From an uncultured virus (IMG/VR IMGVR_UViG_3300031994_000073) (lineage: Duplodnaviria; Heunggongvirae; Uroviricota; Caudoviricetes): DNA of 64,000 bases. Positions 1 to 64,000 of this stretch are shown one piece after another. The position numbers were made by a program, and so were the translations under genes. Location of the stretch: IMG/VR virus record IMGVR_UViG_3300031994_000073. One strand, written 5' to 3'. The notes below the pieces were generated by a model. That model worked only from the letters and a program-made list of their open reading frames with translations. It had not been told where the DNA came from and did not search any database. Positions within the stretch are counted from its first letter, which is position 1, and the number at the start of each line of letters is the position of its first letter.

Positions 1-110
1 CGCTTGTGATGGCGCCAGTGGAGTTTACGTCAGTCCAGTAACAACGAATCCCGATTGGGTTCTTCGTAGAAGTCTTTCCTTTCTTGATGAAATCACAGAG
101 TATGCACATG

Positions 111-470
111 TTAAGCTCCTTTTTTTTTGCTGTAAGCGTGGGCTCTGTCAGCGCAGTCGTTGATCTGGTCTACGAGACAAGTGAACGTTTTGTCAAGGAG
201 GCGACGGTTACGGCAAGCGTCGTCGTGAGCGACTGGACAGTTGTTCGGCATGCCGACAGTGATTCCGTACTGGCCGTTGAGATAGAAAGGCTTGAGGTAG
301 TAGCTAAGCCAGTAGGTTCGCTTTGCGACGTCAACCGTGAAGAGCAGCACGTTCAAGTTGCGGATGTTGAGATAATACTCCCAAGTAGCATACAGTCCAA
401 CGCGTTTTTGGATAAGCGGGTGAGCCTGAGCCCAGCCAAGCATTTCAGAAAGATCAACTTTGTAAGCCAT
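111..470 (-). CDS. hypothetical early protein
   Basis: ORF track 111..638; start trimmed to ATG 470 (MAYKV), just after the stop of 472..783. Confidence 0.6.
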   Translation of the reverse strand: MAYKVDLSEMLGWAQAHPLIQKRVGLYATWEYYLNIRNLNVLLFTVDVAKRTYWLSYYLKPFYLNGQYGITVGMPNNCPVAHDDACRNRRLLDKTFTCLVDQINDCADRAHAYSKKKGA

Positions 471-471
471 G

Positions 472-783
472 TTAAATACCTCTGTAAGAATCTGCCCATT
501 CAAGCATTTCAGATTTGGAGAATAAGGCGGTTGGCGGAACGAAGCGAAGATCAGTGTTAAAGACTTCATCAACGTATTCAACAAAATCGTTCCACTGTTC
601 AGGTTCAATGATGCCAGTAAGATAGTCCAAAGTATCAAAGCCTTTGGGTTCTTTTTCCTCAGTCACCGTGACTTCAGCGTTCTTAACGAAGTCATTCACC
701 ACATCAAGCGCTTCCTGAACGTATTTCGGGTCGTGAAGCAATTCTTCAGAACGGTCAATTGCGAAAAGCAGTTTCTTAGCCAT
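472..783 (-). CDS. hypothetical early protein
   Basis: 103 aa ORF tightly packed in a minus-strand operon. Confidence 0.7.
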   Translation of the reverse strand: MAKKLLFAIDRSEELLHDPKYVQEALDVVNDFVKNAEVTVTEEKEPKGFDTLDYLTGIIEPEQWNDFVEYVDEVFNTDLRFVPPTALFSKSEMLEWADSYRGI

Positions 784-785
784 GA

Positions 786-1148
786 TTAAAATCCCTTGGT
801 GAAAAGTTCACCAAATGCAGTCTTGATGGATTCAACGAGCTTCGTCATTGCGTCAATTCGGTTGAGACCAGTGCAGTCAATATCGAGTCCGCCCATGTTG
901 TCGCTCCAGACGGAACCGTCGGTAGCAAAGCCGTACCAAATTTCTTTAACGAGCATGTGATGCTTGCGGGACTGGTCGGGGAGAATTATCAACTGCTTGG
1001 AGTAAATGCAGTTGCGGTTGCTCTGCACCGAATTATTGAAATCCAAGAACAGTTTATCAGAGTCAATGAAACGCTTAAACTTGCAATCTTTATCGGCAGC
1101 GCCGAGGTTGACAGAAAGGGCAGAGAGGTATTCTTTAATAGTCTTCAT
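786..1148 (-). CDS. hypothetical early protein
   Basis: 120 aa ORF, AAGGAG RBS, directly downstream of the promoter at 1197-1233. Confidence 0.75.
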   Translation of the reverse strand: MKTIKEYLSALSVNLGAADKDCKFKRFIDSDKLFLDFNNSVQSNRNCIYSKQLIILPDQSRKHHMLVKEIWYGFATDGSVWSDNMGGLDIDCTGLNRIDAMTKLVESIKTAFGELFTKGF

Positions 1149-1196
1149 AGCAGCGTCTCCTTAAAAGCGAATTGTTACTGTTACCATCAATTTCCA

Positions 1197-1233
1197 ACGT
1201 AGATAATATAACAATTTCCGCGGCAGCTGTCAA
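1197..1233 (-). promoter_or_regulatory. sigma70-like early promoter
   Basis: Minus strand TTGACA-17 bp-TATATT with TG extension, followed by ATCTACGT; one of 13 copies. Confidence 0.85.
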
Positions 1234-1292
1234 CTAAAAATGCATATTTTCCTCATTTTTTCTGTAAAACAAAGTTTACAGAAGCAAACTGC

Positions 1293-1724
1293 TTAAATTT
1301 CATAAATTTGGGCACTCTGCCTGATTTCCTTGATTTTTCTCCTTTTTTGCAGTATTTCGTATCTTTTGTTGAATAACTGAATACCTGAACAAGTCAAGTT
1401 GATGGCTTTCTCGATTTCAAACAGTGGCAAATCCGTTTCAAACTTATTTTCTTTGATCTTATGCAATATCATCCAGCCGTCTTTTACGTGCCTTTTAAAG
1501 TTCACGTCATGAATAAGATTCTGCCAGACTTCGTACGATTCTGGATCTCCTGATACCTCGTTAAGCTCCATCTCGTCAACTGAACGAAGAACAGAGTTGC
1601 GCTTCTCGAACAGTCTGCTGCAAAGCAGAAAGAGCTTGCTGAGAAGATTAAACTTCTGAATCGGCATTAACCCGATTTCTGCTTTTATAGACGGAGATTC
1701 ACGGATAAATTGCTCTACGTTCAT
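1293..1724 (-). CDS. hypothetical protein (C-terminal KIKEIRQSAQIY motif)
   Basis: 143 aa ORF. Confidence 0.7.
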   Translation of the reverse strand: MNVEQFIRESPSIKAEIGLMPIQKFNLLSKLFLLCSRLFEKRNSVLRSVDEMELNEVSGDPESYEVWQNLIHDVNFKRHVKDGWMILHKIKENKFETDLPLFEIEKAINLTCSGIQLFNKRYEILQKRRKIKEIRQSAQIYEI

Positions 1725-1742
1725 TACTTCTGTAAAAATTCT

Positions 1743-1982
1743 TTAGCAGTGGAAGTCAAACCAGGCTTTAAGCTGGGCGTAAGAGTTGTACTCGATAGTG
1801 TTACTCGAGTCGCCGTTCCAGCGATGAACGCTGAAGACAAGAGCATATTCAGCGCCATTCTTGCGCTTCTGCGGATACTGGATAAATTCAACGATTTCGC
1901 AAGACTTTGCGTTCTTGAGGTTGTACTTCTGAATAGCGAGAGCGATAAACTGCATTTTGTCATTCGTGTGTTCCATTTTCAA
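1743..1982 (-). CDS. hypothetical protein
   Basis: 79 aa ORF with AAGGAG RBS. Confidence 0.65.
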   Translation of the reverse strand: MKMEHTNDKMQFIALAIQKYNLKNAKSCEIVEFIQYPQKRKNGAEYALVFSVHRWNGDSSNTIEYNSYAQLKAWFDFHC

Positions 1983-2008
1983 ATTCTCCTTAAGTTAAGC
2001 GTTGATAT

Positions 2009-2197
2009 TTAGCAGATGTGACGAGCGGTGCAGACGTTGTATGCTGCAATTTCAGAAGAGATTCCGTTTGCGAAGTCGCGGCGAACCTGATCTTCAGCAG
2101 CGTCAACTTCTTTGGCAGCGTCATCGAGATTGCAGGAAGTATGATCGGCGATCCATTCAACGACTTCAGAATAGAAAGATTTAAAATCCATTTTCAA
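2009..2197 (-). CDS. hypothetical protein
   Basis: 62 aa ORF with AAGGAG RBS. Confidence 0.65.
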   Translation of the reverse strand: MKMDFKSFYSEVVEWIADHTSCNLDDAAKEVDAAEDQVRRDFANGISSEIAAYNVCTARHIC

Positions 2198-2238
2198 TCT
2201 CCTTAAACAGACGGGCAGAAGTCACCAAAGTCACCAGC

Positions 2239-2493
2239 CTAAAAAAGCTTGAACTTAGCATCAAAGGCAGCGTCAATTTCCTTGGTAGTGACAATACCGT
2301 TCTTTTTGATTTCTTCCATGAATTCCGGAGTATTCATCTTTGCGAATACTGCGTCAAAGGCTTTCAACCATTTCTTGTACTCGGGGCAAGCCTTGTCAAT
2401 CATGGCAGAATCCTTCATGATATAGTTCATCTTTGCGATGCGAAGCTTGATAGCGAGTTCAATAACAGTTTCACGGATTGTCTTCTGAGCCAT
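2239..2493 (-). CDS. hypothetical protein
   Basis: Start trimmed to ATG 2493 (MAQK) after GGAG RBS; promoter at 2521-2557. Confidence 0.7.
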   Translation of the reverse strand: MAQKTIRETVIELAIKLRIAKMNYIMKDSAMIDKACPEYKKWLKAFDAVFAKMNTPEFMEEIKKNGIVTTKEIDAAFDAKFKLF

Positions 2494-2520
2494 AGTAGAA
2501 TCTCCAAATTGATTTGTTTT

Positions 2521-2557
2521 ACGAGTAAAATATAACAACTATTTGGAAACCTGTCAA
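2521..2557 (-). promoter_or_regulatory. sigma70-like early promoter
   Basis: TTGACA-17-TATATT. Confidence 0.8.
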
Positions 2558-2849
2558 TGGGACAATAAGGAAAAAATTTGAAAATATTACACTTTTTCTT
2601 AAAATCCTCCACGTACTGATCGTTGTTGGCAATTATACAGCAATTTTTGCGTATCTTATTCTCAGACGAATAATTCAAAAATGTGTAATATTATGACGTT
2701 TTCCGGGTTAAATTAAGCACCAATTTTGGGCGCATTTTCGGATTTCTTCTTGTTTTTGCTTTTTTGCTTCCTCGGCGTAGTATGCCGCGACCGCTGCTAC
2801 TGCTTCAGGATCCATGCGGAGTTTAAAATCCACTTGCCGGTCAGTAATC

Positions 2850-3218
2850 TTAATGACTTGAGAAAGTTTGCTTGCGTTCATTGTTTTTCTTCACTAAGGA
2901 AAGTTCTCTGTGCAGCTGTGCTTGCCACTTATTCCAGCAATCTTCAAGAAGCCGACGCTTTTTGAGTACCACATCTCTGCGTCCAGCAAATGCATCTGGA
3001 AGGCCGTTCAATTCTGTCACGCAGTTCCATTGCGGAATGTAGCGCGGCTTTAACTGATAGTGGACAAACCATTCATCTGTTTCTTTTAGTCGCTCAAGGA
3101 ACGTAAAGTGTCTGCCGTTGATCTCGACAAAGTAGTCCTCAATGCCACTAACGGTCTGTCTTTTAAGCACTTCCTTATGGGACTGGATGAATGACTTGAT
3201 TTCTTCAGTTTTTAACAT
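2850..3218 (-). CDS. hypothetical protein
   Basis: Start trimmed to ATG 3218 (MLKTEE), abutting the stop of 3220..3663. Confidence 0.6.
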   Translation of the reverse strand: MLKTEEIKSFIQSHKEVLKRQTVSGIEDYFVEINGRHFTFLERLKETDEWFVHYQLKPRYIPQWNCVTELNGLPDAFAGRRDVVLKKRRLLEDCWNKWQAQLHRELSLVKKNNERKQTFSSH

Positions 3219-3219
3219 T

Positions 3220-3663
3220 TTACATTTCCTTAAGGATTTCAGCGCAAGCCTTGAGCTCTTTCTGAGCGTTTTCCTTGACAAGCGTTTCGTTATATTCTGC
3301 GATCTTCTTCAAAGCATCTGCGACGGAAACGTAGCCTTCATCGTCAGTCCAGCCTTTGTACTCGAAGATCATGCTTTCAGCAAGCTGGTCAATCATCGGC
3401 CATTCCGGAGTCTCTGCTTCATAGCCTGCAAGCGAACAGTCGGCCATCTTCGTGCCGAAGTCAATGTAGGGGCGCCAGTCAGCCTTCGGAAAGTGAGAGC
3501 ACTTCACGCAAGTAAAGCCGCTCATTCCCCAGCCAGCCGGACGGCCAAGAGAGTCGTGCTTGCGGACTTTTCCTTCATAACGTTTCAGCGTCATTGTCAC
3601 CTTTTCGGCGCCAAGATCAAATTCAACAACTCGGGTCTTGCTTTTAACTTCTTTGTAAGCCAT
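3220..3663 (-). CDS. hypothetical protein
   Basis: 147 aa ORF in operon. Confidence 0.75.
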   Translation of the reverse strand: MAYKEVKSKTRVVEFDLGAEKVTMTLKRYEGKVRKHDSLGRPAGWGMSGFTCVKCSHFPKADWRPYIDFGTKMADCSLAGYEAETPEWPMIDQLAESMIFEYKGWTDDEGYVSVADALKKIAEYNETLVKENAQKELKACAEILKEM

Positions 3664-3665
3664 GT

Positions 3666-3884
3666 TTAAGCCTCTTTATGCAGAGTGAAGATAAGGTTGT
3701 TGCTGTAGGAAATGAATACGATGTCGCCGACTTTGTATAGGCTTGTATTAGAACGAGTGATCTCAAACACAACCCCGTTCTCGTTGATGTCCTTGACGAT
3801 GCCAAACTTGGAGTATGTATCGCCCGGATAAATTTGAACTTCTTTGTTCAGATAAGTGTCAATCATATAGTTAGACTTAGCCAT
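3666..3884 (-). CDS. small hypothetical protein, possibly Sm/SH3-like beta-barrel
   Basis: 72 aa; YLNKEVQIY...GIVKDINENGVVFEI pattern resembles Sm-like folds (inference). Confidence 0.55.
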   Translation of the reverse strand: MAKSNYMIDTYLNKEVQIYPGDTYSKFGIVKDINENGVVFEITRSNTSLYKVGDIVFISYSNNLIFTLHKEA

Positions 3885-3922
3885 GATTCAAACTCTTGTT
3901 AAACTGTTACCATCAATTTCCA

Positions 3923-3959
3923 ACGTAGATAATATAACAACTTTCTTGGAGTCCGTCAA
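3923..3959 (-). promoter_or_regulatory. sigma70-like early promoter
   Basis: TTGACG-17-TATATT; flanks nearly identical to those of 1197-1233. Confidence 0.85.
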
Positions 3960-4082
3960 CTAAAAAATCATAAAAATATGAAAAATTATGTAAAACAAAG
4001 TTTACATACGAAAAACGCCCAAATTTCATCAATTTGGGCATATTGTCATTTTATGACAAAAATAGGTAAAATTTGATCTGAG

Positions 4083-4105
4083 CGGAGAGTGCAGGACTCG
4101 AACCT
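4083..4105 (-). pseudogene. 3' remnant of a tRNA (Ser-like T arm and acceptor strand)
   Basis: AGGTTCGAGTCCTGC-ACTCTCC-G abutting the stop codon of endonuclease 4106..4735; no matching 5' half found. Confidence 0.75.
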
Positions 4106-4735
4106 TTATTCTCCGATGAAATTACTAGCTATAGAAATCCATCTTTTTGGCTCTGCATACATTTCTTTCCATTTTATTCTTAAAACTTGCCAACCATTTT
4201 CAATAAGTTTTGAATCTTTCCTGAGATCTGATTCAGCTTGTTGTTCATTTCGTTGATGTTGAGCACCGTCAATTTCTATGCAACGTTTCTTTTTAACCCA
4301 AGCAAAATCTAATCTATATTGAAAGAACTGATAATTGTATTCATAATCTTTATCATTAAACTCATTTTCTATTACTTTTGTGAAGAATTCTTCCGGATAG
4401 CTTTTCTTGCTCGAATGGCAGTTCATCCATCCATGCCATCTGCCTGATCTATATCCTTCTAAAGCGCGTTCACGTAAAATTTGTTTTTGTTCAGCAGAAA
4501 CTGAGTGACCATTATAAGGTGCAGGATTAGGATTTTTCTTACATCTGCGTTCATGTAAACGCATACCGCACAATGTAGTAATTACCGTATGTCCACAAAA
4601 TTTACATGTTAATGAACGTTTTGGCTGTTGTCCACATTTAATTTTATGAACTTCATGTAAATGTTTATATTTTAGTCCTTTAGAATCAAAAACATCAGTA
4701 CAATAAGGACACGGCCATTTAAAATGTATTTTCAT
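4106..4735 (-). CDS. DUF559/Vsr-like putative homing endonuclease with N-terminal Zn fingers
   Basis: CPYC..HLHEVH and CKFC..HERRC; RLDFAW..IEIDGAQH..DLRKDSKLIENGWQVLRI; AAGGAG RBS; TATAAATA upstream. Confidence 0.85.
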   Translation of the reverse strand: MKIHFKWPCPYCTDVFDSKGLKYKHLHEVHKIKCGQQPKRSLTCKFCGHTVITTLCGMRLHERRCKKNPNPAPYNGHSVSAEQKQILRERALEGYRSGRWHGWMNCHSSKKSYPEEFFTKVIENEFNDKDYEYNYQFFQYRLDFAWVKKKRCIEIDGAQHQRNEQQAESDLRKDSKLIENGWQVLRIKWKEMYAEPKRWISIASNFIGE

Positions 4736-4779
4736 CTTTTCTCCTTTTTAGCTTTTTATGGTTATTCCCGTAACCATTT

Positions 4780-4787
4780 TATTTATA
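4780..4787 (-). promoter_or_regulatory. T4-type late promoter TATAAATA
   Basis: Exact match to the T4 gp55 consensus, upstream of the endonuclease. Confidence 0.7.
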
Positions 4788-4842
4788 CAGTTAGATGCTT
4801 TGGAGAAAGCATCAGCTGGCGGGAACCAGTTGTCCTGTATTA

Positions 4843-4927
4843 CTGCGGGTGCAGGATTCGAACCCGCGGCCCATTACTGAGCGGTTCGTTAGCACCGAAC
4901 TGGTTTAGACCACTCACCCAACCCGCA
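4843..4927 (-). tRNA. tRNA-Ser(GCT), divergent
   Basis: TGCGGGT/ACCCGCA acceptor, G73, loop GT-GCT-AA, long variable arm. Confidence 0.85.
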
Positions 4928-4933
4928 AAAAGC

Positions 4934-5035
4934 AAGATACCATTTTGTTTCACCTCCGGCATGTGCTGCCGGCGCTCTATACTTAAGCTATTGTTCCCAA
5001 GGCGGAATAAGAAATATTCTTGCTGTTAGTATCTT
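4934..5035 (-). ncRNA. AAGAT-CAGCA family element 1
   Basis: AAGATAC-TAACAGCAA...GTATCTT terminal stem; internal D-arm-like TAGCTTAAGTATAGAGC. Confidence 0.55.
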
Positions 5036-5040
5036 TAAAG

Positions 5041-5124
5041 TAGCCAAGGAAGGACTTGAACCTTCACGCCCTTGCGGGCAGGGGTGTTTGAGACCCCGGC
5101 GTCTACCAATTCCGCCACTTGGCC
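5041..5124 (-). tRNA. tRNA-Leu(CAA)
   Basis: Cloverleaf, loop CT-CAA-AC, variable arm. Confidence 0.92.
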
Positions 5125-5348
5125 AAAAATAAAAATAATTCATTACAAGTTAGCACAGATTGTTTCATGCTATGTTCCTCTGTGTCCCGGGTGACTTTCC
5201 GGCCCTTCTTACATAGGATTGCGTATCGTTATATCACCTCACTCAAGTATCGCCGCTTTAAATGCGCATTAGCAAGCTAACGACTCAAATAAGAACTTCA
5301 ATTCCTGGCAGGCCAATATGTCCAGTGAAGTAACGAATTATTTTGTAG

Positions 5349-5420
5349 CAGGGACACCTGGACTCGAACCAAGATCCACGGTTTTGGAGACCGCCATTCT
5401 GGCCATTGAACTATATCCCT
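5349..5420 (-). tRNA. tRNA-Trp(CCA)
   Basis: Cloverleaf, loop CT-CCA-AA. Confidence 0.92.
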
Positions 5421-5431
5421 AGATAAATTAG

Positions 5432-5502
5432 TTGCCCGTGATGGACTTGAACCACCAATTCATGAGTCAGAGTCATGCGTGTTACCATTACACCAACGGG
5501 CA
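5432..5502 (-). tRNA. tRNA-Gln(CTG)
   Basis: Cloverleaf, loop CT-CTG-AC. Confidence 0.92.
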
Positions 5503-5508
5503 ATAAAC

Positions 5509-5734
5509 AAGATACTGTCGCGGTTGAGTCGCCGCTGTGCTCTCACCATATCTCTCCTGGTAGGCAACAGCTTGCTGCAAGTTCATTCAGTTTCTACTGA
5601 CATATTCCGTCACTTGTACGAACAGGCCGTGGGAGCAGGCAACGATATTACTACCGCCGGCAATTACCCTACCCTAATTCCACATTTTGATTGTGTCATC
5701 GTTAGTAAGCGTTTTATTTTGCTGTAAGTATCTT
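5509..5734 (-). ncRNA. AAGAT-CAGCA family element 2
   Basis: AAGATAC-TTACAGCAA...GTATCTT terminal stem. Confidence 0.55.
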
Positions 5735-5737
5735 ATA

Positions 5738-5814
5738 GTCCCATAGCCGAGATTTGAACCCGGACCTCATGCGCCACAAGCATGCGTGCTTTACCAATTA
5801 ACACCACTGCGGGG
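5738..5814 (-). tRNA. tRNA-His(GTG)
   Basis: Loop TT-GTG-GC, T arm TTCAAAT; imperfect acceptor stem, ends approximate. Confidence 0.8.
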
Positions 5815-5822
5815 ATGTATAG

Positions 5823-5892
5823 TTGCGAAGGTGGGTACCGCCCCCACGGAGGCCGGCTTATGAGACCGGCTGGAATACTTATTCTCCTCGCA
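5823..5892 (-). tRNA. atypical tRNA-Met(CAT)
   Basis: TGCGAGG/CTTCGCA acceptor, loop CT-CAT-AA, minimal D loop, T loop GGCGGTA. Confidence 0.75.
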
Positions 5893-5902
5893 ATAAAAAT
5901 TC

Positions 5903-6008
5903 AAGATGCTCCATTGGACTGACGGCCGGTCTCGAACCAGCATCTCGGGAAATCCCGTGCTCTAGCCTATTGAGCTACTCCAGCGTTCAGATCTGCTGTT
6001 TGCATCTT
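5903..6008 (-). ncRNA. AAGAT-CAGCA family element 3 with tRNA-like core
   Basis: AAGATGC-AAACAGCA...GCATCTT; internal D arm GCTC/GAGC, short stem CGGGA/TCCCG without a 7-nt loop, T arm GCTGG-TTCGAGA-CCGGC. Confidence 0.6.
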
Positions 6009-6011
6009 TAG

Positions 6012-6083
6012 AGCCCTATCCCGGACTCGAACCGGGGACACCTGCTTGGAAGGCAGAAATGTTAACCACTACACCAATAGGGC
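6012..6083 (-). tRNA. tRNA-Gly(TCC)
   Basis: Cloverleaf, loop CT-TCC-AA, U73. Confidence 0.92.
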
Positions 6084-6092
6084 AAATGTTAG

Positions 6093-6165
6093 AGCCCCAT
6101 GTCGGACTCGAACCGACAACTTTCTCCATGGCAAGGAGATATGCTACCAATTGCATCAATGGGAC
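6093..6165 (-). tRNA. tRNA-Gly(GCC)
   Basis: Cloverleaf, loop TT-GCC-AT, U73. Confidence 0.92.
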
Positions 6166-6169
6166 TTAG

Positions 6170-6260
6170 AGGAGATGGAGGGATTCGAACCCCCGTGCGG
6201 AATGGTTACCGCCCATGGTTTTCAAGACCAGTCCGATAAGCCGTGCTCTGGCACATCTCC
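6170..6260 (-). tRNA. tRNA-Ser(TGA)
   Basis: Cloverleaf, loop CT-TGA-AA, long variable arm. Confidence 0.9.
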
Positions 6261-6273
6261 AAAAAAATTCTAG

Positions 6274-6357
6274 AGCTGAGAGAGGGACTCGAACCCACGA
6301 AGTGTTTCCACCACAGTTTTGCAGACTGTGTCCTTTGCCGCTCGGATTCACCTCAGC
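6274..6357 (-). tRNA. tRNA-Cys(GCA) with long variable arm
   Basis: Loop CT-GCA-AA, U73, variable hairpin GTG-GAAA-CAC. Confidence 0.85.
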
Positions 6358-6489
6358 ATAGTTTATTTATTCTGGCTGTGAGATCCCTAAACTTCAACTT
6401 ATTCTCACCGTTCTCCTGAGAAGGAGTTTTTGGTTTACGCTGGACTTCCACCAGATTTAGCCGGAGTTAATCGGCTCACCAGAATTTCG

Positions 6490-6562
6490 TGCTCTCGGCA
6501 GGACTCGAACCTGCATTATCGGATTCGTAGTCCGATGGTCTATCCAGTTAGCCTACGAGAGC
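6490..6562 (-). tRNA. tRNA-Arg(ACG)
   Basis: Cloverleaf, loop CT-ACG-AA. Confidence 0.92.
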
Positions 6563-6568
6563 AAATAG

Positions 6569-6651
6569 TCGCTCAGGAGGGACTCGAACCCCTCACGCCT
6601 TTCGGCACGGGCTTCTTAGACCCGCGTGTCTACCAATTCCACCACCGAGCG
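6569..6651 (-). tRNA. tRNA-Leu(AAG)
   Basis: Leu-type body, loop CT-AAG-AA, A73. Confidence 0.88.
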
Positions 6652-6662
6652 AAATGTTTTAG

Positions 6663-6746
6663 TGACCTAAGAGGGACTCGAACCCCCACGCCCTTGCGGG
6701 CATCTGATCCTAAGTCAGGCGGGTCTACCAATTCCCCCACTAGGCC
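6663..6746 (-). tRNA. tRNA-Leu(TAG)
   Basis: Loop CT-TAG-GA, variable arm. Confidence 0.9.
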
Positions 6747-6753
6747 AAATTAG

Positions 6754-6826
6754 TGCCTCCCTCCCGTAACGATCGGGAATCCTCGGATTTTCAGTCCGTT
6801 GCATAGACCATCTTTGCTAGAGAGGC
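6754..6826 (-). tRNA. tRNA-Phe(GAA)
   Basis: Loop CT-GAA-AA; T loop ATCGTTA. Confidence 0.88.
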
Positions 6827-6832
6827 AAAAGC

Positions 6833-6892
6833 AAGATACATTTGGATTCAAGATTAAAAATTGAATTGGGTTAAAGTTGCTGCATGTATCTT
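6833..6892 (-). ncRNA. AAGAT-CAGCA family element 4 (minimal)
   Basis: AAGATAC-ATGCAGCAA...GTATCTT. Confidence 0.55.
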
Positions 6893-6895
6893 TAG

Positions 6896-6969
6896 TCCGC
6901 AGGGTAGGATTTGAACCTACAACCTCCAGTATATCAGACTGACAAACGAACCAATCGTTATGCCTGCGG
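6896..6969 (-). tRNA. tRNA-Ile(GAT), divergent copy
   Basis: CCGCAGG/CCTGCGG acceptor, loop CT-GAT-AT. Confidence 0.8.
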
Positions 6970-6978
6970 AAAATTTAG

Positions 6979-7052
6979 TCCGCAACCCTGGACTCGAACC
7001 AGGAACCTCCACCTTATCAGAGTGGCTATCTAACCAATTGCTATAGCTGCGG
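6979..7052 (-). tRNA. tRNA-Ile(GAT)
   Basis: CCGCAGC/GTTGCGG acceptor, loop CT-GAT-AA. Confidence 0.88.
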
Positions 7053-7256
7053 AAAAAGAGCGAAGACCCCTTAAGTCCAGTTAAAAACAGTTATATCGCT
7101 GTCACTGTTACCATCTTTTCAACGGCGGCCAACCAAGGGAAGATGTTACCAACCTCGTTTCTTTTCATCAAGAAGCGTAGAATGGAGAAGTCGTATTTAA
7201 CGTGGTCCTCTCGCGACGGCACGCTCCCAGTAAGCCAAGGACTCTCACTGGATTAG

Positions 7257-7331
7257 TTCCCGAGGAGGGATTCGAACCCCCGACCTTCTGTGTGTAAAAC
7301 AGCGGCTCTAAACCAACTGAGCTACCCGGGA
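7257..7331 (-). tRNA. tRNA-Val(TAC)
   Basis: Cloverleaf, loop TT-TAC-AC. Confidence 0.92.
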
Positions 7332-7394
7332 ATAAGCACTGCTGATATACTCAAGTTCGTTTGTTTCAGTTCTCTGTTGCATATCAGTATTTCG

Positions 7395-7467
7395 TGGACG
7401 GGAAGGGACTCGAACCCTTAACCTTCTGCTTGCAAAGCAGTTGCGCTACCAGTTGCGCCACGAGCCC
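7395..7467 (-). tRNA. tRNA-Ala(TGC)
   Basis: G3:U70, loop TT-TGC-AA. Confidence 0.9.
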
Positions 7468-7617
7468 ATAAAAGGTGAAGAACGGGCGTAGATAAGTCAT
7501 GAACTCATCCAAACTTCACTGATGTATGAAATCTAACTTATACAAGCATTGGACGTTAGAATCTCCATCTTCTCTGTGCAGAAAATGCTAAACACTCACA
7601 GAGTTCCGTTTTTGAAG

Positions 7618-7688
7618 CGGTCTCAACGGGTCACGATCCCGTACCTCCGGCGTGACAAGCCGGTATCCATCCATTAAACGATGAGACC
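7618..7688 (-). tRNA. tRNA-Asp(GTC)
   Basis: Loop TT-GTC-AC, G73; T loop ATCGTGA. Confidence 0.88.
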
Positions 7689-7698
7689 AAAATGTTAG

Positions 7699-7772
7699 TA
7701 GCGCTGTCGGGACTCGAACCCGAATTTCCGACTTGAAAGGCCGACGAACTGAACCAGTTATTCGACAGCGCC
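7699..7772 (-). tRNA. tRNA-Glu(TTC)
   Basis: Loop CT-TTC-AA. Confidence 0.9.
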
Positions 7773-7776
7773 ATAG

Positions 7777-7848
7777 TAGCGGGGGTCGGGATCGAACCGA
7801 CGACTTCCAGGTTATGGGCCTGGCGAGCTACCACTGCTCTACCCCGCA
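7777..7848 (-). tRNA. tRNA-fMet(CAT)
   Basis: Initiator-type body with 1:72 mismatch, loop CC-CAT-AA. Confidence 0.88.
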
Positions 7849-7862
7849 ATAAAAAGCGTTAG

Positions 7863-7935
7863 CTGGGAAGGAGGGACTCGAACCCCCAACATAGTGGTTA
7901 ACAGCCACCCGTTCTGCCATTAGAACTACAACCCA
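7863..7935 (-). tRNA. tRNA-Asn(GTT)
   Basis: Loop CT-GTT-AA, G73. Confidence 0.9.
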
Positions 7936-7944
7936 ATGTAATAG

Positions 7945-8017
7945 TGGACAATAAGGGACTCGAACCCTTGACCTCCTGAGTGCAAATCAGGCGTTCTTCC
8001 AACTGAACTAAAAGCCC
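7945..8017 (-). tRNA. tRNA-Ala(TGC), second copy
   Basis: G3:U70, loop TT-TGC-AC. Confidence 0.9.
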
Positions 8018-8155
8018 ATAAGTTTCGCCCCTTACTCAACTACCTGCAGTTAGCTTTTCGTGGACTTGTCAATTCCCGGGTGGACTTGAACCACCGTGTC
8101 CGTCCGTTTTAGCGTCCGGTCCAACTACCGTCATTGGACAGTCATTGACCATTAG

Positions 8156-8242
8156 TGGGTGGCGAGGGATTCGGACCCCCAAAGCCCGTTAGGGCGGCGG
8201 AGTTACAGTCCGCCCTGACTCACCAGCCGTCAGCGGCCACCC
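8156..8242 (-). tRNA. tRNA-Tyr(GTA)
   Basis: Loop CT-GTA-AC, variable arm; T loop TCCGAAT. Confidence 0.88.
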
Positions 8243-8425
8243 ATAAGAAACTGTTCTCAGTGCAGCGACCCCGCAACCTGCACCATTCGCTGTTCTTCAC
8301 CAAATCGTATTGAAACAATCCACTGAAGTGCTCGCCTGTGCCGTAACCATACTTGCAACCAATTCCTGCTCTGCGCATCAAGCCAAAATCAATCGTTTTC
8401 AGATTACTGCTATTTTTGAACAGTA

Positions 8426-8500
8426 TCGGGCTAGTCGGATTCGAACCGACGACCTCTTGATCCCAAATCAAGCGCTCTAGCCAGACTGAGCTACAGCCCG
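8426..8500 (-). tRNA. tRNA-Pro(TGG)
   Basis: CGGGCTG acceptor, loop TT-TGG-GA. Confidence 0.92.
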
Positions 8501-8655
8501 TTATTCGCCCTGTACTTAAACCCTCTAGAAAAGTCTGTTCTAGGACTTGCCTATCGTTGTCCCTATCTCAACCAGACTCGAACTGATTTTTCTGCCACGA
8601 TTGACAGCGTCTTATCCTGAAGACCTTTTTGATAGTTTCTATTGTAAGCCGTTAG

Positions 8656-8693
8656 TGCCCCAGGAAGGACTCGAACCTTCAACCCACGGATTA
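8656..8693 (-). pseudogene. 3' half of an interrupted tRNA
   Basis: TAA-TCCGT-GGGTT-GAAGG-TTCGAGT-CCTTC-CTGGGGC-A; pairs with the 5' half at 9435-9467. Confidence 0.88.
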
Positions 8694-8702
8694 TGGCTTT
8701 TA

Positions 8703-8775
8703 TGGGAGTACCGAGACTCGAACTCGGATTCGACGATTAAGAGTCGCCTATACTAGCCAATTGTATTATACTCCC
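8703..8775 (-). tRNA. tRNA-Lys(CTT) nested inside the interrupted tRNA
   Basis: GGGAGTA/TACTCCC acceptor, loop CT-CTT-AA; 5' end overlaps the last codons and stop of the endonuclease. Confidence 0.88.
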
Positions 8776-9419
8776 ATTAGGAATTTACGGACAATTTCAA
8801 TCCATTCTTTTGGATTTTTATAGCATTCTTGCCAAGGAATCCTAAGTTCTTTCCAGCCGTTTTCTGTTAGAAGCTTATCTTTTGCAGCATCTCTCAGTTT
8901 TTGAGTATTGTCTGTTTGATGTTGCTTCCCATCAACTTCTATGCACAGTTTCTTGGTCGGCCAAGCAAAATCTAAAGAAAATCTACCAAAGGAAAATTCA
9001 GTTTTGTAATCTTCATTTTCTCTAAGATCAAATTCATCAGCTAGAACTTTTATCAACCATTTTTCTGGCCAACTATGTTCATTATTCCAACGGCATTGCC
9101 CTATGTTATAGGCTCTGCCTTCAGAATGTGCTAACTTCATTGATTCAAAAATTTTAGATTTCGTCTTCGCAGAATGTTTTTTGTCCTTCCATGAAGGAAT
9201 TATTTCGCCATTTCTGTAGCGTTCACTTAGTCTTTCTCCTTTAATTCTCAGAATATCATTTGTTTCTTTGTTTTTTCCTTTATTCCAGGGTTCTTTGCCT
9301 TTCATGTGATTGACATAAACTCTATCTGGATTTTCAGGACAAAGTCGCTCATGATTTCGGTGAGCATTTGGATTTTTACAAGTTCTGCCACAGAATTTAC
9401 AAATACAAGACGTTTCCAT
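8766..9419 (-). CDS. DUF559/Vsr-like putative homing endonuclease (Zn finger, NUMOD3-like)
   Basis: CKFC..HERLC; PWNKG; KKHSAKTKSK; FSLDFAW..IEVDGKQH..DKLLTENGWKELRI; start trimmed to ATG 9419 after TATAAATA (9424-9431). Confidence 0.85.
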   Translation of the reverse strand: METSCICKFCGRTCKNPNAHRNHERLCPENPDRVYVNHMKGKEPWNKGKNKETNDILRIKGERLSERYRNGEIIPSWKDKKHSAKTKSKIFESMKLAHSEGRAYNIGQCRWNNEHSWPEKWLIKVLADEFDLRENEDYKTEFSFGRFSLDFAWPTKKLCIEVDGKQHQTDNTQKLRDAAKDKLLTENGWKELRIPWQECYKNPKEWIEIVRKFLMGV

Positions 9420-9434
9420 ATTGTATTTATATTC

Positions 9435-9467
9435 AGTCCGCTGCGCTACCAATTGCGCCACTGGGGC
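9435..9467 (-). pseudogene. 5' half of the interrupted tRNA
   Basis: GCCCCAG-TG-GCGC-AATTGGTA-GCGC-A-GCGGA-CT, ending in the anticodon loop. Confidence 0.88.
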
Positions 9468-9575
9468 ATGGAATTGATCTTGTAATCAATATGTTCTATT
9501 TATTACAAGAACTTTTCAAAAACTGCCATTTTTTCAATTTTCTGCCAATCTTCGCGAGAGAGGCATTTTATTTTG

Positions 9576-9724
9576 ACGTATCAAATATAAAAAATTATTT
9601 TGATTTTGTCAAGGGTAAAAATTGAAATTTTTTCATTTTTTTCAAAAATTTTCAATTTTTCTTGTTGAGATCGAGCAATCAATTTCAACGTAGTAAATAT
9701 AACAATTAGTTTCCAATCCGTCAA
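9576..9724 (-). promoter_or_regulatory. two tandem sigma70-like promoters (9576-9612, 9688-9724) upstream of the tRNA array
   Basis: TTGAC(A/G)-17-TATATT in both. Confidence 0.8.
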
Positions 9725-9818
9725 CCAATTTTTTCAAATTTTTTCAATTTTTTCTGTAAACTTTTGTAAACAGAAACAGTTGATACAGTTGATAGATTGT
9801 TGATAACTGTCAATTTAG

Positions 9819-10192
9819 TGGGGACCGGAGGAGTTGAACCTCCACAGGAACTTCACCTGCGTTATTAGTTCCATGCACCTATCTATTGAGAGCTTACCTC
9901 AACTCGTGTGATGCACCGCCTCTCCTTATCCATCCTTCCATCAAGAAGTAACTTCAGCCCGATTATGGGAGCTACCCAGTCTTCTACTTGCAACTTCGAG
10001 ACTTCTGTCGTTTCAGCGAGTTCCGATCCTATCTGCTCTAGCTAAGAGCTAGCCATTCACGGTTCTACTTACTCCTTTATATGGGACTTTCATTAGGAAG
10101 GACCAAGATCGCAGCTACAAAGAGCAACCAATGCAACTACTTTCGGCTTGTCGTATCATCTTTGTCTTACTCGCCATTGGCGGAGGGTCCCC
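9819..10192 (-). ncRNA. 374-nt RNA with tRNA-like acceptor stem and T arm
   Basis: 5' GGGGACC pairs with 3' GGTCCCC-A; T arm GGAGG-TTCAACT-CCTCC; followed by CTA like the tRNAs. Confidence 0.7.
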
Positions 10193-10203
10193 GAATATCT
10201 TAG

Positions 10204-10275
10204 CGCCTTCACCCGGACTCGAACCAGGAATAGCTGATTACAAATCAGCTCGTTTACCGATTAACGTATAAAGGC
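10204..10275 (-). tRNA. tRNA-Thr(TGT)
   Basis: Loop TT-TGT-AA. Confidence 0.9.
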
Positions 10276-10354
10276 AAATAAAAGCGCTGGAGCTGAAAGT
10301 TAGCAGCATTACTCGAGTTGTCTGCAGTTCAATCCGCTCCTATCGCAATTTTAG

Positions 10355-10427
10355 CTGGGAAGACAGGACTCGAACCTGTGACATGGTGGTTAACAGCCAC
10401 CCGTTCTACCGACTGAACTACAACCCA
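10355..10427 (-). tRNA. tRNA-Asn(GTT), second copy
   Basis: Loop CT-GTT-AA. Confidence 0.9.
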
Positions 10428-10657
10428 AAAAGGGAGCGCGACCCTAACGGCTACGGCCCGAAATGAAACTTGTACTTTGTTTCAAATGATGTTCGCCTAA
10501 CATCTCTTCGCTCAATACCGGTGAGACCGCCAATCGTGCACCTTAAAGGCGATCTCCCTCAACACCCATAAAGCGTCTCGTCAGGTGAGACCTCCCTCAA
10601 TTAGCGGCTCGGCTGATTACGTTAGTATCGCTATCGCTAAATGGCTGTTGAGATTAG

Positions 10658-10730
10658 CGCCCGCAGAGGGATCCGAACCCCCGACCTGATGATTACTAAA
10701 CATCTGCTCTACCAGCTGAGCTATACGGGC
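10658..10730 (-). tRNA. tRNA-Thr(AGT)
   Basis: GCCCGTA acceptor, loop TT-AGT-AA. Confidence 0.85.
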
Positions 10731-11064
10731 AAAAGGGAGCAGAAACACTGTGAGCATCGGTGATGCTCTTGGCCAATCTGAAGCGTGAACGCGTAATCGG
10801 CTCCAGAATAAAGGCACGAGGACTGTTTGCTACCTGTCAGGATTGACTTACCTTTGCTATTGCCTTACTCGGTTAGGAGCGGTTAGCATTGGGCAATCAC
10901 TGATACAACTTTCAGGGAACGTGAGGAGTACGGACCGGACTCGCACCGCGTCAGCCGCGCCGTTAAAGAAGCGGGGCTCCAAAACTAAGCAACTCAACCT
11001 ACCTTTAACCCCGGTAGGCATTAGTCGCACGCTCTAAACAGTAGTATCTCGTTGTTTCCGCTAG

Positions 11065-11138
11065 TAGTCCCATTTGGCGTCGAACCAAATTTTCCAGGTT
11101 GAAAACCTAGCGTCCTATCCATCGTAGACGATGGGACC
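11065..11138 (-). tRNA. tRNA-Glu(TTC), second copy
   Basis: Loop TT-TTC-AA. Confidence 0.88.
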
Positions 11139-11203
11139 ATAGATAAACGGATTTCCAAATTTTCAATTTTCCACTTCGCTTCACGAGCGAGGCGTTTTGA
11201 TTG

Positions 11204-11240
11204 ACAGATCAAATATAAAAATTATTTTTGATTCTGTCAA
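11204..11240 (-). promoter_or_regulatory. sigma70-like promoter
   Basis: TTGACA-17-TATATT. Confidence 0.75.
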
Positions 11241-11448
11241 CCGATTTTTCAAAATTTTTCAAAATTTCAACTGAAAAATTTTGAGGGTTGCGGCGCAGAT
11301 TCGCAAGCGATTCTGCATAGACCCGCTCGTTAGGGTTTTGTCGTGAGCCAGATCAACCGCGCTTCCCTTGTCAGCGCCAGAGGGCTTTTTCAACGAGCAA
11401 GGCTTTAGCCTAGGATTTTCTGTAATCAAACCGTTGTTGATTTTGATT

Positions 11449-11485
11449 ACGTAGTAAATATAACAACTTTATTGCTACTTGGCAA
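11449..11485 (-). promoter_or_regulatory. sigma70-like promoter
   Basis: TTGCCA-17-TATATT-TACTACGT. Confidence 0.8.
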
Positions 11486-11716
11486 TTGGAAATTTGAAAA
11501 TTTTTTCCGAAATATTACACTTTCTTCAAAATAGTCAAAAATCCGTGTTATATTGGCAATTTATCAACTGTTAGCGAACCACAGGAATCTCGCAGGTTTA
11601 TCAGGTTTTTGTGTAATAAACCGACGTTTTCCATGTAATTTTAAGCAACAGTTTTTAGGACGTATCCTCTAAATTGCCGCCTGACAAAATGTTTTATCAA
11701 CACTTTATCAACATAG

Positions 11717-11803
11717 TAGGCATACGAGGAGTCGGACCTCTCTGCACCGCCCTGGATTGTTTATGCAGCCCGGGTTATGAGTCCGGCCCAAGGTAGTACG
11801 CCT
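11717..11803 (-). tRNA. D-arm-less tRNA-like gene, anticodon CAT (Ile2 or Met)
   Basis: AGGCGTA/TATGCCT acceptor, loop CT-CAT-AA, T arm GAGG-TCCGACT-CCTC, no D stem, long variable region. Confidence 0.75.
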
Positions 11804-11869
11804 ATTTCGTTTAACTTGTTACCGCAGTAGCGTTCTGCTTTGAGAGAATTTCACTCTCGCCAATTTTAG

Positions 11870-11940
11870 TTGCCCGCGGTGGTACCGCCCCACCTCCAAG
11901 AGATTCAAAGTCTCCTATACTACTTCTATACGAGCGGGCA
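11870..11940 (-). tRNA. tRNA-Gln(TTG), atypical T loop
   Basis: TGCCCGC/GCGGGCA acceptor, loop CT-TTG-AA, T loop GGCGGTA. Confidence 0.82.
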
Positions 11941-12121
11941 AAAAGTGCCGGGCTACCGGCTAATGCGAAAGACGCCGAGGAACGCAAGTTTACCGCGAAT
12001 AGACTCTTGTTCCTCTAGTCTGCGCTGGGTTGATTCCCACCTGTCCTTCCGGGCTCGAACCGGACACTCCCCCGTCAAGGAGGCGTTTTGCCAACCGATA
12101 AACTAAGGCACGCAGATTTAG

Positions 12122-12194
12122 TAGTGCATTCGGGATTCGGACCCGAGTCTCCAGCTTGAGAGGCTAGCGAACTAACCAACTATTCTAATGCACC
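12122..12194 (-). tRNA. tRNA-Glu(CTC)
   Basis: Loop CT-CTC-AA. Confidence 0.88.
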
Positions 12195-12202
12195 AAATGT
12201 AG

Positions 12203-12282
12203 TACGCTGGGCGGGGATCGAACCCGCATTTTCAACTCCAGTTACGGATAACGGATTAGAAGTCCGAACCGGTTACCAGCGT
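12203..12282 (-). tRNA. D-arm-less tRNA-like gene, anticodon TCT (Arg)
   Basis: ACGCTGG/CCAGCGT acceptor, loop CT-TCT-AA, T arm GCGGG-TTCGATC-CCCGC, no D stem, long variable region. Confidence 0.78.
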
Positions 12283-12295
12283 GTAATGTCAATAG

Positions 12296-12985
12296 TTAAA
12301 GATTGTTGATCTTTGAAACTAAGTCTAAAACGAATTTCTCTTGCTTTTCTTTAGAAAGCTTCTTATATTTACTCCATCTAATTCTATCTAGGCATTTCCA
12401 TCCATCAGACTTTAATCTTTCAGTTCTAAGAATGTCATGTTCTAATATTCTTTTATCTAAATAATGTTGTTCTCCATCAATTTCTAAATAAGTCTTTTTA
12501 TCAGGCCAAGCAAAATCAAGATAATATCCGAGTATTTTGTAATTCTGTTCGTAAGTGATCCTATTATTCTCGAACACCGTTTTGAAGTATTGCTCTGGAT
12601 AGCTATCTCCTTTAGAATGGTGATTCAATACATAAGGTACTTTTTCTGGATGTTCAGCTAAATAATGTTTTCTACTTTCAGAGATTCTTTTCTTAGTCTC
12701 TTCTGAATGCTTCTTACCTAAATAAGCTGGCATCAATTCTTCCGTTTCATACCTTTTCTTTAATTTTTCTGCCGCTGCTTTTAATCTTACATCGTCTTCA
12801 CCGGTTCGTCCAGCATTCCAAGCTTTACATCCAGGAGCATATTTTCTTTTTCCATCTAAGATTACGTATTGAATATGAACTTTCGGACCTTTTTCACAGA
12901 CTCTTTTATGTTCTATAAGATCTATTTTTCTAGGAAATAAATCTTTACAGTACGGACATTTCCAATTTTCATTGCACCTCTTCAT
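12296..12985 (-). CDS. DUF559/Vsr-like putative homing endonuclease (Zn finger, NUMOD3)
   Basis: CPYC..HKRVC; YLGKKHSEETKKRISES; YLDFAW..LEIDGEQH..DILRTERLKSDGWK; TTTAAATA upstream. Confidence 0.85.
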   Translation of the reverse strand: MKRCNENWKCPYCKDLFPRKIDLIEHKRVCEKGPKVHIQYVILDGKRKYAPGCKAWNAGRTGEDDVRLKAAAEKLKKRYETEELMPAYLGKKHSEETKKRISESRKHYLAEHPEKVPYVLNHHSKGDSYPEQYFKTVFENNRITYEQNYKILGYYLDFAWPDKKTYLEIDGEQHYLDKRILEHDILRTERLKSDGWKCLDRIRWSKYKKLSKEKQEKFVLDLVSKINNL

Positions 12986-13008
12986 GATTTATTTAAACTC
13001 AAAACTTA

Positions 13009-13081
13009 TGGGGACATAGGGACTCGAACCCTAAATCGCGCATTAAAAGTGCGCAGTAATAACCAGTTTTACTATATCCCC
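13009..13081 (-). tRNA. tRNA-Lys(TTT)
   Basis: Loop CT-TTT-AA. Confidence 0.88.
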
Positions 13082-13098
13082 AAGGGATTCTAAAATTA

Positions 13099-13182
13099 TC
13101 GGCCTGAACGGACTCGAACCGATACGGCGTTACCGCCGGGGGATTTTAAGTCCCCTGTGTCTACCAATTTCACCACAAGCCG
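13099..13182 (-). tRNA. tRNA-Leu(TAA)
   Basis: Loop CT-TAA-AA, variable arm. Confidence 0.9.
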
Positions 13183-13187
13183 TGAGA

Positions 13188-13340
13188 TTAGTAGTCGTAT
13201 AATTCTGATTGGGAACGTTTTCGGGTTTTGATCTTTATACCCGCTTGAGAGGCAAAAGACCTGGCCGTCTTCAAATTCTTGGCCCAACGCTGTTCTTTTT
13301 CTTCGCGTGTTTCAATGTGTCTTTCATGATTCTTTTTCAT
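13188..13340 (-). CDS. small basic hypothetical protein (50 aa, MKKNHERH...), absent from the ORF track
   Basis: ATG to TAA open frame with GAGG RBS, downstream of the promoter at 13390-13426. Confidence 0.55.
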   Translation of the reverse strand: MKKNHERHIETREEKEQRWAKNLKTARSFASQAGIKIKTRKRSQSELYDY

Positions 13341-13389
13341 TTTTGCCTCTTGTTGTTAGTTGCTTTTAAAAAGTATTGTTGTTTTTGTT

Positions 13390-13426
13390 ACAGATAAAAT
13401 ATAATAACTTTTATTCAATCTGTCAA
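13390..13426 (-). promoter_or_regulatory. sigma70-like promoter
   Basis: TTGACA-17-TATATT. Confidence 0.75.
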
Positions 13427-13468
13427 CTGTTTTAATGTATTTATAACAAAGAATTTTCTAAATCTTCA

Positions 13469-14140
13469 TTATAGAACGAATCCGCCGGTGATTGCTTTGT
13501 CAACGACAGCAGCGAGCTTCTCAGCGTATTCAAGCTGCTTCTTAGCGTAAGCTCTTTGCTTCTCGACGATTTCGTTGCAGGCAGCCTTGATCTCGTCTTC
13601 GGAGTACCATTCCTTCTTGTCAAGCCAGACGTAGGTCTTGAGATAGTAAAGATCGCCGCCATCGGTGCGGACCGGCGTAAGAGTCTCAAGATCAACGTCA
13701 CGCCAGAGCTGTAACTTGACGTGATAGCCTTTCGGTTCCCACGTGCGGATGAACGGAAATCTCGTCTTCACATCTTCATACTTCACCAGTCCCTTAGCGG
13801 CTGCTTGGATCATTTGGACCTTCGCCTCGTGAGCGATAGCTTTCTTCACTGCAAGCATTAAGTGCAGTAAGTCTTCACAGAGTTCTCTACTGAAGGCACG
13901 AGGATAACCGCCTTGAAGCGACCAGCCCTTTGGCTTGGTAACACAAAGATGCGCAGTGTTGTACGTCTTTTCAGCCAGCTTAGTGATGACTTGGTCAAAC
14001 CAATCAGTATTAGACTCAGCATTGCTGATGGCGTCAGCGTTATCCTTCATGAAGGCATTGAAACTGCCTGCAGTCCAGAACGGAATGCCACGGAAGACCT
14101 TTTGCTGTTCCTTAGTAAGATAGCTGAAAAAAGACGGCAT
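13469..14140 (-). CDS. hypothetical protein
   Basis: 223 aa ORF, GAGGA RBS. Confidence 0.75.
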   Translation of the reverse strand: MPSFFSYLTKEQQKVFRGIPFWTAGSFNAFMKDNADAISNAESNTDWFDQVITKLAEKTYNTAHLCVTKPKGWSLQGGYPRAFSRELCEDLLHLMLAVKKAIAHEAKVQMIQAAAKGLVKYEDVKTRFPFIRTWEPKGYHVKLQLWRDVDLETLTPVRTDGGDLYYLKTYVWLDKKEWYSEDEIKAACNEIVEKQRAYAKKQLEYAEKLAAVVDKAITGGFVL

Positions 14141-14142
14141 AA

Positions 14143-14292
14143 CTATTCCTCTTCTAGTTCTTTGTCAAGATCAACGCGCTTGATGCGCTTTCTTTTCTTC
14201 TTGTCGCCAACCACTCGAGTGCGAAGCGTAGCGCCGTTATTGCTATCGGCGATGCGTTCAGAGCGCTGGCGCTTTGATTCTTTCGCTTTCAT
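14143..14292 (-). CDS. small basic hypothetical protein (49 aa, MKAKESKR...), absent from the ORF track
   Basis: Open frame filling the gap between neighbouring genes. Confidence 0.5.
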   Translation of the reverse strand: MKAKESKRQRSERIADSNNGATLRTRVVGDKKKRKRIKRVDLDKELEEE

Positions 14293-14300
14293 AATCAATC

Positions 14301-14795
14301 CTACATACAGTCTCTGATGAGCTCCTTTTCAGAGCTCGCAAGAAGAACGCCGAACTCTTCGGCAGCTTTGAGATACTTTTCGCCCATGCGATGGGCATAG
14401 TCAGCGAGACCGCGGGCCTTTGCTTCACGCAGAGCGCAAGCGAACTCGGAGACGAGCGCCATGCGGTCACGGAGCAAGCCGCTGAAGCAGGCGTCAATGA
14501 AAGAAGACAGACCATAGTCATTCAGGCGGTAAGTCGGACGCTTGGTACCACGAGCAGGCTTTAACATTTCGAGAATGCCCGGACCGCGGTAGCCATGAAT
14601 GCAAGTCGTCCAGATATCCGGAGAACGAGTGATCTCAGGATCGCGGTCCTGAATAGAAGCGCGAGTGAAACGGCTGTCAATGCCAGAAGTCAAAAGGCAG
14701 CGAGCGATACGGAACCAATTGGTGAGGCTCGTAGTTTTGATGCCAGCGACAGTGTGGCGGTAAGTCGGACGAGAGAAAGAGATTTCAAGACGCAT
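14301..14795 (-). CDS. hypothetical protein
   Basis: Start trimmed to ATG 14795 after AAGGA. Confidence 0.65.
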   Translation of the reverse strand: MRLEISFSRPTYRHTVAGIKTTSLTNWFRIARCLLTSGIDSRFTRASIQDRDPEITRSPDIWTTCIHGYRGPGILEMLKPARGTKRPTYRLNDYGLSSFIDACFSGLLRDRMALVSEFACALREAKARGLADYAHRMGEKYLKAAEEFGVLLASSEKELIRDCM

Positions 14796-14831
14796 AGCAA
14801 AATCCTTTGAAAAATTGTTTATTTCCAATCA

Positions 14832-14868
14832 ACGTAGTAAATATAACAACTATTCTGGATCTTGGCAA
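14832..14868 (-). promoter_or_regulatory. sigma70-like early promoter
   Basis: TTGCCA-17-TATATT-TACTACGT. Confidence 0.8.
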
Positions 14869-15021
14869 TATTGAAATTCCAAATTTTAAGAGAAATATTA
14901 CACTTTTTCTTATTTTTCCTTTTTTTGACGAAATTATTAGCAATTCGTGGGGCGCCAGTAAATCTGATTCTCAGACGAATAACACAATTTTGTGTAATAA
15001 ACTAGCCCAAATTGAAGCAAT

Positions 15022-15276
15022 TTAAGCGACCGAAATTCCCGCTTCAGCAAGTTGTTGCTCAATCAGGAGGCGTTCGCCGATAGCGTTAGAAAGCTGGGCT
15101 CTGTAAAATTCGGCGATCTTTTTCTGATACGGACGAATCGGCAGGGCGTGGGCGTAGTACTTCACTTTCTTGTCAGCAAGGCGGTGCCGCGCTTTTAGAC
15201 GTTCAACGCCTGTGCTTGACTTGATCTGATTGATGATTGCGATTGTGTCTTCTTGATACTGGTCGTATAACTGCAT
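15022..15276 (-). CDS. hypothetical protein
   Basis: 84 aa, AAGGAG RBS. Confidence 0.7.
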   Translation of the reverse strand: MQLYDQYQEDTIAIINQIKSSTGVERLKARHRLADKKVKYYAHALPIRPYQKKIAEFYRAQLSNAIGERLLIEQQLAEAGISVA

Positions 15277-15285
15277 GATAACTCC

Positions 15286-16041
15286 TTAGATGTCGTAGTT
15301 GATAAAAGAAAGATCAAGCCGCGGGTCGCCATACTCACTGTACTTCTTGGTAAACTGCGGAAAGATGGTTTCGTCCATCAACTTGACTTCAGCTTCAATG
15401 TTTCCGTTTACGCCTTTCTTCTTCAAGTAATCATAGATCTTCTTGTCTGTTTCGTTAGAAGTATCATTGTGATTCCAGAATTTCCAGAGGTTACCAATGT
15501 TGTCAATTTTAGCGAGCTTAGGATCAATGATCTTATAGAATGAAGCCCAGAAGATAGCACGATAGCCTGCTTCATATTCATGAATGAACATGGCGTCGTC
15601 ATATTCATCTTCGGCTGCTTCCTTCGGCCAAGACTGACCAAAGTAAGGTAATGAACGGCATACTCCCTTGTCAACTTCAAAGTGGACGAAATGTCCAAAC
15701 TCATGCAAGAACGTAGCGAAAGCCTTGTCATTGAGAAAACGGACGAGGACGCCGTTTTGATCTTTGACTGCTTCAACATCACGTTTGAGCAAGTTGATGG
15801 AAATGCCGAAATGCTGCTTGTGAAGAAAACCTCCGAGCTGGCCTTCACCAGGCATAGAGGCCATCTTCACATGCATGTGGTTCGTTTCATCAAGATTTAG
15901 CTTGAGATAAGCTCCAGGAACTTCCGCCATAGTGTCCATAGCGAAATGCCAGAACTTCTGAGCATTTTCATTTTCAGTAACGAGATGGCACTTTTTCAAG
16001 TCTTCGCCGATGACGAGTATGATGTCAGTTGTCTTTTCCAT
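15286..16041 (-). CDS. putative zincin metallopeptidase (ImmA/IrrE-like)
   Basis: FLHEFGHFVH (HEXXH) plus downstream HEYEA. Confidence 0.65.
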   Translation of the reverse strand: MEKTTDIILVIGEDLKKCHLVTENENAQKFWHFAMDTMAEVPGAYLKLNLDETNHMHVKMASMPGEGQLGGFLHKQHFGISINLLKRDVEAVKDQNGVLVRFLNDKAFATFLHEFGHFVHFEVDKGVCRSLPYFGQSWPKEAAEDEYDDAMFIHEYEAGYRAIFWASFYKIIDPKLAKIDNIGNLWKFWNHNDTSNETDKKIYDYLKKKGVNGNIEAEVKLMDETIFPQFTKKYSEYGDPRLDLSFINYDI

Positions 16042-16044
16042 ATC

Positions 16045-17802
16045 TTATCTCTTGTTGTAGTCTTCGATGTCGTCCATAGAGAGGTGGTAGCGAACCCAAG
16101 GCGGACAAGCGTCTGCATTGTGTGTGCTGATGATGAACACCTTGCGGGCCCACTTGGACTTCGGACGGTCCCAGCTAAATCCGTTGTCAGTGAAGAAGAT
16201 GATTCCACCGTAGTCGAGTCCTTCTTCTTCCAACTTGTCAAGCACGCACTGCGGGTTAGTGCAGCCACGGCCGATAAGTTCAAATTCCTTTTCCTTGCGC
16301 TTGAGGTCAGTGATGTCACCACAGACACCGTCCCAGAAGCAGTAAGAAACTTGAGCGTGCTTGATGAACTTGTTGACGAATGCTTCGCCGAGAGCGACAT
16401 CATCATCGCTCATAGAACCAGAACAGTCAATAGCGAACAGGATAGAAGACTTCATCTTGTGACGCCAGCCCGGAAGATACGGAGTACGGCGGTTACGACG
16501 AGAACGAGTGCTTTCCATCTGTTCAGATTGAATTTCCTGCTTGAAGTGCTTCACAACAGTTGTCGGGTCAAAGCGTGGCGCATTTGCTTCAAGAATCATC
16601 TGCTTCAACATACCGGAGACGTTTCCCCAACGAGAGGAGTCAGCCGCGATGTGTTCGGTGATTTCCTGAATCTTGTCGTCAAGCGAGTCGTTTTCTCCCC
16701 ACTTTTCAGACTTCGTGCGGCCGTTCTCTTCGCTGTTGTCAAAGTAACGATCGAGCGCAGAACCAGCTTGAGACTGGCTCTTTGGCTTTTGACGGAGGTC
16801 CGGCGTGTCACGCTTGATGTTTTCAATCTGGTTCATCAAGTCCTTGACTTGTTCGTCAGTCAATCCGTCAGAAGGAGAACCACCGTTGCCGGAGCCTTGA
16901 CCTTGCTGATCTTGACCCTGCTGTCCGTTTCCGTCACCCTGAGACTGGCCGTTGCCGTCACCTTGGCCTTGGCCCTGGGATTGATTTTGATCTTGTCCTT
17001 GACCCTGACCTTGCTGTTGCTGTTGCTGGCCTTGACCGTTTTGTTGATCTTGCTGATCTTGACCATCCTGGCCTTGCTGTTGATTTCCGTCTTGTTGCTG
17101 ACCATCCTGGCCTTGTTGTCCTTGACCATTCTGATTTTGATCTTTCTGGCCTTGACCGTTCTTCTGCTGCTGTTGCTGGCGCTGCTTCTGCATTTGCTGC
17201 ATAGCGTCCTTCAACATCTTTTCAAGCTTTTCTTTGCGCTGTTGGTTTTGCGCATTTGCTTCCTTGCAGAGGCAGTTGAAAATCTGTTCGTGAATCCACT
17301 GCTTGGACTTGTCAAAGCCGTACTTGTCGAGCACCGGCTTAACCTGAGCGTACGTCGGGAACTGCGGAGCAGCGAGCTTGACTGGATCTTTCCAGCGAGA
17401 AAGGATATGCAAGTCTTCAAAGCAGATCAAATCTGAAGAAAGCATGTTGACGCCGCACGGGTTCATGTAACGAGTCGTGCAGTGATGCAAAGCGAGACGA
17501 AGCGACTCGCCGTAGAAAATCTGTGCGAGCTCAGACGGGTCGTCAAGAGTGTTGATGAAGTACGGGTTGTACTCCAAGCCAGCGACAGAGTTGCCGCCCT
17601 TAGTTGAGAGTCGGACAGTGACCTGTTCGTCCTTCACTGGACGCAAGTCAAGCAGGCCGAAGTAGGCCATGATGGCCGGTTCATTTGTCAAAAACTTAAG
17701 AGCTTCAGTGACCATGACGGAAGCGTCAGCGCAAGCTTCGTCCCAAGACTTCTTAGGAGCAGCGGATTTCGGAGAAAGCATAGCAAGTGGATTAAAAGCC
17801 AT
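16045..17802 (-). CDS. VWA-domain protein (DUF2201-like) with Gln/Gly-rich linker
   Basis: MIDAS IDCSGSM, GRGCT, FFTDNG; long QGQ low-complexity tract. Confidence 0.85.
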   Translation of the reverse strand: MAFNPLAMLSPKSAAPKKSWDEACADASVMVTEALKFLTNEPAIMAYFGLLDLRPVKDEQVTVRLSTKGGNSVAGLEYNPYFINTLDDPSELAQIFYGESLRLALHHCTTRYMNPCGVNMLSSDLICFEDLHILSRWKDPVKLAAPQFPTYAQVKPVLDKYGFDKSKQWIHEQIFNCLCKEANAQNQQRKEKLEKMLKDAMQQMQKQRQQQQQKNGQGQKDQNQNGQGQQGQDGQQQDGNQQQGQDGQDQQDQQNGQGQQQQQQGQGQGQDQNQSQGQGQGDGNGQSQGDGNGQQGQDQQGQGSGNGGSPSDGLTDEQVKDLMNQIENIKRDTPDLRQKPKSQSQAGSALDRYFDNSEENGRTKSEKWGENDSLDDKIQEITEHIAADSSRWGNVSGMLKQMILEANAPRFDPTTVVKHFKQEIQSEQMESTRSRRNRRTPYLPGWRHKMKSSILFAIDCSGSMSDDDVALGEAFVNKFIKHAQVSYCFWDGVCGDITDLKRKEKEFELIGRGCTNPQCVLDKLEEEGLDYGGIIFFTDNGFSWDRPKSKWARKVFIISTHNADACPPWVRYHLSMDDIEDYNKR

Positions 17803-17823
17803 AAGTAAACCTCAATTTCAAAT

Positions 17824-17860
17824 ACGTAGTAAATTTAACAATTTTCAACTAAACTGGCAA
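17824..17860 (-). promoter_or_regulatory. sigma70-like early promoter
   Basis: TTGCCA-17-TAAATT-TACTACGT. Confidence 0.8.
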
Positions 17861-17926
17861 CTAAAAAATCAAGAAAAAATCAAAAATATTACACATTTTT
17901 GACGAAGTCGTCTGAGAATAAGACGG

Positions 17927-17956
17927 AAAAGCCTCCGGATATTTCACCGGAGGCTT
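17927..17956 (-). terminator. intrinsic terminator
   Basis: AAAGCCTCCGG/CCGGAGGCTTT hairpin with T-run, after the AAA ATPase. Confidence 0.75.
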
Positions 17957-17991
17957 TGTTTCTATCTATCTATAACGGAGGTTGAAACTGA

Positions 17992-19185
17992 TTAAGTGTT
18001 CGTGTTGGAGCACTCGATGAGGTACTGCATCAAGTCCGGCGAAGCAGCAGAAACAATACCGACCCAAGCGTGGGTGTTGCGGTACTTGTCAAACTGCGTG
18101 GACGAGAGCTGAACTGCGCATTCAGGCGGAATCTTGTGCATGAAGTCGTTCAAGTTGCGAGAAAGAAGCTTACCGAAATCGGTGATCTTTTTGCCGCTGT
18201 GCATTTCGTCTTCATGTTCCATAATCCAACCACAGACAGATTCGCCAAAGCGGATAGTGTCTGCGATAGACTTGGAGAGTTCCGCAATTTCGTGGTCGAG
18301 TTCTGCGGTCCACTTCGGAGCAGTAAGAATATCCTTCGGAGACAATCCGAGGCCGTGCTGCTTGTAAAATTCCACAAAGCGTCCAGCGATGTTCGGACCA
18401 ACCCAACCCTTAGCAAGGTTTTCAAGGCGGTTGCGGCCTTCCTGGCCATCATAAACATGTGGGTTACGAGCGAGAGCACGCTGCATGTCCTTGTTAAGCT
18501 TGAACCAAGAACGCGGAGACGGACCACGCTGTTTCTTACCGTTAGCGTTACGCTTGGTAGAAATCTTAGCTGCTTCCTTAGCAGCGTTCGGATAAGTATC
18601 GCCCTTGTTTGCTTCGTTATAAGCGATAATCACCGAGAGCACGTGAGACTTACGCCAGAAGTCCATCGTTTCCGAATGGTCCGGAGAAAGTTCAATCTCG
18701 AAGAAGCGGTCCTGTTCTGCTTCGTCAAATTCTTCAACGTCATAGTCACCCTCATCATTCGGGTTCACTGCGCAGATCACGCGAGAGCCTTCCGGGAGTG
18801 CGAAGTTCAAAAGACGGTGGTCGTTACCGATCTGCATCATTGCACGCTTGATAGGCGGAGCAGCACGGTTGATTTCGTCCAAGAAGAGGCAGAAAGGCTT
18901 TCCGTCCTTCGGGAACCAGTAAGGCGGAACCCATGCAGATTCCTTATGTTCAATGCCGTTTTCATCACGGATGGTGACAATTTCCATCAAGCCAATCAAG
19001 TCACCAACGTCTGAAAGCTGAGAGCCCTGAAGTTCGCAGCAGCGAAGTCCACCCCAGTCTTCCTTACAAATCTGTCTGACCAATTCGGTCTTACCAATAC
19101 CGTGCTTACCTCTAATCATCGGAGTATGTTCCGGGCACATATCAACGAGGGTTTCACGGGTGTGAGCAAAGTTAGGCATGTTCAA
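17992..19185 (-). CDS. MoxR-like AAA+ ATPase
   Basis: Walker A GKHGIGKT, Walker B LFLDEINRA, AVNP, DRF, SPRSW. Confidence 0.9.
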   Translation of the reverse strand: MNMPNFAHTRETLVDMCPEHTPMIRGKHGIGKTELVRQICKEDWGGLRCCELQGSQLSDVGDLIGLMEIVTIRDENGIEHKESAWVPPYWFPKDGKPFCLFLDEINRAAPPIKRAMMQIGNDHRLLNFALPEGSRVICAVNPNDEGDYDVEEFDEAEQDRFFEIELSPDHSETMDFWRKSHVLSVIIAYNEANKGDTYPNAAKEAAKISTKRNANGKKQRGPSPRSWFKLNKDMQRALARNPHVYDGQEGRNRLENLAKGWVGPNIAGRFVEFYKQHGLGLSPKDILTAPKWTAELDHEIAELSKSIADTIRFGESVCGWIMEHEDEMHSGKKITDFGKLLSRNLNDFMHKIPPECAVQLSSTQFDKYRNTHAWVGIVSAASPDLMQYLIECSNTNT

Positions 19186-19233
19186 TCTCCTTTAAAAGTT
19201 TTTGCCATCGGCGCCGCAGCGCCATCAATTTCA

Positions 19234-19270
19234 ACGTAGTAAATTTAACAATTTTCAAACAAACTGGCAA
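19234..19270 (-). promoter_or_regulatory. sigma70-like early promoter
   Basis: TTGCCA-17-TAAATT-TACTACGT. Confidence 0.8.
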
Positions 19271-19329
19271 TTGGTAAATTGAGATTTTTTTAAGAAATAT
19301 TACACAATTGACGAAGTCGTCTGAGATTC

Positions 19330-19956
19330 TTATGTCCTGAACTCAAAACCAGATTTTACGGTTTCAAGGGTCTTGAAGTAGTTGTTAAGAGCATTCTTGT
19401 ACTGTCTGAAAGCGTTCAGTGCATAGTCTCTTTCCGCGGTTACATCAGCCATCAAAGCGTTGAACACCATTGGTTCATAATCGCCTGTACGTCCGAGCTC
19501 CTTTTTCTTTTCTCTGTAAGAAAACCATTTTAACTCGCAACCCCAGGGAAAAAGCGTGTCTTCCCGCTTCTGACTGATTCTCGGCTTTAAGATCGCTATA
19601 TTCAGGTAGTTGTCAATCAATACCGACAAATCATCTGCATAGCCATCAAAGAAACTCTGTCCGACGTACTTTTCATACAGCGGCGCAAACTCTTCCTTCC
19701 AGAACTTATCCGTGTTGCATTTAACGCCATAGAAGTCTAAAAGCGTTGACTGTTTCGTCTTATGAAACGGCAACAGATTCCATTGGTCTAAAGCATTATT
19801 GGACACATGTTCAAAACGAAACCAATAATCAGGCGTAAAACCCCAGGCGACGTTTGACGTCGTTTCTTTCATTATTGTTGCGATACCATCAAGTGCAGCT
19901 AGCCAAGACATACTTTCCTCAATCGTTCTAGGATAATAATCAAACTCATTCTCCAT
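19330..19956 (-). CDS. hypothetical protein
   Basis: 208 aa ORF overlapping the upstream stop. Confidence 0.7.
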   Translation of the reverse strand: MENEFDYYPRTIEESMSWLAALDGIATIMKETTSNVAWGFTPDYWFRFEHVSNNALDQWNLLPFHKTKQSTLLDFYGVKCNTDKFWKEEFAPLYEKYVGQSFFDGYADDLSVLIDNYLNIAILKPRISQKREDTLFPWGCELKWFSYREKKKELGRTGDYEPMVFNALMADVTAERDYALNAFRQYKNALNNYFKTLETVKSGFEFRT

Positions 19957-20431
19957 CGCTGACTTCCCAAAAAGTGACAGTCAATTTTCCACCGATGTCC
20001 CAGCCCTTAGAAACAAAGGACATATTCTTGTCAGCCTTGATTTCTGCAATAAACTCTTCGCGTTCCTTTTCAGAAAGGAAAGTCTTACGCTTGAGACCCC
20101 AGATACGAGTGTCTTCCATGTCAGCGACTTGATACTTAATCGGAGTAGCGACAGAAGGCTTTGCCTTCGGCGTCACCGCTTCCTTGATCTTTTCAGCGCA
20201 AGCAGCCTTCGTCTTCTTTTCAGCAGGAACAGATCCAGTGACGGCCTTCTTGGACTTCACCAGTTCGCCGGAAGCGATGTACTGCTTGAAAGTAGTGACG
20301 ACGTTCTTCCACTGCTTCGCATCGCCGGAGCTGATGTCGCGGATAATGTGGTACCATTCGTTCGTGGAGTGGCATTCGCCGTAAGCAGTAGCAGAAATAG
20401 TACCAGTAGTAGAGACGCATTCGTAGTTCAT
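19946..20431 (-). CDS. hypothetical protein
   Basis: 161 aa, AAGGAG RBS. Confidence 0.75.
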   Translation of the reverse strand: MNYECVSTTGTISATAYGECHSTNEWYHIIRDISSGDAKQWKNVVTTFKQYIASGELVKSKKAVTGSVPAEKKTKAACAEKIKEAVTPKAKPSVATPIKYQVADMEDTRIWGLKRKTFLSEKEREEFIAEIKADKNMSFVSKGWDIGGKLTVTFWEVSDGE

Positions 20432-20443
20432 TGTAAAATCTCC

Positions 20444-20824
20444 TTAAGCAGCGAAGTGTTCGCCAAATTCTTTGACAATCTTGGAAGCGATTTTCTTCGT
20501 GTAGTCAACAACGGTGATTCCGCTGTCCTTGTCATCGCTGTTTGCAAGCATGAAGCGATGGTCAAAAGATCCAGACTGGAAGTTATTGATAAGCATGCGC
20601 CAAGCGCTTCCTTTGATCTGAATGGCGACACGAAGCGAAAGATTCTGATAGGCATGCATAGAGCCATCATTGTCTTTGCACTTAATCACGTCAAACCAAA
20701 TGATCGGAGTTTCCTGCGGGTCAATATCCGCGTCAATGGCGTAGTCCTGCCAGCAAGCGTTAGTCATGAGAGAAGCGTTTTCTGCGCGAATGGCGCGGGT
20801 AATAGCAGCAGCGATCTTTTCCAT
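20444..20824 (-). CDS. hypothetical protein
   Basis: 126 aa, AAGGAG RBS. Confidence 0.75.
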   Translation of the reverse strand: MEKIAAAITRAIRAENASLMTNACWQDYAIDADIDPQETPIIWFDVIKCKDNDGSMHAYQNLSLRVAIQIKGSAWRMLINNFQSGSFDHRFMLANSDDKDSGITVVDYTKKIASKIVKEFGEHFAA

Positions 20825-20848
20825 AGTAACTCCTTAAATCAATTTCCA

Positions 20849-20885
20849 ACGTAGATAATTTAACAATTTTTCCTATAGTTGGCAA
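20849..20885 (-). promoter_or_regulatory. sigma70-like early promoter
   Basis: TTGCCA-17-TAAATT-ATCTACGT. Confidence 0.8.
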
Positions 20886-20954
20886 CCCCATTTGGGGGCA
20901 AAATTTAAGAAATATTACACTTTTTGACGAAGTCGTCTGAGATTCCCACGTACG

Positions 20955-21467
20955 CTACGTGCTGTATTGTTCTGCGGCCTCCTTAATTTTGGCGATTTTT
21001 CCTTTCTGTAAATGCAAGTTTACATTTCTCGTAAATTCGCCTAAAACCCGGGTTACCTCAGTTTTCCGCAGAATCTGCTCCTGGTTATCAAACATCTTCT
21101 TTAAGAAAGGATCTGTATTGGCAAGCGTCCACTTTGGAAGTACTTTTTCTACATAACAGGGGGCCTCAATATCGCCTGCTTCTTTTGTGTACAGCAGGTG
21201 ATATGGCATGTTCACATTATAAGCATAGAAGTTAGGAAACGCTTCATTCGCCAGATAGATGCTTTTGTACTTTGAGTGACGGATGAAAGACATCACTAGC
21301 CTGTCTGTAAGTCCAGCATAGAAATGCTCATTCTGGGTGAAAAGCATGAAGGCGTAATACTTCAGCGCCGTTTTCTCTAATACTGCATTCAGACCAAAAT
21401 TCAATGCGAGCTGCTTGATCTCGTCTTCGGAGTAATAGAAGTCTTCTTTCTTTACATTCACTAGCAT
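20955..21467 (-). CDS. hypothetical protein (C-terminal KIKEAAEQY)
   Basis: 170 aa ORF. Confidence 0.7.
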   Translation of the reverse strand: MLVNVKKEDFYYSEDEIKQLALNFGLNAVLEKTALKYYAFMLFTQNEHFYAGLTDRLVMSFIRHSKYKSIYLANEAFPNFYAYNVNMPYHLLYTKEAGDIEAPCYVEKVLPKWTLANTDPFLKKMFDNQEQILRKTEVTRVLGEFTRNVNLHLQKGKIAKIKEAAEQYST

Positions 21468-21907
21468 ACAAAACCTTGAGCGGCTTCCTTGATCTTTTCA
21501 GCCTTAAAGGAGTTCACGTAGCTGTTGATGCGAGCAAACATTTCTTTAACTATCTGTTCAAGACCTTCAAAAGATCTGTCCTGTACTTCAATTACGTCTG
21601 ACGCGATCTTACACTTTCCATCAGCACAGTCAACTCTGAGGAATCGTTCACTGATAAACCATTTTCCGCACTTCGCCCTGCTCAAGAAGCACACAATCGC
21701 ACTTCCTTCAATGATCGCCGGGTGCTGGAGCCTGATAGTTCCATACGGCGTCTGGTACATCTCCCCGTCCATAAAGTCAACGATCCATCCACGGGAGTCA
21801 CAGAACTCCTGTAACGCTTCTTTCGTCATCCATTCAGTTCCATGCTTCGGCGTCACTACCAGCTTGATAGCGCTGAGCATACTAAGCATTCTGCGCGTCA
21901 ATTTCAT
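21461..21907 (-). CDS. hypothetical protein (C-terminal KIKEAAQGF)
   Basis: 148 aa ORF. Confidence 0.7.
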   Translation of the reverse strand: MKLTRRMLSMLSAIKLVVTPKHGTEWMTKEALQEFCDSRGWIVDFMDGEMYQTPYGTIRLQHPAIIEGSAIVCFLSRAKCGKWFISERFLRVDCADGKCKIASDVIEVQDRSFEGLEQIVKEMFARINSYVNSFKAEKIKEAAQGFVC

Positions 21908-22140
21908 CAGTCAGCTCCATCTCGGAAAATGCTAGCGTACTTTACGTCATCGCCAAACGAGTTCTTTTCAGTCCAAGTTCTGTATAAGTCAAGATCAATA
22001 GAAGTAAACTGATAGCTCCCAACGCCACAGTTCTCTTCAATCCATTGGTCTGCTGCTTCCTCAGTCTCAAAGCCTTCTTCATAGACAAGATAGCAGTCTT
22101 GACCATCCTTTCGTTTAAGTCTTGTTACTACAGCAAACAT
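21907..22140 (-). CDS. hypothetical protein
   Basis: 77 aa, coupled stop/start. Confidence 0.7.
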   Translation of the reverse strand: MFAVVTRLKRKDGQDCYLVYEEGFETEEAADQWIEENCGVGSYQFTSIDLDLYRTWTEKNSFGDDVKYASIFRDGAD

Positions 22141-22578
22141 TTACAAACCTTCCGTTATCGTTTCATTGAAGATTTCCCAAATGCGCTTATGCATTTCCGT
22201 GGCTTTCTGCAGCATAGCGACAAGCTTTCCGCCGCTGACATCCTTTGCGCTATTCCATTCAAGAGTGCCTTTCAAGTACTTCGAGTCTTGCTTGTCAAAG
22301 ACGCCAGGGACGTTCAAGAGCTTAGCCTGAGCAGTGACCTTTCCAGCACGCGGATTCGGCGTTTCTTCTTCATTCTTAACGATGTAGTCACGCTGGACGA
22401 TTACTAACACAGACGCAAACTCGTTATGCAGCCTGATAGTGTCAAACCCGTCATAGGGGTTAGCGCAAGTCACCATCTCAAAGTCTACGGGACCATAGTA
22501 GTTAGTCATGAGAGTGATGGGGGTAAGCACGTCGTAGGAAGCAGCGCAGAGTTTCAGTTTCTTTTCGTCCATATTCAA
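22141..22578 (-). CDS. hypothetical protein
   Basis: 145 aa, GGAG RBS, first gene after the promoter at 22594-22630. Confidence 0.7.
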   Translation of the reverse strand: MNMDEKKLKLCAASYDVLTPITLMTNYYGPVDFEMVTCANPYDGFDTIRLHNEFASVLVIVQRDYIVKNEEETPNPRAGKVTAQAKLLNVPGVFDKQDSKYLKGTLEWNSAKDVSGGKLVAMLQKATEMHKRIWEIFNETITEGL

Positions 22579-22593
22579 TCTCCAATTTCAATT

Positions 22594-22630
22594 ACGTAGT
22601 AAATATAACAAATTTCTACTATGCTGGCAA
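22594..22630 (-). promoter_or_regulatory. sigma70-like early promoter
   Basis: TTGCCA-17-TATATT-TACTACGT. Confidence 0.8.
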
Positions 22631-22682
22631 TTGGTAGTCATGAAAATACCTAAAAGTTTACATTCAAAACAAGTTCTATAAG

Positions 22683-22868
22683 AAATGACGTTTTTTGACG
22701 AAATTTATGTACTATTCTATAGGGGTGGAATAGAAATATTTTACATTTCTACGTATTTTTTACATTTTGCAAGTCATTTTGTGACATTTATGACGATTTT
22801 TTAACTTATATACTATAAAATGACGTTTTTTGATGAAATTTATGCAATTTCCCCTAGGGATGGAATAG
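22683..22868. repeat. imperfect ~50-bp direct repeat, 2 copies
   Basis: AAATGACGTTTTTTGAYGAAATTTATG...TAGGGRTGGAATAG at ~22683 and ~22818. Confidence 0.8.
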
Positions 22869-23279
22869 GTATAAACAAGTTAATATGTAAAATTATGCGT
22901 TTCTTTATCTTTTGTCACTGAAGTGTCAGTTTCGCAAAGATTTTTCTTGAGGACTTGAGGAGAAAATTCTCTGCTGACTTCAGGACAGACCAATAAGAAT
23001 AGAAAGGATACGGCAAGAAAGCTCGGCAGTAGGTATGATGGAAGTGAGGAAAGCTCGAGAGCCTCGAGCAAATAGCCGGATTTCCCGTATAATCAAATGA
23101 AACGTCTGCAGACTCATCTGTTTGACTACCATTGATTATTTGGGGTAGTAGAAAGAAATTGAGAAAGTATGAAGGAGACGATTAGTAGATATATTGAAAT
23201 AGATAGAAATAAGGAATGTTGACAAATAGTTAATAAATTGGATATAGATAGTATATAAAAAGTAAAAAGGAAAATTGAT

Positions 23280-24416
23280 ATGAAAATATTGACTAGAGGT
23301 GGTTTCAAGGAATTTGAAGGAGTTCTGAGAAAGAAAAGTAATTGTTATCGTATAGAATTGGAATATACGATAGGGGCGAAAAGTGAGAAAAGGGGGAAGA
23401 CGATGGTCTCAGGAAGTGAGGATCATCGAGTGAAGGTCTGGAATATAGACGGGGAATTGGAATGGAAGAGGCTAGACAAGTTGGTAGTTGGAGACAAGTT
23501 GTACGCCGGAAAAAAAGATGGGAAAACGGGGGACTGGGCTGTCACTAAGATTGACTGTATTGGTGAAAAGTTCGTGTTTACCCCAGTCGCAGTTGGTGGC
23601 GGAGAGTACATGAGCGGGTCTTTTGACCATCATAACTGTTCATTCCTTGGATCTGCAGAGACTTTGATTGATGGTAAGTGGCTAGATAAGATGACGAGCG
23701 TGGAGCCGATAGACTGGAAGTATGGATACTGTATGACAGTGTATGAGGAGCCGAAGAGGGGCGCTTTGTACGTCATGGGAGTGGATAGCGCTATGGGTAA
23801 CGCAGGCGACTATTCTGCAGTGCAAGTGCTGAAAGTTGAAGGAAAGAAACGATATCGTCAAGTGGCAGCGTACCACTGCAATACGATTAAAGCGGAAGAC
23901 TTTGCGTACGTCGTTGATGACATCAGCAAGATGTATAACGATGCACAGTACATTATTGAGAATAACGGAATTGGCAGAAGCGTGGCAGAAGCGCTGATCT
24001 ATGACATTGGAAATGGTAGCATGATTTCTACTGACAAGCACGGAGAACTTGGAACGAAAGCAAGCAAAGACACTAAGCTTGACGCATGCCGAATACTGAA
24101 GAACATGGTCGAGAAAGGTCATTTGACTATCGTTGATTCAGACACGATTGACGAACTTTCAAGATTTGAAGCAGTGACTCCGGAAGTATTTAGAGGAGCA
24201 TCGGGAAAGCACGATGACTTGGTGTCTGCTTTGTACTGGGCTTGCTACTGCTTGACTCAGCCGGAAGTGGACTTGGAAGGAATGACGCCAGGTGGTGGAA
24301 CTAAGGGACTTGCAATGAGCGCCGGCGAAGACACTGAGCTTCCGCCTCCTATCTACATGGATGTGATGGGCGTGTCGGCGCAGCTTGGGTCTGACTTCTG
24401 GAAAGGACTCAACTAG
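23280..24416 (+). CDS. terL: terminase large subunit, C-terminal nuclease half, fused to a split-intein C fragment
   Basis: Hint-like N-terminus ending HHN, then CSFLGS; gp17-like YVMGVDSAMG, IIENNGIG, HDDLVSAL; no ATPase domain. Confidence 0.88.
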   Translation: MKILTRGGFKEFEGVLRKKSNCYRIELEYTIGAKSEKRGKTMVSGSEDHRVKVWNIDGELEWKRLDKLVVGDKLYAGKKDGKTGDWAVTKIDCIGEKFVFTPVAVGGGEYMSGSFDHHNCSFLGSAETLIDGKWLDKMTSVEPIDWKYGYCMTVYEEPKRGALYVMGVDSAMGNAGDYSAVQVLKVEGKKRYRQVAAYHCNTIKAEDFAYVVDDISKMYNDAQYIIENNGIGRSVAEALIYDIGNGSMISTDKHGELGTKASKDTKLDACRILKNMVEKGHLTIVDSDTIDELSRFEAVTPEVFRGASGKHDDLVSALYWACYCLTQPEVDLEGMTPGGGTKGLAMSAGEDTELPPPIYMDVMGVSAQLGSDFWKGLN

Positions 24417-24426
24417 GAGAGAAAAG

Positions 24427-24981
24427 ATGAAAGATAGACAGTTGACAGCAAATTTTAGATTGAAGGAGTTTAGTAAGAATGACTTGACTCCTTACCAGGA
24501 ATGTCTTGTCGAGATGCTTGCGAAGAAGCTGCAGTACTTGCGAGACGTTCTTAACATGGGATACGCGAAGAGAGGCAAGATGGTCTCTATCCAGATTACA
24601 TCAGGAGTTAGAACAATGGAGGACTACCAGAGGCTCTTGGCTAAAGGCTACCATCCATCAAAGACTTCTGACCATTTCTGTGGAGTCCAGATAGACGGCA
24701 AGCCGACTTTGGGAGCTGCAGACATCAGAGTGAAGAACTGTACTTTGACTTTGAGACAAGTGTTCGAGAAGCTGGTTGAACTTGACATCAACGGCGGACT
24801 CACCTTTGGACAGATCATTTATGAAAAGAACCCGGCGACTGGCGCTGAATGGATTCATCTTGGCAACAGCTGGAATGAGATCTTCGCTTCGGAAACAGTC
24901 AGGGAATGTATAAATAAAACAAGGAAAAAGTATCTTATCTCGCTTGACAATGGCGTGACATATAAGGAGTTTGGAAAATGA
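24427..24981 (+). CDS. peptidase M15-family protein (putative endolysin)
   Basis: LTANFRLKEF, ITSGVRT, SDH..AADI, WIHLG; start trimmed to ATG 24427. Confidence 0.8.
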   Translation: MKDRQLTANFRLKEFSKNDLTPYQECLVEMLAKKLQYLRDVLNMGYAKRGKMVSIQITSGVRTMEDYQRLLAKGYHPSKTSDHFCGVQIDGKPTLGAADIRVKNCTLTLRQVFEKLVELDINGGLTFGQIIYEKNPATGAEWIHLGNSWNEIFASETVRECINKTRKKYLISLDNGVTYKEFGK

Positions 24982-25259
24982 AAATGGAATTGAATGAAGC
25001 AGTCAATAAGCTGCAGGAAGCTGGCGCCAAGCTGCTAAAGGAAGGCGGAGCGTATGAATCATTCGTGCCTTGGCTTTCAGTTGGCTATAAGAAGGCTGTT
25101 GAAGAAATCAAGAAATACTTTGAAGATGAAGGCTACCAGCCTGAATACATGAATGGCGCTATCAAGGCAGCGTTCCAAGAAATCTTCAAGATGTTTGAAG
25201 AAGGCCAAAGCGCTAACGAACTTGGAAAATTCCTTGTTCAGATCTATCATGACTTTTAA
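24978..25259 (+). CDS. hypothetical late protein (MKMELNEAV leader)
   Basis: 93 aa; TATAAATA at 24909-24916. Confidence 0.7.
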   Translation: MKMELNEAVNKLQEAGAKLLKEGGAYESFVPWLSVGYKKAVEEIKKYFEDEGYQPEYMNGAIKAAFQEIFKMFEEGQSANELGKFLVQIYHDF

Positions 25260-25271
25260 GGAGAATCCGCA

Positions 25272-25796
25272 ATGAAAATGGAATTGAATGAAGCAGTTAA
25301 AAGACTGCAAGGAGCTGGATTTTTGGTAGAAGGTCGTGCTGCTACCGTATATGATGGCTTTACTCCTGATGAACTTAACGCTATGCGAGCAAAACGCGCT
25401 GCTGCTAAAGAAAAAAGAAATCGTGCTAAAGCAATCATCGCTGCCGCGTCTGAAAAGCTAGAAGGACTTGGTGAAAAGATTGTTGCTAGACTCAATGATG
25501 TTTTCAACATCCACGATGAATCGCAAAGCAATTTCTATTATGAATGCTACTCGGGTTCAGATACGCCAACATCTATTGATGACTTTACGCTTTACATTAA
25601 CTCGCCTGGTGCTAGTGAAGCAACTGCAGAAATAAGAACTCTAGAAGACGGGTATAAGATAAACACTAAATATGTTAATGATGATGGCGATGAAATTGAT
25701 GGACCTGAAACAACTGAAGCAGATGATGACGCTGTAATCAACGCATTGGTGGAAATCATGGTTCAACTTGACGGCGAAGAATACAACGTTAAGTAA
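25272..25796 (+). CDS. hypothetical late protein (MKMELNEAV leader)
   Basis: 174 aa; same N-terminus as the preceding gene. Confidence 0.7.
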   Translation: MKMELNEAVKRLQGAGFLVEGRAATVYDGFTPDELNAMRAKRAAAKEKRNRAKAIIAAASEKLEGLGEKIVARLNDVFNIHDESQSNFYYECYSGSDTPTSIDDFTLYINSPGASEATAEIRTLEDGYKINTKYVNDDGDEIDGPETTEADDDAVINALVEIMVQLDGEEYNVK

Positions 25797-25816
25797 TATC
25801 GTCAGACGAAATCAAT

Positions 25817-25844
25817 GAGACGGGTCACTTAGACCCGTCTTTTT
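25817..25844 (+). terminator. intrinsic terminator
   Basis: AGACGGGTC/GACCCGTCT hairpin plus T-run. Confidence 0.75.
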
Positions 25845-25862
25845 GTGTATAAATATTTCAGT

Positions 25863-26783
25863 ATGGAATTGTACACAAAAGATAATGATGGCAAAATGCA
25901 GAAACTTGGTGATGTTCAGAACACGCCAGTTAGATTAGAGAATCTTAAAAGCGAAGTCAACAAGTACTGGACAGATAAGAAAAGTGGCAAGCATGAAGGA
26001 CTTGCAGCAAAACATGAAGCAATTCTTTCTAAGGACTTGATTGTATCTCCAGCAGACTTCTTCGAGCAAGTAAACAAGAATCATTTCATTTTCCAAGAAT
26101 TTGGTCCTTATTCATTGAAAGATTTTTTGAAGAAAGCACGACTTGACCAGTATGTTAAGCCGGAATACCTTGATGACTGCCTTGCAGTAAATACTCCACA
26201 GCCGGCAGTTGGACGTGGCGAGTTCTTACTCGCAGCAAACTTTGCGAACATCAACTTCAATGAAGGTTCTGGTGACTTGATAGATGACAAAGGCAACAGA
26301 ATTGAAGTCAAGGGTAAGTCTGCAAATCTGGGCGGTTCAAATGAAATGTTCAAGCCAATGAACGGCTCTGTTCTGTTTGACATTTATGGACTGTTTGGAA
26401 CAGGAACTAAAGAAAAGAACTTTACTCTTGAAATGATTGACGAAATTCAAGGATTCTTGTTGAAGAACAAGTCAAAGATGTTGCCACTTATGATGATCCT
26501 GCAGAACCGCAGAAAGCCCTCTAGAATCCTTGCTAAAGCAATGTGCGAGTTATTTAACAACGAACAGGATTTAAAGCTCGTAATCGCTTCTGCGCATCTA
26601 CGCAACTATATGAAATTGCAGAACGCTAACTACTTGTTTGCTTTGAATGACAACGTATTTAGAGGATTTAAGGCTCCGAAGAACATTAAGGAGGCTTTTG
26701 AAATCGTTAAGCACTTCAATGTGACTGGATGGGTCACTGGCAATAAAGGAATTTCAATCACATTAAAGAATGGTAACAAATAA
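25863..26783 (+). CDS. hypothetical protein with a PD-(D/E)XK-like motif
   Basis: GRGEFLL...GDLI...IEVKG; TATAAATA at 25848-25855; start trimmed. Confidence 0.55.
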   Translation: MELYTKDNDGKMQKLGDVQNTPVRLENLKSEVNKYWTDKKSGKHEGLAAKHEAILSKDLIVSPADFFEQVNKNHFIFQEFGPYSLKDFLKKARLDQYVKPEYLDDCLAVNTPQPAVGRGEFLLAANFANINFNEGSGDLIDDKGNRIEVKGKSANLGGSNEMFKPMNGSVLFDIYGLFGTGTKEKNFTLEMIDEIQGFLLKNKSKMLPLMMILQNRRKPSRILAKAMCELFNNEQDLKLVIASAHLRNYMKLQNANYLFALNDNVFRGFKAPKNIKEAFEIVKHFNVTGWVTGNKGISITLKNGNK

Positions 26784-28279
26784 TGCCGGGATATGATGGA
26801 AAGACATTAGGCGGAAGTACAGAATCTGGTGGCAGCTATGTTGAACTCCAGATGTGGATTGGCGACCCCGAGAAGCCAGAAGAAGGCTTGACTATCGAGT
26901 CTAGCTGCATTGATAAGATCTGCATTACGGAAAGCATGTTTACATTGTTGCCTACGATGACTGTGCAGGTTGTTGATGTTGGACGCCTTTTCGGAACGTA
27001 TTCAGTAAAGATCGGCGATCTTCTCAATATCAGACTTAAGCCTAGAGATACGCAGGATCCCGACGCAGTTCGAGAACCTATCGTCAATGGTTCATTCGTA
27101 ATTCAGACAATCACTGAACTTCCAGGCATTACTCCAAACACTTACATGCATCGTTACAGCTGTACTTACGCAGCACAGAAGTACATCAATGAAGTTGCAG
27201 TATTTCCTGCACAGCTTCTTTCAGTCGCTGGTGCAGTGAACGCATTGAAGAGCGGCGGCAAGTATGAAAAGACAACTAGCACGCAGGCGTTGAGAGCTGT
27301 CATCGAACAGTCTGGCTTAGGCTTCAGCGATGATACGGAAGATGGCGAAGTTGATGATAAGTCATACTGGATTAGTTGTAATGAAACAAGAGCAGCGTTC
27401 TGTGACCGTGTCGTTAAGCACGCCTGGGTTGGTCAAGGAAATGCGCCGATCTTATACGCTGACGCAAAAGGAATTGCTCATTACGTGACTATTAAAGATC
27501 TTTGTCAGAAGGCTGGCGAAAAGATTAGACAGGAGTTTGCTTATACTTCACCAAAGACTGGCATGCAGAAAGGCGATAAGACTTCTGTGTGGTACACTGA
27601 TGAAGCGATAGTCAATGCCGGTGGCCCAATCTTGAATAAAGGCGGCTATTCATTGTCAATGGCGATGTACAATCCTTACAATACTGCGAAGATTCCTTAT
27701 AAGGAGTCAAACTTCATCGGAAAGATGATGGGCAACGACAAGCCTTACTTACCGATCTTCACAGGCTCTGCACTTTCACAAGCAAAGGCTGCTGTTGGCG
27801 CTATTAAGAACGCATTTACGAATGGTCTTCAGAGCTTTGACAAAGACAGAGGCGAAGGCTATAGAATGGTCACTTGGCAGAACAACAGTGATAGACTTGC
27901 GACCGTCAAGAACGCAAACCCATCAATGAAAGAGACTGTCTCAAAAGCAGTCAATGGCGGTATGCACTTTGACAGCATGCATAACTATTACACTATCGCT
28001 GAAGCACAGAACGAACAAGTTAGAAGATCGTTCTTCCAGCAGTTCGCTAAGCTTGTTATAGATACAGGTAGACAACAGGAAAGTTTCGCAAAGAGCTTTT
28101 CTGTACCAAGATTAGGCGATGTCATTGATGTTGATTTCTCAACTTCTGAAAAGATTGACCCGATTCATTCTGGAAGATTCTGTATCGTTCAGATTAAGCA
28201 CTCTTATTCAGCTAAGCAGCCCTACAACATCGAGATCGTCGCAGCGAACGATGGACTTTATGGAACGAGAGGACAATAA
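26783..28279 (+). CDS. putative baseplate hub protein (gp27-like)
   Basis: Directly upstream of the gp5-like gene; C-terminal GDVIDV...SGRFCIVQIKHSY. Confidence 0.6.
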   Translation: MPGYDGKTLGGSTESGGSYVELQMWIGDPEKPEEGLTIESSCIDKICITESMFTLLPTMTVQVVDVGRLFGTYSVKIGDLLNIRLKPRDTQDPDAVREPIVNGSFVIQTITELPGITPNTYMHRYSCTYAAQKYINEVAVFPAQLLSVAGAVNALKSGGKYEKTTSTQALRAVIEQSGLGFSDDTEDGEVDDKSYWISCNETRAAFCDRVVKHAWVGQGNAPILYADAKGIAHYVTIKDLCQKAGEKIRQEFAYTSPKTGMQKGDKTSVWYTDEAIVNAGGPILNKGGYSLSMAMYNPYNTAKIPYKESNFIGKMMGNDKPYLPIFTGSALSQAKAAVGAIKNAFTNGLQSFDKDRGEGYRMVTWQNNSDRLATVKNANPSMKETVSKAVNGGMHFDSMHNYYTIAEAQNEQVRRSFFQQFAKLVIDTGRQQESFAKSFSVPRLGDVIDVDFSTSEKIDPIHSGRFCIVQIKHSYSAKQPYNIEIVAANDGLYGTRGQ

Positions 28280-29046
28280 TGACCGACATTGAACAGTACA
28301 GAGCATTGCTTGGTGGTGGAGAACAGACAAAGCAAGTAATGTCAGATATGAACACTTATGTGCCAGGAACTCCAAATTACGAAAAGTGGACTGGTAAAGT
28401 GGTTGATAACGATGACCCCGAAAGATTGGGCCGAGTAAAGATTCGTGTCATTGGCTATTATGAAAACCTGGAAGATGAATGGCTTCCGTGGGCAATTCCT
28501 GATATGTCATTTATCGGTGGTAAATGCGGTTCTCAAGTCATTCCAGAAGTAGGAACGATGGTCCGTGGCTATTTTGAGAAAGGCGACGTTCAGCGTCCAG
28601 TATTCAACGGAATTGCATTTAACCAGTATAACAGCTACTCACGAATGGGTCTTACTGGCAGACAGAATAAGTCTGAATATCCGCACAAGATGGTCTTGAT
28701 GGAAACTGACCAAGGCGACTTCTTGACATTGAATAGAAAGTCTGGTGAACTTGTATTTACTCACAGAACTGGTGCTATGACTTGCATTAATAAGAACGGC
28801 GACATTGAAATCTATACTGGCAATCAGATGAACCCAAAAGGCAACTTGAATGTCAAGGTTTACGGCAATTCAAAGATTAGCACAGATGGTAACTGCGAGA
28901 TCTTTGCAGGTGGTGATGCTAAGATAGACGCAGCAGGCTATGTTGACCTCGGAAGCAATCAGCTAAAGCACTTGGTCGCTAATGTTGAGCAGTGCTATAT
29001 CTGCGGCGCTATGCTTCATGTCGGCAACACAAATGTCCGTGCATAG
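28279..29046 (+). CDS. baseplate spike, gp5/VgrG OB-fold
   Basis: GKVVDNDDPERLGRVKIRV, LPWA, IPEVG..V.GYF..GD..RPV. Confidence 0.88.
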   Translation: MTDIEQYRALLGGGEQTKQVMSDMNTYVPGTPNYEKWTGKVVDNDDPERLGRVKIRVIGYYENLEDEWLPWAIPDMSFIGGKCGSQVIPEVGTMVRGYFEKGDVQRPVFNGIAFNQYNSYSRMGLTGRQNKSEYPHKMVLMETDQGDFLTLNRKSGELVFTHRTGAMTCINKNGDIEIYTGNQMNPKGNLNVKVYGNSKISTDGNCEIFAGGDAKIDAAGYVDLGSNQLKHLVANVEQCYICGAMLHVGNTNVRA

Positions 29047-29057
29047 ATAAATATTAT

Positions 29058-29678
29058 ATGTTAAGGATTGGAAATTATTTTAGAGAGAAGACCGTTAAGC
29101 TAAGCGACAGCTACACTTGTTCTATCTTTGCTGATGGAGCAAATGAGCCTATTGAAGTCGTTCAGTGTATCGGATTTACTCCTCCTAAGATTCTCCAATA
29201 TGAGACCGCTGTCTATAAGTACGGAAACATGGCACAGAAGTTCCTTATCCCGAAATCAGACAGCGTTAGAGAATTTACGATTGATTTCTTCGAGTCGCTT
29301 GATACCGGCCGCGCAGCTGCTGATAGCAATGCGACTGTCAATGTTCATGGACATACTGGTAATACTGCCTTTAGACTTGGCATTCATAGCTGGCTTACAA
29401 GACATGGACGATACGGCAAAGGCTTTGAGATCGTCGAGAATTATGATGGACATACTGGTGGCGCAGCAGCCGCTGACTATCATATTGCTCCAGATGACAT
29501 TGACTTTGACAAGATTCAGATTGACATTCTAAACAATAAGTTAAATCGAGTCGTTTACACGCATTCATTTACACAATGCAGAATAGCGAAAGTCGTGCCT
29601 TATGAATTTGACTATCAAGGCGAGTCGCTCTGCAAATGGACAGTAACATTCACCTTCAACGAATACAAGAGAGGATAA
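29058..29678 (+). CDS. tail-tube-like / baseplate protein
   Basis: C-terminal YEFDYQGESLCKWTVTFTF resembles gp19/gp54-type proteins; start trimmed. Confidence 0.45.
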   Translation: MLRIGNYFREKTVKLSDSYTCSIFADGANEPIEVVQCIGFTPPKILQYETAVYKYGNMAQKFLIPKSDSVREFTIDFFESLDTGRAAADSNATVNVHGHTGNTAFRLGIHSWLTRHGRYGKGFEIVENYDGHTGGAAAADYHIAPDDIDFDKIQIDILNNKLNRVVYTHSFTQCRIAKVVPYEFDYQGESLCKWTVTFTFNEYKRG

Positions 29679-29679
29679 G

Positions 29680-30948
29680 ATGCCGTTAGCAGTAAAGAAA
29701 TTCTTTCAAACTATGCCGCAACTTCCTTTTCGTTTCGTTGTGGATATTATTGATGAAAACGGAATCCAAGAAAAGTTAAAGTATGCAATCCGTTCTGTGA
29801 AGTTTACAGACGCAGACGGCGATACTTCAGCGGGTGCAGTGTTTTACGGTGGAGGCGGTTACTTCACTATTCCTATCTGGGACTTGTCTGCTCGTGGATT
29901 GAATATCAGCTTTGAAGAAACTGATAACATGGATGTGACGAAGTACATTGACAAACTTGCAGGCGTAGTCAACAAAGGAATGCACCAGTACAGTTATTCA
30001 GGCACGCCGAAGGTTATCGCTATCATTGTCAGAGAATACGACAACATGATGTATAAGGTACTTCGTGGACGCTGCTTCTGGTGCATGCTGCAAGATTATG
30101 ACGATGGACAGTTTTCAAGAACTGGTGGTGTTTCACCTGTCCAGCTTTCAATGCAGTTCGTTGTAAGAACAATCAGTGAGAACTTTGATGTTGATGACGC
30201 AGTTCTTTCCAGAACAGCTGGTGCTATCGCATCTGGACTTAATGTCATCAATACACCAGAACAAGAACGTACTGACCAGATGGAAAAACTTATCAATCTT
30301 GCAAATAAAGTTCAATATGATGGCGAGATGCATCTTGAAGGTCTTGTGAATGCCGACATTTATGGAACTAAAGGCGTCAATACAAGACACGGCGTTGCAG
30401 AAGGAACTAAGGACTTTAATGTCACTGAAGAAGAATCAGAAGCTCTTCATCATAAAATATTGACAGCTACTCATGTAAACGTAAATCGCCAAGTTCTTGA
30501 CAAAGTTCTTAAAGACAATGCTGAGAAAATGGACGTCAGCTTATTCAACTTGAGAAATGAACTCAGAAAGAAAGGTGTCACTGTTGAAGTAAACGCCTAT
30601 AATGACACTGGTCACGAAGTTGGTCTTGGAACTAAGAGTGGTTCGCATACTCTTGGTCAAAAGATTGACTTGACGTTCTATGACGCAAGACACAATAAGA
30701 TTACATTGCAGAACATGAGTGACGAACAGCGCAAGACCATTGAAGACGCTGCTAATAAGTCTGGACTTGTTTCTAACTGGGAAGCAAATGGTGACCCATC
30801 TACTTCAACATGGGGCGACTTCTCATTGAAGAAAGCAAGCAGCATTAGTAAGACTGGTCAGTACATCGCTGACCAGGAAATGACTCGATGGACAAAGAAA
30901 GGTGGCTACTATAACAGCGCCACCCATCAGCATGAACAAATTCGTTAA
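29680..30948 (+). CDS. tail-tube-like N-domain plus possible M15-type peptidase C-domain
   Basis: LNISFEETDNMDV in N-half; SHTLGQKIDL (H-x6-D) in C-half. Confidence 0.45.
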   Translation: MPLAVKKFFQTMPQLPFRFVVDIIDENGIQEKLKYAIRSVKFTDADGDTSAGAVFYGGGGYFTIPIWDLSARGLNISFEETDNMDVTKYIDKLAGVVNKGMHQYSYSGTPKVIAIIVREYDNMMYKVLRGRCFWCMLQDYDDGQFSRTGGVSPVQLSMQFVVRTISENFDVDDAVLSRTAGAIASGLNVINTPEQERTDQMEKLINLANKVQYDGEMHLEGLVNADIYGTKGVNTRHGVAEGTKDFNVTEEESEALHHKILTATHVNVNRQVLDKVLKDNAEKMDVSLFNLRNELRKKGVTVEVNAYNDTGHEVGLGTKSGSHTLGQKIDLTFYDARHNKITLQNMSDEQRKTIEDAANKSGLVSNWEANGDPSTSTWGDFSLKKASSISKTGQYIADQEMTRWTKKGGYYNSATHQHEQIR

Positions 30949-30950
30949 TC

Positions 30951-31454
30951 TTATCTAAACAAGAATCCAACTACAAACGGCGGAAGCGAGAGCTTATCAT
31001 ACTTGGCTTCTTCGTATTCAAGCGTAAAGTACTCCACATTCATTTTTTCCTGAAGGAACTTTGCGTTTGTTGCATCTTTGTTCTGTACTCGCTTAATCAA
31101 GTCAGTATGTTCAGAGTCTAGCTTCTTCTTAGCTTCAGTGAACTCGACAATCTGTTCAGTTACGACAGGATTGCCACGCTCATCAAGTTTCGGTTCGCCT
31201 TGCTCGTTGCGGTCAACATACTGCATGTAAAGCTTACGAACAGCAGAAACATATTCGTGATACTCCTTGTCCTGATTTTCATCATAGCAGCCAGTAATGA
31301 TCTCCTTGTAATAAGGAGCCATCTGTGTAATGTTGTTATAGATGAGCAATGCTACTTCTGTAAAGAACTCAGCATTAGAAATATTGTTCTGCATCCATTC
31401 GTAAACGTTCTTTATTTCAAAACGCTGGATTTCTCTAGTTACTTTTGTAATCAT
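30951..31454 (-). CDS. hypothetical protein
   Basis: 167 aa, downstream of the sigma factor. Confidence 0.7.
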   Translation of the reverse strand: MITKVTREIQRFEIKNVYEWMQNNISNAEFFTEVALLIYNNITQMAPYYKEIITGCYDENQDKEYHEYVSAVRKLYMQYVDRNEQGEPKLDERGNPVVTEQIVEFTEAKKKLDSEHTDLIKRVQNKDATNAKFLQEKMNVEYFTLEYEEAKYDKLSLPPFVVGFLFR

Positions 31455-31456
31455 AT

Positions 31457-32059
31457 TTACTCCATGAAATTAGCAAGACCGCTAACGCCGTCATGCGGGT
31501 TGTCAATAGTGTTGATGTTGTCAAAGAAATCAATGCCGCTGACGTATGTCTTATCGTGTTCCTGAATCTTCTTAAGATCCTGCTTAATGGCGTTTGAGCA
31601 CTGTTCAGTGACGTAAGAAAAAGCACTTGTGCCTCGTGATTCGTCAAATCGGTTGATGTAACGAAATACTTGAATGACTGCGTCTTGCATAATGTCATCA
31701 ATGTGGTTGACGAGATTTGGCTGAGATCTGAGCTTGAACGAATTGACTCGGCCATTCGCAATCTTGATGATCATATCACAGAACTCATCCTTCAACTTGT
31801 CAAATTCGTAATCATACTTTCGGCGTTCTTCAAGCGTCAATTTCTGATACTTGTCTTGAAGATCTTCAATCTGCTTGACCTTTCTATGAATGAATTCCTT
31901 ACACTTCATATAGTCATCTTTCGTGATCTTGCCAGACTTTAGACGTTTTTCTTGGTTCTCAAGGTACTTCGGGCACCAATCACCAGTATCATAAGCATTA
32001 AGTGAATTGTAAAGTGATACCACTTCCTTTAGTCTTTTGTTGTCTACATATTTTCCCAT
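31457..32059 (-). CDS. late-transcription sigma factor (T4 gp55-like)
   Basis: YVDNKRL, DDIMQDAV, RFDESRGTSAFSYVT. Confidence 0.8.
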   Translation of the reverse strand: MGKYVDNKRLKEVVSLYNSLNAYDTGDWCPKYLENQEKRLKSGKITKDDYMKCKEFIHRKVKQIEDLQDKYQKLTLEERRKYDYEFDKLKDEFCDMIIKIANGRVNSFKLRSQPNLVNHIDDIMQDAVIQVFRYINRFDESRGTSAFSYVTEQCSNAIKQDLKKIQEHDKTYVSGIDFFDNINTIDNPHDGVSGLANFME

Positions 32060-32149
32060 ATTCTCCTCTTTATAATTTTTCCATTAGAAAATATAATAAA
32101 AAATTAGGATCATTGAAAGACCCTAATTTTTTTCTCTAAGAAGTAGGAA

Positions 32150-33082
32150 TTAGACGTGAACGTTCTTGACATTATGCTTAGCAGCCATGCTTGCTGCTTG
32201 TGCTTTAGCCTTGGCTTCTGCCTTTGAGTTTTCATCGTTCTCGTTCTTAATGATTTCACTTGCGACTTGCTGCAAGGTTTCAAGTTCAGGCCATGAATAT
32301 GTGTCTGGAATCTGAACGCCAACGTTATGCGTGATGAGAGTTGTCATTCGGATAATGTCGTGCATTTCATGAATAGTGAACATATTCTCGTCTGAAAGCT
32401 CTGCTTCAATTTCATTAGTAGCATGACACTTCGGACAGACTGTATTAAAGTGCGTATCAAATCCAACCTTGATGGACTTGCAATGGTCAATCAAGAAAGC
32501 CAAGTCGTATGTTGAAAATTCAGACAAGTACTGCTTCGGGTCAACAGTCCCACAGTCAATCATTCTAGCAACTAGCTGGAAGTCTTTATCATCATCTTTG
32601 ATTTTCATTGATGCGACGTTAGGCAGTTTAATGCGAACTGCTCGCTGTGATTGTGGAAGAATAACGACGGGGTCAAAGTCATCAAGCTGATTAGTCTGGA
32701 CTTCTTCAAGGTCAACTGCATGCGTGTACGAATTGCCGCAAGAATGACACTTACCAACCTTAAGGCTGTAACCGCTTTCATTCGTATAAGAGTTAGCACG
32801 GAGCCAGAAGATAAGATACTCACGGTCGCAAAGAAGCAGACCATCAAATGCCAAGAACGTGAATCTGAAACAGTTCTTGAGAATTGAGTTGATGATTTCT
32901 TCAGCATTTTCAGGCATAAGCAAAGATAAGAACTTTACATCGCCGACTGTAAGGAATCGTCCTTCAATCTTTGCTTGACTTGAATAGAACTTGCCTTGTG
33001 ATGGCAAATCCTTTAACGGAATTTCGAGATAATTAAAGAGTGTTTCCAAGGTTTCCTCCAACTGTACCTGTGAAGATTCCAC
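32150..33082 (-). CDS. baseplate hub assembly protein (gp26-like)
   Basis: LPSQGKFY, DREYLIFWLRANSY, CxxC pairs. Confidence 0.7.
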   Translation of the reverse strand: MESSQVQLEETLETLFNYLEIPLKDLPSQGKFYSSQAKIEGRFLTVGDVKFLSLLMPENAEEIINSILKNCFRFTFLAFDGLLLCDREYLIFWLRANSYTNESGYSLKVGKCHSCGNSYTHAVDLEEVQTNQLDDFDPVVILPQSQRAVRIKLPNVASMKIKDDDKDFQLVARMIDCGTVDPKQYLSEFSTYDLAFLIDHCKSIKVGFDTHFNTVCPKCHATNEIEAELSDENMFTIHEMHDIIRMTTLITHNVGVQIPDTYSWPELETLQQVASEIIKNENDENSKAEAKAKAQAASMAAKHNVKNVHV

Positions 33083-33629
33083 CAGTCATAGGACCTGCCA
33101 ACGATCCAAATGCAGGAGGAATCATCTTTATTGCTTTTGTGATGTACTCGCTTTCAGTGTCCAGAAATAACTCAGGTGTCATCGCCTTTCCAATGACTTT
33201 AAGCTTGGCATAGAACATTGCAGCGACTGCAGCAAAATGAGATACACTGAGGTTTACTCTTGCTTGTCCGATAACCGCTCCGCCTTTCATGACGCAGAAA
33301 TTATCAGCAAGTTTTTTACCTATAAGATTGAACAGATTTATAAAGCACTGTTTTGGATCTCCGCACCACAGTGCATTCTTCACTTCACTGTATGTAAAAC
33401 GTTTTTTCTTTGGTACCCAATAGCCTGTTGGTCCTGAATAAGAAACAACGACAGGCGGCGTACCTGGGTAAGTGATAGTTCCGCTTACTTGATACTGCGG
33501 AGCTGAATGCATACGCTCAATTTCCTGCATGTACTTATTCAGTGCATTCAATGTAGCGGTTATGTAAAAATCCGGCTTTACTTCGCCAGCCGGATTTAGA
33601 TACTTATGCATGTACGCCTTAAAACTCAT
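33033..33629 (-). CDS. hypothetical virion-region protein
   Basis: 198 aa, AATAAATA upstream. Confidence 0.65.
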   Translation of the reverse strand: MSFKAYMHKYLNPAGEVKPDFYITATLNALNKYMQEIERMHSAPQYQVSGTITYPGTPPVVVSYSGPTGYWVPKKKRFTYSEVKNALWCGDPKQCFINLFNLIGKKLADNFCVMKGGAVIGQARVNLSVSHFAAVAAMFYAKLKVIGKAMTPELFLDTESEYITKAIKMIPPAFGSLAGPMTGGIFTGTVGGNLGNTL

Positions 33630-33636
33630 GTTTTAT

Positions 33637-35808
33637 TTATTGGGCGTCATAACTTACATTTATTACGCCTCTTACTTCTGAAGTTGAAGCAAATCGTAAC
33701 ATTACGCATTCGCCTGCACGAACAGGAATCATCTTTGAGTACAAAGCGTGGAATGGACCAAGCTTTTCAAGATACGCCTGATACTGCATATCAACGTTAG
33801 ATGCATTGACAACGTAGAACGTGAACGGCTTTGAGTAGTCCCAAGAACTTACTCCCTGAGGGAATAACTGTGCCATTTCCCATTGTACAAGTTCATACGG
33901 AATGACGGTGTTCACATTAGCGATGACAGAGTCAGGATGTTCTTCTTGTGCCTTTCTCAAATCACCAAGGTGTCCATTCGTGACAGAAACAATTTGGCCG
34001 TTTTCATTAGTTAAAGTATAGATTGGTTCTCTAAGAATGATCTCTGAAGTGCGAGCGCCATAAGTAGCGTAAACTTCTGATTCTGCGACTGATGTATCAA
34101 CTTGAACAGCAGGCACATTATCAAACTCGCCATTGATGAAACGACGCATGTCAGCAATCTTTATTTCTGCAAGACCATCAGAGCTGTTGTCATTAGGCTT
34201 AGTGAACAAGATTTTATCTGTCAAGAAAAGCGTGTCGCTTACGTTCCACAACTGTCCTGGCTTAACACCTTGACCTTTAATTTCTCCACCAGCAAATGCC
34301 TTACGAATAGCAAAGTATTCAGTATAGCCGGAACCACCTGGAAGACTTCCTCTTTCCACAGAGAATGTATCAATGCGCTTCATGAAACGGGCATATTCAG
34401 TCTTTGCATTGTCAGTAGGCGTTACTGTTGAAACATCAATAGGCTGACCAGTTGACGGGTTAATCGGATGTGCTTCAGGAATGTAATAGCCGTCAGATAC
34501 TGTCCAACGGAAGTGTGAATCTACATTTTCATTGACTGCATTGTGCTGACCAAAATAGAATGAATTATCCTTTGTGCCATAATTTGCTTTCAATCCAGGA
34601 CCACCCGCAACGAACGTATTGTCATCTTTAACAACAGAATCATTCGCACCTAAAGCGATGAAGTTCTTTGCTTCGGCATCAATTCCTGTACTATTGATGA
34701 TAAGACCATTTTCAGAAGCATTAACATTAATGTCTTGCGAGTTGACAACTGAAACGTCGCTGCTATTAGCAATGTGATTAAGATTTCCGAGACTGACTCC
34801 ATAGAAGTTAAGCAATGAGCTGTCTACTACATGGACATCGTTTGCTTTCATCAAGAAATCGTTGCAAGAACCAGAGGAAGACACGCCGCCAACAGTAACA
34901 TTCTTGGTCTTTAAAAGCATGTCATTTGAACCAACGATAAGTTCATCGTTTTCACCAAGAATACGGCATGATCCGTCAATGCCTCCAGAGGTAAAAGTAG
35001 CGTCATTATCAAGCAATGAATAGTTGACAGGTTCATCTGTCTTAGCGTTCATTGCGAAATAATCAGTGCCACGTTCAAATCCAAATTCTGAACAGGCACT
35101 TGTTCTATCTCCATAAGAAAGGAGCATCTGCGGTTTGCCTGGGATGTTTTCGTCCCAGACGCTGAACTGAACAGGCTCATTCCAAGGAGCGTCATTGCGT
35201 TCGGTTATTGGCAGAACGTTGATTGCATTTGCGGATGTAGGAACTTCCGCGCCAATAGTGTCTTTAATTTCTTCTTCAAGACCAAACTTCTGCTGGTCAC
35301 TCATGGAAGGAATAAGCCAAAGTGCATTATCAGTATTATACTCAACAGTGCCAGCATCATGACGGTCACTGTTCCGAGCAGTATAAGAAACTTCTTCATC
35401 GTTAAATGTAATGGTCAACGCAACGTTGACGTCTGTAGTACCAGCTGAAATAGCAACAGTTCCAGCAACGAAATATTCACCGGTTGATGTAACAGCAATC
35501 TTACTTTCATTATAGCACTCACCAATAAGAATAGCGGTTACGTCATGTGTAAGTTTTGGCAAGAACAACTTGTATGTGCCAAACTTTCCTATTTCAAGTG
35601 CAGGCGTATATGCAACATTGAAGAGCTGCTCAATAAAATCCTTGTCAGGATCATTGCCGTTTGTAATCAAGTTCAACTTACGAACATCATCAAGCGTTTC
35701 TACGCTATCTGCAGAAGACGCAAGTACAAAGCCTTTGAGGACAAACTTTACGCCGCCCTCAGCTCTAAGTACTTTGTCTTTAAAATCTTGTGTGAACTCT
35801 ATTTTCAT
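33637..35808 (-). CDS. putative tail fibre/baseplate protein
   Basis: 723 aa, Asn/Ser/Gly-rich beta-helix-like middle; tail context. Confidence 0.5.
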   Translation of the reverse strand: MKIEFTQDFKDKVLRAEGGVKFVLKGFVLASSADSVETLDDVRKLNLITNGNDPDKDFIEQLFNVAYTPALEIGKFGTYKLFLPKLTHDVTAILIGECYNESKIAVTSTGEYFVAGTVAISAGTTDVNVALTITFNDEEVSYTARNSDRHDAGTVEYNTDNALWLIPSMSDQQKFGLEEEIKDTIGAEVPTSANAINVLPITERNDAPWNEPVQFSVWDENIPGKPQMLLSYGDRTSACSEFGFERGTDYFAMNAKTDEPVNYSLLDNDATFTSGGIDGSCRILGENDELIVGSNDMLLKTKNVTVGGVSSSGSCNDFLMKANDVHVVDSSLLNFYGVSLGNLNHIANSSDVSVVNSQDINVNASENGLIINSTGIDAEAKNFIALGANDSVVKDDNTFVAGGPGLKANYGTKDNSFYFGQHNAVNENVDSHFRWTVSDGYYIPEAHPINPSTGQPIDVSTVTPTDNAKTEYARFMKRIDTFSVERGSLPGGSGYTEYFAIRKAFAGGEIKGQGVKPGQLWNVSDTLFLTDKILFTKPNDNSSDGLAEIKIADMRRFINGEFDNVPAVQVDTSVAESEVYATYGARTSEIILREPIYTLTNENGQIVSVTNGHLGDLRKAQEEHPDSVIANVNTVIPYELVQWEMAQLFPQGVSSWDYSKPFTFYVVNASNVDMQYQAYLEKLGPFHALYSKMIPVRAGECVMLRFASTSEVRGVINVSYDAQ

Positions 35809-35812
35809 ATTC

Positions 35813-37174
35813 TTAATTATTTATCTGAGCAAAACCATGAACGCCTGTATCAGCGTCATCAATACGAATGTATGAATGGGATTCTACTGGACTGATATTG
35901 TCTCTAAATACGCGTGTACCGTTAATCTCAGTAAATGATACATATCCAGATTCTGAAGCAATGTTCATAACAGTTACTACGGTGCCAGTAGGAATATTTT
36001 CTGCGTCAAGGTCAATTTCAGTATAATTGTCCTTGAGAATAAACTGCGCTGCGCCTGGAGTAGTAGCATGAACACGCTGAACATCTTCTTGAAGTTGATT
36101 GACTTTTGCTTCGCATTGGTTGACGAAGTCAGAAGTAGCCATCTTTGACTTCAATTCATAAAAGTTGATGTTGATTTCCTGTCCATTGACAGTAGCGTAA
36201 ATGCCATCATAGCTGTATCTTACATTGTTAGCAGTAGGATTGTCGTAGCTATAAAGTCCTGCCCATCCTTGACGGTTGACAACGAACAAGTTATGACGGT
36301 ACCATTCTTCATTTATTCCGCCTTCTCCATAGTATTTAGTATGTTCATTGATGTTATGACCTTCTGGAATTACGTCGTTGTGCATAAAACCATCACCAAC
36401 GATAAAGACGTTATCTGGGTCAGAATCGTCTTTGTTCCATGCACCAATGATAGTTCTGCTTGAATCTCCTGGGAAGCCAGTGTGAAGCAAGCCAGTACCA
36501 AGCATTATGATACCGCCCTTGATGTTACTTGTGTAACCAAGGTAGTTGCCTATTTCAATGTCATAGGCAGTGTCTTTAACCATGTTATGATAGCCGCAAG
36601 GCGATGAAATCCAAGTACCTCTGAATGACTTTGGCGTAACGCCTTCTACTTGCGTGTATGAAGAACCAATCAAAGTAGGATTATGAATGGTACCTTTCAC
36701 ACCGTTAACATCAGCACTATCAGTATGCATGAACAAAGCGTTAGACACATCGTGGTTAACGCCTTTTCTAATTTTGTTCTTGTTAGAAGCAATGAACAAA
36801 GCATTCGTATTTCCGTTCACTTCGTTTTGGTCAGAGAACAAGAACGCATTGTCTTCACTTCCTTGTCCAATTTCGTTTTCCTGTGAAAAGATGAATGCGT
36901 TGCCGTAAGCGCCTTTGACATTTCTGTAAATGTTGTCCTTGCCAAACAAGTCAAAGTTAGAACGATTGGTGCTTGACTTACGTTCAGCAAGTCTGAAAAG
37001 CGGAGTGCCTTTTCCGTCTTTATTGTAACTGAAGAAAGCACGCTGACCAGCCCATGTCTTTGCAGCATCGTTGTTCAAGATAGAGAGCATCAACTGCGGC
37101 TGAGTATCTGAATAGTTGTCAGCGACAGGTGACATAATATTCACTTTTGCTAATGTTTCGTATGTATTTGCCAT
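35813..37174 (-). CDS. putative tail fibre protein
   Basis: 453 aa, repeated NAFxFS.xNE units, FIVGDG..NLFVV neck-like motif, coiled coil. Confidence 0.5.
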   Translation of the reverse strand: MANTYETLAKVNIMSPVADNYSDTQPQLMLSILNNDAAKTWAGQRAFFSYNKDGKGTPLFRLAERKSSTNRSNFDLFGKDNIYRNVKGAYGNAFIFSQENEIGQGSEDNAFLFSDQNEVNGNTNALFIASNKNKIRKGVNHDVSNALFMHTDSADVNGVKGTIHNPTLIGSSYTQVEGVTPKSFRGTWISSPCGYHNMVKDTAYDIEIGNYLGYTSNIKGGIIMLGTGLLHTGFPGDSSRTIIGAWNKDDSDPDNVFIVGDGFMHNDVIPEGHNINEHTKYYGEGGINEEWYRHNLFVVNRQGWAGLYSYDNPTANNVRYSYDGIYATVNGQEININFYELKSKMATSDFVNQCEAKVNQLQEDVQRVHATTPGAAQFILKDNYTEIDLDAENIPTGTVVTVMNIASESGYVSFTEINGTRVFRDNISPVESHSYIRIDDADTGVHGFAQINN

Positions 37175-37182
37175 TTCATCAC

Positions 37183-37899
37183 CTATACGATTAAAAGATT
37201 GTCAGTTGTACCAAGCGTAATCACATTTGGCATTTCTTTACTTGCTGTGCCATCATTGACGATATGAATGTGGTCAAGATTATCATCTATCGTTACTTCT
37301 CCATCTGTTTCCATTTCATATCTGATCTCAGCATTGAATACAAGATTTTCTGATTGTTTCTTCAATACCTTCAACTTGTTAGGATAGTAAGCGATAGCGA
37401 AGACTAACGGCTTTTGCGGATCTCCTTCAAGTCTATTCTTGTATTCTGGCTTAAACGGTAATGCGAAGAACAAGATTGCATCAAATTGCATATCGCCAGT
37501 CACGTTCGTAATGTTGAACATATCTGGCTTAATCAGAGCATTATATGAAGCGTAAAGAATGTCAGTTTCTTCATCATCTTTGCTCAACGAAAAGTCAAGC
37601 GGATAAAGATGTTCATCTAGCTTCTTTGTCAAATTGTATGTATAGCGGCTATCAGTAGGAACGATAGCGCCATTTGTATACTTGTAAACTGTATTCTTAA
37701 GAATGATAGTACAGTTATTCAAAATCCATTCGGTAGATAGCTTTGAAAGCTTGCCAGCATAACGGGCGCTGGCAAGGTGGTCTCTAGAATCTTTCACTAA
37801 AGCAAAACCGATGTTGGCAAACTTAAAACCAGTTCCTTGTTTGAAAATGGTTGCTTTGCCTTCATCGGTTACTGTTAATTCAAACTTGTTCGGATCCAT
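37183..37899 (-). CDS. putative tail fibre/baseplate attachment protein
   Basis: 238 aa; N-terminus (LTVTDEGK...GFKFANIGFAL) resembles that of 33637..35808. Confidence 0.45.
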   Translation of the reverse strand: MDPNKFELTVTDEGKATIFKQGTGFKFANIGFALVKDSRDHLASARYAGKLSKLSTEWILNNCTIILKNTVYKYTNGAIVPTDSRYTYNLTKKLDEHLYPLDFSLSKDDEETDILYASYNALIKPDMFNITNVTGDMQFDAILFFALPFKPEYKNRLEGDPQKPLVFAIAYYPNKLKVLKKQSENLVFNAEIRYEMETDGEVTIDDNLDHIHIVNDGTASKEMPNVITLGTTDNLLIV

Positions 37900-37920
37900 T
37901 TCATCTATTCCTTTCTATAT

Positions 37921-40146
37921 TTATTCGGAATAGATACTTGTCCCTGGAACATGTGTGAATGTTATCTTTTTAATGTACGATGTTTTTTCAATGTCTCCGT
38001 TATGAACGAAATTGAACAGGTCAGTCTTTGTCTTACCATCAGTAGGAATAAGATACATACCGCTGTCAAGAAGTTCAAACTTTACCTTACTGCAGTCAAC
38101 AGTGATTGACGTATCATCTTGCGCCAATGTAATGTTTGACTTACATTTGATAGCGAGATTTGAAAGTACTGTATACCAATTGCCGTTGCTTCCGTAATAG
38201 TTTATCCAAAGCTTAGTGATATGACGTATTGAACGATCTTTCACAGTCTTCTCACGAATCTTTTTATTGATGTCATCATCATATTCAATTTTGTAAGGCA
38301 CAACAGTTTCAGAATTTTCCTTATAACCGCTTGAGATCTTGACAGTAGTGACACTTTCTTCATCAGGAACAGTGTTGTACTTAATCAAGTTCAGGATCTT
38401 GGTGATAGGCTTAATGCTTCTGATTAGACGAATGAGTCCTTCAATGTTTTCGTTGAATGTCTCAAAGTCTGCCTTTGAAGTAATCTTTACATTGAAGCGT
38501 GAAGTCATGAACATGTTCGTAAAATCACGAAGAGTGTCTTCTTCAATGAATGTTGGATTTTCCTCAATAGGATTTTCCATCTTTACCCAAAGCGGAATCA
38601 ACTTTGCGCTGAATGAGAACATCTTCAAAGCAAGAGTAATTCCCTTTTCAGTGCCTTTAAGCTGGTTGTAAAGTGGAAGGTTCTTCAAGGCGTATTTCAC
38701 CATGTTCATCACTTCTGTTTCAGAATAATTGGTGAATGCGTCAGGATTGAAGAAACCGCTGTTCATCTTGACCAAAGTTTCAAGGTCAACGTTCCACTCC
38801 ATTCCTCTGTGCTTTGCATAGTCAGCGACAAGATAATTCTCGATCTTATCAATGTCAAGGAAGTCTGAAATTTCAGCAATCTTTTCAAGACCAGAAATGT
38901 TAGTTCCTCTAGTGACATTGGTGTACATGGTGTTCAAGAACAGTTCAAAGAACTTTACGAAATCGTAATAGTCAGTCTGTCTCAAATACTTTGGCACAAA
39001 CTGTTTCAAGTTGTAACGTCTGCCATCAGGATCCATCACAATCCAAGGTCCAAGTTCTGCTTCGGCATAAGTTGCGTTCTTAACATAATCATCAAGCTGG
39101 GCACTTCCAATCTTTACCCATGCCTGAACTATTACAGAACCTGCTGAGTTGATGTTTGTGATCTTGAATCTTATAAGTCCGTTCTCTTCATAGCATGAAT
39201 TGTCAACCTTGTCAGAAATCGTACTTGGGTCAATCCAACCTACGGAATCCGCGGAAAGTTGCTCTATGATGGAGTCAGCGCCAAGGACCCACAAGCCTTT
39301 ATTTGGGTTGAATATGGTACAATATACCTCACCCTCAATTCCGGCATCTAAAGTCATATTTGGCGGGTTTGGAACGTCAAACGTAATCTCCAATGGTAAC
39401 AACTCGTCTTGTTTAATGTTTACATACTTAAATTCTTGAGAATTGAACCCAGACGAATTAGTTGCCTTGTCATAAACAGTCAGAGATAGTGTCTTTCCTG
39501 AACAAGTAGGACTATCAAAACTATCGGGTATGTCAAACTCAACTTTATAAGTATCAGCGCCATTTGAAAAGACACGAAGATTCTGAAGTTCATTTACTTC
39601 AGCGCCTGTCTTTCTGCTATAATCATAAAGTGTTTCTTCGCCGCGTGTGATAGTAAAGTTCTTATAGTCAAGGCCGCAGTCGTCACGAAAGACAAATTCA
39701 CAATGACGAGCAGAAACAGAGCCATCATTTATTAAAATGTATTCAGTGCCAGCGTCAGAAACAAGTTCTGGCGGTTTCGTGTCCATTACGACCGTTTCAA
39801 AAGAGCTTCTTAACTTGACGAATGATCCGCTTGTTTCACCTGGGACTATTGTTGGTCCAAGATAACGCATTGGGTTTTCAGGATGTTGGGTATTCCAGTC
39901 ACCACCAGAATACTGCAAGAACGGATTGTCAGGTTCCCATCTATCTGGGTCTGGAGTTCCACTACCAGAAGCACAGAGAGTCCACCAGTCTTCAACAGGT
40001 CCAGAACCTGAAACATCCTTCGTGATAGGATAGAACTTTACACCGTTGTCTTGTCCAACGTCCCACTCAAACTTCCAAGTGGTATCAAATCTAAGGTCTT
40101 GGTAATTAAACTCAACATCGCTGTGTTTAATCATTATGCACTCCAC
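37921..40146 (-). CDS. putative baseplate wedge protein (gp7-like)
   Basis: FVPKYL..FVKFFELFL and LYNQLKGTEKGI motifs. Confidence 0.55.
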   Translation of the reverse strand: MECIMIKHSDVEFNYQDLRFDTTWKFEWDVGQDNGVKFYPITKDVSGSGPVEDWWTLCASGSGTPDPDRWEPDNPFLQYSGGDWNTQHPENPMRYLGPTIVPGETSGSFVKLRSSFETVVMDTKPPELVSDAGTEYILINDGSVSARHCEFVFRDDCGLDYKNFTITRGEETLYDYSRKTGAEVNELQNLRVFSNGADTYKVEFDIPDSFDSPTCSGKTLSLTVYDKATNSSGFNSQEFKYVNIKQDELLPLEITFDVPNPPNMTLDAGIEGEVYCTIFNPNKGLWVLGADSIIEQLSADSVGWIDPSTISDKVDNSCYEENGLIRFKITNINSAGSVIVQAWVKIGSAQLDDYVKNATYAEAELGPWIVMDPDGRRYNLKQFVPKYLRQTDYYDFVKFFELFLNTMYTNVTRGTNISGLEKIAEISDFLDIDKIENYLVADYAKHRGMEWNVDLETLVKMNSGFFNPDAFTNYSETEVMNMVKYALKNLPLYNQLKGTEKGITLALKMFSFSAKLIPLWVKMENPIEENPTFIEEDTLRDFTNMFMTSRFNVKITSKADFETFNENIEGLIRLIRSIKPITKILNLIKYNTVPDEESVTTVKISSGYKENSETVVPYKIEYDDDINKKIREKTVKDRSIRHITKLWINYYGSNGNWYTVLSNLAIKCKSNITLAQDDTSITVDCSKVKFELLDSGMYLIPTDGKTKTDLFNFVHNGDIEKTSYIKKITFTHVPGTSIYSE

Positions 40147-40928
40147 AAGCTTATGCTTTCAAAGCTTCTTCTGTCAAGAGCTGTAAATTTCAATTTCGGC
40201 CAGTCCTTTTCACACTGTCTTGCGTAATTGGAAATGACAAAGATACGATTGACGACTGGGTTCTTAACGATAATTTGCGGTTCACGCCTAGTGTTGTTGT
40301 CTACGTGATGATTAAGTTCTGGACGATACTTGTCTAGCATCTTTACCAATGACGCGGTCAACACTTGAGTTGCTTGCTGCAATGTTCCTTCATCACAAGC
40401 GTCAATGAAACGATGCAAGTCGTCAGATTGAAGAATGATTCGTTTGAACTCTTCAAAGTCATCAATGATTTCAGACTTACGATTTGGCGGCAAAGAAATG
40501 CCGCCTTCAGAAAACCAGTTGTTAATGTTATGAGCGTTCCAAAGATACTTCTTGATAGTCGCCAACTTGTAGTTTCTTACTTCGTCCTTGAAGGTTTCAG
40601 AATAAGTCATGAAATCAGACCATTCTTTTCCATCTTCAGAAGAAATGATCTTGTTCGTAAATTCATCAAATGATCTCAAGCCTTCAACTTGAATGACGCA
40701 GTCAGCGTGAGTAAACGGATTGCTGCCATCTTGATACAGCTGGTTTGGGTTGACTGAAACTTGATACTGTTCTGCTTCGCAGATTTCCTTCAACGTCTGA
40801 ATAAGTCTGCTGTAAGGGCACTGAACAAAGCCCATGAATGACTTCTTAGCAAGTATCTTTGAAAGATCTTGTTTGCTCAACGGCATCGTTGTCTTGGAAA
40901 TATCAAAAATGTCACGGTAATTTAACAT
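40134..40928 (-). CDS. hypothetical protein
   Basis: 264 aa ORF. Confidence 0.7.
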   Translation of the reverse strand: MLNYRDIFDISKTTMPLSKQDLSKILAKKSFMGFVQCPYSRLIQTLKEICEAEQYQVSVNPNQLYQDGSNPFTHADCVIQVEGLRSFDEFTNKIISSEDGKEWSDFMTYSETFKDEVRNYKLATIKKYLWNAHNINNWFSEGGISLPPNRKSEIIDDFEEFKRIILQSDDLHRFIDACDEGTLQQATQVLTASLVKMLDKYRPELNHHVDNNTRREPQIIVKNPVVNRIFVISNYARQCEKDWPKLKFTALDRRSFESISLWSA

Positions 40929-40969
40929 ACTCTAAACTCTTTATTTTATTTATTTGGGATAAATATAAC

Positions 40970-42346
40970 ATGGCAGAAAGAACAATTTTACAGACAGCAG
41001 AAAACGCTAAAGGCGATTACGAAAGAGAACAAGCGCGTCAATACATCAAGAACAAGATGCGTGAAGCTGAGCAACGTGCTACTATGAATGACGCTGCTGC
41101 GAATGGCGGTCAGTCAAATGCAAATCGTGTAAATAAGATTCTTAGTCAAAATGAAACTTATGCAAGTTTGCAGCAAGATGAACAACTTCTTACTGAAGGC
41201 AAATTGTCTGATGATTATGTTCTTCGTTATGCAAGAGCAAATATTGCTCAAAAGCAACAGCAAGAAGACAATAAAACTGATTATGTAGACCTTGGCATAT
41301 CTAGAGCACGTGATAGAATAGAAAATGAAGGTACATCTGAAAACATGTACACTATCGCACAAGACATGGCTGACCTTGGATATAGTGCTCATATCTTTGG
41401 TCCTGACGGAATTGTCACTACTGACCAGCACTACTTTGACGCAATGAAAGAAGGCGTTCAAGGATCATTCCACGGCGAAACATACGATGAACTTGAAATC
41501 AGAAAATTCATGGAGTACGGAAACAACTACTTCAGCCTTTTCACTTACATTCCAGGTCAAGATGAAAAGATCCCATTCGTTGCTGACGGCGTAATGACTG
41601 AATTGCCTCCTGTCTCATTCTCTACTGAATGGGCAAACTCTCCTGCAGCGTCTGTTGGTGAAAAGCTAGACGAAACATTGAATAATGACTTCATTGAATT
41701 TCTTGGAATGAGAGCTGCTGATGCAAGCACTCCTGTTATGCGTAGAAAAGATGCATTGACTACCCGTGTCTATAAAGATGCTGGTGAAATGAAGTTCCAA
41801 GTGAAGTTCAGAATTTACCCAGGACAGAAGATTGGTAACCGTCAAATGACAAACGTAAAAGAATGGCTCTTGTTCTTGAGCCTTACTACTCCAATCAACG
41901 CTGCCTGTTCATTTTCAGTAAGCAATACATTTGGCAACATCATTAAGACTGCTGACGGTATTGCCAACGCCTTTGCAGAACTTAAGGACTATATCAGCGG
42001 CGACAAAAGTAATGATGATGTTGACCCTAATGTAGCTACTGTTCTTAAAGCACAGCTTGGTTCAAGCACGACTGTTGACTCGCTTTATTCATTCCAGAAT
42101 GCAGCAGCAAGAATTGCGAACGCAAACGTATTCGGCGCCTGTGTATTTGGATTACGAATCTATCCTTGGATTTTCAAGCAGGCGTTGACTGTCTATATCA
42201 GCGACTGGTCAGTAGAACCATCAAAGGAATGGAATGAGACTGTCAATGATCATTACTTCTATGATTTCACACTTAACTGCGAATTAGACCAAAAGCCCAG
42301 TGCGAACACCTGGGCTAAGGAAATACTTAAGGATACTGGATTTTAG
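40970..42346 (+). CDS. hypothetical tail/baseplate protein
   Basis: Start trimmed to ATG 40970 after GATAAATA; shares FSTEW..KFRIY pattern with 42343..43308. Confidence 0.6.
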   Translation: MAERTILQTAENAKGDYEREQARQYIKNKMREAEQRATMNDAAANGGQSNANRVNKILSQNETYASLQQDEQLLTEGKLSDDYVLRYARANIAQKQQQEDNKTDYVDLGISRARDRIENEGTSENMYTIAQDMADLGYSAHIFGPDGIVTTDQHYFDAMKEGVQGSFHGETYDELEIRKFMEYGNNYFSLFTYIPGQDEKIPFVADGVMTELPPVSFSTEWANSPAASVGEKLDETLNNDFIEFLGMRAADASTPVMRRKDALTTRVYKDAGEMKFQVKFRIYPGQKIGNRQMTNVKEWLLFLSLTTPINAACSFSVSNTFGNIIKTADGIANAFAELKDYISGDKSNDDVDPNVATVLKAQLGSSTTVDSLYSFQNAAARIANANVFGACVFGLRIYPWIFKQALTVYISDWSVEPSKEWNETVNDHYFYDFTLNCELDQKPSANTWAKEILKDTGF

Positions 42347-43308
42347 AAGCTTATCTTTGAAACTTCTGAACAGAACATTCTCGAAATAAAGACGTTTGAC
42401 GGTGAGAAGTTCGTTTCTACCGATACATCAAAATCTACCCACAAAGGTTCTGGAAGTCCAGTCTTCGCGTTGATAGTCATCTGCTGACTTGGTCTCCACT
42501 CAAATGAATTGACAATCCAGTCTATTTCTTCAGGAAAAGTAAATGAACCAACTTTTGAGAATGCCAAAGTATAGTTAAGACGAGGACCAGCTGCAATGTC
42601 AACAAGTCCAGAATTTTCCTTTATCTTATCCCAAAGAACACCCAATGAAGCAGCGCCAGCAGTAATCATATTGCTACCGCTTTTTCTTGAATTGTCATAA
42701 GCCTCTTTTGCTTCTCTTATGTCGCCAGCGACAGCTCTTGCAGCGTCTGCAGCTGCGCCAATCGTATTTGACGAAATTGAGAATTTCTGCGAAGGAGCAC
42801 AGACGATAGTAAAGAACTTAATCAAACGGTTATAGTCAATGATCTCGTCTTGAGAAGTTACGATATCGTCCTTATCAACGACGTGAGCATAGTTGTTCAT
42901 TTCCTTTGCGTTTCTATGGTAGATTCGGAACTTCAACTTCATTCCAATTGGGCTGCCAACTTCAGTCAACTTCTGAGTCCACGCATCAGTAGGCGTACCG
43001 TTTTTAGCCATGTTGCCAGAAAGCATCTTAAGCAAGTTCGAGTTAAAGACTTCATTTACTTTATTTGCTATTGATGCGCCACCACTTGCTTTCCATTTAG
43101 TGGAGATGTTGAATGAGACAGGCTCCATCAAAGTAATGGCATAGTTAAGATCATATTTAGTACCGCTAAGATTGATGTCATAGCTGTTTTCACCTGGAGG
43201 AAGTCCCTGCTTGGCAAGATGAAAAATGACCTCCATAGACTTTTGGTATGGAGTCATTTGTGTTTCTACATCAGGGCGTTTATCCGGTCTTCTAATCTTT
43301 AATGCCAT
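42343..43308 (-). CDS. hypothetical tail/baseplate protein (gp48-like?)
   Basis: ISTKW..KFRIY, PLWVDFDVSVET; follows the tape-measure-like gene. Confidence 0.5.
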   Translation of the reverse strand: MALKIRRPDKRPDVETQMTPYQKSMEVIFHLAKQGLPPGENSYDINLSGTKYDLNYAITLMEPVSFNISTKWKASGGASIANKVNEVFNSNLLKMLSGNMAKNGTPTDAWTQKLTEVGSPIGMKLKFRIYHRNAKEMNNYAHVVDKDDIVTSQDEIIDYNRLIKFFTIVCAPSQKFSISSNTIGAAADAARAVAGDIREAKEAYDNSRKSGSNMITAGAASLGVLWDKIKENSGLVDIAAGPRLNYTLAFSKVGSFTFPEEIDWIVNSFEWRPSQQMTINAKTGLPEPLWVDFDVSVETNFSPSNVFISRMFCSEVSKISF

Positions 43309-43311
43309 TTA

Positions 43312-44799
43312 CTAGCCTTCATTATCAAAAATGCTGTACGGTCTTGATGGTTCACGAACAGTGACTTGAAGATTCAATCCTTGAAGTGCAGCAGTCAAAG
43401 CACGAAGCTCAGTGATGATAGCGTTCTGCATAGCAGCAAGAGTCTCACCGGTAACCTTGTCTTCAGGAGCTCCAATGACAGCAGTATCGTGCAAGAACTT
43501 ATTGCCATCCTTTGCGTCAAAACTGTTATATGTATTAGAGTAACTGTTAAGGTATTCTTCGTTCTGATATGAAGATCTTGCAATTCTTGCCTGTTGCTGT
43601 ACACGGTTGCTTGCCATCTGAGTAATCATTGTGTCAATATGATGCAAAGTGTCGTGAATAGGCTGGAGTCTGGTCTTCAAGTCAATGCCTTCTTCTTTAG
43701 CCTTTTCAACTGACTTGAACAAAGCAGATGAAACGATTGAAGCAGCAAGGCCGTTGAAGATCTTTGACATCTCGCTAGCAAGACCGTCCATAGTATGTTC
43801 CATTCTCAAGAACGAATCGCCAAGATGGCTGATAACTGCATCAAGTCCATGACTCAAAGTCTCTGACATCGCAAGCATGCTAGAAGTCATCATCGGAATT
43901 ACATTTCCAATGACAGTAATCGTATCTTTGACCATTTCTTCAGTCTTTGAAAGCTGGGCAGCGAAGGCGTCAGTGATGTTCTGCACCATGTTGTCCACCA
44001 TTCCTTTCATCGCTTTCGTAATTAAGTAAGTGGCTGCCAAAGTAACAAGAACTGCACCTACAACGGCTACCGCAATAACAGCAGCGACAACAAGGAATGC
44101 AGCGACGATAACGCCTATTCCTATCAAAGCGACAGCAGCAGGTTGTGAAGCGATAGCCACCTTTAACCATTCACAAGCTATCTGTATTCCGAGTAAGATC
44201 ATTGTCTTACTTATCTGGAAAGCCACGAATGCCACAAAGAGTCCTATGACGGCAGCGCCCAATGCGACCACGAAGTCCATTACTGAACCGTTCAACCATC
44301 CAACGACAAATCCATAAAGAAGAAGACCGCCGACAATGATAATAGGCAAGAACTTGTCAAAGAATGCAGATACAAGAGCGACAGGATTAAGCACTTTCGT
44401 AAGGCTATCCGCCATCTTTGCAGCAATCATCGCAGAGTCAAGTGCTGGTTCTTTTGCTGCAGGGCCGTTTACAAGCTGAGCAACGCCATCGTTCTTAATG
44501 ACGTTTGTCTCGACCTTCTTCTTGTCTTCAAGCAATAACTTATAGATGTTTGAAACTAGCTTATTGAGACCAAGCAAATTATCTCGTGTATCATTGGCAG
44601 TATCTGTACCAAGCTTCAGCATAGATTCAATCGTGCCAGTAATGTAATGAATATTGGCAGCCATCTCGTCAATGTTTTTTCTGGTGTTCCTGAAGAAAAG
44701 GTTAAGCGGATTAAGTTTCTCCGCAACCTGCTTTACGGTGTTCGCTGCTTGAACGCCGTTCGCCATTCTATCAAGATAATTTTGCATTGCATCTGCCAT
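43312..44799 (-). CDS. tape-measure-like protein with long hydrophobic region
   Basis: 495 aa, Ala/Leu/Val-rich helices with several TM-like segments; tail context. Confidence 0.5.
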   Translation of the reverse strand: MADAMQNYLDRMANGVQAANTVKQVAEKLNPLNLFFRNTRKNIDEMAANIHYITGTIESMLKLGTDTANDTRDNLLGLNKLVSNIYKLLLEDKKKVETNVIKNDGVAQLVNGPAAKEPALDSAMIAAKMADSLTKVLNPVALVSAFFDKFLPIIIVGGLLLYGFVVGWLNGSVMDFVVALGAAVIGLFVAFVAFQISKTMILLGIQIACEWLKVAIASQPAAVALIGIGVIVAAFLVVAAVIAVAVVGAVLVTLAATYLITKAMKGMVDNMVQNITDAFAAQLSKTEEMVKDTITVIGNVIPMMTSSMLAMSETLSHGLDAVISHLGDSFLRMEHTMDGLASEMSKIFNGLAASIVSSALFKSVEKAKEEGIDLKTRLQPIHDTLHHIDTMITQMASNRVQQQARIARSSYQNEEYLNSYSNTYNSFDAKDGNKFLHDTAVIGAPEDKVTGETLAAMQNAIITELRALTAALQGLNLQVTVREPSRPYSIFDNEG

Positions 44800-44819
44800 A
44801 TACTATTCTCCAATAGTAT

Positions 44820-45560
44820 TTATTCCATTCCACAAGTCAAGGCTTCATAGAAGTCAATCTGAGGCGAGAAGGTTCTCTCAAAAGCAAAGTCTGTGTAAGT
44901 CAAGGAATATCTATCGCCTTCAAATTCAGCAAGACGACGTTTCATTTCTTCCTGCCATTCTTCCTGTTCCTTCGCCTTTGCTTCTTCCCTTAATTTCTTT
45001 TCATCTTTGATGTCTTTTGCGTCTTCGTACTGCTGTCTCTTTAAGCGTTGAGTAAAAGTAACGCAACAGCTCTTGCAGCAGAACTTCTGATAACCAGCTG
45101 AAATCTTCAAGAACGGCGTTGGTTTTCCACATTCAGCGCAGATACCTTCATCGTCACGTTTCAAGTATTCGTCGTAGTACTCCTGCGGAGTCAATTCGTG
45201 AACATCTTTTAAGTGCTTGGTGAATGCTTGCGATGCACGGTTGTTGTTAGCGCCTGTTACTTCCGTCTGACAGATAGGGCACTTGATAGTAGCGCCAGTG
45301 GCGTTCTTTTCTTGGAACTGTCTTGAGCATTTTGCAGAACAGAATCTATCATAGCCAACGACAATATTTCGCCACTTGATATCTGTGCTTCCACAGTTAA
45401 GGCACTTTCCTGTGCTTTCATCACGTAAGTACTTATCATAGTACTCACGGGCATTCATATCGTGTTCGCCAGACAGATGGGAGGTAAACTCCATACTGTC
45501 TTCAAACATCTTTCCACATTCTTTACATTGCGTCTTGATTTTCAATTTCATCTTCTTCAT
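44820..45560 (-). CDS. multi-zinc-finger protein
   Basis: Duplicated unit CxxC..H..H-YYDxYL-CxxC..FCSxxC. Confidence 0.7.
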   Translation of the reverse strand: MKKMKLKIKTQCKECGKMFEDSMEFTSHLSGEHDMNAREYYDKYLRDESTGKCLNCGSTDIKWRNIVVGYDRFCSAKCSRQFQEKNATGATIKCPICQTEVTGANNNRASQAFTKHLKDVHELTPQEYYDEYLKRDDEGICAECGKPTPFLKISAGYQKFCCKSCCVTFTQRLKRQQYEDAKDIKDEKKLREEAKAKEQEEWQEEMKRRLAEFEGDRYSLTYTDFAFERTFSPQIDFYEALTCGME

Positions 45561-46095
45561 CCATCAATTTAAAGTCAAGTTCTTCTACTTGGAATGTCGC
45601 AATGATAGTTCCAATTTCAGAAGCAGTATAGGTAAGGCGCAAGCCAGAAAGGTTATTCAGATGGCAGCGCTTGAAAAGAATCTTCGAGACAGGCTCATGT
45701 TCGTTATTAAGCATGTGAAGTTCAATCGCATCAATGCAGTTTTCATGCACGCACTTTTCGCCATAAATGTTTGTTCTTTCAGCATCTCCATGCAAAGTGT
45801 GGTACATCCATGTATAAAGAGCGTACCAGTTGAAAGCTCTTTCATCAATCGAGAACTCGATGTTAATAGTTCCATAATGTCTATCACCAGTAGTAGCTGG
45901 ATGGTATGCGATAGCATGTCCAAGAACAGTTGAAAGCATTGGAATAGAACAGTCAGGAACGTTAAAGTCCTTTACCTTACCGCTGAAAATCTCCAATGGA
46001 AGATCCTTTCGTCCAGTAAAATTTGGGAAGTTGCTGAAGTGCATCTCCCAATGGTTGGTGTTATAATCATTTATCTCACGGTTAATTCCTGACAT
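45523..46095 (-). CDS. tail completion / tube-like protein (gp3-like)
   Basis: INIEFSIDE..NWYALYTWM, LHMLNN, LSGLRL. Confidence 0.65.
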   Translation of the reverse strand: MSGINREINDYNTNHWEMHFSNFPNFTGRKDLPLEIFSGKVKDFNVPDCSIPMLSTVLGHAIAYHPATTGDRHYGTINIEFSIDERAFNWYALYTWMYHTLHGDAERTNIYGEKCVHENCIDAIELHMLNNEHEPVSKILFKRCHLNNLSGLRLTYTASEIGTIIATFQVEELDFKLMDEEDEIENQDAM

Positions 46096-46103
46096 AAGAT
46101 CTC

Positions 46104-46961
46104 CTAAAATTCATACTCGACCATCACATGGTCTTTGTAGTAATCAACTTTGTCTACTGGATTTATATCTTGAGTTATAGTCACAACATTTATGCCAGAA
46201 CATCCCATAATGTCTTCTGTTGTCTGGCTGCCTACTGTTTCATACCCATCAAGTTCAAGGCCTTCGTTGGTTCCTGGCTGACAGAATGCTGACTTATGAG
46301 TCCAATCACTTGGACTAGAAACATCAATTCCTAAATCAGTTGCAAGATCATTTGGTATGAATGCTGAATAAGTTGCAGCGTATGTAGCAGTTCCATCCTC
46401 AGTTCTACTGCTGTAGTTGTTGATGAACAACTTATCATTATCATTTTCATCGCTGAAGATGTAATCAGGACGATAGGCAGAAGTAGGCAAAACCTTATCC
46501 AGTTCATTTGGGTACTTTTTCTTGATTTCACCAGGCATAAGTCTTGGCATTAAGCAAAGGTCAAAACGAGCGGTATTCTCGAAATCAAACGCAACGACGA
46601 CAAGCAAGACGTACCAGTGATGATCCGGCTTGTCCTCTACACTATTCTTCGGAACGAAACGCATTTCCATTGTCTTATGATCTTCGCTGACCCAGAACTG
46701 AAAACCGTTTCTGATAAGACTTTCTTCATCAGTGTTGCAGTAAGTAGCGACATTGTCCTTCGTAACAAAGGCGAGTGGCTCAGACGCCTCAGTAATGACT
46801 GCTTCATTCTTATTTCTGATTTCGCCTCTATGAAGATATGAATAAAGATAGTCGCCGATGTCTATTCTGAACTCAGGCGACGTAAGGTCAATCGCCTTGT
46901 CCTCAGACGTGACGGTGACCTTTACGATGTATTCAGTATAGTCTGTTTTTACTTGCAACAT
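46104..46961 (-). CDS. hypothetical baseplate-region protein
   Basis: 285 aa, downstream of the gp6-like gene. Confidence 0.65.
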   Translation of the reverse strand: MLQVKTDYTEYIVKVTVTSEDKAIDLTSPEFRIDIGDYLYSYLHRGEIRNKNEAVITEASEPLAFVTKDNVATYCNTDEESLIRNGFQFWVSEDHKTMEMRFVPKNSVEDKPDHHWYVLLVVVAFDFENTARFDLCLMPRLMPGEIKKKYPNELDKVLPTSAYRPDYIFSDENDNDKLFINNYSSRTEDGTATYAATYSAFIPNDLATDLGIDVSSPSDWTHKSAFCQPGTNEGLELDGYETVGSQTTEDIMGCSGINVVTITQDINPVDKVDYYKDHVMVEYEF

Positions 46962-46962
46962 A

Positions 46963-49692
46963 TTATGCTCTGTACTTATAGGTTATGTTTAGACGAACCA
47001 CTGGAAGTTCATTATCCATTGAGTAGTCAATGATGTTGTTATTGTCATCAAGGATTGAGTCACAGAAAACAACCTTCATCTGTCTGTAAATGTCAAGCAC
47101 AAGATTTGTGATTCCATTCCAAAGGTCACCATTGACTGACTGCTCAAGAAGTTCTCCCTTAAGGCTGTCATGTCCATAGTACTTGTTGATAAGATATGGA
47201 ACGAAATGCTGCCAGAATGACTTTTCAGTCAATTCCTTTTCAAGGTCGCCTTGCTGAACAGAACCAAGACGATAGATTGTTTCATCACGGGTTACTTCGT
47301 CCATTGTCTCAATTGTGTAAGGCAAATGAATTGGGCGATCTGCTTGCGTAAGTGCAGGCTTGCATGCATTCATCCATTCTTTTACATCAGCAATAACTGC
47401 TCTGGTTTGTGTAGCGTCAAGTCCATAAGCAGTAGCATTAGAAACTGACAAGTTTGAAGTAGAAGCAAAATCTGCACTACCAGCAACACTGATGTAGAAT
47501 ACTGCATTATCAGCGATCTGTTGAACTTGACTTGTCTGATATCCGTACATTGAAAGAATGAAGTTAGTTGAAGTTTCAGACACTTCATAAGGAGTGAATT
47601 GGAACTTGTTTACTTCAGTACCACCATTATTCAATGAAACGATGATGTTCTTATTCTTAAACGCATCAACGCTGATAGACGCATTGTTGGCGTCAGTCTT
47701 CGGGATGGTGATTGTGTTATAGTTCTGATAATGAACTTCATCTTTATCAATGTAATCTCTGTCAGGAGCACCCGGCAAGTTACGGTTGATTGAGTAAAGA
47801 CCAGAATTTGGTCCAACTGCAAATGAGAACGTAGACTTGTCGCTCATGATAAGTTCTGAAACCTTAATGTCAAGGTTCACTGACTTAGTCTCAGGGCGTT
47901 CATTGAAGAACTTGATAATGTCTGCCTTATAGATTGATTTTCTAAAGGTAGTGTTTTCGTCAAGCCATTCATAAATCTTGTTTTCAACATCAATCTTGTA
48001 CTGCTGCAACTTAGAAAGCGAGTCAACCTCTACAGTTCCAACTACATCAAAGTACTGTACAAATGGCGGCATAGAGTAAAGCTTAGTTCCGATGAGCATC
48101 TTGTCTTGAACGTTATCACGGATCTTCTTTACGTTCTTCTGCCATTGTTGTGACGGGTTCTTTGCATACTGCTGTGTGTCAAAAGACTTAGTGCTAAGAA
48201 GCAACTTGATGTAGTCAGTCAAATGCTCAAGATATTTCGTTCCAGAGCCATAAACAGTGAATGCGCCAAAGGTTTCGTCTTCGTCATCAAGAACATTACG
48301 GACAGAGTTCAACTTTCCGTTGATGTTGTAAGTACTTGCAGCTAAGCAGTAAAGAACGACGTTCTGAAGATACTTGTATGTAACTGTGCCATTTGTGCCA
48401 AGAGCTTCAACTTCATCTTGACCCCAAGCAGATGCGTTCTTTACCTTAATCGGAGTAGTCAAAGAAGTGAAGTATGACTCAAAGTCGTTCTTGGTGATTA
48501 GACGACCTGCAGCAGCATAGTAAAGCGGTGCATGATTCTTGATGCTCAAAGCAGATTCAAAATCAGCGCCAGCAGTAATGTCGCTGTTCAAAAGGATCTG
48601 GACGTTTGAAGAAATGTCAACGATAGATCCAGCTTGGGTAGCGAAGAAATCAGTTGAACACTGGAACATGCTGCCTGTGGTACCGACAGTATTTGCAGTA
48701 GCGCCACGAGTCTTCAAGTAACGAACGTAGATGTTGTCTGAATTGACACTTAGACCGTTATCAACAAGAATGCCGTCGCCGAACTGAATGCGAGTAGTCT
48801 TGTCGCTGTTAGTCGTTACAGCACAGACCTTCAATGGGCTCTTAGGCATATCTTGAGCAAGAACATCTGGGTTCAAGAAGATAGAATAGTCTTCAATGTC
48901 ATAAAGATTAGAACCATCTGAATTGAACGCTTCGTCCTTAGTCTTACCAATGCCAATCTTGGTATAGCCAGAATGCTTTACATAACGTCCATAGTTGTAT
49001 GAGCTAGGATCTCGTCTACCAAACCAGTTTGAGAACTCAAGATCGTTAATGTCATAGAACTGATAATTCTTTCCGAGCTTACGAAGATTTGAAACGCCTT
49101 TAATTTCTACATCAGCAAATTCAGCTTGGTAAGCCTTGATTGGTTGGACATCTCCGGCTTTGTAATACTTGATTCCTGCAAGCGGCAACCACTTCATGTT
49201 TTCTGCTTTCTTAGACATAACGATAGTCTTTGACCACGATGAATTATCGCGTCCATCATTAATGTCCTCAGCAGTGAACGTATATGAATAGTCAGTCGCT
49301 AGAATGTAAGGGTTGCCGTTGAAAGACAACTTAACGTCTTCTTGAGAGAAATAAACAGTAGCACCTGCTTGAAGTTCTGCAGGGAGAGGTCCTCTAAGAA
49401 CGATTGCTACTTCAACTTCTGCAGGAGTAGGTTTCTTTGGTGAATAGCCCAAAGTAGCTGCATGCTTGATAATGCTAGAATCTAGCTTTGCGGTATGCAT
49501 GAAACTTTCTTCTGCCACGCGCTGCATGTAGAAGTTCGTCATGTCAATAGTGCCAGTAAGCATCTCCATAAACATTTGGTAGATAGATGCTGCTGACAAC
49601 TTCTTAAATTTCTCATCAGAACGAAGACGATTGGTAAAGTCCTCAATCATCTGCTGATATGTAAAGCGTGTGTAATGTGTATTAAAAGCCAT
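46963..49692 (-). CDS. baseplate wedge subunit (gp6-like)
   Basis: ESFMHTAKLDSSIIKHAATLGYSP, IQFGDG, GADFES..SIKNHAP..RLITKNDF. Confidence 0.88.
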   Translation of the reverse strand: MAFNTHYTRFTYQQMIEDFTNRLRSDEKFKKLSAASIYQMFMEMLTGTIDMTNFYMQRVAEESFMHTAKLDSSIIKHAATLGYSPKKPTPAEVEVAIVLRGPLPAELQAGATVYFSQEDVKLSFNGNPYILATDYSYTFTAEDINDGRDNSSWSKTIVMSKKAENMKWLPLAGIKYYKAGDVQPIKAYQAEFADVEIKGVSNLRKLGKNYQFYDINDLEFSNWFGRRDPSSYNYGRYVKHSGYTKIGIGKTKDEAFNSDGSNLYDIEDYSIFLNPDVLAQDMPKSPLKVCAVTTNSDKTTRIQFGDGILVDNGLSVNSDNIYVRYLKTRGATANTVGTTGSMFQCSTDFFATQAGSIVDISSNVQILLNSDITAGADFESALSIKNHAPLYYAAAGRLITKNDFESYFTSLTTPIKVKNASAWGQDEVEALGTNGTVTYKYLQNVVLYCLAASTYNINGKLNSVRNVLDDEDETFGAFTVYGSGTKYLEHLTDYIKLLLSTKSFDTQQYAKNPSQQWQKNVKKIRDNVQDKMLIGTKLYSMPPFVQYFDVVGTVEVDSLSKLQQYKIDVENKIYEWLDENTTFRKSIYKADIIKFFNERPETKSVNLDIKVSELIMSDKSTFSFAVGPNSGLYSINRNLPGAPDRDYIDKDEVHYQNYNTITIPKTDANNASISVDAFKNKNIIVSLNNGGTEVNKFQFTPYEVSETSTNFILSMYGYQTSQVQQIADNAVFYISVAGSADFASTSNLSVSNATAYGLDATQTRAVIADVKEWMNACKPALTQADRPIHLPYTIETMDEVTRDETIYRLGSVQQGDLEKELTEKSFWQHFVPYLINKYYGHDSLKGELLEQSVNGDLWNGITNLVLDIYRQMKVVFCDSILDDNNNIIDYSMDNELPVVRLNITYKYRA

Positions 49693-49759
49693 AAAGATTC
49701 CTTTATCTTTTTATATTTATACACAAAAAGGCCGGTGGGAGAACCACCGGCAGTCGCTA

Positions 49760-50611
49760 TTACAAGTCTTTGTACTTGCTGAAGTTTGGAAGGAAGAAAT
49801 CAGGAGTAAATCCAATTTCTTCAACAACGGTATTGCCGCAATCACAAGGAATCTTGATGTTAGGCAAAATACCGAAGTTGTTTTCAAGGAGATAGTTCGT
49901 ATAGACTGAGAAGTCATAGGCGTCAAGTTTCTTTAGATAGTTGTATGCGTCCAAAGTATTGACTCGTTCGCCATTGATTTCTTCAAGATAGACAGTCAAG
50001 TCAATCATATCTGGGTCAAGCGGAATCTTAATCTGCTGATTGTTCTTAACTGAATTAGCACGGTCTTCAGAACGGATAGTTGGAAGACGCAAAGTCAATA
50101 CGTCTTTTGAATGTGGAAGTTCAAGAGTCTTGTTGAAGTCATCGTTCAAGTACGCGACATTCAACTTATTGATAGTTGCTTTATAAATGCCTGCCTTGCC
50201 GCAGTCCTTGCATTTGTACTTAATAAAGATCGGAAAATCGTCATACGTGACGGATCTGATATAAAACAACAGCCAAAGTTTATCGCCCTGCAGAATGTCC
50301 TTATAAGGCACGCCATGTACTCTGTTAAAAAGCACGCCATTGATTCTGGCTTGTGCGTTTTCAGGTTTCATGGTGTTAAGATTCTTAAGGTCAATTGGGT
50401 CAAGCGGAGATACGTACATCGGACACTTGTACTCACGGCCCTTTGAAGGAAGCATGTCAGTGTTCACCATTACTGCATTCTTTGGAATTACTGCCTGTTT
50501 TGGAGTTCCAAGTTCTGCAGCTGCTTCATTCTTAATTGCTTCTTCTTGTGCTAAAAGCTGTGCGGTCATTGCGTTAAGATCGCCACCAGCAGGAAGTTTT
50601 GTACTTTGCAT
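49760..50611 (-). CDS. baseplate hub assembly protein (gp26-like), second paralog
   Basis: LPSKGREY, GDKLWLLFYIRSVTY, CxxC, FTPDFFLP. Confidence 0.72.
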   Translation of the reverse strand: MQSTKLPAGGDLNAMTAQLLAQEEAIKNEAAAELGTPKQAVIPKNAVMVNTDMLPSKGREYKCPMYVSPLDPIDLKNLNTMKPENAQARINGVLFNRVHGVPYKDILQGDKLWLLFYIRSVTYDDFPIFIKYKCKDCGKAGIYKATINKLNVAYLNDDFNKTLELPHSKDVLTLRLPTIRSEDRANSVKNNQQIKIPLDPDMIDLTVYLEEINGERVNTLDAYNYLKKLDAYDFSVYTNYLLENNFGILPNIKIPCDCGNTVVEEIGFTPDFFLPNFSKYKDL

Positions 50612-50648
50612 AAATTCACCTCAAATTGATTTTCTATATTTATTACAC

Positions 50649-50680
50649 AAAAAAGCCGTGAGGCAGAACCTCACGGCTTG
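50649..50680 (-). terminator. intrinsic terminator of the capsid operon
   Basis: AAGCCGTGAGG/CCTCACGGCTT hairpin plus T-run on the minus strand. Confidence 0.8.
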
Positions 50681-50699
50681 GGAATTTTAACTCGCCAGA

Positions 50700-51074
50700 T
50701 TAAGCGTCAAATTCCTTCTTGTTCGGCTTAACTGCAGAGCCAGCTTCATCGGCTGGTCCAATGCCGTAGACAACGTCTGCGACAGAGTATGCAGTGTCCC
50801 CAGAAGTGTAAGTTGGGATCGGAGCCATTGGGTCAACAAGGACGGTGCGCTTGTTGAAGCCAGACGGATCCTTGAACGGATCTGCTGAGTATGCGCCGTT
50901 AACCAACTCATCTGACAACTGACGGTAAATGCCGTCCTGGTAGGAATCGGTTACGTAGGCCTTTCCGTCAGGTCCAATTCCGCTGAATGCAGAAGAATAG
51001 AACTTGTCGAGAGGTGCCTGAACGTAATCGTTACCAACCTGATAAAATTCTGGTGCTTGAACTGTAGGTTTCAT
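50700..51074 (-). CDS. hypothetical protein, possible capsid decoration protein
   Basis: 124 aa directly after the major capsid gene, strong RBS. Confidence 0.6.
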   Translation of the reverse strand: MKPTVQAPEFYQVGNDYVQAPLDKFYSSAFSGIGPDGKAYVTDSYQDGIYRQLSDELVNGAYSADPFKDPSGFNKRTVLVDPMAPIPTYTSGDTAYSVADVVYGIGPADEAGSAVKPNKKEFDA

Positions 51075-51103
51075 TTCTAATTTTCTCCTTTATCGGTTAA
51101 AGA

Positions 51104-52393
51104 TTAGTATACGTCACCAGCAATCTTTCTGTCAAGACCTTCGAACTTCAAGGTGCGATAGTAGTTATCTGCGCCCAAAAGGTTATTCGCAAATGCGTAA
51201 CGGGTCATGATACCGATTCTTGGTGAGAAGGTGTTCGGGTCAATAGCCTGGTTAACTACACCGGTTACGTACGGGCAGAATACCACGCCAGCATCATCGT
51301 TAGATGCGCCCTTGTATGCGATAAGAACTTCACAGTTATCAACACCGTGGTTGACTGCGTAAGCATCGCGGTATACCTTGATTGAACCGCCGTTCAAAGT
51401 ACCAACTTCAGCAGTTGCGGTAGAACCAGTTACATCAGTGGCAATCTTGTTGAAGAACTGGGTTGAAGACTGCAATGCAGTAGCAACAGCCGGAGATACA
51501 ACAGCAATGTTACCCGGAGCCTTACGAGTTGCGATAGCAATATCGTTAGATGCTGCGATGATGTGGGTGATGATGTTAGAGATTCTTTCCTGAGACCAAC
51601 GGCCAGACCAATCATCCTGTACGTCCTTGTTTTCTTCCTTCGGACGGAGAGTCTTGACCTTAGTCAATGCCTTACAACGTGCGATGGTTTCACGGTCAAT
51701 TTCTGCAGTAAGTTCATACTGGAGAGTGTTAACCATGTCGTTCACCATGTCAACGCCCTGCATCTTCTTGATATCGTCAATAGATTCAAGAGAGAAGCTT
51801 GATGCAATCTTACGAGTGCGGGCTACGATTGGCTGACGGCTGAACATGATTGCCAATTCTGGAATCTTGCCGTATCCGTCGTGGTTGTTAACTGACCACT
51901 TTTCAGCTTCCTGAGTTTCTACACCGAGGCCGCTGTCAGCTGGACCATGAGTACCATGCTGAGAACCAGTGAAGCCAGAATATTCCGGCACGTCCTTCCA
52001 TGCTGCTTCAACGACGCGGCCCTTATCGAGTTCGTCCTTGTAAACAGTACGCATTGCGTATGCCAAGCCTACAGGTCCCTGCATTGCCTGAACGCCAACA
52101 AGAACGTTAGCAAACAACTGCGGATAAACACGGCGAACGAGTGCAAGTGAAACTGGAGCAAAAACTGCCTTAGCGTCACCGCCATGTGGGATACCCTGGT
52201 CAGCACCAGTTGGAGCGCCAACACCGATACCAAAGTCTTCTAGCAATGCGCCAGAATAGATATCCTGTGTGCACTGGTTTTCCATCAACTGTGCAACGTT
52301 TTCCTTAATATAACGGTTCTTGATGTCAGCTACTGATAGACCTTCGTCTACTTGAGACCAGTAGTCAACAACTTCTTTTCTGATCTTTGCCAT
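51104..52393 (-). CDS. major capsid protein (T4 gp23-like)
   Basis: LMENQ, LVRRVYPQL, GVQAMQGPVGL, ELTAEIDRE, FCPYV, DPNTFSPRIGIMTRY. Confidence 0.95.
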   Translation of the reverse strand: MAKIRKEVVDYWSQVDEGLSVADIKNRYIKENVAQLMENQCTQDIYSGALLEDFGIGVGAPTGADQGIPHGGDAKAVFAPVSLALVRRVYPQLFANVLVGVQAMQGPVGLAYAMRTVYKDELDKGRVVEAAWKDVPEYSGFTGSQHGTHGPADSGLGVETQEAEKWSVNNHDGYGKIPELAIMFSRQPIVARTRKIASSFSLESIDDIKKMQGVDMVNDMVNTLQYELTAEIDRETIARCKALTKVKTLRPKEENKDVQDDWSGRWSQERISNIITHIIAASNDIAIATRKAPGNIAVVSPAVATALQSSTQFFNKIATDVTGSTATAEVGTLNGGSIKVYRDAYAVNHGVDNCEVLIAYKGASNDDAGVVFCPYVTGVVNQAIDPNTFSPRIGIMTRYAFANNLLGADNYYRTLKFEGLDRKIAGDVY

Positions 52394-52475
52394 TTTCTGA
52401 TTTCCTCCAAATGAGTGTTAAAAATCAAAACTGATAAATTGCTTTATCATTTTATTTTATTTATTTGTTTCTTTT

Positions 52476-53441
52476 TTAATTTTCTCTTGTAAAAGCGGCA
52501 GCTGACTTCAACAAGAAATCATTTGCGCTCATTTGCTGCTTCGGATGGAACTTTTCGGTCAAAATGTCCTGTGTTTCATCTTCTACATGCAATGCATGAG
52601 AATTAAGTCTGTGATTTTCCGAAAGACGCTGTGCAGCAGGGCGCTTCATAGCAGGAGCACGTTCGTTAAGAATAGTGATGTAGGAATCAATATCTTTCTT
52701 AGTGTTTGCGTATGACTTGCTTTCAAACATGTTCTTAACGCGAGCAGTCTGCTGGTCATTAAGTCCACGAGTCTTTTCAGCAATAAGTGCCTTCTTTTCA
52801 GCTTCGTCCAATCTCTTTGAAAGGCTCATACCAGACTCAACCTGAAGTCTGAGAGATTCCTTCAATTCAGCAAGCTCTTTCTTGGCTTCACGAATCTTTG
52901 CAGATCCACTAGTGTCAAGCGGTACGAACTGATCTTGGAATGCGTTCTTGATAACGTTGATGATCGGTTCGTAGGTTTCGTTAACAGCTTGTTTCTTGAT
53001 AAGATCTGGACTGATCTTTTCGGAAATAGTCTTTTCAAGCCAAAGATCCAAGCATTCAAGCATTTCCTGCTCGAAGTTTTCAATCTCTTCGCCAACACGA
53101 GCCTTGAAGTTTTCTTCAGACTTCTCGAAGATATACTGCTTTGCTGCTTCCTCAAGTTTCTTCTGTTGGGCATCAATCTTCTTCTGTGCCTTTTCAGCGA
53201 TACTGGTGCAACGCATTTCACAGTACTTATTGGCTAGAGCTTCCAACTCAGCGGTTTTCTTATCAACTGCTTCTTGGATTTTCTTCTGACAGAATTCGTC
53301 AGCTTTCTTGGCAAGATTCTTTGTTTCTTCTGTAAGTTTTACTTGTACTCTTTCGTCCACAGCTTTCTCGAATGATTCCTTTACTTCATTCAAGTCCTCT
53401 GGAGAAAGGACACCAGAAAGTTTTTCATAAATCTTTTCCAT
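52476..53441 (-). CDS. prohead scaffold protein (gp22-like)
   Basis: Coiled-coil, FEKAVDERV; immediately upstream of the major capsid gene. Confidence 0.8.
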   Translation of the reverse strand: MEKIYEKLSGVLSPEDLNEVKESFEKAVDERVQVKLTEETKNLAKKADEFCQKKIQEAVDKKTAELEALANKYCEMRCTSIAEKAQKKIDAQQKKLEEAAKQYIFEKSEENFKARVGEEIENFEQEMLECLDLWLEKTISEKISPDLIKKQAVNETYEPIINVIKNAFQDQFVPLDTSGSAKIREAKKELAELKESLRLQVESGMSLSKRLDEAEKKALIAEKTRGLNDQQTARVKNMFESKSYANTKKDIDSYITILNERAPAMKRPAAQRLSENHRLNSHALHVEDETQDILTEKFHPKQQMSANDFLLKSAAAFTREN

Positions 53442-53547
53442 TCTATTTCCTCCAATTTACTTTTCAACAACGAGAGGCGTTTAAAATCCTTCTCTTATTT
53501 TATTTATCTCAATGCGGTAGGCAAAAATTCTTGTTTTTAAAGTCATA

Positions 53548-53576
53548 AAAATACCGGAGGACGAACCTCCGGTTTT
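53548..53576 (-). terminator. intrinsic terminator
   Basis: ACCGGAGG/CCTCCGGT hairpin with A/T flanks. Confidence 0.7.
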
Positions 53577-53594
53577 ATTGACGTAGACCTAACT

Positions 53595-54071
53595 TTACGA
53601 GAAATTCTTAATAAGACCAAGTTCTCTATCAAGTTTCTCGATAGTGTCTGCAAAGAGATTTTCTAGCGAGATCTTTGAAGAATACTGTTTCTTATACTGT
53701 TCAAGTTCATCACGGAATGCCTGCAACTTACGAAGAGCAGCAGACAATTCATACTTTTCATCATTGATGAGATATGACTTAGACTGAAGTTTAAATTCAT
53801 ATCCCATAGACAAGACCGTTTCAACTAGCTTGTCAGCGAAGTCTCGGATTGCATCATAGATTTCTTCAAAGTGCGTATGATGGAATCCGCTTCCACAAGT
53901 CCAATGCCAGATCTGAACTTTGTTTGCGAATGTAAGCGCATCAAGTGCGAAAGTATAGAGCTTTTCGCACTCATTGTCCATCGTGCTCGCAAGAAAACTG
54001 AGGAAATCATCAGCAAGCTTCTGATTCTCAGGATTCTGTGCTACTGGTTGTGAAATTGCTTCGCCTTCCAT
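53595..54071 (-). CDS. ferritin/Dps-like protein
   Basis: QIWHW...HHTHFEEIYD...ADKLVE. Confidence 0.7.
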   Translation of the reverse strand: MEGEAISQPVAQNPENQKLADDFLSFLASTMDNECEKLYTFALDALTFANKVQIWHWTCGSGFHHTHFEEIYDAIRDFADKLVETVLSMGYEFKLQSKSYLINDEKYELSAALRKLQAFRDELEQYKKQYSSKISLENLFADTIEKLDRELGLIKNFS

Positions 54072-54424
54072 TAGTCTTCAACCTCTTTAACCTGCACCGC
54101 CTGTGGAGTAAATGCAGAATGCTCGCCTGTGTAGATAGGCTTAAGAAGTTCATGAGTATGTCCGCAAGATTCAAGAACCTTGCCATCAACGATCATATGT
54201 TCATGCATTGCGGCATGAATAGAATCCTTCTTTGGTTCATCGAGAGCAGGACCAGTCTTGCCCCAACCCTGTGCAGGATCCCAAAGAATGTAATCGTGAT
54301 GATGCGGTCCGCAACACTGATTGCCTTTCATGCTATCAGTCTGTCCAATGGAAACAGTGCTTTCATTCAAATCGTGCACTGATTCCACTGTGTTCTTAAG
54401 AAATTCATCTAGATTCTGTGCCAT
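54071..54424 (-). CDS. His-rich hypothetical protein
   Basis: 117 aa, HHHD, HEHMI, GHTHEL. Confidence 0.6.
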   Translation of the reverse strand: MAQNLDEFLKNTVESVHDLNESTVSIGQTDSMKGNQCCGPHHHDYILWDPAQGWGKTGPALDEPKKDSIHAAMHEHMIVDGKVLESCGHTHELLKPIYTGEHSAFTPQAVQVKEVED

Positions 54425-54434
54425 TTATTGCCTC

Positions 54435-55016
54435 TTAGTCATTACCGATAACGCTGAATGTTGAATATCTAAACTGGACAGAACGAGCAAGCTTGGTTTC
54501 AGATTCCATATCAAGTTCAGCAGGAGAGATTTCCTTCGGCCAGCAGAACTTGAACTTGTAAGAAATCGGGAGCTTGTTCTCGAGAGTCGAGTCATAGATG
54601 TCAATGGTGATTGTAGCAGCATAGTCTTGCATATAGTTAGAAACTGCACCACCAGTTGAGCCGTTTGCATCAACGTCATCTTCCTGAGTGTGGTTATAAA
54701 GAAGGTTGGACCATCTGTGAAGAATCTTACCAATCTTCATATCCTGGAACTCATCAAAACGAATAGTCAAAGTACCATCAACGGTTGCCTTGCCTGGGTA
54801 GACGAGCTTTGAGCCCATGAACTCGGTAGCAAGTTCACCAAAAGTCTTACCAGGAATAGATCCAGTACGTGCCTGCAAAAGCATGTCTTCTGGTTCAAGA
54901 ACATCCTCAAGGTCTTTATTGTCAAATTTGAAATTCACAAGGAATAGCCAAGACTTGACAAGGTCTGGCTTATTCTTCAACTTGGTAGTGAATACCGACA
55001 TGTTTTGTACAGCCAT
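54435..55016 (-). CDS. tail tube protein (gp19-like)
   Basis: SIPG..FMGSKLVYPG..LTIRFDE..WPKEISPAELD. Confidence 0.85.
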   Translation of the reverse strand: MAVQNMSVFTTKLKNKPDLVKSWLFLVNFKFDNKDLEDVLEPEDMLLQARTGSIPGKTFGELATEFMGSKLVYPGKATVDGTLTIRFDEFQDMKIGKILHRWSNLLYNHTQEDDVDANGSTGGAVSNYMQDYAATITIDIYDSTLENKLPISYKFKFCWPKEISPAELDMESETKLARSVQFRYSTFSVIGND

Positions 55017-55056
55017 GAAAAATTCTCCTTATACTTTTTATTATTTATACATGGAG

Positions 55057-56661
55057 TTAATAATCCATGTCTCCCTCTTCCACTTCCTCGCTTTCATCAC
55101 CACCTTCTGCCTTAGCAGCCTCAACTTTCTTCTTCAGTTCGGCAATTTCTCTTGCGAGCATTTCTTCGTTCTTCTTCCATTCATCAGTCTTATAACCAAG
55201 CATGTTTTCAAATACGAACTGCTTTGCGAAGATCGGAGGTGCTTCATCTGAATCGTCCTTAATGTTAGCACGGGTTGGAAGCATAGTAGAAACAGTTCCA
55301 AGAATACCTGTTCTCTTTTCTGCCATAGCCAAAGCTCTGAACTGAACAGTGTCAGTAGCAGGGATAAGGGAAATTTCATAAAGAGCGGAGTCAAGGTACT
55401 TTTCTTCATAGCCAGCGACTTGCAACTGAACCATGAAAATCTGCATGATAACATCAGCGAAACGTTCAGAGAATTCTTGACAACGTTTCTGGAACTGGCT
55501 TTCATCAAGGCTCAAACCATCTAAGCCTTGAACGTACTGAGAAGAACCAGCTTCTCCTTTCCAGCGAGTACCCGGAACTTCAAGAGCGTCAGCGACATCT
55601 TCTTTGAAACTGCTGATAGCGTCCTGAGCGCCATTGAACTCGGTAGATCCTTTCAATGTTTCAACAGAAGAACCTTGTCCGTTTCTGTCTTGCATGAACC
55701 AGATATCCTGAGTCATTGCTTGTGTATTAGCAGAACCAACTACAAGACCAGTTGTCGGGTCAAGATTCAAGTCTCTACGATACTGGCTGATAATCTGCTG
55801 CAAGTATTCAGGCTGGCGAGAGGTTGCCATCTGACCACCGTAGATCTTCCAGATTCTCTTTTCAGGAGCACGAACAATGAAATACACAGTCTGTGCATCT
55901 TGAATAGCGCGAAGCTGGTTTATAGGCTTAATAGCAGCCTCTAGATGTCCTCTAACATCGTTAAGGTTGTTGCCATAATATTTACCGTAATTTGCGTACG
56001 CAATCTCATTACGGGTGAACGTTTTAAGTTCCTTCTTTGCGAAGCTCGGGTCAACAAGTGATGGATCCTGAACGAAGCCAGTAAGAACTCCTTCTTCATA
56101 TACACACAATGTGCAGTATGGTGGAAGTACCTTAATGCCAGCGACACAGTTCTTTTCATCATTAAGACAGATTTCAAGGAAGATTTCACCGTCAATAAGC
56201 CACTTGCGGAAAAGTGACTTTACTTCTGACTTCTTAATTACACTGTTGATAACCCAGTCAAATTCTTTCTTCAATGAGTCAAATTCGGAGTTCGTAAAAT
56301 ACTTCTTCTGTGACTCTACAATGTCAAACTTAGCGACTTCGCCAGTCACTGTTCTTGAGCAGCATTCGCCAACAATGATATTCAACATCTTCTTAACGAA
56401 GGCGTACAAAGCCATGTTACGATAGAAGTTGATACGCTGTCTCTTAGAAGAAAAGACAGTATCAAAGATTATGTTGTTTTGCTCGAAAGGGTAGGCCGGA
56501 GCCGCCTGACCCGTAATGCCTCTAATGTACTTGCTTAAATCAAGTGTGTCTTCGCCAACGCCGTAAGAGTTCAGCTTGGCGGTCATCTCACGAGTCTGTA
56601 CTTTGTCAGGAAGTACCTGTAAGAACTTTGGTGATAGCGGGTTAAAAAGACTGAAATTCAT
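55057..56661 (-). CDS. portal protein (gp20-like)
   Basis: FRKWLIDG, HLEAAIKPINQLRAIQDA..YFIVRAPEKRIWKI, VETLKG. Confidence 0.93.
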   Translation of the reverse strand: MNFSLFNPLSPKFLQVLPDKVQTREMTAKLNSYGVGEDTLDLSKYIRGITGQAAPAYPFEQNNIIFDTVFSSKRQRINFYRNMALYAFVKKMLNIIVGECCSRTVTGEVAKFDIVESQKKYFTNSEFDSLKKEFDWVINSVIKKSEVKSLFRKWLIDGEIFLEICLNDEKNCVAGIKVLPPYCTLCVYEEGVLTGFVQDPSLVDPSFAKKELKTFTRNEIAYANYGKYYGNNLNDVRGHLEAAIKPINQLRAIQDAQTVYFIVRAPEKRIWKIYGGQMATSRQPEYLQQIISQYRRDLNLDPTTGLVVGSANTQAMTQDIWFMQDRNGQGSSVETLKGSTEFNGAQDAISSFKEDVADALEVPGTRWKGEAGSSQYVQGLDGLSLDESQFQKRCQEFSERFADVIMQIFMVQLQVAGYEEKYLDSALYEISLIPATDTVQFRALAMAEKRTGILGTVSTMLPTRANIKDDSDEAPPIFAKQFVFENMLGYKTDEWKKNEEMLAREIAELKKKVEAAKAEGGDESEEVEEGDMDY

Positions 56662-56675
56662 TTATTGCCTCTACC

Positions 56676-57449
56676 TTATTTATTCAATTTTGCAGTGAAG
56701 ACGTTTATCATTGGCAACATTTTTGCATAAAGCTTAGCAGGAACTGAATTTCTGAATCTTATCTTCAATGCGTCATCAGCAAGCACAAAGTCATGCGCTG
56801 CCATGTTGATGAACTCAATGTTGTCCATAAGATTGTCAGTTATCTGGGCTTTGATGTCATCATCAATTTCGTAAATCTCGCCGCCCTGCTCTCTGTAGTC
56901 TGGATTGATTGAAACAAGTTCATTCTTTGTGTAGATGTCAATGACCTGTTCAAGCCAAGATGAATCGTTCACTAATTCTGAGAAGAAATCAAAACACCAG
57001 TCATTACCATTTTCATCAGTGAAAAGATACGAATGAGGAGCCTCGAGTAAAAGGCTCTCCTTCATATTTGGATGAATCGTTCTTTCTTCATCTGGTCCTT
57101 GTAACTTTGGAAGATGTCCATCTGGACCACGAGAAAAAACGATGTCCGGCAATTTCTTGTTATAGTGCTGAAGACCAACATTACGACGAGCAATAAAAGA
57201 TCTGCGACGTTTCAACTCAATAAGACCGATTCTTGACTTTCTCTTGAGTTTACCACGGCGCTGACCAATTTTGCGTTTACGTCTTTCAGTAGCAGTGATT
57301 CTTACTTCCTTAGGGTTACCGTCTTTATCAAAAGCAACACGATAACGACCTTTCTTAGTAGTGACCCACTTCTTTACTCGTTTGCCGTTACGCACTACCC
57401 ACTTGACACGTAGTGCTTCATTCAATGCGTAGTCTTCTAAATTCTCCAT
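56676..57449 (-). CDS. prohead core protein-like (gp68-like basic N-terminus)
   Basis: LNEA..VVRNGKRVKK..GRYR..ERRKRKIG. Confidence 0.55.
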   Translation of the reverse strand: MENLEDYALNEALRVKWVVRNGKRVKKWVTTKKGRYRVAFDKDGNPKEVRITATERRKRKIGQRRGKLKRKSRIGLIELKRRRSFIARRNVGLQHYNKKLPDIVFSRGPDGHLPKLQGPDEERTIHPNMKESLLLEAPHSYLFTDENGNDWCFDFFSELVNDSSWLEQVIDIYTKNELVSINPDYREQGGEIYEIDDDIKAQITDNLMDNIEFINMAAHDFVLADDALKIRFRNSVPAKLYAKMLPMINVFTAKLNK

Positions 57450-57461
57450 GTATTATTTATC

Positions 57462-58619
57462 TTAAATCAGATCTTTTCTTGTTGACTGATTGTCAATCAT
57501 ATTTAGCCACTGATTGACATGCTTGTCACTTTCAAGCCAAGTTCCGCTTGTGTTGATAAATGAATACTGCCAGTTAAGAACCTTGTTATAGTTCTCCTTC
57601 TTGCAAAGTTTCCAGAACTGTTCGTCAAGCTCAGTGTATGTACAGTTCAACTTTACTTGAGAATCTGGATGTGCATCACGATATGGCGAGTCCTTGAAGA
57701 CCGTTCCCATAAAGACCATTCCAGAAGCGCAAGATTCATAGAAACGAAGGCTTGACTTGCACTTGTTGAATGAATTCTCTACAAGAGGGGCAATACAGAA
57801 GTCAGCGTTCAAGTCCATCACCTGACGTGGGAACGAGTTCGTATCTACCCAAGGACAGATATAGATTTCATCCTTGATAGGTTCAAAGAACCAAGGCAAA
57901 CCACCCATTACGACAAAGTTGATTTTGTGTTCTCTGACATTCTTAATTACCCAGTCGAGCCAGACGTTGTCAAAGTCGCCTTTAAGAGGAGGCAGACCAT
58001 TTGGGAACATCTGGCATTTTGGGACTGGGTTCTGGTAATGGCAAGGAGAACCAGAATAAAGAATCGTCGGTTTCTTAAGATCCTCAGTGATGTCCTTTTT
58101 ACGAGGGAAACTCCACATGAAGCGTGGAATTACATTCTTAATCACGGTGACGTTATGAACATCAAACTTCTTTTCAATCTGTTCTTTAAGATATTCTGTC
58201 GAGACAACGATTTCATCAAACCACGGAAGAATAGTAGCACAGTTCTTGTCTACTTCATCTTTATTGAAACCACGGCTTGCTGTGTTGTATTCTGGCAGAA
58301 CTTCGCCATCAATAGAGAAAACCTGGTCATCTGTTTCAAAGATCATCTTATAGCCGTACTTAGGCTGAATAGTCTTGTAACGGCGAACAAATTCTATCTT
58401 GTCATCATGAACAGGTCGCTGAAAAATAATTGCCTTAGCCCTTGACAAGTAGAATGCGTCAAACATCGGATAAGGCAATACGATAGGCGTGAAGCCAAGA
58501 TGCTCATAAGCGCCCAAGAACAAAGAGTTCCATCTAAGGCGATAATGACTGCATCCTGATCTGTCAGCCGCAATGATAAGAACTAAGTCTTTGCCATCGT
58601 TCGTTCTGGCACTTAGCAT
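57462..58619 (-). CDS. putative glycosyltransferase
   Basis: SGCSHYRL, FETDD, VVSTEYLK, IAPLVENSFNKCKS.LRFYE. Confidence 0.8.
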   Translation of the reverse strand: MLSARTNDGKDLVLIIAADRSGCSHYRLRWNSLFLGAYEHLGFTPIVLPYPMFDAFYLSRAKAIIFQRPVHDDKIEFVRRYKTIQPKYGYKMIFETDDQVFSIDGEVLPEYNTASRGFNKDEVDKNCATILPWFDEIVVSTEYLKEQIEKKFDVHNVTVIKNVIPRFMWSFPRKKDITEDLKKPTILYSGSPCHYQNPVPKCQMFPNGLPPLKGDFDNVWLDWVIKNVREHKINFVVMGGLPWFFEPIKDEIYICPWVDTNSFPRQVMDLNADFCIAPLVENSFNKCKSSLRFYESCASGMVFMGTVFKDSPYRDAHPDSQVKLNCTYTELDEQFWKLCKKENYNKVLNWQYSFINTSGTWLESDKHVNQWLNMIDNQSTRKDLI

Positions 58620-58648
58620 AATAACCTCACATCAACTCAAATTCTAAC

Positions 58649-59686
58649 TTATTTATCCATATCAGCAAGAGTATTGCGAACGTTCTGAGTATCGTTCTTC
58701 ATCTTGGCAAGTTCTTCCTTGCGAGCATCACGGAGCTTAGTAAGTGCTTGCTTGATCTTCAATACCAAGTAACGATAAGTACGTTCATCAACATTTTCAC
58801 CGACTTTCTTAAGCAAATAAGTAGCGTTCTTCGGATTCTGGAAGATTACATCTTCGTCCTTAAGCAACTTACCGTTGAAAACGATTGTGATGACCTTCTT
58901 AACTGCATCAATCTCAGCAAGTTCAATGTCAGGAAGTGCTTCAATGACAGCGTTAAGCGACTTCATGATTCCGTCTACGTCAAGGACGCATGCGCCATTT
59001 GGCTCGGGTTCGCCAAGTTCGCCTTTCTTCTGGTTGTTAGCGAAGTCAGGATCGTCTTCATGATTTGCTAGATCATAAGGATCGTCTTCATTCGGTTCAT
59101 CGTTATTCTGGCTGCCATCAATGTTTTCATCACCTTCTTCAGCGAACGGATCTCCGCCGTCGCCTCCGAAACCGCCGTCATCGCCTCCAAATCCGCCATC
59201 ATCACCGAATGCGGCGTCATCGGCTGGTGCATCATCACCGAATGCAGCGTCTCCAGTGTCTGTTTCGCCGAAATCCGGTTCATCATCAGCTTCTGTCAAC
59301 TTGAATGGAACATACTTAAATTCTGTGAGCTTAATAGGCTTGACCCTTTCACACATAAATTCAGAAATGTCTTTCATTCGTTTCTCCTTTTTAAAATAGG
59401 CAGCTACTGCCTTTACAATATCCAATTTCTTCAAGTGCTTTGTTTTAGAACCAGTAAAGTAGTCAAAGAAAATTCGTGCATTCTTTGAGTTTTGCTTTGC
59501 CAGTAGACACATTAAATTTTCTTCGTCTTCGTCAAGAATCATCTTGACAATCAATTCCATAAGTTCTTCATTTGTGTCTACTATACTTTCGTAAAGCGAC
59601 TCATCTGTTGTTTTTATATATCTCTTACAGAAACGCGAAAAGAACTTATCACGATTTTCTATCTTATAAAAAACTGAATAAAGCAT
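58649..59686 (-). CDS. hypothetical protein with acidic Gly/Asp linker
   Basis: 345 aa; (A/G)FG(D/G)D repeats; may be two domains or have an internal start. Confidence 0.6.
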   Translation of the reverse strand: MLYSVFYKIENRDKFFSRFCKRYIKTTDESLYESIVDTNEELMELIVKMILDEDEENLMCLLAKQNSKNARIFFDYFTGSKTKHLKKLDIVKAVAAYFKKEKRMKDISEFMCERVKPIKLTEFKYVPFKLTEADDEPDFGETDTGDAAFGDDAPADDAAFGDDGGFGGDDGGFGGDGGDPFAEEGDENIDGSQNNDEPNEDDPYDLANHEDDPDFANNQKKGELGEPEPNGACVLDVDGIMKSLNAVIEALPDIELAEIDAVKKVITIVFNGKLLKDEDVIFQNPKNATYLLKKVGENVDERTYRYLVLKIKQALTKLRDARKEELAKMKNDTQNVRNTLADMDK

Positions 59687-59689
59687 TAC

Positions 59690-60286
59690 CTACTCTAAGT
59701 TAAATTTTGGTTCTATTTGACTTTCAATTTCAATCGCTTCCTTCTCTGCCTTTTCAGCCATGTCAAGGAGCTGCGATGAAGTGAAGATCATATTGTTCTG
59801 AATGTAAGTATCGCCACCGCCTTCGCCGTTAGCGCCTTGGTCAGCTCTAAGCTGCATAAGGCGTTCTTTCTGTTCCATGTTAGCACGCTGCAGTTCTTCA
59901 CGTGTTTCTTGAACCTGATAATCAGTGATGATCTTGTTTAACTGTTCCAGTTCCTTCAAGTGCGATGCCTGTGTGCTAGACAATGAAGAATAGACTTCAA
60001 AGTAACGAGGGGCAGCGCCAACTTTACACATCTGGCGAAGAGTCTCAAGAACATCGCCGTCGGCGTGTATCTTCTCTTGCCACATTGTCTCAAGTAGTTT
60101 CAGATGCTTTAGCGTATACTTCTGACCTTTCCAAGTAACGATTTTCTTTTCGTCATCGTTTTCTTCTTGTTCTCGTTCAGCACGCAAATCTTGAACTACT
60201 TGCGGGGTAAGTTCTTCTTTAACCTTCTCTTCAGAGGTAGGCTTGATGTTAAATGTATCGCACAATGTTTTGAACTGTTCTTCCAT
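59690..60286 (-). CDS. terminase small subunit (gp16-like)
   Basis: APRYFEVYSSL...LKEL and C-terminal QNNMIFTSSQLL. Confidence 0.65.
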   Translation of the reverse strand: MEEQFKTLCDTFNIKPTSEEKVKEELTPQVVQDLRAEREQEENDDEKKIVTWKGQKYTLKHLKLLETMWQEKIHADGDVLETLRQMCKVGAAPRYFEVYSSLSSTQASHLKELEQLNKIITDYQVQETREELQRANMEQKERLMQLRADQGANGEGGGDTYIQNNMIFTSSQLLDMAEKAEKEAIEIESQIEPKFNLE

Positions 60287-60356
60287 AAAAATATTTATTA
60301 GGCTGGAAAAAGCGGTAGCAAAACGCTACCGCTCTCAGGTTTTAGAACTTTATGAA

Positions 60357-61148
60357 TTATTCGCCGTCGCCGTACTGCTGCTTGAATACTTGAGCACGGA
60401 ATTCTTTACGTGCTCCATCAACGCGGTTCTTAATCTTGGCTTTAACAAGTGCCATGATAATTGGTTCGAGTTTATCAAAACGATGCTGATAAATCTTTCC
60501 AGTCATGTATTTGCTGTTTTCATTCAAGATCTTTCCTGGTTCGCAAAGTTCCTTCATTACAGATTCAACTGTTGCACTTTCTGGCGGCAATTCATTTTCA
60601 TCTTCTTCGGAATTTTCTTCTTCGCCATCAAAATCGTCGTGTGACTTAGCTGGCTTTTCTTCTCCGTCTTCTGATTCAGGTTCGCCTTCTGGTTCTCCCT
60701 CAGGTTCACCACCTTCAGGCTCTCCTTCAGGTTCAGCGGCAGGTTCTTCCAATGCAGGCTCAGCTGGTGCAGGTTCAGCAGCAGGTTCTGCAGACTGTTC
60801 CTGATTTGCTTGCATATCCTTAATCTGTTGGGTAAGTTCCTGAACTGCAGTAGTCAATGTCTGCAATGCGTCAAGCTGGTCACGTTGAACGTCATCATCG
60901 CTTGCGCCTTCAACACCGGTTTCTTCTGCATGTGACTCTTCCGGTGTGCCTTCTTCCGGAGCAGGCTCGCCACCTTCTACTGGTTCTTCAGCGGGATCAT
61001 TATCAGGATCGTCATTAGCAGGAACGCCTTCTTCTGGAAGTTCCGGCTCAGTGTTTTCTGGTGACTGGATTGGCGCTTCCTCTCCGTCAAGGAATCCTTC
61101 AGAAAGGCTCAACTTTTTACGATTCTTCTTTGTTACTGTTTTTCCCAT
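60357..61148 (-). CDS. acidic Glu/Pro-rich protein, possible prohead core protein
   Basis: 263 aa, EPEG repeats. Confidence 0.6.
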   Translation of the reverse strand: MGKTVTKKNRKKLSLSEGFLDGEEAPIQSPENTEPELPEEGVPANDDPDNDPAEEPVEGGEPAPEEGTPEESHAEETGVEGASDDDVQRDQLDALQTLTTAVQELTQQIKDMQANQEQSAEPAAEPAPAEPALEEPAAEPEGEPEGGEPEGEPEGEPESEDGEEKPAKSHDDFDGEEENSEEDENELPPESATVESVMKELCEPGKILNENSKYMTGKIYQHRFDKLEPIIMALVKAKIKNRVDGARKEFRAQVFKQQYGDGE

Positions 61149-61180
61149 GTTCTATCTCCTAAAACCTTTTTCTAAATTAT

Positions 61181-61576
61181 TTATAAACTCTTTAGAAAAT
61201 CTTTAAATTCATCACTGTCTTTTAACTCTTTGAAGGCTTGATGAATCTTAAAAGCCTCCGCAAACGATTTTTCTGCATTTGCGATTTCAGTTTCAAATGA
61301 TTCATAGTACTGTGAAATGTACGTCTTAAGATCTGCTTTGTTTGCCTTTTCAAATACGCCGAACAGACCAATCGGTGAGTAGATTGATTTAAGTGCCTTT
61401 GTGTCAAACTGCTTTGCGACAGTTTCAGCCTTTTCAATCACCTTCTTAAGAACTTCGTCCTTCTTTGTTTCATCAGGGCAGTTATTCGCAAGCTTTGCGA
61501 TAACAAGCGTGTAGATGAGAGGATTGTCCTCTAACTTACTGAACTCTTTGCTTTCATTCACAAAATCTCTAAACAT
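61181..61576 (-). CDS. hypothetical protein
   Basis: 131 aa, MFRDFVNES start. Confidence 0.7.
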   Translation of the reverse strand: MFRDFVNESKEFSKLEDNPLIYTLVIAKLANNCPDETKKDEVLKKVIEKAETVAKQFDTKALKSIYSPIGLFGVFEKANKADLKTYISQYYESFETEIANAEKSFAEAFKIHQAFKELKDSDEFKDFLKSL

Positions 61577-61899
61577 TATTTAGCTCCTTTCTTATTAGAC
61601 AATTCAGACGTAGTAGCGAGACGCTCAAGTGCCAAAGCCATAGTTTGAAGTGTTGTCTTAATCTCCTTAACGTCTTCTTTAATATCGGAGTGTTCGTTCT
61701 TTAGATTTTCTATATCTTTTTTCATGAGCTCTTTCTCCGTCTTAAGTTTGGCAATTTCTTGCTCCAGCGCCATAATCGCCGCGTCTCGAGCTGCAGCGGT
61801 ATTCTTACGCTGAAAGTATATCACAAGATAGCAAATGATAAAGCAAACGATTGCCACAACATTACCACTATTCAAAATTGTCGTCAAGATAGCTTCCAT
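61576..61899 (-). CDS. putative holin-like membrane protein
   Basis: One N-terminal TM helix plus coiled coil. Confidence 0.45.
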   Translation of the reverse strand: MEAILTTILNSGNVVAIVCFIICYLVIYFQRKNTAAARDAAIMALEQEIAKLKTEKELMKKDIENLKNEHSDIKEDVKEIKTTLQTMALALERLATTSELSNKKGAK

Positions 61900-62955
61900 T
61901 TAGTCCTCATTAAACCAAATAATGTTATTGCCTACACAAGCAGCAGGATCTGCTCCTGATGTTGACCACTTGTATTCTACAATCTTGTTCTTAAGAGCGT
62001 TGACCTCATTATATGCAGAAACGCCTTTGTCCATTTTATCAACGGCGCTTTGGTCAAGGTCAATCTGATAAACATCATCTGAAAGTTGTGATACTTTAAT
62101 GTAATCACCGCTCTGATACTTAACGCTTTCCTTGACGAGTTCTTCAATAACTGCTATCGCAGAACCGTAACCTCCAATGCGTTTCCAAAGCTCTTGAATT
62201 GCTGACCAGTTATGCTCAATGCTTGCCCACTGCGAAGCATCAGTCAAATCATTGTCATTAAAACGATAATCAAAGGCATTTACCCACCAAGCCATCGCAT
62301 CGGAAATCCAAGGAGGATCTTTTTCTTTTGCTGGGAACGGAACATTATATCCAGAATATGCACTGCTTTCTGCAAGTGTAATAACCTGTGGATAATTCTC
62401 GTCATTTACTTGCTTAAAGTGTCTGATGATTGAATTAAGAAGTTCACGACTCATGAACAACTGCTGATAGTTACGAACGCCATAAGGCTTAGCGCTGGTG
62501 CCATCGCCTTCAATAGAATTTTCATCTACGTAAAAACTGTCGGCCTTTCTATTGATAGCAGAAGTCAATTCGTCACATGCAGAAGTAAGCGCCATTTCAA
62601 AGGCGGAAATCTGATCCCATTGAGGCTTGCCTTCCTGAACTAATCCGTATGTTTCATTCCACTTATCTGCACTGGAAGCAATTTCTCCATAGGCACTTGC
62701 GCCTGACGCAAATTTAGCCCAGTCTTCAGGAGAAATGCCTGAAACTGTTTCATAGGCTTGGTTCCAGTTAGCTACATCGCCTGAAGTAACACAAACGCAT
62801 TCAGGCTCATCATCTGGACAGCACTCATGTCCAGGTGGAACGACAAAAGCATGTTCCACATCATTGGGTATACGGTGGTGCGGGTGACAATAGTCACCTG
62901 GCGGAATCAAACCCGGCTTACCAAAATATTCTGGACTCATGTTAACCATACTCAA
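61900..62955 (-). CDS. hypothetical virion protein
   Basis: 351 aa; repeated WNxxY motif, IEGDGT..PYGV fibre-like motif. Confidence 0.55.
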   Translation of the reverse strand: MSMVNMSPEYFGKPGLIPPGDYCHPHHRIPNDVEHAFVVPPGHECCPDDEPECVCVTSGDVANWNQAYETVSGISPEDWAKFASGASAYGEIASSADKWNETYGLVQEGKPQWDQISAFEMALTSACDELTSAINRKADSFYVDENSIEGDGTSAKPYGVRNYQQLFMSRELLNSIIRHFKQVNDENYPQVITLAESSAYSGYNVPFPAKEKDPPWISDAMAWWVNAFDYRFNDNDLTDASQWASIEHNWSAIQELWKRIGGYGSAIAVIEELVKESVKYQSGDYIKVSQLSDDVYQIDLDQSAVDKMDKGVSAYNEVNALKNKIVEYKWSTSGADPAACVGNNIIWFNED

Positions 62956-62974
62956 TACCTATTGTTTATTTTAT

Positions 62975-63304
62975 TTATTTGAGATCTTCAATAGGTATGG
63001 ACTCAATCTCCTTGATTGCTTCGTCTATCTCTTTTCTAGCCCTTTTCTCCCAAATGTCTGCTACTCTGTCGTAAATGTAGTCAAAATTTTCGTCTTCTTT
63101 TACATCAACAATCAACTCCAGCAAATCATCTCGCTTTTTGACGATGTTCCAGTAAAACAAGCACGAAAGCACTTGCTTGTTGACATTGACTGAAAATAAC
63201 TGTGACCATGTCATGTGAAGGTTATTCATTATTGCGTCAGGATCTTTTGAGTTAAACAGCGCTATCATCTCTGTAATTGATTGCTTTAATTCTCGCTTTT
63301 TCAT
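62975..63304 (-). CDS. hypothetical protein
   Basis: 109 aa ORF. Confidence 0.65.
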   Translation of the reverse strand: MKKRELKQSITEMIALFNSKDPDAIMNNLHMTWSQLFSVNVNKQVLSCLFYWNIVKKRDDLLELIVDVKEDENFDYIYDRVADIWEKRARKEIDEAIKEIESIPIEDLK

Positions 63305-63342
63305 ATTCTACCTCTAGTTAAAATATAACTATTTTTAGAAGA

Positions 63343-63376
63343 AAAAAGAAATGCACGGATTTTATTTCCGTGCATT
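63343..63376 (-). terminator. intrinsic terminator
   Basis: AATGCACGGA/TCCGTGCATT hairpin plus T-rich run. Confidence 0.75.
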
Positions 63377-63397
63377 GAGTGAATGTGGTTTCTTGTA

Positions 63398-63985
63398 TTA
63401 CTTATACTTTTCGCGAAGCATGTTCAAGAACTTGTTAGCGACATCTGCAATTTCTGCATCAAAACTAGCATTAAGTTTCTGCTGTTGAATATATCCAGGT
63501 AGCTGACAAAGAGCATCTAATGGATTTGTTTCATTTATCAGTTTCTTTTTAAGTTCTTTGTCTTTTATGGCTTTATCAACCAATGCTTTTGCTGATTTTA
63601 TCCATCTATCGTACTCTGTCTTGAATTCATTATCGTCTTTAATCAAAACAAGTTCTTTAATTTTATTTATAAGTGCAGCAATTTCCGATTTGACTGACGG
63701 CTGCTGTTGCTGCGTAGCTTGCGATGGTTGTTCATCTTCAAGCATGTCAATCATATCTTCAGCAAGTATCATCTCAAAATAGGTTTCAGACTTAGACTTA
63801 CCCGTGAATGATTCTACATGTAATGCTTTAACTGCATTTCTATATTGTGGAATTGTTGCTTTTACATTTTCTTTTTTGCCACTTGTAGCTATAAATTTTT
63901 TGATTTTACCAGCTAATGTCTTCAAACTACCTGGGTTTGGATTGTCTGCTAATGCACTAATATCATCTTTGATTTCATTAGCCAT
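63398..63985 (-). CDS. hypothetical protein (may extend past the window edge)
   Basis: ORF track 195 aa. Confidence 0.6.
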   Translation of the reverse strand: MANEIKDDISALADNPNPGSLKTLAGKIKKFIATSGKKENVKATIPQYRNAVKALHVESFTGKSKSETYFEMILAEDMIDMLEDEQPSQATQQQQPSVKSEIAALINKIKELVLIKDDNEFKTEYDRWIKSAKALVDKAIKDKELKKKLINETNPLDALCQLPGYIQQQKLNASFDAEIADVANKFLNMLREKYK

Positions 63986-64000
63986 TTTCTGATGTTCAGG

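Follow-up and report, generated by a model that had tools for sequence, protein, structure and literature searches.

How does a phage tRNA array come to hold a nuclease gene that ends flush against the last bases of a broken tRNA gene, with a complete tRNA-Ser(GCT) on its other side? We addressed this question in a 64,000-nt stretch of DNA from an uncultured virus (IMG/VR record IMGVR_UViG_3300031994_000073; the whole stretch is called the window here), which is part of a large T4-like phage. The major head (phrog_138) and portal (phrog_213) proteins are encoded in the window, and the public sequencing runs that contain the stretch are sheep and bovine gut metagenomes. Thirty-three tRNA genes were called by ARAGORN on the minus strand between 4842 and 13182, which places the nuclease ORF in a phage tRNA gene cluster. 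The unit under study is the final one of this array and lies immediately before a terminator-like hairpin (4011..4041, minus strand) that is host sequence and is also found in the empty allele described below. The array holds three related ORFs, all DUF559 by Pfam, the other two being 42% and 37% identical to the first. Phages in GenBank gave DNA matches at the tRNA level only and protein matches that were distant only, and a record that is 100% identical to the window over this stretch (G001) was not counted as independent.

Read along the minus strand, the locus consists of an intact tRNA-Ser(GCT) (4927-4843), a 107-nt leader, an ORF (4735-4106), and the 23-nt 3' end of a tRNA (4105-4083). 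The initial annotation had the stop codon of the ORF directly abutting the tRNA 3' end, and all of its coordinates hold, with the stop codon TAA at 4108-4106. The ORF (4106..4735, minus) encodes 209 amino acids, matches DUF559 in Pfam above the cut-off (E 5.5e-10), and has a GC content of 33% versus 43% for the window. The remnant (4083..4105, minus) is made up of the last 3 nt of the 5' T-stem strand, the T loop, the 3' T-stem strand, the acceptor strand ACTCTCC, and G73; two T-stem bases are missing. The tRNA-Ser(GCT) upstream (4843..4927, minus; 85 nt), which we call the cargo tRNA, was recognized by ARAGORN, by Rfam (47.3 bits), and by its cloverleaf fold, and has U1-A72, G32 at position 4895, its anticodon at 4893-4891, and a discriminator G. 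The claim that its 5' strand cannot pair with the remnant was overstated: five of the seven pairs are possible (one of them G-U), versus all seven with its own partner.

What the site looks like without the ORF can be read from close relatives. We compared four runs with the window over positions 3000-13600, and three of the four (X4, X5, and X8, from three studies) have a joint from 4105 to 4929 that skips 823 nt and carries 61 other letters. Run X5 holds both empty and filled alleles, its filled allele being a second version with 59 differences over 4081-4943. When metagenome contigs were scanned for the remnant, four loci were returned (L080, L081, L082, and L083). Two of these, L080 and L082, carry one intact GGAGAG-type tRNA-Ser(GCT) gene whose last 23 nt equal the remnant, within the same flanks as in the window (upstream flank identity to the window of 1364 of 1433 aligned columns for L080 and 1115 of 1224 for L082); L081 repeats the filled allele, and the tRNA gene at L083 is unrelated. 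L076, a relative further removed (capsid 85-86%), likewise carries just one Ser(GCT) gene at this position and lacks the ORF. The remnant match is not a matter of chance, because 23 of 23 bases agree in both L080 and L082, where position and flanks are also shared. As a pattern, the remnant matched ten times in viral contigs (five Ser(GCT), one Ser(TGA), one Ser(ACT), two Tyr, and one uncalled), and its isotype is therefore fixed by the empty allele and not by the remnant alone.

Compared at the level of sequence, these alleles show that an 823-nt cassette (4106..4928, minus; tRNA, leader, and ORF) replaced the first 61 nt of a resident tRNA-Ser(GCT) gene and left one working Ser(GCT) gene together with a 3' stump, and that filled and empty alleles both circulate. 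The left junction of the cassette is a T run just 5' of the first base of the cargo tRNA, and the right junction lies within the T stem. The fragment had initially been read as a Ser-type tRNA 3' end, and close relatives lacking the ORF had been expected to carry a canonical GGAGAG-type tRNA-Ser(GCT); both proved correct in L080 and L082, and the original observation, of a displaced tRNA and a replacement isoacceptor accompanying a nuclease gene, is confirmed as real in the form of a nuclease-plus-tRNA cassette that overwrote the resident gene. As is characteristic of a free-standing homing endonuclease gene, filled and empty alleles occur at one site in close relatives, and the nuclease gene lies in neither an intron nor an intein. 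An Rfam scan of 3800-13500 returned no intron family, and splicing could not rebuild the host tRNA gene, because its 5' part is absent.

The 209-aa product is a putative homing endonuclease of the EDxHD/Vsr-like type. It has two N-terminal zinc-finger-like Cys/His motifs and a C-terminal DUF559/Vsr-like (EDxHD-type) domain, and Pfam, which found DUF559, detected no GIY-YIG domain in it. The best PDB profile match to an alignment of the three paralogs was I-Bth0305I (3r3p, E 4.3e-5), and the best PDB fold match was the same entry (E 1.2e-3, TM 0.78 over the target), which is a modest score. Residues E154, D156, H160, and D170 are invariant in 11 sequences and would correspond to the published EDxHD composite motif; 86 proteins match the ORF at E up to 1e-20. 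The window ORF has in common with I-Bth0305I and other EDxHD enzymes, as far as the accessible parts of the papers describe them, a C-terminal Vsr-like domain with conserved E, D, H, and D and a separate N-terminal DNA-binding region (PMC3239194, PMC2677866), and with the EDxHD "fractured gene" loci a late-promoter leader (PMC2677866). The N-terminal region is of the NUMOD/HTH kind in those enzymes, whereas the window ORF has zinc-finger-like motifs, and the same parts of these papers describe EDxHD enzymes from group I introns, split-intein loci, and protein genes but none from tRNA genes; the accessible part of PMC10448857 mentions no tRNA targets.

The cargo tRNA can be traced to other phages. 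It is identical to the displaced tRNA-Ser(GCT) at 52 of 84 positions (62%) and to a Ser(GCT) gene at locus L047 at 72 of 85. The latter lies in a 248-kb phage (G010) whose capsid protein is 52% identical to that of the window, and it has no such ORF beside it. Compared with the resident, the cargo tRNA differs at both ends, and it has a self-consistent acceptor stem, unlike the resident's. Upstream of the ORF the initial annotation saw a complete but odd tRNA-Ser(GCT); the gene is indeed complete, with the U1-A72 pair and G32, and it is not odd but an ordinary allele of a distant phage group. Nor is G32 a special feature, being present in the displaced gene and common in phage Ser(GCT) genes. 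We also rejected it as a cassette-specific escape base: among 76 pattern matches, 35 were called as tRNA, 34 of them Ser(GCT), and a DUF559-like ORF lies directly downstream in three (two distinct).

The 5' pattern of the cargo allele type matched only two viral loci, L047 and L001. Locus L001 carries the closest homologue of the nuclease in viral contigs, and the sole one found by a single-protein search (70% over residues 77-207); its catalytic domain is nearly identical to that of the window. At L001, the allele type that the window carries as cargo is the victim: its 5' and 3' halves flank an intact Ser(GCT) gene followed by the same leader and an ORF, and the bases lost from the split gene are the anticodon loop and its neighbours. 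The tRNA type that is cargo at L001 stands without an ORF in L183 (in G008). Because these types occur without an ORF in L047 and L183, the cargo tRNAs are alleles that other phages carry as ordinary residents. The suggestion that the replacement travels with the nuclease is supported; the replacement is not specific to the nuclease, its near-counterpart being a resident without the ORF in L047 and displaced in L001. Judged from these alignments, one tRNA allele type is cargo in the window and victim in L001, the incoming tRNA most likely crossed between phage groups together with the nuclease, and such nuclease genes appear to bring about swaps of tRNA genes between distant phages.

The leader between the cargo tRNA and the ORF also has a wide distribution. 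Its 5' domain (4785..4840, minus) is predicted by RNAfold and an alignment of 11 copies to form a three-way junction that is closed by pairing of 4840-4835 with 4790-4785, with loop 2 at 4825-4820 and loop 3 at about 4808-4802; the leader fold has a z-score of -2.9 (RNAfold), and none of 200 shuffles was equally stable. In a 3' hairpin (4758..4777, minus), the loop of 6 nt (4770-4765) is exactly complementary to loop 2, and the ribosome-binding site (4738..4744, minus) is complementary over 7 nt to loop 3. A T4-type late promoter motif, TATAAATA (4780..4787, minus), sits between the two leader domains; seven minus-strand copies occur in the window, two of which (4787 and 9431) lie directly before DUF559 ORFs. 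A sigma-70 scan added nothing inside the leader.

A pattern for the 5' part of the leader matched 29 viral loci, which together with the window make 30 sequences, and 18 of the 30 also carry the downstream junction motif, which was not in the pattern. An exact complement of the 6-nt loop 2 is present 40-70 nt downstream in all 18 sequences with the junction motif versus none of the 12 others, and the loops pair with their own partners in 12 of 12 distinct hexamers versus 3 of 132 cross pairs. For loop 3, removal of one duplicate left 17 copies, three of which had no ORF by the rule applied; in 12 of the resulting 14, the loop pairs over at least 5 bp with the ribosome-binding/start region, versus 69 of 182 cross pairs and 22% of shuffles. 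The ORFs behind such leaders (n = 12) comprise three DUF559, two GIY-YIG, and two HNH/NUMOD3 genes, four with only DNA-binding or other domains, and one with nothing. By this comparison, the leader is part of the nuclease gene and not of the tRNA. No covariance model of Rfam 15 matched 4736-4842 at E up to 1. A ribozyme of the HDV-like/theta or hammerhead kind was rejected on comparison by eye with the consensus features, there being no room for P1 and no hammerhead core. One contig from an RNA run spans 4131-5022 with no differences; such contigs give neither strand nor level, and DNA may be present in the run, so that the contig does not count as evidence of expression.

We infer a regulatory role for the leader because T-even nuclease genes use hairpins, simpler ones, with an inner late promoter, as the accessible parts of two papers describe (PMC2988022, PMC2677866). 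In the ribosome-binding-site-sequestering hairpins of I-TevI and Aeh1 mobE, the promoter is placed, as in the window, so that late transcripts are made without the inhibitory 5' part; those are simple hairpins in the available text (PMC2988022), whereas the window leader combines a three-way junction and two long-range loop pairings. In the long tRNA precursor, the leader would keep the nuclease untranslated through the loop-loop pairing and through loop 3 lying over the ribosome-binding site, and the late promoter inside it would yield a short, translatable message. We found no description of such a leader in the literature covered, which included few subscription papers.

The initial annotation proposed that displacement of this kind is a general strategy and that DUF559 ORFs in phage tRNA arrays should be surveyed for it. 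An alignment search gave 44 loci, 22 of them with tRNA genes; after three duplicates were taken out, L004 was merged with L017, and L112 and the three window ORFs were added, there were 22 distinct DUF559 cases in tRNA arrays. A fragment together with an intact gene of the same kind is clear in six of the 22: the Ser and Lys cassettes of the window, L001, L112 (Cys), L014 (Cys-like, 17 nt, by eye), and L018, whose tRNA halves pair and whose Lys isotype is our assignment, the best script matches being Tyr. Five others (L005, L008, L012, L013, and L016) are probable by eye from short 5' pieces, and at the other 11 loci no tRNA fragment was seen. Outside the 22, both halves of a tRNA gene are found at L194 (Val) and, with a different type of nuclease, in a Ser(TGA) case at L047; a homologue at L116/L161 (61% identical) follows a Ser(GCT) gene without a remnant, and no fragment was seen at L191. 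The six of 22 are a description, not an enrichment test, and orphan T arms are also present away from nuclease genes. The layout recurs for Lys, Cys, Val, and Ser(TGA); split-and-replace is recurrent but not universal, and the idea of a general strategy is borne out in part. The tRNA array of the 248-kb phage contains four nuclease genes (L047, L190, L193, and L194), which neighbour Met, Val, Cys, and Ser(TGA) genes; three of these four loci have clear broken tRNA copies. Upstream of the ORF at L023, a tRNA-Lys gene appears, by eye, to contain a group I-like intron at its anticodon.

The second cassette of the window (8766-9466 and 8660-8775, minus) is a split tRNA-Lys(CTT) with a late promoter, a DUF559 ORF, and a different tRNA-Lys(CTT), as seen from its empty alleles. 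The resident Lys(CTT) is broken after U33, and the incoming Lys(CTT) overlaps the stop codon of the ORF. An empty allele (joint from 8693 to 9435) that restores the resident Lys(CTT) occurs in three of the four runs and in L076; since the empty allele is Lys(CTT), the gene split at 8766 is not a Met gene. For the third paralog (12296..12985), the report of no visible remnant was borne out as regards Lys, but 14 nt past its stop codon Rfam finds a tRNA-like element (12203-12282, minus; 35.4 bits) that ARAGORN missed. This element has the anticodon TCT, a fully paired acceptor, a D arm that is nearly absent, and a long variable region; ARAGORN calls no Arg(TCT) gene in the window, and from about 12200 to 13140 the sequence of relatives departs from that of the window.

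Other features of these arrays were noted in passing. A 216-nt non-coding block (5125-5340) before tRNA-Leu(CAA) is present in L080 and missing from L082. A non-coding stretch of ~400 nt at about 9790-10195 (minus) resembles a tRNA acceptor and T arm at its start and its end and has a tmRNA-like outline, and neither ARAGORN nor Rfam finds a tmRNA there. Repeats at 4932-5036, 5505-5730, 5915-6010, and 6830-6895, bounded by a conserved AAGATAC...CAGCAA start and a complementary end, enclose tRNA-like fragments; they match no Rfam family, are frequent in these arrays, and occur also in L001, L047, and L076. Elsewhere in the window, an ORF at 23280-24416 (plus) encodes a terminase C-terminal-like part after an intein-like segment (by eye). 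Different whole alleles of Ser TGA (6169-6260), Thr TGT (10203-10275), and Leu CAA (5040-5124) are found in close relatives within the same flanks and with no adjacent nuclease; because such swaps occur in the same array, tRNA swapping need not involve an adjacent nuclease. It is possible that they are scars of earlier cassettes.

As an explanation of the whole, we favour, as probable, a free-standing homing endonuclease cassette that moves by intronless homing with co-conversion of the donor tRNA allele, in a SegB-like manner. The enzyme would cut tRNA-Ser(GCT) genes, probably in the anticodon arm, a pseudo-palindrome such as dimeric EDxHD enzymes read. According to the available part of its description, I-Bth0305I is a homodimer that cleaves a 14-bp pseudo-palindrome (PMC3239194), and the anticodon arm is the likely target because its DNA is likewise pseudo-palindromic and the readable breaks (L001 Ser, window Lys, L018, and L194) lie in or at anticodon loops. 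The break point in the window is not readable, because the whole 5' part of the resident is gone. At first entry, the break would have been repaired from an unrelated phage via short-homology joins, in the T run on the left and the T arm on the right; thereafter the cassette would spread by ordinary homing, and co-conversion would carry along the less cleavable tRNA allele of the donor. A weak lead as to how the cargo might escape cleavage is an altered anticodon stem: a 15-bp core surrounding the anticodon loop is common to the two displaced Ser genes and is changed by one compensatory pair in both cargo genes, which fits two cases (window and L001) and fails in one, where the L116/L161 cargo keeps the victims' stem core. 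Reciprocity of the D loop as a specificity rule was rejected, as the L116 cargo has the D-loop type of the window's victim.

It is unlikely, in our judgement, that the tRNA and the nuclease merely hitch-hiked on illegitimate recombination between the tRNA arrays of co-infecting phages, with anti-tRNA defences favouring a different Ser allele and the nuclease being a passenger or cutting elsewhere. Such a course would account for the nuclease-free allele swaps in the same array and for cargo alleles that are plain residents in L047 and L183, and SegB-linked tRNA amplification is described, in the accessible part of one paper, as countering a tRNA-cutting defence (PMC13096335). It is harder to reconcile with several independent loci at which broken genes of the same isotype flank the ORF, with breaks in the anticodon loop, or with the three separate close homologues (window, L001, and L116), all of which come after a Ser(GCT) gene. 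Moreover, a nuclease that cuts anticodon loops would hardly distinguish the old from the new gene, because the two are the same over 13 nt that take in the anticodon loop and its neighbours.

Recognition of the T arm, with the right junction in the T stem destroying the site, seems to us improbable. The SegB site includes a T-loop motif in the accessible description (PMC2330249), both cargo genes alter the perfect T stem common to the displaced genes, and the window remnant lacks two T-stem bases; but at L001, where the catalytic domain of the nuclease is nearly the same, the T arm is complete in the 3' half, and the readable breaks are in anticodon loops. Very improbable is a remnant that is itself decayed downstream cargo, left when an intact GGAGAG-type tRNA whose 5' end the ORF had overlapped (as in the Lys cassette) lost its middle: seven of the last 9 nt of the ORF agree with the 5' end of the displaced gene, and this stretch can form pairs with the remnant (z -2.3), but the final codons are explained by similar end residues in the homologues (FIGD, FIGG, and FVGE), the empty allele shows the GGAGAG gene to be the resident, and the L001 homologue carries its tRNA upstream.

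Homing with co-conversion has close precedents, which we know from the accessible parts of the papers cited. In T4/T6, SegB is, like the window ORF, a free-standing nuclease gene in a phage tRNA array (PMC2330249, PMC13096335). It cuts tRNA genes via a T-loop motif and spreads neighbouring tRNA genes (PMC2330249), as the window enzyme may also do, its ribosome-binding site is predicted to be held in RNA structure, as is predicted for the window leader, and SegB genes show no isotype preference in the tRNAs with which they co-occur and can counter a defence by amplifying tRNA-Tyr (PMC13096335). However, SegB is a GIY-YIG enzyme, whereas the window nuclease is DUF559/EDxHD-like; the SegB gene is flanked by intact tRNA genes and its product recognizes the T arm in many isotypes, whereas the window ORF lies amid what is left of a single tRNA gene, next to a replacement with the same anticodon; and the available SegB descriptions contain no split tRNA genes or remnants (PMC2330249, PMC13096335). 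By analogy, the cassette would work like SegB-type intronless homing, but it is not a SegB. With the marker exclusion of SegF, SegG, and mobE it has in common that the donor's target sequence replaces the recipient's by co-conversion. Those enzymes cut hundreds to thousands of bases from their gene and the target gene stays whole (PMC2988022); the window, unlike these, exchanges a whole small gene for a foreign allele and leaves a stump.

Some integrative elements restore the 3' end of a tRNA gene, giving the layout intact tRNA, element, displaced 3' fragment. The window shares this layout, but the ORF is the only one in the cassette, there is no integrase gene, and the intact tRNA is wholly foreign rather than made of a host 5' part and an element 3' part. 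The literature covered, with few subscription papers, yielded no description of split-and-replace tRNA cassettes.

The cassette offers a concrete route for the exchange of tRNA genes between distant phages, and phage tRNA variants are known to counter host defences that cut tRNAs. The matched filled and empty alleles (about 85 bp each) are ready substrates with which the target of an EDxHD enzyme that cuts tRNA genes could be mapped. The leader, which is compact, covaries strongly, and is absent from Rfam, is a candidate RNA switch. More speculatively, EDxHD-type nucleases that read the pseudo-palindromic anticodon arm of one isotype may drive a cycle of whole-gene allele replacement between distant phages, in which the cargo here is the victim there and nuclease-free swaps are the scars. 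Such a cycle might be the main engine of phage tRNA turnover, and the double loop-pairing leader, common to DUF559, GIY-YIG, and HNH genes, might be what lets these genes sit safely in tRNA operons.

Follow-up and report, generated by a model that had tools for sequence, protein, structure and literature searches.

The PD-(D/E)XK homing endonuclease I-Ssp6803I, carried by the group I intron in tRNA-fMet of Synechocystis, is a restriction-enzyme-like nuclease directed at the anticodon-loop region of its tRNA gene; as the intron splices itself out, the tRNA is regained in the RNA. In the EDxHD homing endonucleases, which include free-standing members of the Hef type, conserved catalytic residues form a composite motif E-D-x-H-D (D196, H213 and D222 in I-Bth0305I) (PMC3239194). 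I-Bth0305I combines a C-terminal Vsr-like nuclease carrying the conserved E/D/H/D residues with an N-terminal DNA-binding part, has NUMOD/HTH modules and resides in a group I intron of phage recA (PMC3239194). An intron-less homing enzyme within a phage tRNA array has been described in phage T4, where SegB recognises tRNA-gene sequence and carries neighbouring tRNA genes along (PMC2330249, PMC13096335). SegB is a GIY-YIG enzyme that recognises the T-psi-C motif, lies between genes and has no isotype preference (PMC13096335). In fungal mitochondria, mORFs insert into atp6, atp9, cox2 or nad3 and bring a replacement C-terminus, so described that an endonuclease ORF breaks an essential gene and supplies a diverged functional duplicate while the native piece is left behind (PMC3630166). 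Only the 3' part of a protein-coding gene is replaced there, in frame and in organelles (PMC3630166).

The DNA analysed here, referred to as the window, is a stretch of 64,000 nucleotides from an uncultured virus; the bearer of the split gene discussed below is described as a gut phage. The window contains a nuclease cassette that splits a phage tRNA-Lys(CTT) gene. The enzyme shares with I-Bth0305I a C-terminal Vsr-like nuclease, and its putative N-terminal DNA-binding part is of another type, a C2H2-like zinc finger; it lies in no intron, has a putative tRNA-gene target and is fused to a tRNA gene. Like SegB, it is intron-less, sits in a phage tRNA array and may recognise tRNA-gene sequence; whereas SegB lies between host genes and leaves its neighbours intact, the cassette splits its target gene inside the anticodon loop, destroys it and is tied to Asn(GTT)/Lys(CTT). 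The insert-plus-replacement arrangement of the mORFs is found here too, as the nested tRNA shares the anticodon of the target and is diverged from it (37/74 positions identical), but what the cassette brings to this phage is an entire RNA gene, and the stop of the ORF falls within that spare. In contrast to I-Ssp6803I, no ribozyme was detected in the cassette and the interrupted tRNA is not restorable.

The split tRNA-Lys gene and its insert

All features lie on the minus strand and are listed here in the direction of reading.

9724-9696, minus strand: sigma-70-like promoter match TTGACG-17-TATATT (10/12; consensus match only)
9612-9584, minus strand: sigma-70-like promoter match TTGACA-17-TATATT (11/12; consensus match only)
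9435..9467, minus strand: 5' half of the resident tRNA-Lys(CTT), positions 1-33 with U33 as last base (GCCCCAG..GCGGACT; from sequence)
8694..9434, minus strand: inserted cassette, 741 nt, standing where the intact allele has the 2 nt CT (C34, U35) (blastn against empty alleles L060 and L062)
9424..9431, minus strand: TATAAATA box, 4 nt upstream of the ORF ATG (motif match)
8766..9419, minus strand: homing-endonuclease-like ORF, 217 aa, with its ATG at 9419 and its stop ending at 8766 (Pfam, AlphaFold2, Foldseek)
8703..8775, minus strand: complete cassette-borne tRNA-Lys(CTT) (Rfam 60.2 bits; ARAGORN 115.3)
8694..8702, minus strand: 9-nt spacer TAAAAGCCA from the cassette tRNA to the right junction (from sequence; missing from the empty alleles)
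8656..8693, minus strand: 3' half of the resident tRNA-Lys(CTT), T36 to discriminator A73 (TAATCCGT..CTGGGGCA; from sequence)

The two halves of the resident gene pair at 7/7 positions of the acceptor stem and 5/5 of the anticodon stem (one G-T). When overlapping introns are allowed, ARAGORN reports the split gene as c[8655,9467] with a score of 111.3, the highest of 8 intron-type calls in the window; the remaining 7 (100.0-106.6) are chimeras joining separate annotated tRNAs. The 5' half agrees in all 33 letters with uninterrupted tRNA-Lys(CTT) genes of L008-L010, L060-L063 and other contigs, and the last 35 nt of the 3' half, searched as an exact pattern, match intact genes in 3 viral contigs, with the preceding TAA also in agreement. 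Because both halves are letter-identical to the two ends of intact tRNA-Lys(CTT) genes in other contigs, the split gene is not a product of chance. Nor is it an assembly artefact, since both junctions are spanned by independent contigs from runs X1 and X2, and record G001 matches the window at 100% identity over 1601 nt. No further copy of the resident-type gene was found in G001, a record only about 54% complete, and a second tRNA-Lys(CTT) may thus lie elsewhere in the phage.

Ten nucleotides (G-GGA-GTA-TAA) belong to both the ORF and the nested tRNA, such that the first 10 nt of the tRNA are also the last codons and the stop of the ORF. The initial annotation had claimed a tRNA gene split into two fully pairing halves, an insert of ~740 bp holding the TATAAATA box, a Vsr-like ORF and a nested tRNA-Lys(CTT), and a fusion of ORF and tRNA that includes the stop codon; all of these were confirmed in the sequence. 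The cassette can be described, from its sequence, as a TATAAATA box, a gene for a zinc-finger/Vsr-like (EDxHD-type) putative homing endonuclease and an ORF-fused tRNA-Lys(CTT). We take the box to be a candidate T4-type late promoter. It has 9 matches in the window against 1.57 expected, a number reached in 0/100 shuffles, and an exact copy is found in the 100 nt preceding the enzyme gene at 11/36 distinct related loci, compared with 27/1551 background windows. The two sigma-70-like matches upstream of the 5' half (9584..9724) could provide read-through of the whole cassette.

The ORF has an N-terminal C2H2-like zinc finger followed by a Vsr-like (DUF559/EDxHD-type) nuclease domain, with Pfam matches to DUF559 (6e-9) and MTES_1575 (1.8e-9). 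Matches for the N-terminal module are weak (zf-C2H2_jaz 2e-4, NUMOD3 0.45); NUMOD3 is annotated in some homologues and reaches 6.4e-4 in the window's paralogue. For the AlphaFold2 model of the enzyme (pLDDT 84.1), Foldseek ranks 1-2 are 3r3p, the catalytic domain of I-Bth0305I (E 3e-4, TM 0.82-0.83, 24% identity), followed by 3hrl (DUF559) and Vsr (1cw0/1vsr), and the link to 3r3p in sequence is weak (profile E 0.089). In the model, the C-terminal domain thus has a Vsr-like nuclease fold, as in the characterised homing endonuclease I-Bth0305I. Among homologues, 169 are found at E<=0.001, the best being 83% identical, and E162, D164, H168, D178 and D182 are invariant across the 46 that were aligned (IEVDGKQH...RD..KD). 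A DNA comparison with the phage GenBank collection gave tRNA-Pro-sized matches only and no close relative; the best protein matches there are 24-36% identical.

The cassette-borne tRNA is kept foldable through compensatory change and is under structural selection. Across its copies in the window, L066, L032 and L014, 84/84 cells of the fold pair, compensatory change is seen in 8/21 pairs, and 0/500 shuffles score as high. Resident and cassette tRNA genes differ in every stem and have identical anticodon loops (CTCTTAA); the central 11 bp at the insertion point (GACTCTTAATC) are also common to both, so that any resistance of the cassette tRNA gene to the enzyme would have to come from the stems on either side. 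Exact scans of the viral contigs with two segments of this tRNA, made to look for it elsewhere, gave 0 loci each.

Empty and filled alleles of the insertion site

Empty alleles of the site are carried by L060 and L062, two syntenic metagenome contigs with flanks 94.7-97.6% identical to the window and an uninterrupted tRNA-Lys(CTT). Both are collinear with window positions 10952-9435 (94.7% over 1538 nt) and with 8693-7952 or 8693-7695 (97.4-97.6%). In the blastn alignments, contig positions 1-1533 correspond to 10952-9435 and positions from 1536 onward to 8693 downward, with only CT between the two blocks. A run contig likewise joins 8693 to 9435 with only AG between them on the plus strand. 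Of the loci found with either half, 17/19 have an uninterrupted tRNA-Lys(CTT), although two viral loci in this count are, judged by length and flanks, apparently the same contigs as two metagenome loci; the rest are L073, the window's own record, and L066. Close relatives therefore show a presence/absence polymorphism at one exact site, with 741 nt in one allele and 2 nt in the other. Co-occurrence of both alleles in one sample (run X2) is suggested by a contig with 30 letters on its shorter side, below the 31-letter threshold.

A like-for-like replacement had been proposed at the outset, with the identity of the empty allele set beforehand as its refuting test; the empty alleles L060 and L062 are both tRNA-Lys(CTT), and the replacement is thus like for like. 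The accompanying prediction that an original CTT anticodon would need 2 lost nucleotides was borne out precisely, as C34 and T35 are the bases missing.

L066 is a second filled allele, in which 726 nt replace 12 nt and the left border again follows GCGGACT. Its flanks match the empty loci L063/L008 (95.2% over 1539 nt) and L069 (94.6% over 781 nt), and its cassette encodes an enzyme (P0005) 66% identical to that of the window together with a homologous nested tRNA-Lys(CTT). On the right side, the loss of 12 nt has taken away the variable loop together with the 3' strand of the anticodon stem. The same target site is thus occupied in two genomic backgrounds, with identical left borders and different flanks. 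The resident 5' half is 33/33 identical in both filled alleles and the cassettes differ by 15-21% where alignable, a combination in keeping with intact genes having been invaded recently and repeatedly. At the ragged right borders, 2 nt were lost in the window and 12 nt in L066; clean homologous homing would not give such losses, which argue for end-joining or microhomology in some of the events at least.

Group I introns of bacterial tRNA genes classically lie in the anticodon loop, according to the available text of PMC3984707, and the insert could accordingly be a self-splicing or protein-spliced intron within an outer tRNA that is still functional. Both resident halves remain perfect and fully paired, one possible ARAGORN reading is Ile(GAT) interrupted by an intron of 739 nt, and the region is present in contigs of an RNA library, which may contain DNA. 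However, excision would not restore an intact gene, as C34 and T35 are gone in the window and the CTT anticodon cannot be rebuilt, and in L066 the 12 missing nucleotides take with them one side of the anticodon stem. Outside the ORF and the nested tRNA there are about 15 nt on the 5' side and 9 nt on the 3' side (~24 nt), too little for a ribozyme core, and no Rfam intron family was matched at E<=1 in window positions 4000-14000 or in L066, L011, L014 and L032. The sole joined form observed in the runs keeps CT and so represents the empty allele, not a splice product; no joint without CT was seen in the run contigs, which include RNA libraries that may contain DNA and which by their nature cannot show absence. 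An intron is therefore extremely improbable, and the early description of the element as non-splicing is supported. The insert is very probably a mobile cassette acting at the DNA level, placed after U33 of the resident tRNA-Lys(CTT) and replacing C34 and U35.

Relatives of the enzyme and the proposed function of the cassette

Association with tRNA genes extends to the relatives of the enzyme. A tRNA starts between -50 and +15 nt of the ORF stop at 29/46 viral loci, and it overlaps the ORF in 12 of these 29; the abutting tRNAs comprise 20 Asn(GTT), 4 Lys(CTT) and 5 others. In L018, L030, L051, L040 and L021 (5/30 loci inspected), the enzyme gene is directly preceded by an orphan tRNA 5' half whose last base is U33, with no matching 3' half found for 4/5. 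L014 and L032 look intergenic and carry decayed 5'-half-like sequence in register (15/29 and 13/29 matches), which places them in the top 2.1% and 4.1% of 1059 anchored 29-mers in a count made post hoc. Local alignment was less suggestive than this count and gave no significant match of the 5' half in the 120 nt upstream of four relatives (background fractions 0.05-0.53). For the split tRNA of L011, an exact scan for an empty allele with its 3' half matched only L011's own contig, and MFE folding gave no archaeal bulge-helix-bulge motif in the 44-, 78- and ~60-nt tRNA-Asn inserts of L041, L054 and L032.

These comparisons also bear on whether the enzyme has any part in the insertion. The endonuclease gene could be a passenger, or dead, and the split a product of illegitimate recombination or rearrangement in the tRNA array; such arrays are heavily rearranged, with gene order differing among the window, L009, L066 and L072, and the raggedness of the right borders would be in keeping with this. 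Against it, the left border after U33 is identical in two genomic backgrounds, the orphan 5' halves end at the same base before five more relatives, and the isotype bias is strong (24/29 abutting tRNAs are Asn(GTT) or Lys(CTT)). Moreover, the ORF is full length and has all the residues that are invariant in the 46-sequence alignment, and the nearest structure is that of a proven homing endonuclease. A passenger gene is thus very improbable. The initial annotation had called the insert a homing element, and comparison supports this as the probable reading through the site polymorphism, the left junction of L066 and the orphan halves ending at U33.

As a homing cassette, the element would act during mixed infection, when the enzyme would cut the intact anticodon-arm DNA of cassette-free phages and repair of the break from the cassette-bearing genome would copy the cassette in. 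The broken resident gene would then be dead and the cassette tRNA-Lys(CTT) would supply its function, such that the phage would lose nothing and could not easily lose the cassette. Because the ORF stop lies inside the tRNA, an mRNA molecule from which RNase P has matured the tRNA would no longer have its stop codon. Enzyme output would thereby be coupled to tRNA maturation and probably limited.

Alternatively, the cassette may be kept mainly for its cargo, a tRNA-Lys(CTT) variant that escapes a host tRNA-Lys nuclease, with the enzyme merely spreading or amplifying the allele. Host defences that cleave tRNA-Lys, and a phage T5 tRNA-Lys variant that escapes, are described in the available text of PMC11464382, and SegB is reported to amplify a tRNA gene and so defeat a tRNA-cleaving defence (PMC13096335). 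The restriction of the family's linked tRNAs almost entirely to Asn(GTT) and Lys(CTT), and the divergence of cassette and resident tRNAs in every stem, are consistent with such a benefit. The route of phage tRNA escape named in the title of PMC10264068 is mutation of the anticodon loop, whereas the anticodon loops of the two tRNAs are identical here. Retention mainly for the cargo is very improbable, although a benefit from the cargo is compatible with selfish homing and not exclusive of it.

A broader proposal can be made for the Vsr-like family as a self-limiting gene drive, mutualist more than purely parasitic, that would exchange tRNA alleles among gut jumbo phages. Each member would cut the anticodon loop of one isotype, mostly Asn(GTT)/Lys(CTT), which are frequent targets of tRNA-cleaving host defence, and would write in a diverged tRNA that holds the enzyme's stop codon in its 5' end and is resistant both to the defence and to the enzyme itself; RNase P, by maturing this tRNA, would automatically shut off the nuclease message. 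This proposal is speculative and rather unlikely.

Implications for phage tRNA arrays

In titles and abstract openings of the literature on homing endonucleases and on nested, interrupted or replacement tRNA genes, no description of this cassette layout was found. The layout would help to account for the remodelling and exchange of tRNA arrays in phages, and such cassettes flag candidates for nucleases with specificity for tRNA anticodon-arm DNA. To our knowledge, homing endonucleases have been thought to persist in essential genes only inside self-splicing introns or inteins, or beside genes. The cassette would represent a third route, in an RNA gene, by which the gene is broken and a complete spare is supplied. 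An exact empty site and a second invaded lineage accompany the case, as does an enzyme family, with 169 homologues and 36 distinct viral loci examined, in which the border at U33 recurs and the enzyme gene is closely fused to tRNA-Asn or tRNA-Lys genes. Finally, the overlap between the stop codon and the 5' end of the tRNA may represent an unexplored coupling of a selfish gene to a useful one.

The split tRNA-Lys(CTT) gene and its empty alleles

The window carries, on its minus strand, a resident tRNA-Lys(CTT) gene split by a 741-nt cassette that holds an endonuclease ORF and a second, complete tRNA-Lys(CTT). A minus-strand reading of 8400-9800 bore out all coordinates and descriptions of the split gene and insert in the initial annotation.

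Features of the split gene and cassette
9724-9696, minus strand: sigma-70-like promoter (consensus match), upstream of the 5' half
9612-9584, minus strand: sigma-70-like promoter (consensus match), upstream of the 5' half
9467-9435, minus strand: resident tRNA 5' half, first 33 nt (GCCCCAG TG GCGC AATTGGTA GCGC A GCGGA CT)
9434-8694, minus strand: insert of 741 nt between the two tRNA halves
9431-9424, minus strand: TATAAATA box, inside the insert
ATG at 9419, stop ending at 8766, minus strand: endonuclease ORF, 217 aa
8775-8703, minus strand: nested tRNA-Lys(CTT), complete (Rfam 60.2 bits)
After the nested tRNA, inside the insert, minus strand: spacer of 9 nt
8693-8656, minus strand: resident tRNA 3' half, last 38 nt (T AA TCCGT GGGTT GAAGG TTCGAGT CCTTC CTGGGGC A)

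The resident halves pair at 7/7 positions of the acceptor stem and 5/5 of the anticodon stem, and the end of the ORF forms the first 10 nt of the nested tRNA (G-GGA-GTA-TAA). The split gene is missed by ARAGORN in default mode; with long overlapping introns allowed, c[8655,9467] scores 111.3, the highest of eight intron-type calls in the window. The remaining seven (100.0-106.6) were rejected as halves of separate annotated tRNAs joined together.

Exact scanning of viral contigs with the 3' half returned three loci. In each, it forms part of a tRNA-Lys(CTT) gene that is unbroken (...GCGGACT-CTT-AATCCGT...) and begins with the same sequence as the window's 5' half. Similarly, the 5' half was found at 16 loci in metagenome contigs, 14 of them uninterrupted, one interrupted (contig L066) and one being the window's own record (L073). 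Synteny with the window holds at two empty loci, L060 and L062, which align to 10952-9435 at 94.7% identity over 1538 nt and, on the other flank, with 97.4-97.6% identity to 8693-7952 or 8693-7695. These blocks are separated by nothing but the two letters CT, and therefore the 741 nt replace C34 and U35 of tRNA-Lys(CTT). The original anticodon, previously left as CAT, GAT, GAA or CTT, is thus resolved as CTT with 2 nt lost, and the proposed like-for-like replacement stands, since the empty allele is a gene for tRNA-Lys(CTT) and not for another tRNA.

Both forms occur in public sequencing runs. The filled form is represented by X1 and X2 contigs that span both of its junctions, and a contig of X8 carries a joined form that skips the 741 nt with 'AG' between (CT on the minus strand; shorter side 158 letters). 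A contig of the DNA run X2, possibly the source sample, has the same joined form, with a shorter side of 30 letters, just under the tool's minimum. Because the CT is retained in these contigs, the joined form is the empty allele and not a splice product.

Other elements were observed nearby. Around both promoter-like sites, where this part of the tRNA array begins (9500-9800, minus strand), there are A-rich GAAAAAATTGAAAAAAT-type repeat units. The stretch 8530-8650 (minus strand), which separates the 3' half from tRNA-Pro, includes a T-arm-like hairpin (ATCAG-TTCGAGT-CTGGT) and has partly complementary ends; it is possibly a tRNA remnant, and lies outside the cassette because empty alleles have the same stretch. 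At 5917-5984 (minus strand) Rfam calls a tRNA (43.6 bits) where ARAGORN reports none.

A second invaded lineage and the spare tRNA

The 12.7-kb contig L066 shares this 5' half up to and including GCGGACT and then continues with AAAATAATAAATATAATATGG... Its enzyme (P0005, 211 aa) is 66% identical to the window's, and its nested tRNA-Lys(CTT), homologous to that of the window, also overlaps the ORF end (GGA-GAA-TAA). Beyond it lies a 12-nt spacer, after which the resident gene is reduced to its T arm and 3' acceptor strand. The upstream flank matches the empty contigs L063/L008 at 95.2% over 1539 nt, stopping exactly at ACT, and the downstream flank matches L069 at 94.6% over 781 nt; therefore 726 nt stand for 12 nt.

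The window and L066 flanks are unrelated and their cassettes are only 79-85% identical where alignable, and the resident 5' half is identical at 33/33 positions across both filled alleles and the intact genes. Repeated recent invasion of intact genes is a simpler reading of these sequences than one old insertion, because the latter would let the dead halves drift. That L066 no longer has the anticodon-stem strand also shows that the outer resident gene is not maintained.

Elsewhere in L066, about 651 nt (1788-2438 in stored orientation, minus strand) interrupt a tRNA-Leu(TAA) at U|AA, the position classic for group I introns. This insert holds a 179-aa HNH ORF downstream of TATAAATA, lacks a spare tRNA and matches no intron family in Rfam; its borders (U before, G at the end) would permit the gene to be restored exactly.

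Cassette tRNAs were aligned from the window, L066, L032 and L014, the last three having enzymes 57-66% identical to the window's. All 84/84 cells pair and 8/21 pairs are altered on both sides; none of 500 shuffles scores as high, and in slid controls the share of paired cells is 29-51%. The acceptor stem, which also encodes the last codons of the ORF, holds two of the compensated pairs. Judged by these substitutions, the cassette tRNA is shown to be under selection. It has 37/74 aligned positions in common with the resident tRNA, those of the entire anticodon loop and of the central GACTCTTAATC among them. No further copy of the resident-type tRNA was found in G001 (a genome record of 184.7 kb, ~54% complete, 100% identical to the window over 1601 nt), and no further tRNA-Lys(CTT) in the window.

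The endonuclease and its family

The 217-aa ORF matches DUF559 (6e-9), MTES_1575 (1.8e-9) and, weakly, a C2H2 zinc finger in Pfam. A large protein collection yielded 169 homologues at E<=0.001, the closest 83% identical; many come from contigs of 250-465 kb. An alignment of 46 sequences shows C8, C11, H24 and C28 to be invariant or almost invariant and E162, D164, H168, D178 and D182 to be invariant throughout. Among PDB sequences, a profile search found the DUF559 protein 3hrl (1.1e-5) and, weakly, 3r3p (0.089), and the best Foldseek match of the AlphaFold2 model (pLDDT 84.1) is the I-Bth0305I catalytic domain 3r3p (E 3e-4, TM 0.82-0.83), followed by 3hrl and then Vsr itself. I-Bth0305I is described as the prototype of the EDxHD family, with a Vsr-like domain and a two-base 5' overhang (PMC3239194). 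The two bases missing at the window insertion are compatible with a cut of this kind and tentatively suggest one.

A second paralogue (229 aa, 30% identical; DUF559 3.1e-6, NUMOD3 6.4e-4) lies at 12296-12985 (minus strand), beginning 22 nt past a complete tRNA-Lys(TTT) at 13008-13082. It is followed after 13 nt by a tRNA-like element (12203-12282; Rfam 35.4 bits, no ARAGORN call) in which the anticodon loop carries TCT, the D arm is defective and the extra arm is long.

Family loci numbered 46, comprising 45 from a profile-guided scan of viral contigs and L011 from a separate search, and including the near-duplicates L015/16, L024/26, L033/34, L041/42, L048/49 and L028/57. Nearly all sit in tRNA arrays, and at 29/46 a same-strand tRNA starts within -50 to +15 nt of the ORF stop, overlapping the ORF in 12 of the 29. 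These abutting tRNAs are Asn(GTT) in 20 cases (three with inserts), Lys(CTT) in four and others in five (Trp, Asp, Tyr twice, Gln). Exact TATAAATA, presumably a T4-type late promoter, occurs <=100 nt upstream of the enzyme gene at 11/36 distinct loci, compared with 27/1551 background windows, and nine times in the window against 1.57 expected.

A 5'-half grammar (acceptor, D arm, anticodon-stem strand, CT) applied to the 130 nt upstream of 30 enzyme genes gave five clean orphan halves ending at U33, none part of an annotated tRNA.

Orphan tRNA 5' halves upstream of enzyme genes
L018 1914-1945: Asn-like (best library match)
L030 1872-1904: Asn-like (best library match)
L051 1909-1940: Asn-like (by eye)
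L040 1934-1965: orphan 5' half
L021 1769-1800: Gln-like, ending GGCT, 14 nt before the enzyme gene

In the first four, a box of the TATAAATA type (an exact copy in three, GATATATAG in L040) and then the enzyme gene come next, and no 3' strand to match the half lies downstream. At L021 the enzyme gene is followed after ~300 nt by a remnant of T arm and acceptor (about 2695-2720), which forms 6/7 pairs with the 5' half; an extra 82-aa ORF lies between, and no spare tRNA was detected at this locus. Decayed-looking versions precede the enzyme gene in the same register in L014 (15/29 matches) and L032 (13/29), which places them within the highest-scoring 2.1% and 4.1% among 1059 GACT-anchored 29-mers in a post hoc test whose high scorers are mostly, it appears, 5' halves of real tRNAs.

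In L011, a split type-II (Ser-like) tRNA (2238-3115; ARAGORN 110.8, acceptor stem 7/7) encloses a complete tRNA-Ser(GCT) (2286-2371) and an enzyme gene (2477-3070, 31% identical). Here the spare tRNA precedes the enzyme gene, whose end overlaps the 3' half; an exact scan of viral contigs with this 3' half found no empty allele.

Directly after the enzyme gene, the tRNA-Asn(GTT) genes of L054 (2435-2585) and L041/L042 (2598-2717) contain hairpin-forming inserts of 78 nt and 44 nt inside the anticodon (after GT), their cloverleaves being otherwise perfect (ARAGORN 112.6 and 109.6; Rfam 54.9 bits for L054). L032 has a further tRNA match, 133 nt long, at 3879-4011. No bulge-helix-bulge motif was seen in the L054, L041 and L032 inserts, and the inserts may be scars, immunity inserts or small introns. 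L054 also has a permuted tmRNA match (RF04321, 3628-3799) that exceeds the gathering score at 65.1 bits and sits in a phage tRNA array.

Proposed mechanism and relation to known systems

The comparisons show the structure, borders, polymorphism and recurrence of the cassette, the fold of its enzyme and selection on its spare tRNA; the mechanism proposed here goes further. In co-infecting phages that lack the cassette, the enzyme would cut the intact tRNA-Lys(CTT) gene within the DNA of its anticodon arm, and the cassette would be copied in by repair from the cassette-bearing genome. The spare tRNA would render the insertion harmless and leave the phage bound to its cassette. The raggedness of the right borders, together with the loss of 2 nt, suggests that first entry into a new background may occur via end-joining or microhomology, after which flanks of 94-97% identity would allow ordinary homing. 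The stop codon occupies tRNA positions 8-10, so cleavage by RNase P would deprive that enzyme mRNA of its stop and may throttle the enzyme. Any immunity of the cassette's own tRNA gene would have to come from outside its central 11 bp, which are identical to those of the resident gene.

Among the nearest published systems is I-Ssp6803I. EDxHD enzymes have the same fold as the cassette enzyme but reside in introns and inteins. T4 SegB is likewise a homing enzyme of tRNA arrays, but is GIY-YIG, intergenic and aimed at the T-psi-C motif (PMC2330249). No isotype preference is reported for SegB homologues (PMC13096335), whereas Asn(GTT) and Lys(CTT) dominate the tRNAs abutting the cassette-enzyme family. 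Fungal mitochondrial mORFs insert into genes and bring a replacement C-terminus (PMC3630166). A literature search for an endonuclease-plus-spare-tRNA layout inside a split tRNA gene found no description. The present case contributes a Vsr-like family in this layout, together with a syntenic empty site defined to the nucleotide, invasion of a second lineage, covariation in support of the spare tRNA and a family-level picture of a U33 border, an Asn/Lys bias and fusion of the stop codon into the tRNA.

What the first reader, a model, noticed from the sequence alone, without database searches (positions are those of the whole stretch)
11717..12282. Two D-arm-less tRNAs in which a variable-region pairing replaces the D stem
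Seen: 11717-11803 (CAT) and 12203-12282 (TCT) have good acceptor stems, 7-nt anticodon loops and T arms. Each has only ~9-10 nt where the D arm should be and a ~24-29 nt variable region. In both, the residual D segment is complementary over 6 bp to a segment of the variable region, using different sequences: CCTTGG/CCAGGG and CCGGTT/AACTGG. In the CAT gene that segment sits in the loop of a CTGCAT/GTGCAG hairpin, giving a pseudoknot, and the acceptor/T stems can also be drawn 8/4. Known: D-arm-less tRNAs are characteristic of animal mitochondria rather than bacteria. Inference: a distinct tRNA architecture for AUA (if lysidine-modified) and AGA codons, or decoys for anticodon nucleases. No other tRNA-Arg(TCT) or clear Ile2 is present in the array.
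Basis: partly seen in the sequence, partly recalled or inferred. Interest (0 to 1): 0.87.

Follow-up and report, generated by a model that had tools for sequence, protein, structure and literature searches.

The report
Two phage tRNAs without D hairpins
A phage's tRNA gene cluster holds two conserved tRNA genes (for the codon AGA and probably AUA) that lack the usual D arm and instead enclose the anticodon arm in a long-range helix, so non-cloverleaf tRNAs are not confined to mitochondria.

Summary
Both stretches are real, on the minus strand of a 33-tRNA phage array, and ARAGORN misses both.

12282..12203 (UCU) belongs to a large phage-borne class of 80-nt tRNA-Arg/Ile genes: 86 distinct sequences gathered here, and 92.2 bits on my model against 33 or less for the window's normal tRNAs. 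Covariation supports two stacked long-range helices around the anticodon arm: UAAC/GUUG and CGNN/NNCG. That helix uses the invariant GG of a D-loop-like bulge (UARNNGGA), whose R covaries with the base before the T stem like a Levitt pair. The base after GG is A in 70 of 70 Arg members and U in 14 of 15 Ile-type members.

11803..11717 (CAU) is a second design: 87 nt with an 8/4 acceptor/T branch. I found one homologue, with anticodon UAU.

Most likely both are working tRNAs. AGA makes up 37% of the window's Arg codons and no other UCU tRNA is present. Charging and decoding are untested.

Seven literature searches found no description. Earlier agents of this scan noted both designs on other DNA.

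The parts
12203..12282 (-). Candidate 2: 80-nt tRNA-Arg(UCU) gene of the D-hairpin-less 'nested anticodon arm' class
   Evidence: Model R2 92.2 bits, E 4e-20. Rfam RF00005 35.4 bits. Missed by ARAGORN.
12276..12282 (-). Candidate 2 acceptor stem, 5' strand; pairs with 12204-12210; discriminator A at 12203
   Evidence: 7 of 7 pairs in the sequence. All 7 pairs change on both sides across the family, 96.7% of cells paired.
12272..12275 (-). Helix H2, 5' strand UAAC; pairs with GUUG at 12233-12236
   Evidence: 98.6% of cells paired. Pair 10-52: AU 56, GC 7, UA 2, CG 1, GU 1, other 2. Pair 12-51: CG 62, UA 3, UG 3, other 1.
12268..12271 (-). Helix H3, 5' strand CGGU; pairs with UCCG at 12245-12248 (3 pairs plus U.U in this copy)
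   Evidence: Pair 14-40: GC 60, CG 7, GU 1, other 2. Pair 15-39 has the highest non-stem mutual information, 0.64, reached by 0 of 5000 permutations.
12251..12267 (-). Candidate 2 anticodon arm; loop CUUCUAA at 12256-12262, anticodon UCU at 12258-12260
   Evidence: Sequence. All 5 stem pairs covary in the family.
12237..12244 (-).
   Evidence: GG is invariant. The next base is A in 70 of 70 Arg-type and U in 14 of 15 Ile-type members. R pairs with the base before the T stem: A-U 66, G-C 13, G-G 6, U-U 1 of 86.
12228..12232 (-). Linker AAAAU; its last base is the position-48-like partner of the bulge purine
   Evidence: Mutual information 0.61-0.76, reached by 0 of 5000 permutations.
12211..12227 (-). 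Candidate 2 T arm (GCGGG UUCGAUC CCCGC)
   Evidence: Sequence; 97.7% of cells paired in the family.
11717..11803 (-). Candidate 1: 87-nt D-hairpin-less tRNA-like gene, anticodon CAU (11777-11779), 8/4 acceptor/T branch
   Evidence: Homologue L468 (anticodon UAU, also 87 nt) scores 64.9 bits on model R1, which was built from candidate 1. Pair table.
11787..11793 (-). Candidate 1 long-range helix, 5' strand CCUUGGG; pairs with UCCAGGG at 11750-11756
   Evidence: Against L468: 4 pairs the same, 1 changed on one side, 2 changed on both sides, 0 broken.
11742..11768 (-). Possible variable-arm hairpin CUGCAU (11763-11768) / GUGCAG (11742-11747), whose loop holds the 3' strand of the long-range helix
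   Evidence: Sequence only. In L468, 5 pairs are identical and 1 is lost, so there is no covariation either way.
11726..11740 (-). Candidate 1 T arm: 4-bp stem GAGG/CCUC, loop UCCGACU
   Evidence: Sequence. The stem is identical in L468, whose loop is UUCAACU.
12296..12985 (-). 229-aa ORF with DUF559 / MTES_1575 nuclease and NUMOD3 matches, ending 13 nt upstream of candidate 2
   Evidence: Pfam PF04480 27.5 bits (cut-off 20.6) and NUMOD3 20.0 bits.

Best explanation
Both stretches are genes for tRNAs that are not cloverleaves.

Candidate 2 (12282..12203) belongs to a large, essentially phage-borne class of 80-nt tRNA-Arg and tRNA-Ile genes. In this class the anticodon arm is nested inside two stacked long-range helices.
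- The four bases after the acceptor stem (UAAC) pair with GUUG.
- The next four bases (CGGU here) pair with four bases just 3' of the anticodon stem (UCCG).
- Between the two 3' strands lies an 8-nt bulge, UAACUGGA, that keeps the signature of a D loop (A14, R15, G18 G19, A20).
- The purine of that bulge covaries with the base before the T stem, as the Levitt pair 15-48 does.

I infer that the bulge docks on the normal T loop and rebuilds the elbow of the L shape. I also infer that the host's arginyl-tRNA synthetase charges the RNA, using the A after GG and the anticodon, and that it reads AGA, a common codon of this phage with no other reader in the array.

Candidate 1 (11803..11717) is a second, rarer design: 87 nt with an 8/4 acceptor/T branch. 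A 7-bp helix between the 5' connector and the variable region encloses the anticodon arm. It sits in the slot where a related phage has a normal tRNA(CAU), and it probably serves AUA (if lysidine-modified) or AUG.

Shown: conservation, the helices (by covariation), and the pattern of identity elements.
Inferred: the fold in three dimensions, processing, charging and decoding.
For: Class size and specificity:
- A pattern scan of viral contigs gave 111 loci. 63 distinct sequences passed an acceptor/T-arm filter.
- With model-found relatives, 86 distinct sequences were collected.
- Candidate 2 scores 92.2 bits on the class model. The best normal tRNA of the window scores 33.0.

Stems: on a structure-blind MAFFT alignment of 70 Arg-type members, the acceptor, anticodon and T stems are 96.7, 91.4 and 97.7% paired. 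16 of their 17 pairs change on both sides.

H2 and H3:
- Pair 10-52 has 10 double changes and pair 12-51 has 3.
- Pair 14-40 has 7 double changes, with 2 of 70 cells unpaired.
- Pair 15-39 has 24 double changes and mutual information 0.64, reached by 0 of 5000 permutations.
- The 14 Ile-type members give H2 95.2% and H3 91.1% paired.

D-loop mimic:
- The purine and the base before the T stem pair as A-U 66, G-C 13, G-G 6, U-U 1 of 86.
- The base after GG is A in 70 of 70 Arg-type and U in 14 of 15 Ile-type members. The discriminator is A in 15 of 15 Ile-type members.
- That A20 is the main ArgRS identity element and A73 an IleRS element is recalled knowledge, not a tool result.

Anticodons of the 86: UCU 33, ACG 21, UCG 14, CCG 2, UAU 8, GAU 6, CAU 1, UGU 1.

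Role in a tRNA set:
- In 30 loci with 1.5 kb on each side (28 distinct), none has an ARAGORN tRNA-Arg with the same anticodon elsewhere in the locus. 13 of the 28 have tRNA-Arg genes with other anticodons.
- AGA is 227 of 610 Arg codons in 50 ORFs of the window.
- Both candidates carry the C-T-A trailer after the discriminator, as do 23 of the 33 ARAGORN tRNAs.

Candidate 1:
- Pair table against L468. Model R1 scores L468 at 64.9 bits.
- The related phage G003 has a normal 73-nt tRNA(CAT) between the same flanks, with a 14-nt identical anticodon-arm core.
- Contigs from four RNA libraries of four studies cover part or all of 11717-11803 (X5 only from 11787), with no listed difference inside it. 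This shows presence, not transcription.
Against: - No experiment shows that either RNA is made, processed, charged or used.
- H3 is imperfect. Pair 15-39 is unpaired in 29 of 70 sequences (mostly A.C) and pair 16-38 in 42 of 70. In this copy the fourth H3 pair and the first anticodon-stem pair are both U.U.
- CGTA, GTTG, AA and GTTCRA were fixed by the search pattern for 63 of the sequences, so their invariance there is by construction. The covariation in H2 and at 14-40 rests on about 20 model-found relatives.
- Alignment A4 is fitted to the model.
- One phage (CcrColossus) has a normal tRNA-Arg(ACG) directly beside its class member with the same anticodon.
- Candidate 1 rests on a single homologue. 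Its fold energy is not unusual (z -1.39). Its T loop is non-standard. It scores below the window's normal tRNAs on both class models: 14.3 bits on R2, and 9.6 bits (rank 36) on R3.
Confidence: 0.7

Rival explanations
1. Candidate 2 folds. CCGGUU pairs with AACUGG, giving a 10-layer extended anticodon helix with an 8-nt bulge, and this helix is the working replacement of the D stem.
For: The helix is present and is the more stable fold of this copy: -26.3 against -23.9 kcal/mol, and the unconstrained optimum uses a variant of it. Its first two pairs (CC with GG) hold in 70 of 70 and 69 of 69 aligned members. It could be an alternative conformer.
Against: - Pairs 3 to 5 fail in 14 of 69, 32 of 65 and 55 of 70 members.
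- Their mutual information is 0.0, 0.16 and 0.02, with permutation fractions 1.0, 0.21 and 0.89.
- The full 5-bp version occurs in 5 of 53 members against 4.9 expected.
- H2, which has 10 and 3 double changes, takes one of the two C's.
- The GG behaves like G18 G19: it is invariant and followed by a class-specific base.
Confidence: 0.12
2. One or both RNAs do not work in translation. They could be decoys or baits for host tRNA-cutting defences, or passengers or immunity copies of the homing-endonuclease cassettes in the array. The 8/4 allo-tRNA(UAU) species tested in E. coli were inactive in translation.
For: - A DUF559/NUMOD3 nuclease ORF ends 13 nt upstream of candidate 2.
- Endonuclease-type ORFs (GIY-YIG, HNH, DUF559, NUMOD3) lie within the 3-kb locus in 8 of 28 class loci, three of them directly adjacent.
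- Contigs of two RNA libraries leave the window exactly at the 3' end of candidate 2. They run on into what reads like another tRNA's T arm and acceptor strand, so the slot varies between strains.
- The relative G003 has normal tRNA-Arg(UCU) and tRNA(CAU) genes.
- Mukai et al. found six allo-tRNA(UAU) variants inactive in E. coli and linked them to toxin-antitoxin and transposon loci (PMC5389517, passages read).
Against: - A decoy would not need anticodons that complement the neighbouring normal Arg tRNAs: the same anticodon is seen elsewhere in none of the 28 distinct loci.
- Nor would it need an Arg-specific A after GG and an Ile-specific A73, or a full EF-Tu-type 12-bp acceptor/T branch.
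- AGA is 37% of the window's Arg codons and has no other reader here.
- The endonuclease count has no control, and such genes are common in phage tRNA arrays.
Confidence: 0.15
3. Candidate 1 is a decaying or rearranged remnant of the normal tRNA(CAU) that a related phage keeps in the same slot, and has no function of its own.
For: - It occupies the same flanks and shares a 14-nt anticodon-arm core with the 73-nt tRNA of G003.
- Rfam and ARAGORN do not match it.
- Its fold z-score is -1.39 and its T loop is non-standard.
- Only one homologue was found after five sequence searches and a model scan of 50 phage records.
Against: - An unrelated phage contig (L468, beside exonuclease and terminase genes) carries the same 87-nt layout, with 55 of 87 identical letters.
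- Its acceptor stem is wholly different but still pairs 8 of 8, and there are two compensatory changes in the long-range helix.
- No difference within 11717-11803 is listed in any of the four RNA-library contig sets, while a base 15 nt away in the spacer (11818) varies.
Confidence: 0.1

Closest known systems
Canonical bacterial and phage tRNA-Arg (Rfam RF00005), for example the normal tRNA-Arg(UCU) of the related phage G003 (L268 17648-17722)
   Same: 7-bp acceptor stem, 5-bp T stem with a GTTCRA loop, 7-nt anticodon loop with U33, an A-R-N-N-G-G-A motif, and purine/position-48 covariation. Candidate 2 passes Rfam's threshold (35.4 against 29 bits).
   Different: There is no D hairpin between the acceptor and anticodon stems. 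The D-loop-like bases lie 3' of the anticodon arm. Two long-range helices (UAAC/GUUG and CGNN/NNCG) give a three-way instead of a four-way junction.
D-armless mitochondrial tRNAs of animals (mammalian mt-tRNA-Ser(AGY), nematode mt-tRNA-Ser); named from recall and from the review PMC7609411, of which I read passages only
   Same: No D hairpin. The anticodon helix is extended by pairing of the 5' connector with the variable region.
   Different: The phage genes are 80 and 87 nt, not about 55-65 nt. Candidate 2's class keeps a standard T loop, GG, and a Levitt-like pair. They sit in phage genomes and must work with bacterial ribosomes, EF-Tu and synthetases. The acceptor identities are Arg and Ile rather than Ser.
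(8/4) allo-tRNAs, especially allo-tRNA(UAU) (Mukai et al., PMC5389517; abstract and passages read)
   Same: Candidate 1 can form an 8-bp acceptor stem plus a 4-bp T stem, has a long variable region, and has a UAU/CAU-type anticodon. 8/4 tRNAs are reported from phage tRNA clusters.
   Different: The paper says allo-tRNAs have a D stem-loop with a long stem and tetraloop, and mostly G73 or U73. Candidate 1 and L468 have 9 nt and no hairpin there, and A73. The paper's supplement, which holds the allo-tRNA(UAU) structures, could not be read, so overlap with that set cannot be excluded.
Circularly permuted tRNA genes of the red alga Cyanidioschyzon merolae (recalled; no paper read)
   Same: The order of tRNA segments in the gene departs from the textbook order.
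   Different: There the mature tRNA is a normal cloverleaf after processing through a circular intermediate. Here the acceptor ends are in normal order, only the D/anticodon domain is re-ordered, and nothing suggests such processing.

Membership tests
tRNA (Rfam RF00005) | Score at or above the curated gathering threshold (29 bits) | tested here: met
   This row is for candidate 2: 35.4 bits. Candidate 1 has no match at E up to 10, so the feature is not met for it.
tRNA (Rfam RF00005) | Acceptor, anticodon and T stems kept by covariation | tested here: met
   Candidate 2's class: 16 of 17 pairs change on both sides. Candidate 1 against L468: acceptor 6 double and 1 single change of 8 pairs; anticodon stem 1 double and 1 single; T stem unchanged.
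tRNA (Rfam RF00005) | D arm hairpin between the acceptor and anticodon stems (cloverleaf) | tested here: not met
   8-9 nt in both candidates. Rfam aligns candidate 2 with the D arm deleted.
tRNA (functional) | Aminoacylation and decoding on the ribosome | not testable with these tools
   Only indirect evidence: the identity-element pattern, codon use and complementary anticodons.
   This row is for candidate 2: 92.2 bits on R2 and 63.8 on R3. Normal tRNAs of the window score 33.0 or less and 29.7 or less.
   14.3 bits on R2 with filters off. 9.6 bits on R3, rank 36 in 4000-14000.
Phage 'nested anticodon arm' tRNA-Arg/Ile class | UAAC/GUUG and CGNN/NNCG helices, a UARNNGGA bulge, and an NAAAN linker | tested here: met
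   Candidate 2 has all of them. H3 is 3 pairs plus a U.U.
D-armless mitochondrial tRNA | Encoded in an animal mitochondrial genome; shortened, with a reduced or absent D/T-loop contact | tested here: not met
   The context is a phage: 33 tRNAs, phage ORFs, and viral contigs as relatives. Length is 80-87 nt, and candidate 2 has a standard T loop and GG.
(8/4) allo-tRNA (Mukai et al.) | 12-bp acceptor branch split 8/4 | tested here: met
   Candidate 1: 8 + 4 pairs. The eighth pair is C-G in the window and U-A in L468.
(8/4) allo-tRNA (Mukai et al.) | tRNA-Sec-like D stem-loop (long stem, tetraloop) and G73/U73 | tested here: not met
   There is no hairpin in the 9 nt, and the discriminator is A in both sequences. 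The feature is taken from passages of PMC5389517.

The most novel reading that the evidence does not exclude
Phages have evolved at least two separate ways to build a translation-competent tRNA without a D hairpin. In both, the anticodon arm is nested inside a long-range helix. In the larger class, the D-loop bases are moved to the 3' side, where they can still reach the T loop. These designs are confined to Arg and Ile acceptors. The rewiring may pay off because it removes the D-arm surface, or the gene sequence, that host tRNA-directed nucleases or homing endonucleases recognise, while synthetase, EF-Tu and ribosome contacts are kept.
Probability: 0.45. Interest if true: 0.88.

Novelty: new variant of a known kind. 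Interest (0 to 1): 0.8.

Why it matters
The cloverleaf is treated as universal outside organelles. tRNA finders, and annotation built on them, skip genes that break it: ARAGORN missed both genes here.

A widespread phage tRNA class with a different strand topology, working with ordinary bacterial synthetases, EF-Tu and ribosomes, would have several consequences.
- It would show how much of the tRNA core is dispensable.
- It would add missing Arg/Ile decoders to phage codon-usage accounts.
- It would offer natural scaffolds for orthogonal tRNA design.
- It would give a testable link between tRNA shape and the arms race over tRNA-cutting defences and homing endonucleases.

Tried and rejected
Homologues of candidate 1:
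- blastn against GenBank phages found only chance matches of 23-31 nt. The same was true with L468 as query.
- A viral pattern keeping its loops gave 0 loci.
- A second viral pattern gave 1 locus, a chance match in a repeat.
- A metagenome pattern on the conserved flanks gave 3 loci: the window's own lineage, G003, and an identical twin of G003.
- Model R1 matched 0 of 50 phage records. The model was later shown to work on L468, at 64.9 bits.
- The last viral scan (UAU anticodon at the same spacing) gave 1 true homologue among 91 loci.

Other checks:
- A model-B-like fold of candidate 1 (UACC/GGUG) is not supported. Both class models score candidate 1 below normal tRNAs, and those bases do not vary in L468.
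- A D-like hairpin inside the variable region of candidate 2 (AAC...GUU) was considered by eye and dropped, because GUU pairs with the 5' UAAC instead. It was not counted formally.
- Expression: contigs of four RNA libraries were laid on the stretch. None covers candidate 2, which allows no conclusion. Cover of candidate 1 shows presence in RNA libraries only, and no silent control stretch was laid.
- Prior description: csRNA DNAVirus_2961 of PMC10690425, which overlaps tRNA-Arg calls, is 56 nt and comes from human-gut Bifidobacterium phages. It is not this class.
- Phage-encoded ArgRS: PF00750 was found in 0 of 5 phage records, including the window's near-twin.
- Endonuclease linkage: 8 of 28 loci, without a control. 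This is not conclusive.
Full report
SETTING. The window carries 33 ARAGORN tRNA genes, all on the minus strand, between 4842 and 13182. Three DUF559-type nuclease ORFs lie among them. The nearest held record is a 184.7-kb virus contig, identical over the 621 nt tested. GenBank phages hold no close relative. Both candidates lie on the minus strand, and ARAGORN calls neither.

OBSERVATION. Rfam's tRNA model matches candidate 2 at 35.4 bits (threshold 29), with the D arm deleted and a 20-nt insertion. It does not match candidate 1. The 6-bp and 7-bp complementarities alone are not beyond chance: 18% and 7.9% of 20,000 shuffles reach them.

CANDIDATE 2 BELONGS TO A LARGE PHAGE CLASS.
- A blastn hit to an unannotated stretch of Caulobacter phage CcrColossus revealed shared motifs.
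- Pattern scans of viral contigs followed. The broadest gave 111 loci, and 63 distinct sequences passed an acceptor/T-arm filter.
- I aligned 53 Arg-type sequences (A1). I left out 10: nine Ile-type and one with a shifted register.
- A covariance model of A1 (R2) scores candidate 2 at 92.2 bits. The best normal tRNA of the window scores 33.0.
- Run over 50 phage records that had a pattern hit, R2 found 66 places at 40 bits or more, often several per phage.
- I fetched 20 of the mid-scoring places, which no fixed pattern had selected.
- In all, 90 matches gave 86 distinct sequences (A4).
- Anticodons of the 86: UCU 33, ACG 21, UCG 14, CCG 2, UAU 8, GAU 6, CAU 1, UGU 1.

WHICH HELIX REPLACES THE D STEM IN CANDIDATE 2.
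The general form of the class is:
acceptor(7) - UAAC - CGNN - anticodon arm - UA - NNCG - UARNNGGA - GUUG - NAAAN - T arm - acceptor.
I compared two models on a structure-blind MAFFT alignment of 70 Arg-type members (A5).

Model B (UAAC/GUUG = H2; CGNN/NNCG = H3):
- H2 is 98.6% paired. Pair 10-52 is AU 56, GC 7, UA 2, CG 1, GU 1, other 2. Pair 12-51 is CG 62, UA 3, UG 3, other 1.
- In H3, pair 14-40 is GC 60, CG 7, GU 1, other 2.
- Pair 15-39 is paired in 41 of 70, with 24 double changes.
- Pair 16-38 is paired in 28 of 70.

- CC with GG always pairs.
- The next three pairs fail in 14 of 69, 32 of 65 and 55 of 70 members.

Further tests:
- In A1, the mutual information of 15-39 is 0.64, reached by 0 of 5000 permutations.
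- The 14 Ile-type members give H2 95.2% and H3 91.1% paired.

Caveats:
- CGTA, GTTG, AA and GTTCRA were fixed by the pattern for most sequences.
- A4 is fitted to the model.

A D-LOOP MIMIC.
- The bulge between H3 and H2 reads U-A-R-N-N-G-G-A.
- Its purine pairs with the last linker base before the T stem as A-U 66, G-C 13, G-G 6, U-U 1 of 86. This is the pattern of the 15-48 Levitt pair (recalled).
- The base after GG is A in 70 of 70 Arg-type and U in 14 of 15 Ile-type members. The discriminator is A in 15 of 15 Ile-type members. This fits A20 as an ArgRS element and A73 as an IleRS element (recalled).
- I infer that the bulge docks on the standard T loop, that H3 stacks on the anticodon stem where the D stem would be, and that H2 joins the two connector strands.

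FUNCTIONAL CONTEXT.
- AGA is 227 of 610 Arg codons (37%) and AUA 107 of 943 Ile codons in 50 ORFs of the window. The array has no other UCU tRNA.
- In 30 class loci with 1.5-kb flanks (28 distinct), none has a tRNA-Arg with the same anticodon elsewhere in the locus, and 13 of the 28 have tRNA-Arg genes with other anticodons. CcrColossus is an exception.
- 23 of the 33 ARAGORN tRNAs, and both candidates, carry C-T-A after the discriminator.
- A DUF559/NUMOD3 ORF ends 13 nt upstream of candidate 2. Endonuclease-type ORFs lie in 8 of 28 class loci, without a control.
- The related phage G003 (ATPase 47% identical) has normal tRNA-Arg(UCU) and tRNA(CAU) genes.
- Contigs of two RNA libraries leave the window at 12200 and 12205, the 3' end of candidate 2, and run into what reads like another tRNA's 3' half. 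The slot therefore varies between strains.

CANDIDATE 1.
- It lies between the flanks that in G003 hold a normal 73-nt tRNA(CAT). It shares that tRNA's 14-nt anticodon-arm core, including an A.C next to the loop.
- It is not a member of candidate 2's class: 14.3 and 9.6 bits on the two class models.
- After four failed sequence searches and an empty model scan of 50 phage records, a spacing-based pattern with a UAU loop found one homologue, L468. It is 87 nt, a solitary gene beside exonuclease and terminase genes.
- Model R1, built from candidate 1, scores L468 at 64.9 bits.

Pair by pair against L468:
- Acceptor stem: 8 of 8 paired in both, with 6 double changes and 1 single change. The eighth pair goes from C-G to U-A.
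- Long-range 7-bp helix: 4 the same, 1 single change, 2 double changes, 0 broken.
- Anticodon stem: 1 double change and 1 single change, and the A.C becomes U.G.
- Hairpin CUGCAU/GUGCAG: 5 the same, and 1 lost in L468.
- T stem: unchanged.

The pseudoknot stays open. The helix and the hairpin have equal energies, -27.3 and -27.4 kcal/mol.

KNOWN OR NEW.
- Seven full-text searches found no description of D-hairpin-less phage tRNAs.
- A term search of the 2020 review of non-canonical tRNAs (PMC7609411) found no occurrence of 'phage' or 'virus' in its text; I read passages only.
- Mukai et al. (PMC5389517, passages) describe 8/4 allo-tRNAs, some in phages. These have a D stem-loop, and allo-tRNA(UAU) species were inactive in E. 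coli. Their supplement could not be read, so overlap with candidate 1's design cannot be excluded.
- Earlier agents of this scan noted the Arg class and an 87-nt UAU design on other DNA. I used those notes as leads only.

VERDICT. Both genes are real. Its specific helix holds for candidate 1 but not for candidate 2. Function as tRNAs is the best-supported reading, but it is untested.

Noticed in passing
window 11880-11956 (-): A tRNA-Gln(UUG)-like gene with a 7-bp acceptor stem, a D arm and an anticodon arm. Its D loop has no GG and its T loop reads GGCGGUA. ARAGORN and Rfam both miss it. Its counterpart in the related phage (L268 17811-17882) is a normal ARAGORN tRNA-Gln. Both elbow partners seem to have changed together.
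   Followed up: partly
window 5917-5984 (-): Rfam tRNA match (43.6 bits) that ARAGORN misses. The anticodon arm looks truncated, with a loop of about 4 nt.
   Followed up: partly
window 11982-12112 (-): ARAGORN's 'tRNA-Ser(tga)' at 12039-12112 has no Rfam match and poor acceptor pairing. One RNA-library contig skips 11982-12109, and two others diverge from the window at 12078. The segment varies between strains.
   Followed up: partly
window 12195-12205: Contigs of two RNA libraries leave the window at 12200/12205, exactly at the 3' end of candidate 2. They continue into a sequence that reads, on the other strand, like the T arm, acceptor strand, A and CTA of a different tRNA.
   Followed up: partly
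window 4842-13182 (-): 23 of the 33 ARAGORN tRNAs are followed by C-T-A right after the discriminator, one letter away from CCA. Both candidates share this trailer.
   Followed up: partly
L446 4191-5381 (+) (virus record G028): A 396-aa ORF with a weak match to the ArgRS catalytic domain (PF00750 25.9 bits, cut-off 23.3). It lies directly upstream of two normal and two D-hairpin-less tRNA-Arg genes. It has no relative among solved structures by sequence.
   Followed up: partly
L397 859-2774; L401 1710-3078: RNA ligase plus metallophosphatase genes (L397), and RtcB plus metallophosphatase genes (L401), lie next to class members. This would suit tRNA repair.
   Followed up: no
window 7776-7848 (-): The array's ARAGORN tRNA-Met(cat) has the anticodon loop CCCAUAA, with C where U33 is expected. 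Its identity (Met or Ile2) is open.
   Followed up: no
L444 12-102; L432 16-104: Two class members carry insertions of 9-11 nt between GUUG-like H2 and the AAAU linker, one of them hairpin-like. That site therefore tolerates an extra arm.
   Followed up: no
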